Below are positions 1 through 64,000 of a stretch of 64,000 nucleotides of DNA, in pieces. The translations under genes and the position numbers were made by a program. The DNA lies in contig BFEA01000002.1 in the NCBI GenBank assembly GCA_003427395.1, positions 2,928,877 to 2,992,876 on the forward strand. Direction: 5' to 3'. How positions within the stretch are numbered: the first letter of the stretch is position 1; the number at the start of each line of letters is the position of its first letter. The notes below the pieces were generated by a model that did not search any database, was not told where the DNA came from, and saw only the letters and a program-made list of their open reading frames with translations. Origin of the DNA: Chara braunii. Its lineage: Eukaryota; Plantae; Charophyceae.

Positions 1-507
1 AGTTGTATCGCCCGAAAGGCGACTACATCAAAACCCTTGGGTAAAACATAAAAAAAGAAGAAAATTAAAATTAAAATAAAATAAAATAAAACGAGAATTC
101 GTGAGCTACAAAACATTGCAAGGCGCGAAAGATGCCTCTGTAGTACGGGTTCGCCGTGCGGCACTCTAGGGTCCAGGAATCGGACCATGTGCAGGACCAG
201 GCACTGTATCCGATCGAGTAATAAGACTCGGTTCGGTGGCCCCAAATCTCCTTGTATCATTTCGCCGAAGGGTCAGGTTCAGTATTGTAGGCGGAAGATA
301 CCCGCAGAGCGATACGGCAGTCCAGCGGATGTGGCCATACTGCTTCGAAGTCACTTGTCGTAAATACTGGATCGCGGTGTACAGGCGATCAGATAGAGCC
401 GTGCATATCTCCAAAAGAGACAGCGAGTCCGGACGAAATTCGGCATTCGAAGCCACAGGTCACTGCTCTGCCACAGAGGGCAGACTAAATACCACAGTTC
501 AGATTCT

Positions 508-1190
508 TCATTCGCTCATCCGATCTCGAATGAGTTTCCCCAGATGCGGCCAGAAGGGATCCGCCGCCCTCCTGCTCATCCACCTGATACCTGCCAAAAT
601 CACCTTGGTGGGATACTCCAACTTCTGTAATTCAATCGCAAGGGTTACCACGTTTACTGCAGTGATTCCACAGTCGTTCGAATTGTTCGTGATTCTCAGA
701 ATTGTGTTTGCCACAGTTGCAAATTTTGCAGTTCCAGGCCTGAAAGACGAAAAGTCCTTGTAGGTTCTGAAATTCAGAGGTCCCGGGTCCCAAATCGATC
801 CTGCATTTTTGAATTTATGGGACATGCAGATACGAGTCGGGGACTTGGTGACAATGAGGCGGGCCTCTAGGAAATCTAAGAGCCCATTTCCGGAGTCGGT
901 TCTCACCAACTGGAGGCCGTCCGGGTAGCAATTCAGTATCGAGTCAATTCGTGCTTCTGCTTCCAGCTATTGAGCAGGGTCCTGGCAGTTGAAAAAGGAG
1001 ACGATCAAGAGGTCGTCAATGTACCGCTTCCCAAGAATAAGCTTGCTGTCAGTGCCGAGTGAACTGATGCATGTGTACTCAGCAAACATACACAGTACAC
1101 AAGCGAGTGGAGGACTCGCCCGTCCGCCCATGGGGATGCCCCTGGTTTGCTTCAGCACAGAGTTTGAGACCAGCACAGCAAGCTCTGTTT
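508..1190 (-). pseudogene. 5'-truncated Penelope-like reverse transcriptase fragment (RT motifs B-C and thumb), third PLE family
   Basis: Translation gives LKQTRGIPMGGRASPPLA...KRYIDDLL, one in-frame stop at 967, then LDFLE...FRTYKDFSSF...LEYP. This aligns with the RT C-termini of the two PLEs in this window (QTMQDFSSY...RGYNP; QSIQHFASF...KRYP). Confidence 0.8.
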
Positions 1191-1252
1191 TGTCTCAGCT
1201 GAGGCTGGGCAATGAGCTCGGTACCTCACATTGTACTGTAAAATCCTCATAT

Positions 1253-1306
1253 GGGGCGCTGGGCCCTGTTCCCAGCACGTGCTGCTCCCCACACATAGAT
1301 TGGAGC
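1253..1306 (+). other. Isolated copy of the conserved LINE 3'-tail structured motif
   Basis: GGGGC-GCTGGG-CCCTGTT-CCCAGC-ACGTGCT-GCTCC-CCACACATAGATT-GGAGC, a compensatory variant of the motif found 15 times in the window. Confidence 0.75.
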
Positions 1307-1404
1307 ATTGATTTTGAATAAATTGGGGCAGCAAAACCTTGGTTTGGGGTTTTACTTTTTTTTTTTTTTTTTTGCAAAAAATCCTTGAAGTGAAATGCCT
1401 CCTT

Positions 1405-2079
1405 AAAACTCTTGAGGAATTGTTTCATCTACTTATTTTTGCTCGTTTTTAATTTTGCGGAAGCAGATACGAGGTTTTTATTTTTTCATTTTTCATTTTT
1501 TTTGTGGAAGCAGATACGAGGTTTTCATTTATTTATTTCCTAGTTTAAGATTTCCTGTTTTATCTCCAGAGGACGTAGATCCCCATTCTCGTTTTGTTTT
1601 TCAGGCAGATATGAAAAAGCATAGCTGCGCATGAGCGTCACCGTACAGGACCGTTCGAAGAACGGACCTTACTATCTATTCGAACGGATTCAGAACAAAT
1701 AGGCATACGCGATTTAATCTTTTGTTCCGTACCGGAGGTAGACGTAGAAGATATAAGAAAGGGAGGCAAGGCTATTAGTCTCTCTTCTGGCAGAAGTACT
1801 CGTGAGGAGTACACCTTCCTGATGAGTCCGAGTGGACGGACGAAACTAGTTGAAGGACACTACGTTGCCTTGACATTGGGAGAAGTGGCTATGGTTTTCA
1901 TGGGTTTGAGCTACACAGGGAGTGAAGGGTGCATGGTCGGAACTCTTTGAGTCTTGTTTACTCCGAATTTTTGTCGCGACTCTTGAGTATCTATTTGCTG
2001 TCTGACACTCTTGTGAATGTCTGAATCCTGGTTACCTATGCCCTCCCTCACAGACTGTGTAGCCGCAGCCTGCCTCTCT
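1405..2079 (+). repeat. 5' pseudo-LTR (direct terminal repeat) of PLE-1
   Basis: Near-identical to 6814-7488 (offset 5409), from AAAACTCTTGAGGAATTG to GCAGCCTGCCTCTCT. Confidence 0.92.
1814..1856 (+). ncRNA. Minimal type I hammerhead ribozyme
   Basis: Stem I CCTTC/GAAGG, core CTGATGA, stem II GTCCG-AGTGGA-CGGAC, GAAA, palindromic minimal stem III (ACTAGT), predicted cleavage triplet GUU. Confidence 0.88.
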
Positions 2080-2463
2080 TGGGAGCATAGTAACCGGGGT
2101 TTCTAAGCTTTATGGTGGCTATGGTGTTGTGTACTTCTAGTTTCTAGTTTTCCTTACGTAGAATCCTGCGCGAGTATAGGATTTCTAGTTTCTTGTTTCT
2201 ATTCTCCGAATCGTTAGACTCTAGTTTAATTTTCTGTTCGCTAGTTGGTCGTTTTCCTTACGTAGAAGCTTGCGCGAGTGTAGGATGACTAGAACGACCA
2301 GTGAGATGAGCCACAACAACTAGGACTTCACACGGACTACATCGACAGGATCTATATCATTTGAGGGTTTGCTAGAGGAAGGACGTAGGACACGGATTCT
2401 TGAGAGTTAGGATGACGATAACTGGTAATTTCATAGAAGTTAAGACCAAGGAAGGTTGACAGG

Positions 2464-3713
2464 ATGTACAGCGGTTTCGGGAATGGTAACGGTACTAACG
2501 GGAACAATGGAAACAACGGAAACTTTGGAGGATATAACGGCAATGGAGGCGGTAATAGACCAGGTGGGGTAGTCTGCTATGAATGTGGGAAAACGGGACA
2601 CATCGCAAGAGATTGTTGGGCACGAAGAGGAAGGGCTAATCAACCAGAGGATGAAGTACGAATGTTCGTCCGAGAGATGATGAAGGAGAAAGAGAATGAG
2701 CAAGAGAAAAAGGCTAAGGAGGAGCAAGAACGTAGGAAGGAGGAAGACGAGAGGAGGAGGGAGCTGGATATTGCAAGACGAACGAAGGAAATGAGACTGC
2801 AATTGGAGGCAAGCATCGCAGAGAAATGGCGCCAGCAAAGACAGGAAGCCGAAGAGAAAGCCAAGGAAGCGACGAAGATTACACTGAAACAAAGCAGCCC
2901 CAAATCAAGTACCAAGGCAAGTCCGAAGAAGAGTCCGAAGCAACCAAGTCCGAAGATCTCACCAACGAGCAAAAGGATCGGGAAAGGGAAGAAGAAAGAC
3001 GGAAGAACTTCAAAAAGTCACCGAAAGAGGAAGAGCGGCCTGCGGAAAGACTACGACTCTGACACAACGGATTCAACTGAAGAAGAAAGCACCACATCCA
3101 AAGAATCAAGCAAGGATACGGACGATGAGACTAGAAGATTAATGAAAGCGATCAGAGGAGGGAGGAGACGAGCTGCATCCAGGAAGAAGAAGCAGGTGGA
3201 AGGGAAGAAGAAGAAGGAAGCGCAGGTCAAGTCAACTTTCGAATGAGGAGAATGCTCGAAGAAGAATAGCGATGTGACAACGACTACACGGGAGGAACCC
3301 AAGACACCAATGTCCGGAACATTTAAAGGCATAGCTGCGGGATGTTCACAACAAGGTTTGGTCGAATATACGGTCACAGTGATGAAAGAGTTGACAAAGA
3401 AAACGGTGTCACAGTTGAGGGAGATGTGCGAAAGGCAGGGTATCTAGTTTAAGAAAAAGGATGATATGATTGCCGACTGGTGAAGAGACAGACGGATCGC
3501 GCATACGATGTTTTTTTCAGTACCCCACTCAGTACAAAGGGGAACAAGCAGAGGTCGAAGCTTCAGGAAGATGAAGAAAGCGAAGCGGCCGAAGAGGTAC
3601 CTACGCAGCGGACGAAGACCAGCAGGAGCGCACGCGGGAAATCTAAGGACACGGCGACACCTCGTGTCATCTTACGATCCGCGGATATGCAAGTAGGGCA
3701 AGCGACCGATTGA
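2464..3713 (+). pseudogene. PLE-1 ORF1, gag-like: Gly/Asn-rich N-terminus, CCHC zinc knuckle, coiled coil, basic/acidic low complexity, SAP/HeH-like motif
   Basis: CYECGKTGHIARDC (CX2CX4HX4C); EK/R-rich coiled coil; ELTKKTVSQLREMCERQGI*FKKKDDMI at about 3388-3480. Interrupted by premature stops (3244, 3445) and one frameshift (~3480); ends at TGA 3711-3713. Confidence 0.8.
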
Positions 3714-6700
3714 CTATCTGCGCCCCCCACCTCTGAGGAGCTGTGGGAAACTCTTAATGAGCACATCGCTACTCGGAAGACCCTTAGGGGGCAGGGTGTG
3801 ACCGGCGAAGGTTTGGCAAAGATCGAGAGATGTCTGTCCACTACCATGATTCTTTTAGCACTAAGAGGCGATATCAGGTGGCTGGGAAAATATTTAGACA
3901 AGATGCATCTGGACGAAGATACGCTGGACCTACGGACATGCGATACCTATATTATTGCCAGTCCTTGGGCTGAGCGGGTTTACGTGGGCTGTACGTCAAG
4001 ATCGATCATACATAGATGGAGGCAGCATACTATCGCCGTAAATTCGAAGGTTCTTGGCAAGTCGCCGCTTCTGTATCGCTGGATGAGGAAACACGGACCT
4101 GATAACTTTGTGGTAATACCAATCCGACACACCACAGAGGATGAATGACCTCACGTTTGAACACCATCTCATCAGAGATCTATCACCAAGTCTGAATACG
4201 GTCGGGACAAAGAAGCAGCAACAGAACTTGAACAAGAGTAGGAGAAGAAGAGGAAGAAGAGAACGCAAGAGAAGGGGCAAGAAAACAAAAGGAAAGACTG
4301 TTGTGAGTTTCGACACTGAAGGAGCGCGCACTTCTCTGCTGAACTGGTTGGAAGAACACCACACCGAGGCAACGTGCGAAAGGGAAGTCATGTTTTCTGG
4401 TGGACAGCACTGGACGGATGGCTGGAGGAGTATACGAAGCAGCTTTGGTATGACGAGAGTCAAGATTCGTGGAAGGAACATGGAATTACGACAAGCGAAG
4501 GAGGAGTGTCAACAAGGAGGACATGTTACTTTCGTCACGATCATCAGGACCGCAACAGCTACAGAACGCAACAAGATCTTACTTCGACAGTTGCTTAGGC
4601 AATCGAGAACAGTAACGTCACTAGCAAAACTGGAAGCACCGAAGCTTGTTGGACTCTACAGAACGGTGGGTCTGTTCGGTAAGAAGTCGACTAGAAATAC
4701 GCTTAAAGTCAAGCTAGATCGAGTTATCGAGCGAAGAACCGGAGTAAGTGTTAGGAGGAAGATAACCGTTAAGTATCCTTACAGTTCTACTGTGAACAAG
4801 GCGGCAGTTAGGAAAGTCGCCGACTCGGTCGTGGATCTGAAAGTGGCAGATATGGCGGTCACTAACTTCCTGAAAAAGAAAACGTGAATAGTCACTAGTA
4901 GAAGTTAGACCGTAGCAGAGATAATCCATAACCAGAAGAGGTATGCAGATACTCAGGAGGTTGTCTGCTCGTGTAGAAACTTTAAGCTAGACAAGCACAA
5001 AGGACATGTGCTGACTAGGATGTCTGATATGAAATTTGCACCTGCTTTAATCCACAACGCTAAGAATGTTACACTCTGCAGTGTGAATACTGGAGCTGAC
5101 ATGATTCGAGTTAGTATACAGACGACAACAACACACCTCAAAGGGAAGGACTGTGGAGACCTGGATGTGAATCCCTGCTTCAAGCGACGGAATGAAACAG
5201 TAACCGCATGGACTGACGAACAGGTTGGAGCATGGATTAGACGATTTAAAGGTTTAGTACTCACACCGATTGACCGCAACGCTGGAGACACAAGAATCAT
5301 CTGTCCGGTCCTATACAGACATGGCTTCGGGATAACGTTTGTCTGGAATTCAGACTACGAAACAGTAGAAAGTACCGAGGAAGAAGTTATCAGGATGTGC
5401 AAACAACAATTTTTGGAAGGAGGACTGTTACAGACAGGAGGATGGAAAGCAGATGGACGGTTAGGTAAGGCATATACGATACCCAAGGACAAAGACATGT
5501 TACGATGGCGACTGATTGCCCCTGCCTGTGGAGATCCGGCAGGGGTTGGACAACGTAGATGTGCGAAGGCACTTTACTGCTTGGCAACGCGTCTCCGTGC
5601 ACATTCCAACTTCCATCTCAACTCCGCGAAGACACTGGTGCAAGAACTTAGACATGCCAACCAGACACTAGAACAGACTGGTTGCAGTATGGCAATCGGA
5701 CGTTGCTATGATATTAAGGAAATGTTTTCCTCAATTGAGCACGCAACAGTCCTGGATGTTGTCTTCCAACTACTGCGCAGGTTTGAAAATGATGGTTGAG
5801 ACAAGTAAGAGTGGCGCTCAGAGGAAAGAACTGCATTATGTCAAAGACAAACTGGAAAGAAGCAGGTTATGCATCTCTGACTTTCGAGCACATTCTGACT
5901 CTGATGAAGTACGACCTCAAGCATGCGTTTATGGTTTGTGGTGAGAAGATTATGAGGCAGGTCATGGGGATCCCTATGGGAAAAACCACAAGTCCAGTCC
6001 TGGCCATCATTACTTGTATCATGGCGGAATGCAAGCTTCTGGCGTCACTTGGGTCAGACAGGAAGCTCATTCATGGTTGGCGGATGGTGGATGATGTTTC
6101 CATCGTTGTCGGATGTAATGACGAATCCAAATCATGGGTCAAGGCTGAAGACATCATTAAGACATTCGAGAACAGTTATGACAGCAGCCTCAAGCTCATC
6201 CGCAAAGATGAGGACATCAACTGTTGGCCGTTTATCGGAGGAAGGATCTGCGTCGCAAGCGAACCCGTGCAACTACATTTTTTCCAAGAAACGAAGAACA
6301 TGTCAACACTACGGGATACAGGGACCCTTCGATATCAGACTATGCAAGATTTCAGCAGCTACTTGGACAAGAAAACGAAGAAGATTGTGCTGCACGCCAC
6401 GCTTAGGAGGCTCTGGCATGTTGCGACCTCACCAGCGTTAAGCATTAGTGCGATAGCATATGCACTTGTAGAAAGTTACCTCCGGGGATACAACCCGGAG
6501 GTCTCTCTCGGGGCCTTGGCTAAGTTAGCCAAGGATACGGGTGACCAGCTGTTGTACCAATTATTTTCCCTCTTCGAGATATTGGGGGCTACAGGCAAGG
6601 CCTCGAAATCGGACGTCTCATTCATGACGCTCCCCAACCGACAGAAAGCACCCAGTTTCGTTCGGACACTGGAAAGCCACGGGAAACTCCAGGGCTTGAC

Positions 6701-6731
6701 TGACAAAGTGTCAGAGGACACATGTGGGTAA
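3714..6731 (+). pseudogene. PLE-1 GIY-YIG endonuclease + reverse transcriptase
   Basis: DTYIIASPWAERVYVGCTSRSIIHRWRQH (GIY-YIG), HN...VVCSC, LTPIDRNAGD, IPKDKD..WRLI, CYDIKEMFSSI, GIPMGKTTSPVLA, WRMVDDV. Frameshifts near 4141 and 5796, stop at 4885. Confidence 0.88.
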
Positions 6732-6813
6732 GGGATACTATCTACGACATTAGTCACGTAGATGGAATACCGTTTTTGGATCTTTTCGCGAACTTTTATT
6801 TTCTCCCTTCGCG

Positions 6814-7481
6814 AAAACTCTTGAGGAATTGTCTCATCTACTTATTTTTGCTCGTTTTTAATTTTGCGGAAACAGATACGAGGTTTTCATTTTTTCATTT
6901 TTCATTTTTTTTGCGGAAGCAGATACGAGGTTTTCATTTATTTATTTCCTAGTTTAAGATTTCCTGTTTTATCTCCAGAGGACGTAGATCCCCATTCTCG
7001 TTTTGTTTTTCGGGCAGATATGAAAAAGCATAGCTGCGCATGAGCGTCACCGTACAAGACCGTTAGAAGAACGAACCTGACTATCTTTCCGAACGGATTT
7101 AGAACAAATAGGCATACGCGATTTAATATTTTGTTCCGTACCGGAGGTAGACGTAGAAGATATAAGACAGGGAGGCAAGGGTATTAGTCTCTCTTCTGGC
7201 AGAAGTACTCGTGAGGAGTACACCTTCCTGATGAGTCCGAGTGGACGGACGAAACTAGTTGAAGGACACTATGTTGCCTTGACACTGGGAGAAGTGGCTA
7301 TGGTTTTCATGGGTTTGAGCTACACAGGGAGTGAAGGGTGCATGGTCGGAACTCTTTGAGTCTTGTTTACTACGAATTTTTGTTGCGACTCTTGAGTATC
7401 TATTTGTTGTCTGACACTCTTGTGAATGTCTGAATCCTGGTTACCTATGCCCTCCCTCACAGACTGTGTAGCCGCAGCCTG

Positions 7482-7488
<7 letters not shown>
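6814..7488 (+). repeat. 3' pseudo-LTR of PLE-1
   Basis: Direct repeat of 1405-2079. Confidence 0.92.
7223..7265 (+). ncRNA. Minimal type I hammerhead ribozyme (second copy)
   Basis: Identical to 1814-1856: CCTTC CTGATGA GTCCGAGTGGACGGAC GAAACTAGTT GAAGG. Confidence 0.88.
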
Positions 7489-7544
<56 letters not shown>

Positions 7545-7545
7545 N

Positions 7546-7640
<95 letters not shown>
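7482..7640. repeat. Compound microsatellite (CT)n(AT)n
   Basis: Direct inspection. Confidence 0.97.
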
Positions 7641-7642
<2 letters not shown>

Positions 7643-8929
7643 TCCAATCCGCTTTCAACAGCGTCTCCGGAAGACTTCTCATTCTTTTTTTTTCTTTTTT
7701 TTTTTTATTAGAGCTCCAATATATTGGTGGGGAGCAACACCTCCTGGAAAGCGGGTACAACGTCCCTCATACAATGAGAATAAACTCTTGTTGACGAATA
7801 TAAACATGTGACAAATGAGCTGAGACCTGCCTCTTCAGTCCGCTGAGGACCGCCAGATATCCATGCATTTTTAGCCTGTCTATGCTTTGAGAATAGTTAC
7901 AGTAACAATCCTTGTTGTTTTCTTACTTAGGCTGCATGTCCAAACCATTGGTTGTCTACTATTGCCAACGCAGAAGGCGGAAATAAATCTAAGAAGTTCT
8001 CTGGGGACCTCAAATGATTGCCTTGTTGAATTTTCATCCATTCGTGGAAATGAGTTGAAAATCTCTTTTGAAGGGGGCAATAGTACCCTCTCCCCCTGGC
8101 CATGACACATTACCCAACCCCCCTCGATTATAACCCCCTAGCCAGTCTTTTGAGAATTGTAGAATTGCATCGTAAATATCCTTCTTTTGTTGGAATGTTA
8201 GTATTTTAGATTAGGTGGGATGCCATTGAGCTCGAATCTCAGTTTGAATAAACTTTTTTTTTTTTTTTTTTTTTTAAAGGCCCTTTGTGCAAGACCACTA
8301 TCCTGGTGGTGGTAAGAGAACCACCAGGATTGAGGCTTTGCCTAGCGGGGCGCTCCATCTATTGGTGGGGAGCGTCACCTGCTGGAAACCGGGTCCAGCG
8401 TCCCAAATACATCTTGCTGCACAGTGCCATAATGAGAGTGACGCAAGAGTGCTGGAAATCGGGTCCAGCGTCCCACATCCACTCTACTCTTCCCTACCTA
8501 GCCTGCATCAGGGTCAGGTATTGGAGGGGGGGCCACCGGGGGGCACCAGTGGGTTCTCCCTCACTCCCCTAGCCTCTGCCATCCACCAGCTATCCTCTTG
8601 ACGCCCATTGTACTTTGCAGTAGCATACGTTTGAAAGGTTGAAGCCCCTAAGACAGGCTGTAGTACAATCATCTAAAATCAGCCAGAATCACTTTGAGAA
8701 GTACAAAAGAATACTGAAGAAGACCTTTGCTATCTTGTACCTGAATGAAAGTGATGCCAGAGTGCTGGAAACCAAGTCCAGCGTCCCATCTCCCCTCTAC
8801 TCTTCAGCTGGGGTCTTTTGAGAAGTACAGAGAGGGGAACTGAAGCAAGACTGTTGAAGACTGTCGGTGATTTCTAAGAGGGGGATGAGCAAAAGAATAG
8901 AAAAACGGCCACCTGCTGGGTCCCTTGGC

Positions 8930-11900
8930 TTATGCTGGCAGCAAAATTTCTGTTAAGGAGAGTGGGTGGGGGAGGAAGGGGTCCACGAAGTCCTGAGCTG
9001 CCCTTAATACTTCACCCGGGTCTACATTGGTCCAATCATGGAAGACCAGCCGGTAATCCCTTTCTATCTCTAACCCGGGTTCCTCCTGTGGCCCCTTCTC
9101 CGCCAGATCACTCCTAGACCACTTTACCTCGGCCACCCATCCCTCCCTTTCCTTTCCCAGCCATTTCTTGCCAAAGCCAGAGATGGCTTTTTTTATGTCC
9201 CCCCAGTTGTGCATTTGGTCAAGCTTGTCTTTGACAATCTTCCATTGGGACGCGATTTCGTGTTGGAATAGGGTCCTGATCTGTTCCATAACTTCTCCGT
9301 CTTCCACCCGCGCTCCTTCTATCTCGAGGATACATCTCTTCCACCATATGGTCCATAGGACACTCCTTCCCAGGCTGAACATATTCTCTTCGAAGATATT
9401 CTCCCGAATTTGCGGGTAGTATCCCAGGAGTATAGCCCTCCAATCCCATGGCCATTCCACACCGGGAACGATATACCGCCAGATTCTATGCCAGGTTCTC
9501 CGAGTCCACAGCAGTACTGATGCAGGGCACTGCAGAAAGATATGTTCGATAGTTTCAGCCCGCCTCCTCCCAGGGTAGCTCCGGAGGCATTTACGACACC
9601 ATGGTAGCGCCTTCCCTTGTTGTTCTAGCTGGGTGTGGTCTATCAGCCAGTCGTTAGTAGGTAAACATCTATGTTCTATTTGTCATTGGAGGGCAGAGAT
9701 TTTAGCAGGTTTGTATCTGTACTGTGCAAACCATCGAATAGGCTTGAGCAGGCTGCGATCAATGTTGAGATGGCGGTACCATCTGTCTTCCACCCGCTCT
9801 CGCAGCCCCCTCTTGGGTCTCAGCATGCGGTAGGCTGATTTAGATTTTAGGTTACATAGTGATAGTGTGACAGCCCCCCCTTTTCCAGGCCTAGCACCTT
9901 GGGTCTATTTCCATTCATCGGGGTCTAGGGGAAGGTCCTCGATCGGGGTCATTGGGCGATGCACTTTTTGATGACCTCCTTCCTCAATGATCCTGATGCG
10001 ATAGACCCCTTTTCTCTCCCTCCATACAAAGGGTTGTTTATTCCATTGTAGCCCATCATCCTTTTGAATGGAAAAACTTCTATTAATACGTAAGATGGAT
10101 CAGTCAGGTGCACCCGCCCCACTTCCATATTACGGTCGGGCAGCCCCACCCAATCTCCCTCCTTTACGCAGGGGCCTTTTCTGAGGGTGGTGTACCAGTG
10201 GAGGGGAAAGCTATCAATGAGTTCGTTAAGTGCCTTCTCAGTGAGGTGGCAGTACTGCAGCCAGGTATGCATCTGTCCCGTGTTCTTCCAACTCCTTGTC
10301 TCCTGGTCCCACAAGTCCCCCACTCTCCGTACCCCGTGTTTCACCCAACCCTTCCAGGGCGTGTTCGAGCTGCACCGTACCCGCCCTTCGGGGTCTGTTA
10401 TCAGTCGGTTGCCAAAGAGGGGTCGCCTGAATATTTCTTCCCACCTTTCTGGCGCCGGACGGTCGCGGGGGGGGGGAGTCTCCTCCAGGTATGTAAAAGG
10501 CGCAACTCGGCTTATAGCGTGGGAAGTGTTGCTGTCGCCTCTCCAAAGGAAGGCCGCCAACTGTTGTTTTAGTGCTTTGAGACCCCCATTACTCATAGGC
10601 CATAAGATGACCTTATACCAGAGTGTGGCCAGAATTACATTGTTGATGACCAATGCTCTCCCGAAAATCGATGTGTGTTTATTATTCCATTTTTCAAACT
10701 TGGTTTTCACCGGTCCAGCCAACCATTCATCATTAGTTGCCGACTTTCCTCTGGCAGTCATTAGTGTCCCCAGAACTCTCAGGGGATCCTTCTGGGGGAG
10801 CCATGTGATTCGCGGGTTTTCCGGGGGTCTCCCCCCCTGATGGTGCATCCACCAACCCACTGTTTTCTGTCCCGAATTGACCGTCATGTCGGACAGCTGA
10901 CAAAACTTGTTCATGAGCAGCTGGATCTCCTCCATGTTGGATTTCGTCGCTTCCATCATGATGGTGAGATTGTCTGCAAACAGGGAACAAATAGGGATTG
11001 CTTCCTGCGGAATATTGAATATCTTAATGCGCGTAAGGTCTTTGTTTGGTCTCGGGTTAGCTGATAATGCTTCCATAATTACTAAGAAGAGGTATGGGGC
11101 AATCGGGTCCTGTTGCCGCACTGATCGCTGGAGCTCAAAGGGCGGTGCCACTGACCCATTGACCTGGACACAGGTAGCAGCATTTCGGTGAAGGATCTTA
11201 ACTCAACGCCGAAACGTCAGCCCGAAGTTCATTTTCTCCAGGCATTTGTCAAGGAAATTCCAGTCCACATGGTCATAAGCTTTTTCGAAATCGATGAAAA
11301 TGATGGCCTCGTTTGCCCGATTCCGTTGCGCCAGCTGGACCACGTCGTTTACCAGTAAGATGTTTTCCTGTATATTCCTGCTGGACATGAATCCTGTTTG
11401 GGCCGGGTGTATGACCTCTTCCAAGATTATTGTCATTCGGTTAGCTAGTGCTGTGGACAACATTTTTTAGACTACAGTGAGCAGAGTAATAGGCCTGTAG
11501 TTTCTGATATTCATTTGGTCCCCTTTTTTGTAAAGGAGAGACAACACCCCTTTTCCTACAATTTCCCCCATTCCCCCGGCCTCCCATACGTCTTGATAAT
11601 ACTCCCACAAGTCGGTGCTCATGTCTGTCCATGTGGCTTCCCAGAACTCTTTGGGAAAGCCGTCGATACCGGGGTTTTTTTCTTCCTTCATTTGGAGGAG
11701 TGTTGTCCATACCTCTTCTTTTGTAAGCGGTAGCTCCAATCTGTCCCGCTGCTGAGGGGATATAAAGCTGTCCATTGGGGAGATAAATTCTTGTATTTTC
11801 GTAGTTCTTGCCTCCCCCTGCGGGGATGGGATATGAGAAGTATATAGTTTTTAAAAGAATTTCCTGGTAATCAACATACAGTGTGCTGTGTTAGTGGCGA

Positions 11901-13233
11901 TGGTGTCACTATCCTCCGGGTCGAAAAAAACCTCGATAGCCGTCCGTCTAGATCTGGCGGTGGCCATCGAGAAAAAATGGGTGTCCATCGATGCCTCGTG
12001 TGAAAGTTTAGCCATTTTTCCTTGGATTCTAATCCCTTGCCATCTGTGGGATGCGAATTGCAAGGGCTGGTCTTTCTTATTTTGGATAGCTGCAATAAGG
12101 TGATGCGGCTCTTGGGTGAAAGAAGTAGGATGTTGTGACTCTACCTGCTGTTCCAGGGCTATTAGTTCGTTGTGGGTGGTAATTTCTTGGTGTTGTCGTA
12201 ACGCTGCTTTGGCTTTAGAAAATTCCTTACATTTTTTTGCTAGGAAAATTAGCCCGTTGTTGAACCATACCAGACGAGAGTAAAAAAGATGTTTCTATTG
12301 GCGCCAAAAGTTTCATTCGTGCCTGATCATTTGCGAGAAGGAGGTATCGTTAAACAGGGAGGTGTTTAGTTTGTTGAATCCGGGTCCTTGATCGGGTCTT
12401 TTCCTCATAGTTAGTACTATACCGCATGTCTTATGGTCCAAGCCCGGATGCGGGCTTGGCGGGATGATCAGTGTCCATCGCAAAGCCCCTTCCAGATCGT
12501 TGGATAGCAGGATAAGGTCAATTCTGGATTTGGATAAGCGTGTCGGGTCGTTGTCGCGTATGCATGTAAAGACTCGTGCTTGGGGGTGCAGGCGGCGAAA
12601 GGTATCAAAAAGCGAAAGTGACCCACAAAGGTCAGCTATCATTTGTTCATCCTCCACCGCCGCAAAGGAAGGTGATTCCTGGGGATTCCATGTGTCCAGC
12701 CCTTTGTCGGGGGTGACATTGAAATCTCCTGCTATAACCAGAGGAATGCCTTCCGGGACTTGCATGTCGATCCTTACCAAGAACTCCCTCCTTTCCCCTA
12801 CTTTGTTTGGAGAGTAAATACAGAGGACACAAAGTCATTCTAGCTCTAGCATGCCCAAGACCGAGGGCCAGCATCCCTTTTCTTCGTCCACCACCCAGTA
12901 GACTGGTTGAAATCTAGAGTCTGGAGGGACCCAGATTGCTTCCCCTGCTGAGCCAGGTCTCGGGGCATGAACTCTTATGGCAGTGTGAGGCCAGATTTGC
13001 TTGTGCGCTCTGTTATGCTCTCGGTTGTCTTGCAGATGGGTTTCTTGTATGCAAACTACATCTGGCCATCGCCTGTCTCCGATTCCTTTGAGTTGATCCC
13101 AGATGGCTTGGCGCTTTTCGGGTTTGCTTGATGCCAGACCGTTTACGTTGATGGAACGCAGGTCAAGGTCAGCTGAATCGACACATTTTCGCCACGCCAG
13201 GTTCTTACAATATAGTGTTTTGAGGTCATCCAT
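8930..13233 (-). pseudogene. LINE-A ORF2: APE endonuclease + RT + zf-RVT
   Basis: SINVNGL, CIQETHL, AGDFN, SRIDL, DHK (APE); KNPGIDGFP, NYRPITLL, QTGF, IDFEKAYD, SVRQQDPIAPYLF, LFADN (RT). Multiple stops and frameshifts. Confidence 0.92.
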
Positions 13234-13314
13234 TTCGTCTTAACCTCTTTGGTTCCTTAGATCGTTTCCATTTGAGTGGATGCCCTAGCTTGAGGTTTCG
13301 TTCGTCTAGGTGCG

Positions 13315-15661
13315 TTATAGCGGGTGCCAATGCTTGAGGTCCCATCTGTCTAGGTGTAACACTTTTTTTAGTACAATCCGACATAGGCTTCGACATACGT
13401 CGTCCTCGGACCAGAAGTCGCCGGCTTTGATTTTTGCACATTGCAGATCCAGTAAGGCGTTGTGGCTAAACCAGCCCAAATTAAAGGATTTATTGGGTTC
13501 AAAGAGCAAGTACAAGCCGTTTCGAGCTATTTGTTCACTGAAGGCTTCAAATCTCAACCCTGCCTTTGCACCCGGAGCATAGTGTTTGGGGATGAAGGCC
13601 GACATTTGGTTCGTAAACACCCTGCCTCTTTCCATGCGATCCTCCTCGTGGAGCGAGAACTCCCAGCCATGCAGAGTCACGCCCCCGTAATCTCCAACCG
13701 GGGAGAGGCCCAGCTCCCGTTTCCCTTCCACTTTCCTGAGAGGGATTATCACCACCCCATTCGGTTTGGACAGAGGTAGCTCAAAGAGGCCCCGTTCTAT
13801 GAGTTTTCTAACCTTGAGTCTTCGTGAGGTCATCCCCTCCTCTGTTGTTTCTCTTACGTTATTCGACCCTGAGGGGTCATGCCTAGGTGGGTGCAAATCA
13901 GATGGCTCCGCCGTTGGAGGCGGGTGAAATCATCCCCGAGCGACGGCCAGTACACGTTGAAACACTTCTGCCCATGTTAAGTGGGGGGGGGAGGGCAGAG
14001 GTAAGCGCGTTCCTTAGGGACGGGCTATTATTAAGGAGCACCACTAACTCGACGTAAGATTTGTCCCAGTATTCCTCCCCCTCGTGTGGGCAATCCGCTT
14101 GCAAATGTTTAAGAATCCAGTCCGCCACAACCTGGACCTTCTGGTCCAAGCTCATTTCCTGCGGGGAGGCATCGGGGTCAGTCGGGTCCGTGGAGGACTC
14201 CTCCATTTCTACATCGGGCGGGGGGGGGGTTGTATCTACGTCCATCTGTTGAGCCCCAAAGGCATCCGAGCAGAAGTCAGGAGCCAACTGATCAGGCCAT
14301 GTGGGGAGTGGGGGCTGTTGCACATCCTGTTCTTGTTGTTGGCACAGCCACCCTTGCTGGGGCCGGGGGATTGCGGTTGTGGCTGTTGTGTGTGTGTTGG
14401 GTGCGGTTCCGACAGGTGTGGTGACCGGGTCCTTGCCTGCTGTTTCAGTCGCGTTCCGTGTTGTTTCCCGTGGGCTACATCCCTTTCTTCTTCCCCCGAT
14501 ATTGCTTTGTGTTCTTCTGATATTGAACTGGCCTGAGGATCCTGTTTGTGATGTTCCTGGCTGCTTGTCTCCTTCTCTTCCGCTGCCAAGTTCGAATGAA
14601 CCGTCGGTGTTTGTCCCTGGCTGCTTGTCTCCTTCTCTCCTACTGCCAAGTTCGATTGGCCTATCGATGCCTGTCCTTGGTCCTCTCCTATGGATGGCTC
14701 CTTCTGGGTTTCCTGAGCTTCTTGAATCAAATCAGGCCCATCTTTTAGGCAGTCAAAGCGGTTCCCCTGATTCCCGACTGCTTTTTCCGTTTCTTTCAAC
14801 TCCTTCTGTGGGGGCTCCTTCTTCTTACTGCCGACTGCTACCCAGGAGCCCTTTTGTTTTTTCAGCTTGGAGAGAGGCTGTAGGTGTGTCTCCAGGGATT
14901 TGGGGGGGACCCATGTAGAATGCAGTTAGGAACCCGGCCGTGGGTCCCCCTGCCCTTCCCATGCCCAGCCAACTACTTCCCCTTCCTTAACACCTGGTTT
15001 GTCGACGTAGACCCACCCCTCATGGCCAGGGTCAACCGTCCGCCATCTGGTTTCCTCAAAGGGATCCTTTCTCAGCCGTCCGGTGGGTTTCACTGTGCGC
15101 GAGGAGTGTCGAGTGCAGGCTGTATCCGTGTACAGGTGCCCATAGGCCTGGCATTTAAAACACCAGGGCCTCTGTTTATGGGCAGTGTGGATGCGATATT
15201 GTTTACCCCCCACCCAGAAGGGAATCACATCATCAATTGAGAAGATATGTTTATCGGCGAGGTTGATGGCCATCATTAAGTAGTCGTCCCTCCGGCCACA
15301 TGAGGGGGAAGCGGGTCGATGAAATCGATGACGTCATATTTCTCGGCAATATCCTGAACGAAGGCCGCTTGGATCTCAATCGGGATGTGCCGAAATTTTA
15401 CCCAGAAATGTTCTCTCATCATTTGTTCCCTGCGTTCCTCTGGGCGTTGTGGCTTCGGGGGGGTCCAGGGGTAAATACGCACCTCTGATCTATCACACCG
15501 AAGAGATCTTCAACCATCCATTGTTCTTTTGTCTGCATCTGATACACAGAGGATGGTGATGACAGACGACGAGGCTGGCTGGATGAGGAACAGTTCACGT
15601 GCATTCGCCGGAGATCCTTTGAATGCCGCTAAGCGTTCTCTGATCCACCCAACCTTACTCA
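13315..15661 (-). pseudogene. LINE-A ORF1 remnant (zinc knuckle, low-complexity linker, conserved C-terminal domains)
   Basis: RIYPW...FWVKFRHIP and CFKCQAYGH, typical of plant L1 ORF1. The C-terminal blocks are homologous to LINE-C 30661-31520. Confidence 0.75.
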
Positions 15662-16397
15662 TCAGTTTGAATAAACTGTTTAACTGTTTCAGTAATTTTC
15701 AAACCATCTATCTTTACTCCGTCCAAAGCACATGCACAACGTTTGTACCAGAGTGCCCATATTACAGTTTTGCGGGAGACGGATTTTTTTTTTTGTACAA
15801 AATCCGAGGATGAGGGGGAGTCCCATGCTCCTAATAGGATAGCCCTCCAGTCCCAAGGCCAATCCAAGTCTGGCAATTGTCTCCAAATGCAATCCCATCT
15901 GCACCACAAGAGTTCCAATCCCGGGCACTGTAAGAGAATATGTTCAAGTGTTTCTCCTATCTTGCGGCAAGGAAATGTCATATAACAGGATTTGCACCAT
16001 GGGAATGCTAGTCCTCGTTGTTCAAGAGATGAATGATCTATCAACCAATTATTAGTCGGGAGGCAGCGATGTATAATTTGCCATTGTAGTGATGCAAACT
16101 TAGCTGGACGCTCCTTAAGCTTTTGGAACCAGCGAACTGGACGGAATGACTAAACATCTAGATTTATGTGCTTAGCCCAACGATCTTTGACAATCACCTT
16201 GACGTCCACCCTTGGTCGTAACATACGATATGTAGCTTTGACCGTGAGGGAGGAAATAAATTTTGGTCTACCAATTTTGCTTGTCTGCCAGTTCCATTCC
16301 TCTGGGCCGATTTCAAGTTCAGGTATGGGGCATCTAGGATTATAGGCCCTCTATTGCTGTACGGATGAATCCCTTAGAACCCTAATCCGATAGAGTG

Positions 16398-18910
16398 TTT
16401 TTTTTTTTTTTTGTTTTTTTTTTTTTAATGATCCGGCCAGTGTTAGTGGTGCTGATAAGAGCAGACACCACTAGCACCTGGTGAGAGGCTCCATCTATTG
16501 GTGGGGAGCAGCACCTGCTGGAAAACGGGTCCAGCGTCCCATATACAAGATGAGCTTGGAATGTATCAAAACAGGATTGTGTGATGTTCCCGCCAGCATT
16601 GATTACCCTGGGATCCAGGGGATTAACTGAGCAGGCTGTTAGAGAGAGGGGGAACCTCTTCGCCCTGAACCCGGCGCCAGATCTCTGCTGCTACACACTA
16701 GCTCCTCCCTCCCCCTACAAAAAAAATGAAGCCTGCCAGCAATGATTGCCCTGGAGCCCAGGGGATTGACTGCACAGGTTGTGGGGCGACTTTTGCCTAT
16801 ATCCCGGAAGAAACTGCCCAGGCTACACACGGTGGAAGCTAACTACACAGCCATTCTCAAGGCCCTCCAGGGTCATTGGGAGAGTATGCTAAAGAGCGAT
16901 GTAGAACATAGTCAAGGGACCTGGCTGGTGGATCCAACGGAGCCCAGGTCTGAATCGGTCATGTGGGTACTTGGCCCGGATCTCGACCAAGGGATTAAAG
17001 TGGAAAAATGGAGAGTGGGGAGGGAAAGGGGTATGGGAAGAGAAGTTACCTTCGAGAAGGAGGAGGTGATACAATCAACAGTGGATCTGATGGAAGTCAG
17101 AGTTTGGGAGAAAGAGTCCAGGGGTACCCGAGTAGGGGAACTGCCGCCAGGACCTGCTAAGGCCTACAGAGTGGACCCACTCTGCTATGGATGGACTCTG
17201 GATGCGCATAGGAAGATACCGCTCTACAAGTATGAAACCAGGGTGGGAGTGGCTGTAAGTAGAATGACGAAGACACGACCAGTGGACGTGGCCAGACACC
17301 GATTCCCCGAGAAGCAGAGCGAAGCTGTTCCAGCCCCCGACTTCCATAGCCTATGGAAAATGCTAAAAAAACTACCCTCTCAGCGACAGGCAAGCTTGAT
17401 GTGGACGCAGTCGATGTTGGTAACAACCTCGGCGTTGTGGCTGCAATCAAGAGGAATGGAGTTATCAGTTACCTGTCTCCGTTGCAACTGGGGATGGGAA
17501 TCATCCGAATCAACAGAGCACCTATGGATCTTCTGCCCTTTGGCAGACGAACTATGGATGTGGTGGAAGTCACATTGGGAGAAAACAGTGGGAGAAGATT
17601 GGGACTGGACGGATAATTGGATTCTTTTCGCCTGCCCACCAGGCTCGGCAAAGATCCAAGACGGTTGGGGGTACGCAGCGTTAGTCTGCAGAGGTATCGT
17701 AATGGAGACAATATAGAAGGCCCGAAATGAGCAAGTGTTCAGGAATGAGAAGATGTCGATCCACCAGCAAATATCAATAGTGAAGTCAACTCTACGCCTG
17801 ACCATTCAGGCGGATTGGAAACGCTCCCGACAGAGATCGGGCAGGGGAAGGTATTGGTTTGGGAAGACATGGACAATGAAGAATGCCTTGGCCAGAATCA
17901 GCCTCTAAGGACAGCTTCTTATAGCTCCTTGGCAATGTGATTAGGATTCTAGGGTGGGACCGCATTAGGGCCTCCGAATCGGTTTGCTAAATGGGAACCT
18001 TGGTCTTGATTTGAACTATTGAAAGAAGCAGGTTCTCTCCTTTTATGAGCTCCAAGCATAATTTTTTTGAGGATCATTAAAATAGGTAATTGCAAGTAGT
18101 ACAGAGTAAAATTTTCTTCAGATAGCTTGCAGTGAAGTAACTATGGGACTTTGGACCTGGTTTCCAGATCATGGCACACCCTGGGTTGAATTGTGAGGTC
18201 CCCGGCCTCATTACCTTTGATATATTGTAATAAATGGACAAATTTCCTGGGGGGAAAAAAAAAAGACTTTTGCCTATATCATTCCGGAGCCCTGCTCAAA
18301 CAGGCACAGAGGGGAATCGGTAGGTGGCAGTTTGAATGATGCGGATGGGACTCCTTCTTCCAGGGGGCGACCAGATGAAGGGGCCCCGTCCGCCATTCCC
18401 ACTACCCAGCTAGCGAAATCCTCTACTGTCCCGGTTGAGCAGGCCCTCTCTTTTCCTTATTCCCTACTCCCTACCGTACAAGCTTAATTCCATCAATGTA
18501 TGGTTGGGAAGGGGAAAAGGGTCTGGGAAGTCTGGGGGGGGGGGGGGGGGGATATCGTCAGGGATCATGGTCCAATCGTTGAAACAGAGACGATAGTTCT
18601 TCTCTCTGGCTTCCAGTTGATGATCATCATCCAATCGCCAGCCATCCCATTGTACACTTGCTATCCTCCCCCCTCGTTCCCCTCCCAGCCAGTCCATGCG
18701 GAATTCTTTTAGGTAGCGAGTAACGTCAGTCTTTTTGGAGAGGGGCTTTGTCGACTGCATCAGTTGTGTCCATCGAGCCCTGATTGCAGTCTCAATTGTG
18801 TCCTTGATCATCTCAGTCATCTCGCCCCTCCCTATATGTGCGTCGTCGATGGTCAATATGCAACAACTCCTCCAAATTGCCCACAATACCGCTTTCCTAC
18901 CTATCGAGAA
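16398..18910 (-). mobile_element. L1-clade LINE 3' fragment (LINE-D), interrupted by a plus-strand LINE
   Basis: ORF2 C-terminus at 18464-18886 is homologous to 8930-9460 (WLGGERGG.IASVQW...YRLCFNDW...FPDPF). 3' motif at 16488-16540; T run 16398-16426. Confidence 0.8.
16804..18264 (+). mobile_element. 5'-truncated plus-strand L1-clade LINE with 16-bp TSD
   Basis: TSD GACTTTTGCCTATATC at 16788-16803 and 18265-18280; A tail 18255-18264; zf-RVT (CLRC...ESTEHLWIFCP); tail hairpin at 18145-18168. Confidence 0.88.
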
Positions 18911-19058
18911 CAGATTGGAAACGAAAGGATTGGCGCCGACGCTGCGCTACCAGGGGAGCAGCGTCGGCGCTGCGCTACCGGGGGAGCAGCGCCGGCGCCA
19001 AGCAAGCTATGGAGGAACGTGCGTGGCGAGCGGGCGACGTGGTAGTGTACCGATGCAT

Positions 19059-19181
19059 GTGCCAGGTGGAGCGCTGCTAGCGGGCGGTGCGCTGCCAGGT
19101 GGAGTGCCGCTAGCGGGCGGTGCGCTGCCAGGTGGAATGCTGCTAGTGGGCGGTGCGCTACCGGGTGGAGCAGCACTAGGG
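19059..19181. repeat. GC-rich 33-bp tandem repeat (about 3.7 copies)
   Basis: Unit about GCGCTGCCAGGTGGAGTGCCGCTAGCGGGCGGT; matching phase at 19081 and 19114. Confidence 0.85.
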
Positions 19182-19532
19182 CGCGACTGCGAAAAATGAG
19201 GGAGGTGACATCACAGAGACACGGACGTTGAGTGCTGCTACTCTACAATAGGGATGGTGGCGTCGCTAGCTGACAGAGAGGAGGGAGAGGCGATGGACTT
19301 CTGTTCTGTTCCGTGCGGATCTCCTGGCGTCACAGGCTGGCGCAGGTAGAGAAGGGGGGTTGGTGCTTCTGCTTCGTGGCGCGAACCTTTAGGCGTTGGA
19401 AACCTCAGTGTGACTGAGGATACTTTGCTTCATGGGGTGGGACGTTCTCTTCGATTCTGGACAACTTTCAGTTTCAGTGTCTTGGTGGATTTGTCGTCGG
19501 CCTTCACTCGTACTGCGTTGCCAACGGCGGTA

Positions 19533-20200
19533 ATCTTCATCATCATCATCATCGACATTTTTCATAATGTGGGGATAACGACGGTAATCATCATCATCAT
19601 TAGCAGTAACAGCATTACTGACATCACCATCATCATTATGAGCATCTTCATTGGTGAGTCACCATCATCTTCATCATCAGCAGCAGCATTACTGACATCA
19701 TCATCATCATATCATCATCATCATCATCATCATCTTCATCATCATCAGCACGATTCAGCAGCATTACTAACATATCATCATCACGTGCTCCTTTTGATTT
19801 ACCAGAAGCGGAAGCTGAGTTAGTTGCAGGCTATAACGTAGAATATTCTTCCATGGGTTTTGCTCTTTTTTTTTTAGGGNAGTATGCTAATATGATATTA
19901 ATGAGTAGTTTATGTACTCTTTTATTTTTGGGTGGTTGGTTGCCCATCATGAATATGGCTATTCTTTATTGGATTCCGGGCTCGATTTGGTTCAGTATAA
20001 AGGCCGAAGGCTTTCTGTTTTTATATATTTGGGTTCGTGCAGCATTTCCACGATATCGTTATGATCTATTAATGAGACTTGGCTGGAAAGTCTTCTTGCC
20101 TTTATCATTAGCATGGGTAGTTTTTGTATCTAGTGTTTTAGTAGCCTCATCATTATGAGTATCTTCATTGGTGCGTCATCATCAACGTCATCATCATCAT

Positions 20201-20243
<43 letters not shown>

Positions 20244-20385
20244 ACATCATTATCATCATCATCATTATCATCATTATCATCATGATCATCATCTTCATCA
20301 TCATCATCAGCATTACTGACATCATCATCATCATCATCATCATTATTATGAGCATCATCATTGGTGTGTCTTCATCATCATCATC

Positions 20386-20430
<45 letters not shown>

Positions 20431-20841
20431 GATATCATCAACATCATTATCATCATCATTATGATGATGATTAGTATCATCATTATTAGTTTGTTATCAG
20501 TAGAGTTTGCTCTTCAAGGCATCGTTTGCCTTTCGCATCAGTAGGTGAGTGGGTCGTCATCATCATCCTCATTATCATTATCTTCACGGTGCTATCCTTC
20601 GTCATCAACAAAATCCAAGCGAATGACATTTTGGTGAAGGGGACGGGGAGAGCCCAGGCCCGCAGGGGTTTCATTAGGCGGGTGGTGAAATCCTGGAGGG
20701 GGTACGGGCAGATTGTGAGGAATACTCTTTTTTGGGGTTGGGCATCAAATCCCAGCAGGGGCAGATTAGGGTAAAGGGATAGATAGGGTAATTGAGAGAA
20801 TGAAGGAAGGAAGGGAGAGAGGGGATTTTTTTTGAATCTTC

Positions 20842-20887
<46 letters not shown>
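19533..20887. repeat. Degenerate (ATC)n microsatellite region with higher-order units, hosting a NUMT
   Basis: Long CAT/ATC runs. The unit CATCATTATGAGCATCTTCATTGGTG recurs near 19631, 20148 and 20341. Confidence 0.9.
19784..20146 (+). pseudogene. nad1: Nuclear mitochondrial insertion (NUMT) of the nad1 C-terminal part
   Basis: Reads [41 protein letters not shown]...[30 protein letters not shown]-rich, lacks the N-terminal ~200 codons, and is embedded in microsatellite. Confidence 0.95.
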
Positions 20888-20888
<1 letters not shown>

Positions 20889-22050
20889 TATGTTATATCA
20901 TGCTTTCTGGTGTGCTTTAATTCTCGGTCGATCGTGAGAGCCTGAGGTATCCGGAGTATCGCGAGTACTGGGAAGGTAAGCATCTCAGACGACGAGGAAA
21001 CTTGAGAAACCCGGAATTCCCCTGTCTAACGGAGAACGACCGACTTTGCGAGGGTGATTTCCACTGGGCCTGGGGCCATAACCAGCGATCCTAGGGGGCC
21101 AGACTATCCAGACACTGACAACACTCAATATTACATATCTCCGGGCTTCGTCGTTATTAATACCAGTTTCCCTCTCTTCCATCTCCTCCTTCCCTATCAC
21201 CAGCTCACAGTGGTACCGTGGAATTCCATAGCTCGCTATTGGCCCCGCCCATCGTGCGAAGAGTGCCAGCGGTACCAGGCGTACCGGGCTTCGGGATTTA
21301 TCCGACAAACCCGAACCGAAGCTGAGCAGTGATTACACAGCCTCCGCTTGCGGCCAGCCTCGTCGGATTCTGAAGCTTATTACGAGCGGAGCCGACAACT
21401 GTTCGCCCAACGCGACAGCCATGGTGTCCCACCGGTCCACCAGATAAGGGACCGGCCACGGCGACGCAACTGGTAGAGACCATAGCCCCATCCCCGAAGG
21501 CTGAAACGCCAGATACGATCTTCGCGTACCATCTTGCACCGTTGTCCCTAAACTTGCCACCGTAGATCTCAGTTCCGACCTGGGACTCCACCCCCACTTC
21601 CCTAAAATCCTTGGCACACCCCCTTTTCGCTCTTTCGGGGCCCCATCCCACTCCGATCAGGAAGTCGCGCTGGGCGTGAGGTTGGGCGTCACAAGTGGGA
21701 TCCGAAATGGCTTTTCCGTTCCTCAGGGGGGCGTGCCCGCCCAAGGCGGTTCTTTTTGGTTCTTCCCAAAAAGAAAAGTCGACGGAAAAAGCCATGTCGG
21801 ATCCCAATTGGCCAACAATGCCAGGACCTTTACGATTTTGGCGGTGGGCCAAGGGCAAACGAGAACTTCTCTTCTTTTTGGAGAGAACCAGAAAGAACCA
21901 CCTTGGCGGGGGGCGCCCTCTGAGGAACGGAAAAGCGATTTCGGTTCCCACTTGGCCAACAATGCCGGGACTTTTACGATTTTGGCTGCGGGCCAAGGGG
22001 AAAGGAACGTGCTGTCACACAGAGGAAAGGACCACGTAGCCCAGCGGATA
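20888..22050 (+). mobile_element. Unclassified repeat element carrying a degraded small CxxC ORF (copy 1), with internal direct and inverted repeats
   Basis: ORF 21054-21332, plus the continuation past its TGA, is homologous to 33845-34378(-). Shares flanking DNA motifs with that copy. Inverted repeat about 21698-21764/21884-21950; direct repeat about 21798/21942. Boundaries approximate. Confidence 0.6.
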
Positions 22051-22074
22051 TCGAAAAAAAAAAAAAAAAAAAAA

Positions 22075-22277
22075 GGGGAAACTACGTGGGAGTCACAAAA
22101 ATGAGTTATAATTACACTATGTGACTATGGGCCAAGATTCAGTTTCAAATTGCAGTTTGAGCCATGTATACAACCCAGCTTTCTGGCCAGGTAGGGTGCC
22201 CAAAGTGCAATTGCGAACTGTATCTTGCCCCATACTGCAATTATAACTCCTTTTTGTGACTCTACTGAAGTTACCCC
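22075..22277. mobile_element. ~200 bp MITE (long TIR starting GGG, Mutator-like), copy 1
   Basis: Foldback GGGAAACT..GAGTCACAAAAA..GAGTTATAATT / AATTATAACTC..TTTTTGTGACTC..AGTTACCC; second copy at 24177-24370. Confidence 0.75.
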
Positions 22278-22739
22278 CCCCCGAAAAAAATGTCGGCCTT
22301 CTTTTTAGGAGCAGTAACGGCCATGAGCTTCTTTTGGTTTTCGGTAGAACTACTGCGGCATGAGTCGCGGACCAACTGCCACATAGACATTTGTTTCCAC
22401 TCCCCTCTGAGACCAATGGGGAGACCTGAGAAAGCGGGATCCCAGAAAATGCCACTTCTACCCCAAAAGAAGAGTAGTCGGATCAGCCTCCTAGGCCAGC
22501 GTCAAGCTCATGCTCTCAAACAAGGGTAAGTCGAGCTCCCTCTCCTCAATAGATTGGAGTTATCAGCCAGAGCCCCTCGATACCAGACGCACTCTTATCG
22601 CTCTGGTACCGCAGAGGCTACACAGATGTTCTAATTAAAAAAATAAAATAAAGAAAATCACTCCAGCAATAGGGGGGCCTTCTCCCCCAACAGCTCCGGG
22701 TCAAGTGTACCCCACCGGTGGCTCCCAACCGCCATCTGA

Positions 22740-23502
22740 GTATGCCGCCAGTGTTGAAAACTAAGGGCGAGATTGTACTAGTAGGAAAGAGGATTGGATG
22801 GAATCCCTGAATCTGGACGTGACCGTTGCAGAAAATAGCACATGCTCTGCTTTTATGCATCTCTACGCAAAACACTTCCAGATTCAGGCTTCTAATCCAA
22901 TCCTCTTTGGGGTCTTGCTGTAAGCAAGGGTATGCCGTCAGGGAACACACTTGTGATGATTGCGAACAGTGCGGCTGGCCTAGGGCACAAAGGCCTGGGT
23001 GCAGGATTAGGGGTGGACCCCACTGGCTGGGATCATGGAAAAAAATTGGTGCCGGATCGTTTTTGACACCCCACCGGTGTGGAAAACGGGTATGCAAAGT
23101 CATTCTGGACAGCATTTTCAGACCCGACTGGTTATGGAAAGAGGTTGCCGAAATGCTGACGGGGCGTTTCTACACGGTCGGCGGTCTGGAAAATTGCGGC
23201 CAAGTTCCGGCATTCCTTGTCCAAAGAGGGCGTCCAGCCGACAAGGGGGGAAGGGCATGTTCTCCGATGGCATCGGAGGAGATGAGAGTGTGGTCCAATC
23301 TACAGTTCAGGGGCCGTTTTGTGATGGACTGTCCTTACCGAACTTACCTATTCATCCCAAATGATCATAAATTATCATAAATTATCATCAATTGTCAATC
23401 ATCAATGTATTCCCATTATAAGGGACCCCGTTTCCAGCACGTGATGCTCCCCACGAATAGATTGGAGCAATTTTCTATAAAAAAAAAAAAAGAAAAAAAA
23501 AA
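22740..23502 (+). mobile_element. Degraded plus-strand LINE 3' fragment with tail motif and poly-A
   Basis: Cys/Trp-rich degenerate ORF remnant; motif at 23422-23468 (first hairpin partly deleted), followed by an A run. Confidence 0.55.
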
Positions 23503-24176
23503 AGGAGGGATGCCTTTGGGTTTTCCTTTTCAGGGAGATGGTGCCTCTTCCAGTGCCCGTTTTCGCCGCGGCAGTGGGCTCCCGAGGAAATCTGGCAAAT
23601 GCTTTGCAGACTCAGTTGGCCGTTTTTTGTGGCCATACTGCTTTTCCAGCGGCCGGCCAGTGGGGTCCACCCGTTACTCACAAGATGCATAAAGTGACTA
23701 ACTTATGTATCGTCATCACAAGGTGTAAATATATTCAGTCGCCATTATTGCTGTCGTTTTCACACTTGGCAAGTGGTGGAGCGAGGCCCAAAGAGTAAGG
23801 AGGGAGAGTGCACCTCATGCGTACTCCGTAACAGTCTGCAAGATGAGCAGTGACTACATCATGCAATCTGGACTACATTGAGAGAGACATTCGGACTAAT
23901 TGGACATTTTCAATGGATCGGGGCCACTATCAGGTCCACATAGATGTACAATGTTGTGCCGGGGAGCGAGGTGCTACATCATGCAATCATGCTGTCGTAT
24001 AGTGCGGCCTATAGCCCTTCTGCTCAACTCTTCAAGGGGAAACGACTTCAAACGAGTGAAAGAGGGCCTCGCTCCACCATTCGCCAAATCTGGAAAGACA
24101 GAAAGCAAGTACGGTGAGTGTACCATCTTCATCCTCTTTTTTTTAGAGAAAGCTACGGCTAGAAAAAATCATAGAA

Positions 24177-24370
24177 GGGGAAACTACGCAGGAGTCACAA
24201 AAAGGAGTTATAATTGCACTGTGGGCCAAAATACAGTTTCGAATTGCAGTTTGGGCAATGTATACAACCCAGCTTTCTGGCCAGGTAGGGTGCCCGAACT
24301 GCAATTGCAAGCTGTATCTTGCCCCATAGTGCAATTATAACTCGTTTTTGTGACTCTACTGAAGTTACCC
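24177..24370. mobile_element. ~195 bp MITE, copy 2
   Basis: Highly similar to 22075-22277, with long terminal inverted repeats. Confidence 0.75.
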
Positions 24371-24449
24371 TTATTATTTTTTTGACAAACGGCCAGTTTA
24401 TTATATCTGTGATAGCAACAGGAGGCCGGGAATCCCTCCACATCTCAAC

Positions 24450-25140
24450 CCGGATTACTGGGGCCAAAAAAAACCGCTTGCTTATGTCTTTCAAATTGCT
24501 GGAAACCGGGTCCAGCGTCCCATTAAACCAGCCTGAAAATAGCAACTGGACAAATGAAAAACTTTTTAAGAGGAACAGCAAGAGGTGGATAAGCTACTCA
24601 TCTAGCCTTCTCCTTGCAGTAGTATGAACTGTCTCATGGAAACAAGGATGTAAACTAGTCCATTTGGAGTATCATCTATGGTTGGCAGCTGTAAATCTTC
24701 CACTTCATCCCACAGATGTTTGGAGACCAAAGGATGTCCCTGTATTGAAAAGTAGATCCATTTGAAAGAGGAACCCCATGATCGTGGTGTGGAACTTCTC
24801 ATGGCTAAGTGAGGGAGGGGCTCAAAATTCCTGATTTTCCTCCACTCTGCCATTAATATTAGATTGCGAACTGCGAACTTGAATTTGTTTCTAATTGCTG
24901 AAGGAGACCGAAATTTCCTTTTAAATCTGCTATCTCTTCTAGCCATCCATAGTACCCAGAAGCCCAATACTGTAAATTTATTTGCTATCACTGTTCTGTG
25001 GTCACCTGCCTTTTTTTTTTTTTAAAGGGCCCAGTGCCCAAGGCTGATATTACCAATAAGAGGAATGAGGCCGGGGTCCTCACAGTCTGCCGGGAGAAAC
25101 AAAACCGAACTTGCTGAGAACCAAGCTCAGCGTCCCTCAT
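24450..25140 (-). mobile_element. LINE 3' fragments (ORF2 C-terminal remnant and two tail motifs)
   Basis: FWVLWMARRDSRFK (L1 C-terminal W..W..RN-like motif) in 24602-24991; tail hairpins at 24498-24521 and 25113-25136; T run about 25011-25023. Confidence 0.6.
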
Positions 25141-25299
25141 GTGGTGACTAAGATGATGATGATCCTGATGATGATGATGATGATCCAGATGATGATGATG
25201 ATGATCCTGATGATGATGATGATGATGCTGATGGTGATAAAAAATTGTATTAACTGTAGTAAGCTATGCTACATCAACAATTCTGGTCTCCTAATCCTA

Positions 25300-25670
25300 G
25301 AGCAACTTCTAGTCCTCCCTGTACCAGGACATTGTAAAACATGGACAATACCAACCTAACCAATGTCACCCATAGCTGATCTCTCCTCGCCACGGAGCAA
25401 CCCCCCCCGGTTCGCCAGTGGATTGCCTTCCCCCCTCGGCAACCCCCAGATCTCTCTACAAGGCCTCACGCTCCTGCCTGTGCAGGTTACAGGGCAACGC
25501 CCCAGCTCCAGCCAGCGTCGTTCTGGCATCGGCAAAACAGGGGCACAGAAAAGAACAGCTCTGCAGATATCAGTCCGGGTTCGACCATCCCTGAAATCCT
25601 ATATCCCGGATGTGGAAGAAAACTCGATGCAGCCCAAAAATTCCAGAACACCAGAAACCTTAATATAACA
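25300..25670 (-). mobile_element. Fragment related to the 3' part of LINE-F
   Basis: 25301-25534 is clearly similar to 31878-32140 (GAGCAACT.CTAG.CCTCCCT...GCCAGCGTCGTT.GGCAT.GGCAA). Confidence 0.65.
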
Positions 25671-25685
25671 TTGATGAGATAATGA

Positions 25686-25687
<2 letters not shown>

Positions 25688-25720
<33 letters not shown>

Positions 25721-28700
25721 CAACCCGAGAGGGTGCTAGGGGTGCTGGTAAGAGCAGACACCGCTAGCACTCCCGGGGAGGCTCCATCTATTGGTGGGGA
25801 GCATCACCTGCTGGAAACCGGGTCCAGCGTCCCATTTTTTACATATCGTTGGGAATGTCTTGTGCTGAGTAAAAAGGAGAAGACTGAGAAAACAAAAGTT
25901 AAGAAAACTGAGAAAAATTTAAGAAAGAAAAAAAATAGGCAAACTGAGCAACTGCCTATCCGTGTCTGCGCCTTTTCCCCCATAGCACAGTGGTCCGTTC
26001 TTTTTCTGTCCCCTCGATTCCTGCCCTGTACTGCCCGCTGTCTCGGGCCTCTAAAGCCTGACTTCCATTGCCAAGGGATGGGGGGGGAAAGGGTCTGGGA
26101 AAAACTCAGGGGCCCGCATGGGGATGCTGGGGTCTATTGATGTCCAGTCCTTGGAGGTGAGACGGTAATCTCGTGGGACTGATGCCTGCTGGTCTTCTTG
26201 TCTTGTCTGCCCATCACTGTCGTTGTCGCCCGACCACTGTACACTAGCCACCCATCCTTCTCTTGGACCGCCCAGCCATTCGTTGGCAAATTTGGAGATC
26301 TTTTCTGATATGTCTTTGGGCCTGTGGTGTGTGTCCAGCACCTGTTTCATTTCCCGCCATCTCTGCATAATCTCAAGCTGGAAGCAGTTTTTAAACTGTT
26401 CCTTCCTTTCCTCCCCTTCAACTCTGACTCCCTCCATTGTCAATGTGCAGCGCTGCCACCATAGAACCCATAGCACCGTCCTCCTTGCCAGAGCGAACAT
26501 GTTCCTTGCATAGTTTGTGTCCTGCAGACCTGGATGGTGGCCCAAGAGGAGTGCTCTCCAGTCCCATGGCCATGGTTGGTCCGGAACCATCTGCCTCCAC
26601 ACCCTCTCCCACCATCTCCATGTTAGGACTGTCGTCGGGCATTGCAGGAAGACATGTTCTATTGTTTCAATTCTCCTTTGGGATGGGAAGCTTTGGAGGC
26701 AGCGAAAACACCATGGATGAGCCCGTCCTTGTTGTTCCAACTGAGTATGGTCAATTATCCAATTATTTGTGGGAAGACAGCGGTGGGCAATCTGCCATTG
26801 AAGGGACGTGGTTTTGGCCGGTTTACACTTGTTGTCCTGAAACCATTTTATTGGGGATAACAGCTGCCTATCCACATTGAGGTGTTGCTGCCACCTATCG
26901 ATTACTACGTCCTGCACATTCCTTTTAACACGTAGCATCTTATATGTGGCTTTTACTGACAAGTTGTTAACAGTTTTCTGTCTGTTGTTTATTTGATTTG
27001 TCTTTTGTGAGGGGTGCCATTGCCATTCGGCGGGGTCNAGGGGGAGTTTTGATATTGGNGTGTCCGGCCTGTATGCTCTACGTTCATCCCCTTCCCCCAG
27101 GGTCCTGATCCTGTGAAGGGTCGCTTTGTCAATCCGTTCGAAAGACGCTCCACTGCTAATTAGTTCTCCCTTTCTCCCTGCCCTGTATCATTCTACCCAC
27201 ACGTCTGCCTGCTGCTCAACATGAACTTGTCCCACTCGGTGAGATTCTCCCTCCTTTATTACCCAGTCCCCTTCCTGTATTTTTGGACCTCTACGCAGGA
27301 TGGGTCGCCAGGCTAGAGGGAGTGCCTCTACAATCTCCCCCAACGATTCCTCAATGTTTCGACAGTATCTCAATTTGTCTCTCATTTGGTCCGGATCTTT
27401 TCAGTCCTTGCGTTCCCCATCCCAGAGGTCCCCTACTCTCATTACCCCCCTTTTTACCCATCCTTTCCACGGGGGATCCGAACTGCAAAAAATTTGGCTT
27501 CGAGAGTTGGTAATCCAACAATTTCCAAAGAGGGGTTGCCTCATTATTTCCTCCCATCTTTCGGGGGCCGGGCGCTGCGGGAGGGGTAGAGCTCTCCATA
27601 TTTTTATTATTCGCGGCCAAAAATCATCTTTTGTCCCCTCTATTGTTTCTGCCCCCCGTGCTCTTCTTGGTACTTTCCAATAGCGGTCGTCCAACCAGCA
27701 TAGAGGATCAACCGTTGGTGGGACTTCCGGTGCAAGTCGGGCAATTTGTTTCAGGGTCAGTGGTCTCCAAAGGAGTGGAAAGACCAGGATCAAACACAGG
27801 ATCCATTGTAGGCATAGTGCCTGTATTTGGGTCATCGGATCCAGAATACCCAGGCCCCCTTGGGCTTTGGGTTGTATCACCGAGTCCCAAGCCACCCGAC
27901 TGATGGTCGTTGCGTTTTCGCTGTCACCTCTCCATAGGTAGGCCGCCACCTTTCTCTTTAAGGATTTTTGGGCCGGTTTGCTAAGGAGCCACAAGACCGA
28001 TTTGTACCATAGGGTGACCAGTACTACATTATTGATCACTAGAGCCCTCCCAAAAAGTGATGTGTGTTTGTGATGCCACTAGAGGAGCTTTTGGAGAGTT
28101 GGAGATGCGAGTCACTTATCATTCTCAGTCGGGCAGCCTTTTGCAGTCATCTTGACTCCCAGGACCCGCACAGGTTCGTCCAGGTCCAACCATGTAATCT
28201 CAGGGAGTTCCGGTGGGCGGCCCCCTTGTTGGTGAAGCCACCAGCCAAGCGTTTTTTGTCCTCAGTTTACTGCCATATCCGAGAGCAAGCAGAAGCGATC
28301 TATTAGCCGCTGGATTTCTTCCATGTTGGAGGATCAAAATCGCAGGCATACCAGAATGACTTCTTCTGGTATGCCTGCGATTTTGATCCTCTGCAGGCTT
28401 TTGCTGTGCCTGAGGTTGGCTGCCAGGGCCTCCATGATGATAATGAAAAGGAATAGGGTTATGGGGTCCCCTTAGCGAACCGACCTTTAACGTCTGATTT
28501 CGGGCGCCAGAGTGCTATTTATCTGGACCCGGGTTGTCCCATTTTGGTGCAAGATCCTCACCCACCTTTGAAAGCAGGGGCCAAAATTCATTCGTTCGAG
28601 GCATTCGTCTAGGAAAATCCAGTCCACATGATCGTATGCTTTTTCAAAATCGATAAAGATAAAAGCTGCGTTGCATCCGGACTGGCACGAGAGTTTGATT

Positions 28701-31700
28701 ACTTCGTTGATTTGTAGGATATTTTTCTGGATGTTCCTATTTTGGATAAAGCCAGTCTGTGCCGGGTGAACTAGATCTTCAATTACTCCAATCATCCTAT
28801 TGGTCAGGGCTTTAGATAACATCTTGTAGACCACTGTCAGAAGGGTTATAGGTATGTAGTTCCGGATGTTCATTTTATCTCCTTTTTTGTACAGTAGTGA
28901 CAACACCCCTTGCCCCATCATCTCTCCCATGTTCCCACTTTCTCAGACCTCCTTATAAAATTGCATGAGGTCGTTGCTGAGTGTTGGTCACATGGTTTCC
29001 CAGAACTCTTTGGGGATTCCGTCGATCCCAGGTGTTTTCTCCTCTTCCATCTGTAAGAGCGCTGTCCATATTTCCTCCTTGCTCACGGTGAGTTCCAGTT
29101 TCTCTCTGCGTTTGGGTGAGATTGGTTTCCAAGGGACGTAGGAAATCGTCAATTGCGTTTATGCGGGAAGTCTCCCTTGCGTGTGGGATCTGCGAGGAGA
29201 AGAGCTCTTGGTAAAAGGTTCTTGCTATTTTTACACAATGTGTTGTGCTGGTAGCCACCTCCCCAGTCCGTGAGTCCAGGAAGGCCTCTATAGTAGTCAG
29301 GTGGGCTCTAATCGATGCTAGGCTAAAGAACTGCGAGTCCATAGTTCCCTCGGTGGTCCATTTAGATAACTTGCCTCTGATTCTGAGTCCTTGTCATCTG
29401 TGTTGTGCATATTGAAGAAGTTGGTTTTTTGAGTTGTTGGATGGTAGCGATGTGATCGTCCGAGTTGTCCTGGTTTACCAGGTCGTGAAGTTGTCTGTAA
29501 ACATTCAATTCTTACTGGTGGCGTGTGCTTGCTACTAGTTTAGAAAATTCTTTACGTTTTTTGGCTAAAAAGAACATCCCATTAGTGAACCACGTTATTG
29601 TTGAGTCAAACTGACCTTTCAGTCCTTGCCAATAGGCCCAGACATCTTGAAGGAAAGTCTGGAAGTTTTGGTTTTTTAGTAAGGAGACATTCAGTTTATA
29701 GTACCCCGGTCCTTTGTCCATTTTTTTCGGGAACGAAAAGATTGCCCCGCATGTACAATGGTCGAGGCCTAGGTGGGGACTTTGTGGAAAGATTACCGCG
29801 TACTGCAGAGCATTTTGAATCTCTTGTGAGGCAAGTACCAGATCGATACAAGATTTTGAATGTCTGGCCGGGTCATTTGTGCGTATACATGTGTAAGATC
29901 GGTCCGTGGGGTGGAGGAGCCGGAACATATCCACCAGTGTCAGGGCATTGCAGAAATCTGTGATTGTGTGCTCGTCCTCCTCCACCTGATGTGGGTAGGA
30001 TGCCCGTGGATTCCACCGGTCGAGCCATTTGTTGGGGGTTGCGTTGAAGTCCCCCGCTATAATCAGGGGTATTCCAGGCGGGACAAGGGAGGCCAGGTGC
30101 TAAAAAAAACTTTTTCTTTCTGCTGCCAAATTGGGTGCATATATGCCAAAAATGCAAATCAGTTCCAATTCCAGCATCCCCAAGACTGAGACCCAGCGTC
30201 CGTTCTCCTCATCGACGGCCCAGTTTATCATTTCAAATCTCGACTCCGGCGGGATCCAAATTGCAACCCCCGCCGATGCTGATGTTGGTGTGTGGGCCTT
30301 GTACACTTGGTAGGGCCAGGCCATTTATGAGTCCGGTGGTGTTCCGGCTTATCCATAAGGTGGGTCTCTTGGATGCAGACGGCGTCTGGCCATCTCCTCC
30401 CCCCTACGCCCCGTAACTGGTCCCATATTGCCTGTCGTTTCTCAGGGTTGTAGGAGGCCAGTCCGTTCACGTTCAGTGATCTCAGGTCCAAGTCTGCATT
30501 TTTTAGACCATTTGTCCATTTTATGTTTCTGCAGTATAGGGCTTTGAGTTCGTCCATAAGCTGTTCTGCAAAGTTGACCTCTTTTCTACTCCCCCCCCCT
30601 TTTTTTTTATACGATGTGCCAGTCCCTGTTGGACCAGTCCACTATGCAAAGGAGTCCGTATCATAGCACTCTTGCTACGCATGTCTGCACGTCCTCCTTT
30701 GCCCAGAAGGGGCTGGCCTTTACCTTGTGTAGCTGCAGATCCATTAAGGTGCTGTGGTTGAACCGGACCAGATCAGAGTCCTTGTCTTCTTCGAAAAGGA
30801 TGTACAGGTCTGTGTCTGCCATACGTATCAAGCCATCAAACTGGGCGGAGGTTGCTTTAGCCCCTATTGAAAAATGTTTGCTTATAAAGGACCGCACTTT
30901 GCCGTTGAAGTCCTTGTCCCTTAGAAACGGAAGGGACCACATGTTGTAGAAGGGCATTCCGATTACCGTGACCTCTCCTTCTATCGGGGAAAGGCCAATT
31001 TCCATCATGTCCCCCTCCCTTCTCAGCGGGATGGCCTCCTTTCGGATGAGCGGTTTTTCGTATTGTCCTTTTTCTACCAAGTTTCTCATCTTGTCTTGTC
31101 TCCCAGGTTCCTCTGATGGTTCCATTCTTCCTTTTTATGAATCTGCAGCTGTGCTCTGTTCAAGTTTGTGTTGTTCCCTTTCCTCCTCATCCGGTTCCAC
31201 CTCTCGTGTCCCAGTGTTTTTCCCCACCCCAGCCGGAGGACAGAAGTACAAGTGAGCAATGTGTCTGACACGCTGAAAGATTTCTGACCACGAGGTGTGC
31301 GGGAGGGGGCCACTGTCTAGGGCTTTCCTCAAGGTCTGGCTGCTGTCCAGCATATTGAAACACTGTACATAAGAGCGGTCCCAAAATTCAGGGGGGGCCT
31401 ATGTGTACCGGGCCTGGAGCCCCGCGATAAGCCAGTCCGCTATTGCTTGCAGCTTCTGTTCAATGTTCATGTCCGCAGGTGCAGCTTGGTCCTCGACTCC
31501 ATTGTCGTCGTGGTCTTTTTCCTTCATCTCGACATCCGGAGAGGGGGGGAGGGAGGTAGGGAGTTCTTCGATCTCCATGGGTTGGGGACCGAAGGCGTCG
31601 CTGAAGTGGTCTTTGGAGTCTGTACCTGTGTTCTCAGTCGGGGACTGCGTGATCTCAGCCTGGGCCTGCGTGGGGGGGGGTAAGGTCTCCTTTTGCGGTA
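25688..31700 (-). mobile_element. L1/Tx1-like LINE-C (related to LINE-A), 5'-truncated in ORF1
   Basis: T run 25688-25716, tail motif 25781-25833, ORF2 30557->26051, ORF1 C-terminal blocks 30661-31700. Confidence 0.9.
26051..30557 (-). pseudogene. LINE-C ORF2: APE + RT + zf-RVT
   Basis: MDELKALYC..SLNVNGL, CIQETHL, KSCIDL, IDFEKAYD, GGLGILDP, WCFRC..ETIEHVFLQCP. The catalytic FADD segment is replaced by an inverted duplication. Confidence 0.9.
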
Positions 31701-33844
31701 AGTGAAAATGTGTCGCCGAGACCGTGTACAGGCGGATGTAATGATGATGATGATATTGATGAAGATGATTTTGCTTTCTTTTTTTGGAGTTCTAGACAAA
31801 TTGACTGCACCACCTTTATTAGATCTAAAGGATTGTGAATACTATGCTATATCAGCTATTCCGGCTTCCTATTGCGAGAGCAACTCCTAGCCCTCCCTAT
31901 ACTGGGACACTGCTACTCAAAGATAGTACCCACCAAAGCAACATCAACCATAGCTGACCTCTTCTCGCCCCCGAGACTATCCCCGGCCCCAGAGGGTGTC
32001 AAGGCGGCCCTCCCAATTCGCCACGGGATTGCCTTCCTCCCTCGGCAAACCCCAGATCTCTCTACAAGGCCTCGCGTTCCTGCCGTGGCAGGTTACAGGG
32101 TAACACCCCAACTCCGGCCAGCGTCGTTTGGCATTGGCAAGTTGAGAGCTTAGCCACCCTGCGGAATAAATTGTCTTGTCCAAACTACCTCAGGTCCATA
32201 CCCCATGAACCACAAACCACTTAGACAGTCCCAGAAGCCTCTAGCCACGACACATTCCCACCACAAGTGATTTGAATTTTCAAAAGAATCGTGAGGACGG
32301 ATGTCGCAGGATGGATTTATCTGCATCCCTTTCTCTGCACACCAGTGAGCGGTAGGCACACTGGAGTGCATATGGAGCCACTGAAGAGCGTTGATCTTGA
32401 CTTCGATTATTCCCAGGATCATGTTGATGAAGATGCTCACCCATGGAGTGGGAACCGAGATCCCCACGGGTGTATGCGTCTTCCTCCAGTTATATTGACC
32501 TGCAGAGTGGAAGCCTTGGAGCGAAGAGCATAACCCAATTTGGGTTTGTACTCCGTGATTGGAATCTGAGTGGATTGTGCTGAGTGGTCTGAGAGCACCC
32601 AGCCAGCGCGCATCGCATCGGTTTTCCATTCCTTACAAGGAGCTTCATCCATTACAAGGAGAACCGTTGTTTACCTTTGTGAAGCTGGTTGTAGACTTTA
32701 TTTCCATCCAGTCGTCGTCTGGAGTAGTCGTGCGGCCTTGTTCAGTCTTGATCAGGGCAATCCGTCCTCGGCAAGATCTAGAGACTGTTGCCTGTTGATT
32801 GGTCTGAAGGGACTCAACTCTGTAGATAACGTCCCTTTGTTGTTGAAGTGTCCACCACGAGCGTGGTTTCCAAGGGGGTCCACTGGCTTTTAGGACCGTG
32901 GTCCATTGTGTGGGGATTGCTCTAGTTAAGCTCTCTCTATGTTCTACCATACCTCTGAGTCCTCCTCTGAGTATCATCTTGAGGTCTTCCACCGTTTTCC
33001 AATCTCCTCTTTCTTCGTTCCACAGGTGCCCCACCTGCCATATCCCTCGCTGCAGCCATTTCCTGGATAAATTCCCAGGCTTCTTTGAGACAGAGAAGGT
33101 GTTGCCAGAAAGGTCAGTAATGGAGGGATTATCAAACATATATGTGGACAATATTTCTCTTTTGTCTTGTGGGATCGTTAGTGTATACGGGAGCAGACGG
33201 CTCAATGCCTTCAGTATGGGTGACCATGTGCGGAAGTGAACAAAAGTGACCATTGGGTGGAGCAACAACGATTGCCAAACAGCGGAAGGGTCTGAGAGTG
33301 CCCATTCCTCCGTTAAAAGTGTTTGGGCTAGTATGATCCATGGTTGCGGGGGGAAGGAAGTAAGTAGTCTCACCGGCCATTTGGCCAGTAGCGCATCGTT
33401 CTTTTGTTCGGGGTCTAGAATGCCTAAGCCCCCGTGCTTCCTTTTTACTATTATTTTCCACCAGGCTACTTTATTAACACATTAGGGAACATTAGAGTCT
33501 CCTTTCGATGAATATCAGGTTAGCAGTTGCCTGATTAGTTTCATTGACGTAGGGAGTATCGGTCTTATTGATAATATGTACCAACCAGTAGAGAGTATGT
33601 GACGCGCAACCTCACGCCCTGTGCTGTCTTTCGTTCGGAGTGCTAAAGGTGCGGAATGAAGGCCCAGAAAAACATCAAGATGAGGTGTGCCAAGGATTTT
33701 TGGAAAATTGAGTGTGGGGACACACACAGAACTGAAATCCCCCGTGTTGGCCCGATGAAGTAAGTCGGTTGCTTTCGCGCCTCGCGGAATGCGCGCGCGG
33801 GCACGGCGCGAAAAGAGAAAGATCCAAATTCAATCCAACAAGTA

Positions 33845-46160: not shown

Positions 46161-46568
46161 ATTTGGACAAGTAGTTTTCGTGGAGAGGTGCAGAAAATCC
46201 GGATCCATCTGTTTTTCTGCATCTCTCCTGAAAACCCATCCAGATTCGGAAGCTTAATGCATTTCTCTTTGCCAATAGGACCTTGGCCCAGGAGACTATG
46301 GGCCGCTCTCCGCTACTCTCCACTTGCACAAAAGACAAAAACTATGGCCGCGTATCTTTCCATGTTCCATGTTCTAGGGGAAGATTCATGCTTTAAAGAA
46401 AAAAAAAAAAAAAAAAAAAAAAGGTTCATGCTCAATTTGCATAATATTATATGAGGAGTAGTGGAGCAAGGACCTATTGCGCACCAACTGAGTGAAAACT
46501 AATACTAGAGTTTCAGAAAGTAATCAATATACATTGAATCATGGTACCTCCACCCTCAAGGATGCCAC

Positions 46569-46624
<56 letters not shown>

Positions 46625-46909
46625 CACACAGCTCGAAGAAAGAAAAGAAAAAAGAACTGATGTCTGAGCTGCCTTTTTTTCTCTTCTTTTTTGTTTTCAT
46701 TTTAATTTTTCGTTTTGTGATGTCTGAGTCTCTTTGCGGGATCCATCAAAAGGTCTGTCAGTTAATTAAAAAAAATTAAAAAAAAAAAATGTCAGACGTC
46801 TGTTCCGCGAAGTTGGCAGCTCAGAGTCTGTGGTGCTGAGACCCTCTCAGACAACAGACTGCACAAACTTGTGTGGGCGCTTTCATCGTAACAAAGCGAA
46901 CAAACAGTT

Positions 46910-47030
46910 GAATGAGTGTGTGCAAATGAGTGTGTGCAAATGACTGTGTGCAAATGAGTGTGTGCAAATGACTGTGTGGGCAAATGACTGTGTGTGCAAT
47001 TGAGTGTGGGCAAATGAGTGTGTGCAAATG
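46910..47030. repeat. ~14-16 bp tandem minisatellite (TGTGCAAATGA[G/C]TG)n
   Basis: Direct inspection. Confidence 0.85.
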
Positions 47031-47298
47031 GACGGTTCCGTCGTAACGAAACGAACATTGTCAAACAAACAATGGAATTGAATTGAATGTGCGAAATGTG
47101 TACAGACTTGACTTATGTCGCTCTGGCAATTTATTTATTTTGCGAATGGAATGGAACGTCTGTTGCACGGACTCTTCCAGGGAAGCGCGCATCTCACGTG
47201 GAATTGTTTTCAAGATCATTGCCAAAGCTTGAAATATACGACATGTACGCCAGGCCAGACTTTAGGCGCCTCCTTCCTTTCTCCCCCGTTGTGCACAG

Positions 47299-47362
<64 letters not shown>

Positions 47363-47439
47363 ACTACACACTGTACTCTGTCTTTCTCTCTCTCGCTCAN
47401 GCCTATCGCATTCGTGGGCCACGGGGGTCAGTCTAGACG

Positions 47440-47477
47440 CTGTCTCTTATACACATCTAGATGTGTATAAGAGACAG
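47440..47477. other. Nextera mate-pair junction adapter (two inverted Tn5 mosaic ends); assembly artefact
   Basis: Exact CTGTCTCTTATACACATCT+AGATGTGTATAAGAGACAG. Confidence 0.97.
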
Positions 47478-47543
47478 CTCTCTCCCTCTCTCTCTTTCTC
47501 ACCAACTACACACTGTACTCTGTCTTTCTCTCTCTCGCTCAAT

Positions 47544-47590
<47 letters not shown>

Positions 47591-47594
47591 CATA

Positions 47595-47656
<62 letters not shown>

Positions 47657-48943
47657 CATCCATCCGTCCATCCATTCATCAACTCACGCACAGTGACAAA
47701 TGCACTTGCATTGACATTGCCGCTCTCTCCCTCTCTCTCTTCGGCTCATTAATAGTCATTATGATTATCGCTAGAGGGTAGTATATACTACACTGCACAA
47801 TGACGTCTGCTGTATCAGAGATTCTACCAACGACAGAATCAAGGTTTTTCTTTGAATCACGATCCTCCCAGTGGAGCTGAAATGCTGAACATCGATCTCT
47901 TGACAGACAGTAGGAACGCTGTGAAGAGAACCTGTGGCCACTGGCCCGTTAATAATTGGTGAAGAATAATAATTGAAAAATCTGACGAAGCGTCGCAATG
48001 CTGACTGAGCATTGCAGGGAGAAGGGGAGCAGAGATTCAGCAGAATGAATCGATGTTGACGTCTTTTTTTTTTCTTTTTTTATTTTTTCGATGTTGATAT
48101 CGTGCGTTCCCTCATTTTGTCCGGAATTTCTGAATCGGAATCAATGCCATTTCTCACCGCATACTCACTCATCAAACTAGCACTTCCTCGACCGAATCTA
48201 GACGTAACTACGCCCAGGTACACCGAGCGAAACGAAACCACGCTCAGGTACTGTGATGGGTCCTCGCTCCACTAGACAACACTCTACATGCATTTGGACG
48301 CTTTGTGGACCCAATGCAATCAGAATCTTCGACCCGTCCGAATGCACCTGGTCCAGAAAGTAGCGAAATGCATGTTAGAGTGTTGTGTAGTGGAGCGAGC
48401 CCCATGGTTTGCGTTTCTTTCTTTTCCTCCACGGAATGTGTTTTTCCTTCCCCTTTTTTTTTTTTTTTNNNNNNNNNNNNNNNNNNNNNNNNNNNNNNNN
48501 NNNNNNNNNNNNNNNNNNNNNNNNNNNNNNNNNNNNNNNNNNNNNNNNNNNNNNNNNNNNNNNNNNNNNNNNNNNNNNNNNNNNNNNNNNNNNNNNNNNN
48601 NNNNNNNNNNNNNNNNNNNNNNNNNNNNNNNNNNNNNNNNNNNNNNNNNNNNNNNNNNNNNNNNNNNNNNNNNNNNNNNNNNNNNNNNNNNNNNNNNNNN
48701 NNNNNNNNNNNNNNNNNNNNNNNNNNNNNNNNNNNNNNNNNNNNNNNNNNNNNNNNNNNNNNNNNNNNNNNNNNNNNNNNNNNNNNNNNNNNNNNNNNNN
48801 NNNNNNNNNNNNNNNNNNNNNNNNNNNNNNNNNNNNNNNNNNNNNNNNNNNNNNNNNNNNNNNNNNNNNNNNNNNNNNNNNNNNNNNNNNNNNNNNNNNN
48901 NNNNNNNNNNNNNNNNNNNNNNNNNNNNNNNNNNNNNNNNNNN

Positions 48944-50213
48944 TAGGACAGATTCGTAATTTTGTTTGGCTGAGGACTAACCGAGAGACCTACCTGTGAG
49001 GGAAATTCTTGAGGGACATATCTGCAAATCCGGGAAAATACAGGCCCGGTACTAACTTGATTCCCTACAGCTATCCTAACAGCTATCCTAACTGCGGATA
49101 GCAGACCCGGGCTACCCCTAGACAGACAGGCCCTATGGGCCTATTCTGAATAGACGGTCCTATAGCCTATAGTCGGGTCCGGTAGAGGCCGAGAGGCCGA
49201 AACAGATACGGTACCGGTCGGTCAGTCAGTCCGGTCTAGGTCGGTGTAGGCTAGAAGTAGGGTGGGCACATCGGTTCAGGGCTTTTGGCAGTTGGTACCG
49301 TGTACATCGCTGCTGTGCTACGCGTGAACCGGAAGTGGTGACGGCTCAGCGTGGAGGAAGACGGTCATAGCCAGACCTCCGGAGTGCAGGCCATAGCTGG
49401 GACCTGCGCTGTACTCTGCCAGCACGCAGGGGCTGACAGAGGTCTGGGTTATAGAGGTCTGCTGGAGGCGAGAGAGGTTGGTGCCCTGCTGGACCCTCCT
49501 CCGGAGTGGGGTCCCAGAGGGTTTGCGCTGCAGCCATAGCTGCAGCCCGTTCATCTCAGAGGTCATCTTGTCAGGGTTTGGTGGCGCTGCTGCAGGCTTC
49601 CACCCGGGAAGCCTCCCGACACTTCGTCATCATCAGATACTGTGGCGCTGGTCTTCTTCTCCATCCTCTGGGTGGCGCTTGGCCTCAGAGGCCTGTTTCA
49701 GGGTGGCGCTGCCCCCAGGAGGCTGTATTTGGGTGGCGCTTGATGTTTCAGGGCTCAGGGGGTGTTACGGGTGTTCATCAGGGTTGGAGAGTGAAGCGCT
49801 GCTCAATTCTGAGCAGCGCACTGTAGTTCTGGAGTGATCCTGACATTTCGAGACTCTGAGTTTAATAAACAGTGTGTAACTGTGTTTGGACTATCATCGT
49901 TTCATTGTTTCCTGGATGTGATCTGCTCAGCTTGTCTCTATGACTGGTTGTGAGGATTGAGTGGAGTGTATTGCACTTTCAGTGTACCCTGTCATATCGC
50001 ATGGTTAAGTCTGTTGTGAGGATTGAGTGGAGTGTATTGCACTTTCAGTGTACCCTGTCATATCGCATGGTTAAGTCTTCCGCTGTGTCTCTCTCTCCCT
50101 ATGCGGTGTGATACTCCTATCCTCTCCCCTACCTTCTGTGTGTGCATGGGCATGTGCAGAAGTCTATGTGAGTGAGTGTTGGCCATCAGGCAACGGACAA
50201 CCAGAATCATAAC
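48944..50213 (+). mobile_element. Possible LTR (solo or partial) of an LTR retrotransposon, starting inside the N gap
   Basis: Non-coding and compositionally distinct, with AATAAA at about 49864, a 66-bp tandem duplication at 49947-50078, and an ...ATAACA end. No partner LTR or PBS seen. Confidence 0.3.
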
Positions 50214-51104
50214 ACTTGTACACCCTTATTAGTCCTCCTGTTGCTTTCTTTCCTCGAATAAATCGCAAATTAAGCATAAGCATTCTCACTGATTCAGAAG
50301 TGAGTGCACTCACGTTCAACTCTAACCGGAGTAGTTTTGGGGTCTGATTCGGTCGTTCTGGCCCTGAAAAGCTGGCTACGGCTACGAGTCCAGGGGCCAT
50401 GCCCCACTTGTCGAGGTTTAGTTCCGGTTTCAAGTATGCAGGGCTCCTTGCCATCCGATCTGAAAATTCCACGGCCACGGTGTGACCACGTTGAAAAATA
50501 CACAAAACATAAACCAAACCCCAGGTAGTGGGACATGGGCCCTGGGCCCAAGTCCCACTTACCTCAGATCTCAACTTGTGACCGTGGATTACAATGATCA
50601 GCGGCCAGAAATGAAGAATCAGGGAAAGTGGGACTGGCCCCTGAACTGAACCTAAAGGACAGGCATGGATTCAATTTCATATACTTTACTATAGGTTTGC
50701 CCTAATTTCCCCTAAGGCTTGTATGTGTTGTTTTCTTATGTAGAAACTGTTGCAAGGAAAATGAGCAATAGCGAAATGACAGATTTCAGATTGCAAAATC
50801 ACATTGAAAGCCAGGAAGTCCGACACCGTGCAGAAAACAGAAGTGGACCTATATTACAGCAGTGGAGAACCAAAACACTGAATCCAAGTGTCAATGAGAG
50901 CATACTCTGGCCATCACCAACGTAAGTGTCCAGAGCCCTTCTCCTAAGTGTCAATGAGACCATACAAACCACAGAGCCCTTCTCCTACCAAGATTTGCAA
51001 AAATTGACGAATTCAGGGGCCCCCCTTCACTTAGGGCGGGCACGTGCCTGATGCAGGGCCTTATGCGGTTATGCCGAGGGATCAAACCCTCGCACTGTCC
51101 TCTC

Positions 51105-51276
51105 TTTTTTTTTTCAAGTTTTTTTTGTTTTTTTTTGTTTTTTTTGCATAACATCCATGACAGACAACTACCCGTCAGGCTGTAAGAGCGCCTGGTGGGT
51201 TGGAGTCTGCACTGTTTGATGGCTCCAAATCTATTGGTGGGGAGCTGCACCTGTTGGAAAGCGGGTCCAACGTCCC
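51105..51276 (-). other. Isolated LINE 3' tail (motif + GCTCTTAC stem-loop + poly-A)
   Basis: Minus strand GGGAC-GTTGGA-CCCGCTT-TCCAAC-AGGTGCA-GCTCC-CCACCAATAGATTT-GGAGC, then hairpin and A runs. Confidence 0.78.
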
Positions 51277-51300
51277 AACCACAAAAAATTCTCGTATCCG

Positions 51301-51385
51301 TAATATCCAATGTCATTGATGACTCAGAGACCTCTCACCCATAATATCCAATGTCATTGATGACTCAGAGACCTCTCACCCATAA
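51301..51385. repeat. 41-bp tandem duplication
   Basis: TAATATCCAATGTCATTGATGACTCAGAGACCTCTCACCCA x2. Confidence 0.9.
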
Positions 51386-51413
51386 GGGTGCCAGATAATC
51401 AAATTACAACCTA

Positions 51414-51870
51414 GGGGCTCGTTCGACACTCCTTGGGGCGTCCTCGGGGCCGAAGGAAGTTTCCTTGGGGGTTTTCAAGGAAATTCCCGCCATCGTTCCA
51501 CCTGTCCTCGGGGACGTCGCCTGAGGACATTTCCTTCGAACGATGTCAGACAAGAAAAAAGAAAAGAAAAAAAAAATCAAATGTGTTTGAGGCCTTCTGC
51601 CAATAGGGTGCCGCCATGATCCACATTCTCTGTTGTAACGTCTCTCTACTCAAGTGCCCGCTCCTCTCCGTGAAACGCGGATTCCTTTTGCCCAAGGGAC
51701 CTCGTGAGGTCCCTTGGGCAAAAGGAAGAAATGGCTGGGGAATCCTCGGAGCCCAAGGAATTTCCTTCGAAGTGTTTTCACTTTTTTTTTGCCGACTGCG
51801 TCCCCGAGGATAGGTGGAACGAACAATTCCTCGGGGACTTTACGCGCCCGAGGAGTGTCGAACGAGCCTC
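51414..51870. mobile_element. ~457 bp PIF/Harbinger (Tourist-like) MITE
   Basis: TIR GGGGCTCGTTCGACACTCCT / AGGAGTGTCGAACGAGCCTC; imperfect 3-bp flanks CTA/CTG; many internal CCTCGG repeats. Confidence 0.78.
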
Positions 51871-51893
51871 CTGTACTGCCACACCAATTTCCT

Positions 51894-51997
51894 TTTTTTT
51901 TTATGGACCATTTCTCGATTTATGCGTGTCATCCTTGTGCAGGGGCCATGCTAATCTTCTCCGTATCGTTCCAATTTTAACGGATGTCCCGAAGGAC
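51894..51997 (-). pseudogene. U6: U6 snRNA processed retrocopy with poly-A and 16-bp TSD
   Basis: Minus strand GTCCTTCGGGACATCCGTTAAAATTGGAACGATACGGAGAAGATTAGCATGGCCCCTGCACAAGGATGACACGCATAAATCGAGAAATGGTCCAT-A10; TSD GCCACACCAATTTCCT at 51878-51893 and 52000-52015. Confidence 0.95.
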
Positions 51998-52411
51998 AAG
52001 CCACACCAATTTCCTAATGGATCATTTTAGAACCATTGATGGGCGTGCAACAGCACTACATTCTAAAGGCCGATTCTAACAGCTTTGTTAATTCGCGTCC
52101 GTGAAGAAAGGGAAAACACTCAAAAGTAGGTATTACTTAGGGGAGACAGAGGCAACCAATACCCCTTCAGGGGGGTCCACGCCCCATCAGCCAACAGCAA
52201 GAGCTATGCACAGAAGGCCTGGCAGGAGCTCCTCCTTTAGAATCTGGGGCCTCAAAGTACGGGCTGTAAGTTTTCATTGAATGGGTATTTTAGCTTTAAA
52301 TTTATAGAGGCTGTTCGTTCTGTACCGAGAGTGCACATATTCTAACCAACGGGCCTGATTTAGACGTAGTCCATAACAACAAAGTTTAAACAAATTACAC
52401 TGAGCAGCTTG

Positions 52412-52414
<3 letters not shown>

Positions 52415-52447
<33 letters not shown>

Positions 52448-52504
52448 NNNNNNNNNNNNNNNNNNNNNNNNNNNNNNNNNNNNNNNNNNNNNNNNNNNNN
52501 NNNN

Positions 52505-52588
<84 letters not shown>
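52415..52588. repeat. (AG)n microsatellite with internal gap
   Basis: Direct inspection. Confidence 0.95.
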
Positions 52589-52595
<7 letters not shown>

Positions 52596-53710
52596 AGGGG
52601 AGAAAGAAGAAAGAAGAAGAAAGAGTAGAGAGGGAATAAGACATGTCCCAGACATCCCGAACGCGACCAATATGGCCGTAATAGATTGGAAAATCAAGCA
52701 CCGCCAACACTCAAATGATACAATGCAGTTCATGGCGCAGCGACCCGACGCTGCGTTTCATCCCGTCCGCCAAACCGGTACTCGTCAGGGGTCTTCCTGG
52801 TAGCAAGGAAAAGGGACTGGACACATCGACGGTAGCACTTAAACCACCAATACTTGGCCCAACTATCTGCCGCGGAAAAAAATAGAGTAGAAAAGTTTCT
52901 AGTTGGACGAATTTGGGCGCTCCTGTAATGGCCCGTATGTTTCCTAAAATCGGCCCGTATGTTTCCTAACATCGTGGCACGTTAAGGGGCACTACTTTAG
53001 GGAGTACTGGTGGTTTAAGTACCTTTGAAGAATAGACTGGGAATAAGAGAGCCAGGAGCCAGTACAAAGCCTTCCTTTTTTTTTTTTCAGGAAGAAAGCC
53101 CTTACGGTATCCCTCTATCCTGGCGGTGGTACGAGAACCGTCAGAATTGAGGGCTTACGCGGGGGGCTGCTCCATCTATTGGTGGGGAGCGGCACCTGCT
53201 GGAAACCGGGTCCAGCTTCCCATCAGAACATCGTATGGCGTCAAGACTGCGGTTCTTTTGTGTGTCCTCCTGGGGCTCCAGCATCCCTTGGAGCCGCAAG
53301 TGACTCCCGTTCCCCTTTATCTACCGACCCAGTCCTTGTCCCAGCAGCCCCCTCTGTACCCAATGCACTCCTTTTGTCGCCTTTATGTGCCTTGCAGTGC
53401 GGCGGAGCATTGCACTCCCAACCCCTGATCTGGGAGGCAGGCAACCACCAACTCGTCCTCTGTCCAGGCAATGAATTGTTTTCTCAGGCATGTACCTACC
53501 CAGTCACTGTCCCAGCAGCCCATGCACCCAATGCACGCTCCCAATTGTCTATCGACCCAGTCGTATACCAACAGCCCCTATGTACCCAATGCACCTATTC
53601 CCTCATGTCATTTGAACTGAGCGTTCATGTTCTTGGACTTGCAGTGCGGCGGAGCACTGCACTCCCATCCCCTGTTGTGGGAGGCAGGCAACCGCCAACG
53701 CGTCCTCTGT

Positions 53711-56700
53711 TCAGGCAACGAATTGTTTCCTCAGGCTGGCTGNNNNNNNNNNNNNNNNNNNNNNNNNNNNNNNNNNNNNNNNNNNNNNNNNNNNNNNNNN
53801 NNNNNNNNNNNNNNNNNNNNNNNNNNNAGGTGTAGGCCATGGAGGGGTCACGGGAGTCAAGGGTGGAGGCGTAGGGGTCCCCGGGGGCGAGGCTGAGGGT
53901 GGGGAAGGCGGCGGTGACGGGATCGGGGGAGGAGGACCGGACGGGAGAGGAGGGGACCATGCTGGCAATGGAGGAGAGGGTGAGTCCCCCGAGTCCCCGG
54001 CCGGGACCTGCTGCTCATCGGTCCGTGGAGCATCCTCAAGTGCTCGATCGTGGCCAGGCAGGGGTGTATGGAAGCAATTTTCCGGCCTATAAACCCACCT
54101 GTGTTGCTCCGCAGCCCAGTTTTTCCATATTAACCTACCGTCATTTTGTATGTCTGCCATTTTGCGGTTCGGGTCTATCCACTTTTGTTTGAAGGCCAAG
54201 ATCGCCCTTTGTTTGTCCACCTGGTCCGGGGCAGCCGCCACCGTTTTCACCAGCTTCCTGCTTGCGCTTGTCAGGTTCTGTCGGATGACCTCAAGCAGTT
54301 CTTCTTTGGCCTGGTGCAGGGCAAAAGTGTATTCCTTGCGCTTTGCCGAGCAGCGCATGCGCCATATAACCATGAGGAGGGCAAGCCTCATATGTTTGAA
54401 TAGGTTCACCTGGAAGGGCGACCAAAGTCGAGGAAAGCTTTTCCTTTTTCCCAACAGAATGAGAGCCACGTTCCATTGGAAGGGCGATGCCGTGAGTTCG
54501 TGCCACATCGCATCCCACCACTGCCACACTTGTACCGCCATCGGGCAGGCCAACAGACAATGTTCCAGGTCTGCGCGTCTGGCTGGCGCACCTTCCCCGC
54601 ATTGGGAGCAGATAGGGGAAAAGACTTCCGCTTGTTCCAGTTTTGTGCGTGCTGTTATCCAATCAGGTGTCGGTAGACAGCGGTGCGTTATCTGCCATTG
54701 CAGGGCCCTGTGCGATGTCGGCATTATATGTGCGTGGGCCGACCATGGGATGTGTTGCAACTCTGCGTCACGCAGTGACGAATCCCGTTTCCATCTATTT
54801 TGCACCACCATTGTAGAGGAGTGGAGCTTATGGGCCTATTTGTATCCTCCTTTAACCGTATATTGCTAGATGTGTGTGGGTTTTCTTCCTTTCCATACCC
54901 ATTCGTCAGGGTCGAATGGGAGTGCGCAGATCCGGGAGGTCATTTCGTAGGCATAAAAGCCTGAGTCCTCGTCCCCGACTACCCTGATCCTAGATAGCTC
55001 TTCCATTGGAAGCATGCAATCTAGGCTTTGGTCTCTTTTCAGGGCAGCCTAGCGCGCTCCTGGAACATCTAGAGCATAGGCATGCAACTGCATTCCTTGG
55101 TCAGTGGCGCGATGTACCCTGAAGATGGTCATGGGGATCGGGTTGGCCGTGTTCCTTATGACCCAGTCGTGGCTGCGCACTGTCGGTCCGTTCTGCAGGG
55201 TTGCCGCCCATGAGGGTGGGACCCTGCGGTGGATGAAGCTGAGTTTTTCCTGGCTATCCTTGACGTGTCTCAGGTTTCGCCGCAGCTGCTCTGCGGACTT
55301 CCAGGTGCCTCTCTGGCTATCCCAGAGGTCCCCCACCACAAAGAGGCCATTTTTCACCCATGTCAGCCAATGTGAGCCGGTTTCCAACGAGAGTGGACAC
55401 CCTGTTTCGTCACAGAGTTGTGGATTGCCAAACAAAGGCTGCCACCATATCTCTTGCCATCTCAGCGGGGGAGGCTTCTTGGATGGCCCCATCTGCCTCC
55501 ACAGATTTAACATTGTTATCCACATAGGGTCCTGTTTCAGGTCCCATCTCACGGCGTTTCTAGCCATACCATCCCTTCTATGGCGTGGGGGGTCTAGCAC
55601 AGACCAGGCTGTGTTTGTAAACCATGTGAGGGGGTGGACCGGGTTATCGCAGTGCGAGGGGGGGGCCAGGTTAGCCAATTGTATGTACGCCAAAGGTAAC
55701 CACGGTATGTCGTTCGCTAATAGCAAACGGACGATGACTTTGAACATGAGAGCCTTGGTTTCGTCCCCAGGGTCCAAGATGCCAAGCCCACCCACCTTCT
55801 TTGGCTGGGATACGTACTTCCAAGCCACCCTTTTTAGACATCCCGTCCGCTTGTGATCGTTTCTCCATAAATAGGCTGACAGAGCGGCTCTGAGGTGCGC
55901 TAATTGTTTTTTGGGTATTTCCCAGAAGGCCGTTTTGTACCAGATTGTGGCAAGGATGGCGTTATTAATTGTCAGCGCCCTTCCTACCAGCGATGTGTGA
56001 AGACCATCCCATTTGCTAGCCTTTGGAGAGCTAACTGCAGCATCGTCTGTCCATGATCATGGGGGGGGGCCAAAGTTGTCAGTCAGATACCCAGAATGCG
56101 TATGACTTCCTCTCTCGGGCGCCAGTTGATCGGTGGTTGTTGTGGGGGTTGGCTGTCTTGTGGGGACAACCACCAGCCCTCCGTCTTTGTTCCCCAGTTC
56201 ACCTTCATGTCGGTTGCGACCGCAAAGGCTTGGATGGTCTCGGTTAAGGCTTGAAGGGAGGCAATCGTAGCTCGGATAAGGACCGTAAGGTCATCGGCAA
56301 ACAGGGAGGTGACCGGCACCATATGAGGGGGCAGCTCCGGGATGTCTATGCGCTCTATGCGCGTGTTAGCTCTTATCATTGCCGCTAATGCCTCCATCAC
56401 CAAGAGGAAGAGGAGGGGGGCTATGGGGTCGCCTTGCCTCACTGACCGTTGCAGACCGAAAGGAGGAGACAGGTGGCCATTAACCATAACGTTTGTGACC
56501 GTGGTCCTATGCATAATTNNNNNNNNNNNNNNNNNNNNNNNNNNNNNNNNNNNNNNNNNNNNNNNNNNNNNNNNNNNNNNNNNNNNNNNNNNNNNNNNNN
56601 NNNNNNNNNNNNNNNNNNGCCTTCTCGAAATCTATAAAGAGGACCGCAGCGTCCTTGCCGTGCTGCCTGGCATATTTGATGGTCTCGCTGACCAGCAGGA

Positions 56701-58650
56701 CGTTGTCCTGGATGTTCCTTTGTGGCATGAACCCGGTTTGGTCTTGAAAGATGAGGTGATTCATGAACGGGAGCAATCGATTAGTGAGGGCTTTGGACAC
56801 CATTTTATATGGAAGGGGGAGGAGTGTGATCGGGCGGTAATTTCTAATGTCATCCTTGTCCCCCTTTTTGTAGAGGAGTGTGGTGACACCTTGGCTTATC
56901 AGCCCGCCAAACGTGCCTTCTCTCTGTACTGCAAGCACATAGGATTCGATACTGTTTTGAAATATATCCCAGTATTGCAGCCAAAATTCCTTCGGGAATG
57001 AGTCAAGTCCCGGCGTTTTTTCATCGTCCATGCCCCTCTGGGCTTCCAAGATAGTCAGAGGCTCTTCGAGCTGCTGACGTTGAGTTGATGAGAGCATTGC
57101 TGGAAGATGTTGGAGCATCGATTGGCGGGCGTCAGCTAAATGTTGCTCCCCCTATTGCCCGGACTCCGATGTATATAGTTTTTGATAGAATTTGGCGGCG
57201 TAGTCTACTATTGCGTATGCATTGTTGGCAGCGGGTGCTGAGTGGTCGAAGGGGTGGCGCAACGAGGAGACAGTCGACTATCAGGCCCGGGCTTGAGCCT
57301 TTCTGAAAAAGGATTTTGCCATTGTGCCCTCAGTGTCGTGCTAGTGTATTCGTGCCTGGATTCGCCATGCTTCTGCCTGTGCATCCAGGTAAGACTGTAG
57401 ATGGTCTCTGACCGTTTGTAGTCGGTGATAGGCGGTGTTGTTGAGCGGGTCGGTTTGTAGTTTGATGTCCCATTCTTCCAACTCATTGAGCAGGTTATCC
57501 AGTACCACTTTGCATTGTCGATCATAGGCGATCGAGAACTTTTTTACTCTGTCCCTTAACTGCGCCACCCCTATGTTAAACCAGTCCACTGTCGAGGCGG
57601 CTGGTTCTTTGTTTCATGCCCAATACTCCCAATATTCCTTGACGAGGATTTTAAGGGCCGGAAGTTTCAGGAGCGAGACGTTAAATTTATAGAAGCTCGG
57701 ACCTCTCTCTACAGGGGGGTGGAAGGATAGACCCATGACAATCCCTCGGTGGTCGAAGGACTTTCAAGCGTTGAATGGCATGATGTCGACCACCGACATT
57801 GCCCCTATGAGTTCTGCTGAAATGAGGAAGAGATCAATCCTGGAATAAGACGTGCCTGCTGCCCCTTTTTATCTGACGCAGGTATATGCACGTTTGGTGG
57901 GGTGCAAGGTTCTGTAGGCATCTTTAAGTTGCCGTGTCGCCATGAACCTTGCCAGCATTTCCACATCCGGGGCCCAGCGGTCGTAGGACCTTTCTTGACT
58001 TTGGGAGTTAGTGGAGGACCTTCTGTCGAGCCATGGATCGGGAGTTATGTTATAGTCCCCTGCCACGATGAGCGGTACGTCATCCGAGAGCTGTTGGTGA
58101 AGGGTGTGGAGGAAACTCACCCTGTCCAGCGGATCATTGGGGCCGTACACACTGGCAATGACAATCTCCTCATCCCCCATTGCTGCCCTAAGATACACCT
58201 AGCGCCCCTCTTGCCTATCACATTCGTGGGCCACGGGGGTCAGTCTAGACGAGGGAGGAAGCCATATTGCCACCCCTGTGGATGCCCCCGATATGGCCGG
58301 AGCTGAGAATGATGCGTACGGCCACACCCATTTATGTTTTGCTGTATGTGACGGCGAGTTCGTTAGGTGTGTCTCTTGTACACAGATTGCGTCCGGCCAT
58401 GTTGCCATCCCATCATGCTTGAGCATTCTCCATATTGCATCCTTCTTGTCCTGCGAGGCTTGCGCCAGGCCGTTCAAGTTGATGGCTCTGATGTCCAGGT
58501 CGGCCTGAGTGATCTTCCGTTCCCAGTCTTGAGGGCGCCTCCCAAGGGGCGGAACGTGCGGTTGAGGGGGGGGCTCCCGTGGGGGCGGGGGAGGGGGTGG
58601 ATGGTTCATAACACAGTCCATGGCAGTGTCCATTTTTGCATTGTTTTCCA
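53711..58650 (-). pseudogene. LINE-E ORF2: APE + RT + zf-RVT
   Basis: AINLNGL, CVQETHL, SVYGP, AGDYN, KTPGLDSFP, NYRPITLL, IDFEK, SVRQGDPIAPLLF, LFADD, CSQC...DLEHCLLACP. Stops and frameshifts present. Confidence 0.92.
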
Positions 58651-58658
58651 TAACCCCG

Positions 58659-61626
58659 TTAACCAGAGATAATTTTTTGCAGGGATCCGACCACGGGTTC
58701 ATCTTCCCCGTCTGAGTCCGTGCTGTCATCCGACTGGCTGCCCTGTTGGTCGTTTTCGGGGTCATCGCTCGTAAGTAGTCCAATCACCTGGGCCGCAACG
58801 GGCGTTAATATCCCTCCCATTGGCGGGCCTGTAGTGGTCGGGGAAAGCAAATCTGGGGGAGTCCTATGTGCGATGGAGGGCAGGGGATGTGCTAGTTGTT
58901 TGTCCTCACTGGTAGTAAGGAGGGCAGCCCCGATTTCCTCCACGAGCACCTCCGGCCAGAACTGCTCGTCCTCTGTTCGCAGCCCGTTTTTCTCGTCACC
59001 TGTGCCTGTTGTAGTGATTTGGGTAGATGCTGTGTAGCCCGCTGCTTTCTGAGTCAGTTCATCTAACAATGCTGTGACCGTTGCTATGATCACTTTGGCC
59101 ACGCGCCTCCAATCAATCTCTTCTGCCGAAGTGTACTCGTTGACTGCTTGAGTAATATTCCGTTTTGCGAGGATCCTCCTCCAGATTTTCTCCCAGTGCA
59201 GTGGGGGAATAAGTTTGTGCAGTGTCCGACCTGAGGGTGCTAGTGCGTTTTGTAGAATCCAGTCAGTGAGAGGCTTAAGTCGGGCCCGTACACTCCTCAC
59301 ACGTATGAGTGGGACTCTCTCCTTCAGAGGGGCTTGTGACCGTACGTGTGGCACAGGTTGTTGCGTGTGCAGGACGTGTGCATCATCTGTTTGGACCGGA
59401 GTCATAAGGAGGTCCAGCGCTGGGTGCACACCTTCCATGTTCACACCCTGTTGGTTGTCCGGTCGGAGCCCTTCCCTCCCTTGTTCCCCTTGCACGGTCT
59501 GATTTTGCGTGTCTTGCCCCATCTCAAAGTCGGCATTCGGGTGAATTCCTTCCGACGGGTGCAAGCATGCCGTGTTGGATGTTTCCATTGTCTGCTCAGC
59601 TTGCGGGGGGGGTTCCCCGTCATGGGGTGATTGGCAGAGGGCATACACCTGTTGGGGTGTGTTTGTCAGGGGGACCCCGGTGAGATTGGTTGACAGTTGT
59701 GTTTATCAGGGGGACCCCGGTGAGATTGGTTGACAGTTGTGTTTGCCAGAAGTGTCTTTCGAGAGCTGCCTGTTGTCGGTCAAAGGAGTTTATCAAACCT
59801 AAAACTTGACTTTGTCTATGAAGGTCGTGTTGGGCTTCTGCTAGCTGTCGCACTAGGCAGGTTTGCCTATATTTTTCTTGCTGCTCCTGTATTTTGTGTG
59901 CCTGTTGCGCAGCCAGGTGATGGAACAGGGCTTGTTGCTCTGCAGTCAGGCCTGCATGCAAGGGTATTTGTGCCTGGCCTTCGGCTTCTGACTCACTATC
60001 TGAGCATCCCATTATGGAATCCTGTTCGGATTCCCTCCCCGGGCGTTGTTGTTCATTTTGTTGGGGGGGCGTAGACAGCTCCTCATCCTTACTCGAGGGG
60101 AGCTTTTTTGTTGTTTCCTTGTCGGGTATGGCGGAGGCTGATGTATGCGCTTTCTGTCTGGCGTCCGTGGCGGACTTTGTGGGAGACGTTTGCACGACCC
60201 CTGGCCGCGGCTGCGATGGCGGTTAAAGCGAGGCGTTCGTTCGCTGCGTAGTGTTGTGCTGTGCGGAGTCTACTGGTGTACCCGGGAGAGGGGGCACTCC
60301 CTGCAGGGGGCGGGCTTGATTCAACTGCCGGTTTCTTTCTGCGGGGAGAAGGTTCTTTAGTCCCAGCGCAATGTTTTGCAGGTGGTCGAAACGCAGCAGT
60401 CTGTCCATGCATTTTGGTTGGCCCTTGTTGTGGTTGATGACAAGAAGTTTTGCATTTTGGGCCGCCGGATCATGCTGACACGTTAGAGCCGGGGGCCTGT
60501 TTCGGAACTGATATGCCTCAGCCAGCAAGCTCTGTCCCCCTTCCTCCACCAGGTATGCAGGGGAGGCAGATTTTTCGGCGATGAAGGCCCCCGGGGACTC
60601 GGAGCCCTGCAACTCCCGGTGCCCCGTCTCTGGGGGTTTGTGCAGTAGTCCCTCCTCTCCTGGCACACCCTGTTGCAGTTTCAACGCTTCCTTAGGTACA
60701 CTTCATTTTTGCAGGTATGTGGGGGGGACATACTTTTTGGTGACGACGGCCTCTGAGGGCTCCAGGCTCAGTAACTCGTGGTGCCGCCTATCCGAAAGTC
60801 GGTGTATTGATGCCGACCCATCCGAGTCACATTGTTGCAGTTGTGTGCCAACGCGCTGCTCGCGGTTGTCCTGATGTTGTTCTTTGAAGTGTGGGAGAAG
60901 TTTTGACAGCAGACCGGCGTCTTTAGCATTCGCTGTGTGTAGACTGTCGTGTGCCTGTAGGGGAAGTTATGTCAGCAGACCGGCGTCCGTAGCTTTGTCT
61001 GTGTGTAGCTTGTCATGTCCAGAATACATCCCAGACAGCAGTGGTTTCATGGGCTGCCCGGACGTCGGCAGATGCAGGAGCTGTCTTCGCTGTGCTGCAT
61101 CGTTCCCTGAGGTGGTGGGTGGAGGGGGCGAGCCAGTAGCAGTCTTGGCCGCTGGGTTCGGTGCTGTTGGCAACCCGCCTATTGTGGCACCTCCTCCCTC
61201 ATGGCTTTCCCCCCTTGCAGCCTCCTGTGCCATATGTGGCAGCAGCCCAGTCTCTGTCCCTTCCCCCTGTGTGTCAGGGACAGAGTTTGCCGCAGGTGGG
61301 GAGGGTGAGCTAGCAGTTTTAACCCCCGGACATTCTCCATGTCCCTCTGCACCCTCCTGTTCCGTGTGTGGCAACAGCCCAATCTGTGTTCCTTCCACTC
61401 GTGTGCTTGGGTCAGGGGGTGCAGCGGGTGGGGGGGGCGAGCTAACAGTTATAACCCTCGGACCTTCTGCAGCTGGGAGTCCGACTATTATGGCACCCCC
61501 TCCCGGATGGCCTTCCCCCCTTTCAGCTTCGTGCCGTGTGGTTGGGACCGAGTGTGCAGCTTCGGGTTCCATGGAGGGGAGGTGCGTATGCCTGTTTCGG
61601 CCCCCCGGGTGTTTTGAGGTCAACAT
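58659..61626 (-). pseudogene. LINE-E ORF1: long Pro/Gln/Thr-rich low-complexity protein with a C-terminal helical block
   Basis: Chain of minus-strand ORFs from ATG 61626. The RLKPLTDWIL...W.K block resembles the LINE-A/C ORF1 block (KVQVVADWIL...YWDK). Confidence 0.6.
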
Positions 61627-61929
61627 CTTTTTCTTTTTATTTCGGATTCGGTTGTCCTGTACAAAGCCTTCCTATCACCACGTCAATATCAAGAAAACAG
61701 AAGGAAGGGAAGTAGACAGAAAAAAGAGTCAGATTCTAAGAAAAGAGAGCCAGAAACAGTCGAGCTTTGACTACCTCCCACATGTCAAGTGACTAACTCC
61801 CACATCTCAACGGGCCTATCTCAGTTGGTAAAACCATGAATTGTTCAGATATAGACCTGAGCTCCAATCCAGATTCAATCGGATGAACAGGAATCCAAAC
61901 GCCTCTTCATTAGATTCCCAAACTGCATT

Positions 61930-64000
61930 TTATAACCAACCGGCGTTCGTCAGTGTCTCCGTGACGACGTTCGTCGCTCGGATGACGGACCTTCGATGAT
62001 CGAAGGCGCGATGCATGGACGCGATCAGTGTGGGCTTCGCGACCAGCTGCACGAAGTAGAAGGCTTCGTAGTGGCTACAATGATCGTCTCCCGCCATGGG
62101 CATCAACCACATGCAGGCAGCCAACAACAGCCTGAAGCAATCCGCGATCCTCGACAGACGATCGTGCGATATGAACCCGCCGTCGACGTTGCCACCCATT
62201 TGCACGGCGGCGCGAAATGCATGCGCGACGCACATGACGGTCGACTCTTGGTATGCAGCCATGTCGTCGTCCTCCGGCCTGTCGTCGATGTTCACCCCTG
62301 CAAACCACAGTGGCAAGTCCATATTGAGGTCGATCGTGTGCGCGCAAACGGCCACGCTCACCACGTTGCTCCACTCCTTGCCGTACCACATAACGCGCGC
62401 AAGGTCCGTCGCCACCGACTCCAACGCGTACTGGAAAGCGAGATTGTATCCGCGGGGGCGGTTCCCTGACTTGAACACCCACCCATGCAAGACGCGCAAA
62501 ACTATGTTCTCTAAAGCCCCCCCGCGGATGATCGCTTGCTGTAGTTGAGTGGGATCAACAATCCTCGTGAGGGTCGTCGCAGATTTCGGCATGACGACGC
62601 TCCTGGACACGACTGGCGCTTGCACCCCGCTGGCGATGGCCTCGAAGTGCTCCCGCGTTCGGTGGACGATGTCGTAGAGCCGGCGCCCCTCCCCCGTTGT
62701 CCAGAACGCTTTGTCGTCAACCCACAGGCGGGCACGGTCGGCAAGATCTCTCGCCAACCCTCCCCTCCGCTCCCAGCTTAAAAGGGGTTCGTCGTCCTCT
62801 CTTTCGCCCTTATTCTCGCCGCGCGCAACCTCCCACTCCACAACAGGAACCTCCTCTCTCGCCCCCGCCACGACAGCGACATTGCCCAAGGACCCCGCGC
62901 CTGCACCAGCGATCGCACCACCGCTCGCCACGCGCGCTTCTTGCTGGGCCACCTCACCTCCCCCACGTTCGGTAGACCCTCTATCTGCAGCCGTGTTGCG
63001 CGGTCGCGGCTGTGACGGCGTGGACGGCATGGCGCCCTGAGGTGGCCTTTCTTCATGCGCGGCGCGTATCCTTACTCCCATGGCCGTGACACCTTGCATT
63101 ACATTTCGCTGCCAGCGGCTTTCCAATGGCTCATTATCCTTGTCGCCAACGTCGACGACAACCTCCTTAGCTTTCGTGTTGCTCTGCCCACGACCTTGTT
63201 GCCCCTCGGGGGGGGGGGCGTGAGCAATCTCCTCGCCGCGGCCTGATCATTCTTCGCTTGAAGACTGCTGCCCCGGGGTACCGCCACGGTGTCATCTGCT
63301 GCTTCCTCCTCTGTCGTGAACACGTCGTCATCTTCGTCTTCGTTCGATGCCGCCCAATACCGCCCTCGCCGGACAGGCATGCTTGGTGATGCCTCTTCTG
63401 AATGGAGCCTCTTCGACTTGGGGACATGCCACCGACCCCCTGCCCGCCCTTGGGTGTCAGCAGGGACGTTCTCCCGCTTCTTGCCACGGCCGACGCCTCA
63501 CGTAGACATGATTCCCGTGCACTAGTGTCGCAGTGGTTGGCGGGAGCGCTCTGCGGCGAGAACAAGATCTTCGGTGGTGAATGACGCCGCACCTCCGAAC
63601 GATGTAGCCTTGTCCGCGACGATAAGGACAGTCTGCTCCGCGTGGACGTCCTTGTGCTTGCCAGACGATCGTCGGGCGCGACCGACGACGACAATGCAAA
63701 AGTCCCACTCGTGGAGCGCGAAGACAGGGGCGACCATGCGATGGCTGCGTGGTGCCCCGAGGACAGAAGGCAGGTGGCGTCCCGCGCGGATTTCGTCGCT
63801 GGTCACCGTGTGCACCGACCTCCAATACTGGATATGCCGCAAGCACAGCTTTATGCTGGAGCAGGCGCAGGCCCGCCAGAAACATGGAGCAGCTGGACGG
63901 GCCCCGAGCACGATTCTTCGCCTGCCGTCGTTGTCGACAGCGACACGTGTGACAGCAACTCACCAGACCTCCTGCACGCTCACGCCGTTCAGCTTTTGCG
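61930..64000 (-). other. GC-rich, CpG-rich coding-like segment (398-aa ORF 61930-63126 plus upstream fragments), probably transposon-derived, function unknown
   Basis: Abrupt compositional shift at about 61943; long ORF with a globular-looking C-terminal half; frameshifted upstream pieces. No motif recognised. Confidence 0.4.

What the first reader, a model, noticed from the sequence alone, without database searches (positions are those of the whole stretch)
3690..3850. Penelope-like elements with a retrovirus-style gag/pol junction: a stop codon at nearly the same position before EN-RT, suggesting programmed readthrough
Seen in PLE-1: the gag-like ORF1 ends at TGA 3711-3713 and the same frame continues without stops into the GIY-YIG domain (*LSAPPTSEELWETLNEH...LALRGDIRWLGKY). 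The context is TGA-CTA. Seen in PLE-2, which is very divergent: ORF1 ends at TAG 38992-38994 followed by GGT and reads *GLFPTWLIFES, then with a single-base frame correction at 39027 LVRH...LTLTGQIPWANKF. The stop therefore sits within one codon of the same place relative to a shared PT...[W/F]E[T/S]L..H motif, and PLE-2 has no ATG before its GIY-YIG. Established: UGA-CUA (alphavirus type) and UAG-G (gammaretrovirus type) are known leaky-stop contexts, and endonuclease-containing PLEs are usually described as single-ORF. Inference: these PLEs make abundant ORF1 plus a minor ORF1-EN-RT fusion by readthrough, like LTR/retroviral gag-pol. Caveat: both copies carry other C>T-type premature stops, so the ancestor could instead be one ~1,400-aa gag-EN-RT polyprotein, which would also be unusual.
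Basis: partly seen in the sequence, partly recalled or inferred. Interest (0 to 1): 0.85.

Follow-up and report, generated by a model that had tools for sequence, protein, structure and literature searches.

The report
Start-less enzyme gene in algal retrotransposons
These are decayed copies of a known two-gene Penelope-like jumping gene of a stonewort-type alga: the stop between the two genes is real and fixed, but the enzyme gene often has no start codon and sits in a different reading frame in different families, so it is likely made by ribosomes restarting after the first gene rather than reading through the stop.

Summary
Both elements are decayed members of the two-ORF Chlamys group of Penelope-like elements already described in Chara braunii (Craig et al. 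[quoted passage not shown] The PLE-1 stop (TGA 3711-3713) is real and fixed. The published Chlamys-5_cBra consensus and four Chara ORF1-only proteins end at the same column, so a single polyprotein is ruled out for this clade.

The PLE-2 support fails. Two sister copies show no indel at 39027 and Trp where the window has TGA 39021, so its EN-RT frame is -1 and overlaps the end of ORF1. In Chlamys-2_cBra the frame is +1. Stop contexts vary, and no stimulatory fold, slippery site or SECIS was found.

What remains unusual: EN-RT must begin within a few codons of the ORF1 stop, often has no AUG before its endonuclease, and wanders between three frames. The best explanation is termination-coupled, AUG-independent reinitiation as in LINE-1 (0.45). 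Rivals are readthrough limited to the in-frame clade (0.22) and splicing (0.2). No RNA reads tested this. The scan had not noted it on other DNA.

The parts
1405..2079 (+). PLE-1 upstream terminal repeat (pLTR)
   Evidence: 97.0% identical to 6814-7488 over 675 bases
1819..1845 (+). Hammerhead ribozyme core in the upstream pLTR
   Evidence: pattern match; identical to the 3' copy
2464..3713 (+). PLE-1 ORF1: Gly/Asn-rich start, one CCHC zinc knuckle, coiled-coil/basic region, three-helix domain, acidic tail. Broken by stops at 3244 and 3445 and a frameshift near 3480-3490
   Evidence: zf-CCHC E=9.8e-7; homologs mostly have R/K at the sporadic stops
3711..3713 (+). Fixed ORF1 stop TGA (context TGA CTA), 30 bases before the first conserved Trp codon of ORF2 (3744)
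3714..6731 (+). PLE-1 ORF2 (helical N-domain, GIY-YIG, CxC at 4966-4974, RT), same frame as the ORF1 tail. First ATG is 45 codons in (3846). Broken by frameshifts near 4148 and 5800 and stops at 4885 and 4906
6814..7488 (+). PLE-1 3' pLTR with hammerhead core 7228-7254, followed by (CT)n/(TA)n
   Evidence: Rfam Hammerhead_3 26.2 bits, E=0.0043, below gathering 48.5
36958..37497 (+). PLE-2 upstream terminal repeat (partly N)
   Evidence: 95.8% to 42244-42457 and 82% to 42593-42798
37585..38994 (+). PLE-2 ORF1 with CCHC knuckle, premature TAGs at 38152 and 38620, ending at TAG 38992-38994
   Evidence: the final TAG is kept in a second copy
38970..41986 (+). PLE-2 ORF2 (EN-RT) in the -1 frame, overlapping the last 8 codons of ORF1. 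TGA 39021-39023 is a copy-specific loss of the conserved Trp. Frameshift near 40040-40050; CxC at 40274-40282
38966..38995 (+). Branch-point-like YTRAY and a pyrimidine-rich TAG|G that coincides with the ORF1 stop (possible 3' splice site; rival reading)
   Evidence: 1 of 347 AGs in the PLE-2 body under post hoc criteria
42244..42798 (+). PLE-2 3' terminal repeat (partly N)

Best explanation
These are two-gene Penelope-like elements whose first gene always ends at a fixed stop, and whose enzyme gene (endonuclease plus reverse transcriptase) is likely made as a separate protein by a few ribosomes that finish the first gene and restart nearby, likely without needing an AUG. Shown: a fixed ORF1 stop; ORF2 in frame 0 (PLE-1, Chlamys-5), -1 (PLE-2 family) or +1 (Chlamys-2); the first conserved ORF2 Trp 4-30 bases past the stop in those four; no AUG before the endonuclease in three of the four. 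Predicted: the 44 residues before PLE-1's first AUG fold as a helical part of the protein. Inferred and untested: a single bicistronic RNA from the pLTR promoter, abundant ORF1 protein coating the RNA, and low-level termination-reinitiation as reported for LINE-1 and SART1.
For: Frame is not conserved but proximity is: PLE-1 frame 0, 30 bases from stop to Trp; Chlamys-5_cBra frame 0, 30 bases; PLE-2 family -1, 26 bases; Chlamys-2_cBra +1, 4 bases. One frame-blind mechanism explains all four; readthrough or frameshifting would need three different ones. There is no in-frame ATG before the end of the GIY-YIG domain in Chlamys-5, Chlamys-2 (by eye) or the window's PLE-2. The ORF2 N-terminus is a confident helical hairpin starting 7 residues after the stop (pLDDT 93, helices 7-26 and 32-50), so the AUG at codon 45 would cut it. 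No recoding signal was found: fold z-scores -0.33 to 1.01 for four downstream windows, crude pseudoknot score reached by 22 and 99 of 100 shuffles, no slippery heptamer. Where AUGs occur they lie right at the junction: the second PLE-2 copy has ATG at 39009 (runs X1, X2) and 39027, and model P0027 starts with Met 10 residues before the conserved Trp. Precedent: LINE-1 ORF2 is AUG-independent, perhaps by reinitiation (PMC11485995, passage); SART1 and LINE-1 use termination-reinitiation (PMC5972666, passages).
Against: No direct evidence of translation or even of transcription: no RNA read lay on either element body. No conserved start codon, near-cognate codon or TURBS core (TGGGA) was found in the 120 bases before either stop. 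In the PLE-1 clade the stop stays in frame and exactly 11 codons before the Trp across proteins only about 45% alike, as readthrough would require. Two gene models, P0068 (Arg at the stop column) and P0033 (Trp), appear to run through the junction in one frame. A review argues that reinitiation after a long ORF is improbable for most non-LTR elements with long spacers (PMC3894237, passage); spacers here are short. Both elements have their best splice-acceptor-like site at the junction.
Confidence: 0.45

Rival explanations
1. Family-specific recoding gives an ORF1-EN-RT fusion. In the in-frame clade (PLE-1, Chlamys-5) ribosomes read through the UGA; other families would use -1 or +1 frameshifts.
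For: The stop is UGA, in frame and at a fixed column in PLE-1 and Chlamys-5, and four more ORF1 proteins end at that column. P0068 and P0033 have Arg and Trp at that column, residues one transition away from UGA. PLE-1 has UGA-C, the Sindbis-type context (PMC2194720 Background). Athena PLEs can have ORF1 separated by a frameshift with a pseudoknot (PMC8557442 Fig. 1 legend).
Against: The context is not conserved (UGA-UGG in Chlamys-5). There is no stimulatory structure and no slippery site in PLE-2's 25-base overlap. It needs three mechanisms. Tca2 warns that an in-frame UGA with a plausible pseudoknot did not give readthrough from its flanks when tested in yeast (PMC2194720 abstract).
Confidence: 0.22
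2. Alternative splicing removes the ORF1 stop, or all of ORF1, and supplies ORF2 with an upstream start, as in copia or the Chlamys-3_cRei isoforms.
For: A branch-point + pyrimidine + AG|G scan gives one site per element, both at the junction: 38994 (1 of 347 AGs) and 3737 (1 of 406, only when the -3 pyrimidine is not required). PLEs keep introns, and Chlamys-3_cRei has an alternative 5' intron that shifts the start codon (PMC8557442 passage).
Against: The criteria were chosen after seeing the sites, and stop codons and Ser/Thr/Pro codons explain much of the pattern. The PLE-1 acceptor is GAG (rare; recalled) and in phase 0, while both strong donors found upstream are phase 1 (phases worked out by hand). 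Acceptor phase differs between PLE-1 and PLE-2. Chara gene models that bridge the junction cut it at many different places, as an ab initio predictor avoiding a stop would.
Confidence: 0.2
3. ORF2 has its own RNA (a promoter inside ORF1) or internal ribosome entry, starting at a non-AUG or downstream AUG codon.
For: A minor junction promoter was found in Tca2. Several Chara models start at a Met about 17 codons into ORF2 (P0006, P0019, P0024).
Against: It does not explain why ORF2 always begins within a few codons of the ORF1 stop. The downstream Met is absent in PLE-1, Chlamys-2 and Chlamys-5.
Confidence: 0.08
4. The ancestor was one ~1,400-aa gag-EN-RT polyprotein and the junction stop is decay (CGA>TGA or CAG>TAG).
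For: 2 of 27 models holding both ORF1 and ORF2 look continuous (P0033, P0068). The authors' protein file joins ORF1 and ORF2 into entries of about 1,400 residues.
Against: CGA>TGA decay in PLE-1 is only 2 of 22 CGA-or-TGA sites apart from the junction. The Chlamys-5 consensus has the stop, four ORF1 proteins end there, and none of the fused models of that clade reads through. ORF2 is out of frame in PLE-2 and Chlamys-2.
Confidence: 0.03
5. The in-frame UGA is recoded as selenocysteine, as in some Naiad PLEs.
For: Charophyceae have the complete Sec machinery (PMC6627142 passage); Naiad selenoproteins exist.
Against: No SECIS family hit in PLE-1's 3' region; the one pattern match folds at only -2.6 kcal/mol. 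It is irrelevant to the out-of-frame families.
Confidence: 0.02

Closest known systems
Chlamys-5_cBra and Chlamys-2_cBra (Chara braunii two-ORF Chlamys PLEs; Craig et al. 2021, PMC8557442)
   Same: Upstream ORF1 with a gag-like CCHC knuckle, N-terminal GIY-YIG, CxC, RT, 3' hammerhead, pLTRs, (CT)n next to the element. PLE-1's ORF1 stop is at the same column and frame as in Chlamys-5.
   Different: The window copies are decayed members of other families. PLE-2 has a -1 overlap not seen in either consensus. The paper describes the layout but does not discuss how ORF2 is translated ('readthrough' 0 and 'translation' 0 hits in the main text; 'readthrough' 0 in the supplement).
LINE-1 and SART1 non-LTR retrotransposons (ORF2 by termination-reinitiation)
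   Same: Bicistronic ORF1 (RNA-binding type) then EN-RT, with the ORF2 start close to the ORF1 stop; LINE-1 ORF2 is AUG-independent.
   Different: Different RT class and nuclease (APE). They have an AUG (SART1 UAAUG; LINE-1 after a 63-nt spacer), whereas several Chara families have none. The mechanism is untested here.
MuLV, Tca2 and SIRE1 (ORFs separated by an in-frame stop)
   Same: An in-frame stop between a gag-like ORF and the enzyme ORF, in the PLE-1/Chlamys-5 clade.
   Different: No purine spacer plus pseudoknot or CARYYA context; sister families are out of frame. ORF1 has one knuckle near its N-terminus, and no capsid family was hit in Pfam.
Athena EN-less PLEs
   Same: A PLE whose ORF1 can be separate from the RT ORF (Fig. 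1 legend of PMC8557442).
   Different: Athena uses a frameshift with a pseudoknot, lacks the endonuclease and is telomeric; no such signal was found here.

Membership tests
Chlamys (N-terminal EN+ PLE) | GIY-YIG endonuclease N-terminal to RT | tested here: met
   Pfam GIY-YIG weak hits in both elements and RVT_1 in PLE-2; I-TevI is the top fold match; order
Chlamys (N-terminal EN+ PLE) | CxC motif between EN and RT | tested here: met
   CSC at 4966-4974 and 40274-40282
Chlamys (N-terminal EN+ PLE) | EN lacks the CCHH and CX2-5CxxC fingers of Naiad | tested here: met
   Not seen in the translations P0001 and P0002, read by eye
Chlamys (N-terminal EN+ PLE) | Partial tandem pseudo-LTRs | tested here: met
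   Direct repeats at 97% and 96%
Chlamys (N-terminal EN+ PLE) | RT phylogeny inside the Naiad/Chlamys clade; insertion-in-fingers domain | not tested
   No RT tree with reference clades was built; only an EN-region tree of Chara models
Chara two-ORF type (Chlamys-2/5_cBra) | Upstream ORF1 with zf-CCHC | tested here: met
   zf-CCHC above cut-off in both ORF1s
Chara two-ORF type (Chlamys-2/5_cBra) | 3' hammerhead ribozyme | tested here: met
   PLE-1 core at 7228-7254 with stems. None found in PLE-2, whose repeats are partly N
Programmed stop-codon readthrough (gag-pol type) | Downstream ORF in the same frame as the stop | tested here: inconclusive
   Met in PLE-1 and Chlamys-5; not met in the PLE-2 family (-1) or Chlamys-2 (+1)
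Programmed stop-codon readthrough (gag-pol type) | Conserved leaky context or downstream stimulatory structure | tested here: not met
   Contexts TGA-CTA, TGA-TGG, TGA-TGT, TAG-GGT; folds no better than shuffles
Programmed stop-codon readthrough (gag-pol type) | Fusion protein made at low level | not testable with these tools
   Needs a reporter, ribosome profiling or proteomics
Termination-reinitiation | Downstream ORF begins close to the upstream stop in any frame | tested here: met
   4-30 bases from stop to first conserved Trp, in frames 0, -1 and +1
Termination-reinitiation | TURBS-type UGGGA tether upstream of the stop (calicivirus form only) | tested here: not met
   No TGGGA in the 120 bases before either stop. 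SART1 uses a downstream structure instead, and no such motif is described for LINE-1 in the passages read
Termination-reinitiation | ORF2 output depends on ORF1 translation and stop position | not testable with these tools
   Needs a reporter assay
Retroviral/LTR Gag | Capsid domain in ORF1 | tested here: inconclusive
   No capsid family in Pfam. The conserved ORF1 domain models as three helices with only weak SAP/LEM/Rho-N-like matches, Z 4.3-5.6

The most novel reading that the evidence does not exclude
Chara's two-ORF Penelope-like elements make their endonuclease-reverse transcriptase with no AUG at all, by ribosomes that restart in any frame right at the ORF1 stop. This would be the LINE-1 trick reinvented in the retroelement group closest to telomerase, with natural 0, -1 and +1 variants side by side in one genome as a ready-made test series.
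Probability: 0.35. Interest if true: 0.65.

Novelty: new member of a known kind. Interest (0 to 1): 0.38.

Why it matters
The element type is known, but how its enzyme gene is expressed has not been addressed in the papers found. AUG-independent restarting after a long ORF is known from few eukaryotic cases and its mechanism is still unclear. Families in one genome with three different stop-to-ORF2 frames would let a simple reporter series separate reinitiation, readthrough and splicing. Practically, about 25 annotated Chara 'genes' bridge this junction with inconsistent predicted introns and are probably mis-modelled transposon copies.

Tried and rejected
No whole genome was held, so family consensus sequences could not be built from genomic copies. 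No RNA holder was listed for PLE-1. RNA reads from runs X5 and X6 (6-12% of each run read) hit only a low-complexity patch of PLE-1, and X7 gave 0 reads on PLE-2's junction; these are no test of expression or splicing. The PLE-1 lay showed two other copies over the junction and no row at 3711-3716 among the 40 rows shown, but 219 rows were not shown, so it is weak support only. Word-based homolog searches for longer proteins gave 1 hit and 0 hits. The metagenome scan found nothing. An idea that a conserved ACG next to the stop is the start codon was dropped: it came from the wrong frame in PLE-2, and PLE-1 has ACC with no shared change shown at 3731. UGAUG stop-start overlaps in Chlamys-2 and -5 open only short ORFs in a third frame (by eye). 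Chlamys-3_cBra (-1 frame, 41 bases) was left out of the counts because its authors mark the consensus as doubtful. No SECIS or TURBS core was found. The first tree attempt failed on a name error. The second places PLE-1 with P0006-P0009/P0011 and PLE-2 with P0029/P0072, but P0068 and P0012 have gapped models and unreliable positions. The ORF1 domain had no clear solved match. Earlier scan notes held nothing on this junction.
Full report
What is in the window. Six-frame translation and a self-comparison show two Penelope-like elements on the + strand, each between direct terminal repeats: PLE-1 (1405-7488; repeats 97% alike) and PLE-2 (36958-42798). Each has an ORF1 with one CCHC zinc knuckle (Pfam above cut-off), then a GIY-YIG domain, a CxC motif and a reverse transcriptase. 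Both are dead copies with stops and frameshifts. All 10 of 10 homologous proteins whose names I looked up are Chara braunii gene models, as are the 29 hits, so the host is inferred to be this alga or a close relative.

The layout is known. Craig et al. [quoted passage not shown] PLE-1 also has the hammerhead core in both repeats and ends beside a (CT)n tract, the target preference listed for Chlamys-5. The paper does not discuss how ORF2 is translated. Five library searches (listings only) found no paper that does; the library lacks most subscription journals.

The PLE-1 stop is real and fixed. TGA 3711-3713 is followed by CTA and 144 open codons. In the Chlamys-5_cBra consensus, read by eye, ORF1 ends in TGA nine residues after the same RSA motif, and ORF2 follows in the same frame with the conserved Trp 11 codons after the stop, exactly as in PLE-1. 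Of 39 Chara models with the ORF1 C-terminal domain, 12 are ORF1-only. The 4 of these that keep the RSA/KST motif (P0053, P0055, P0057, P0059) all end nine residues after it. The other 27 also contain ORF2. By contrast, PLE-1's other stops align with sense residues, for example Arg in 28 of 32 alignments at 4885 and Lys in 14 of 22 at 3445. Twenty CGA codons survive against two sporadic TGAs. Decay of one polyprotein does not explain the junction.

The PLE-2 argument does not hold. Laying DNA contigs on 38900-39140 (the runs may include the window's own source) showed a second copy spanning the whole stretch with 25 differences and no gap. It keeps TAG 38992-38994, has no indel at 39027, and has G at 39023, so the TGA at 39021 in the endonuclease frame is TGG. 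So the homologous P-x5-W motif lies in the -1 frame, which is open from 38970 and overlaps the last eight codons of ORF1. The Chlamys-2_cBra consensus has yet another offset: the ORF1 frame closes again shortly after its TGA, while ORF2 runs in +1 and overlaps the ORF1 end (counted by eye).

Signals. Stop contexts are TGA-CTA, TGA-TGG, TGA-TGT and TAG-GGT. The 100-150 bases after each window stop fold no better than shuffles (z -0.33, 1.01, 0.25, 0.07). A crude pseudoknot score was reached by 22 and 99 of 100 codon shuffles. There is no slippery heptamer and no TGGGA core, and no SECIS, although Charophyceae have the Sec machinery (PMC6627142, passages).

What needs explaining. ORF2's first conserved Trp lies 30, 30, 26 and 4 bases past the ORF1 stop in the four families. 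A model of PLE-1's first 144 ORF2 residues (15-sequence alignment, pLDDT 93) has helices from residue 7, ahead of an I-TevI-like core, so the protein is predicted to start within about six codons of the stop. Yet PLE-1's first AUG is codon 45, PLE-2's is codon 298, and neither published consensus has one before the end of the endonuclease. Against a strict no-AUG rule: the second PLE-2 copy has ATG at 39009 (2 of 3 runs) and at 39027, though the third copy has neither, and model P0027 begins with Met at the junction.

Mechanism. A start that is tied to the stop's position, blind to frame and tolerant of non-AUG codons is the pattern of termination-reinitiation. Reviews describe this for caliciviruses, SART1 and LINE-1 (PMC5972666 passages; PMC11485995 passage; a sceptical view in PMC3894237 passages). 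I put it at 0.45; every step beyond the sequence pattern is inferred. Readthrough remains possible only for the in-frame clade (0.22). It is favoured by the rigid frame and spacing there and by P0033 and P0068, and weakened by the lack of signals and by the Tca2 precedent (PMC2194720 abstract and Background). Splicing (0.2) has one striking point, that each element's best acceptor-like site is at the junction. But the criteria were post hoc, PLE-1's site is a GAG in a phase that matches neither donor found, and gene models do not agree on a site. No RNA read covered either element, so none of this is tested.

On 'retrovirus-style gag'. ORF1 has one knuckle near its start and a conserved three-helix domain with only weak SAP/LEM/Rho-N-like matches; no capsid family was hit. 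It looks more like the RNA-binding ORF1 of non-LTR elements than a retroviral Gag, but this is inconclusive.

Verdict. These are new, decayed members of a published element type. The remaining point, an often AUG-less EN-RT gene coupled to a fixed stop in three frames, appears undiscussed and is easy to test. Interest 0.38.

Noticed in passing
window:526-1347 (-): Inverted RT fragment of another Penelope-like family just before PLE-1's upstream repeat (26-36% identity to Chara PLE proteins; 44% to PLE-1).
   Followed up: no
window:51897-51997 (-): U6 snRNA copy, 91.6 bits.
   Followed up: no
window:9949-11202, 26051-27187, 35872-36831, 53711-56056 (-): Long reading frames that look like remains of L1-type non-LTR elements (APE/RT-like motifs judged by eye).
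   Followed up: no
window:3709-3740 and 38966-38995: Each element's best branch-point + pyrimidine + AG|G site lies at the ORF1/ORF2 junction.
   Followed up: partly
P0022, P0064, P0066, P0067 (Chara gene models): In one sister family two fused models join at the same place, which is also about where two ORF1-only models end. A splice donor may overlap that family's ORF1 stop.
   Followed up: no
P0033, P0068, P0027: Two models seem to run through the junction with Trp or Arg at the stop column, and one begins with Met at the junction. Their DNA would show whether fused or AUG-bearing families exist.
   Followed up: partly
window:3340-3510 and 38713-38880: The conserved ORF1 domain models as three helices with weak SAP/LEM/Rho-N-like matches; it may be an unnamed nucleic-acid-binding module.
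   Followed up: partly
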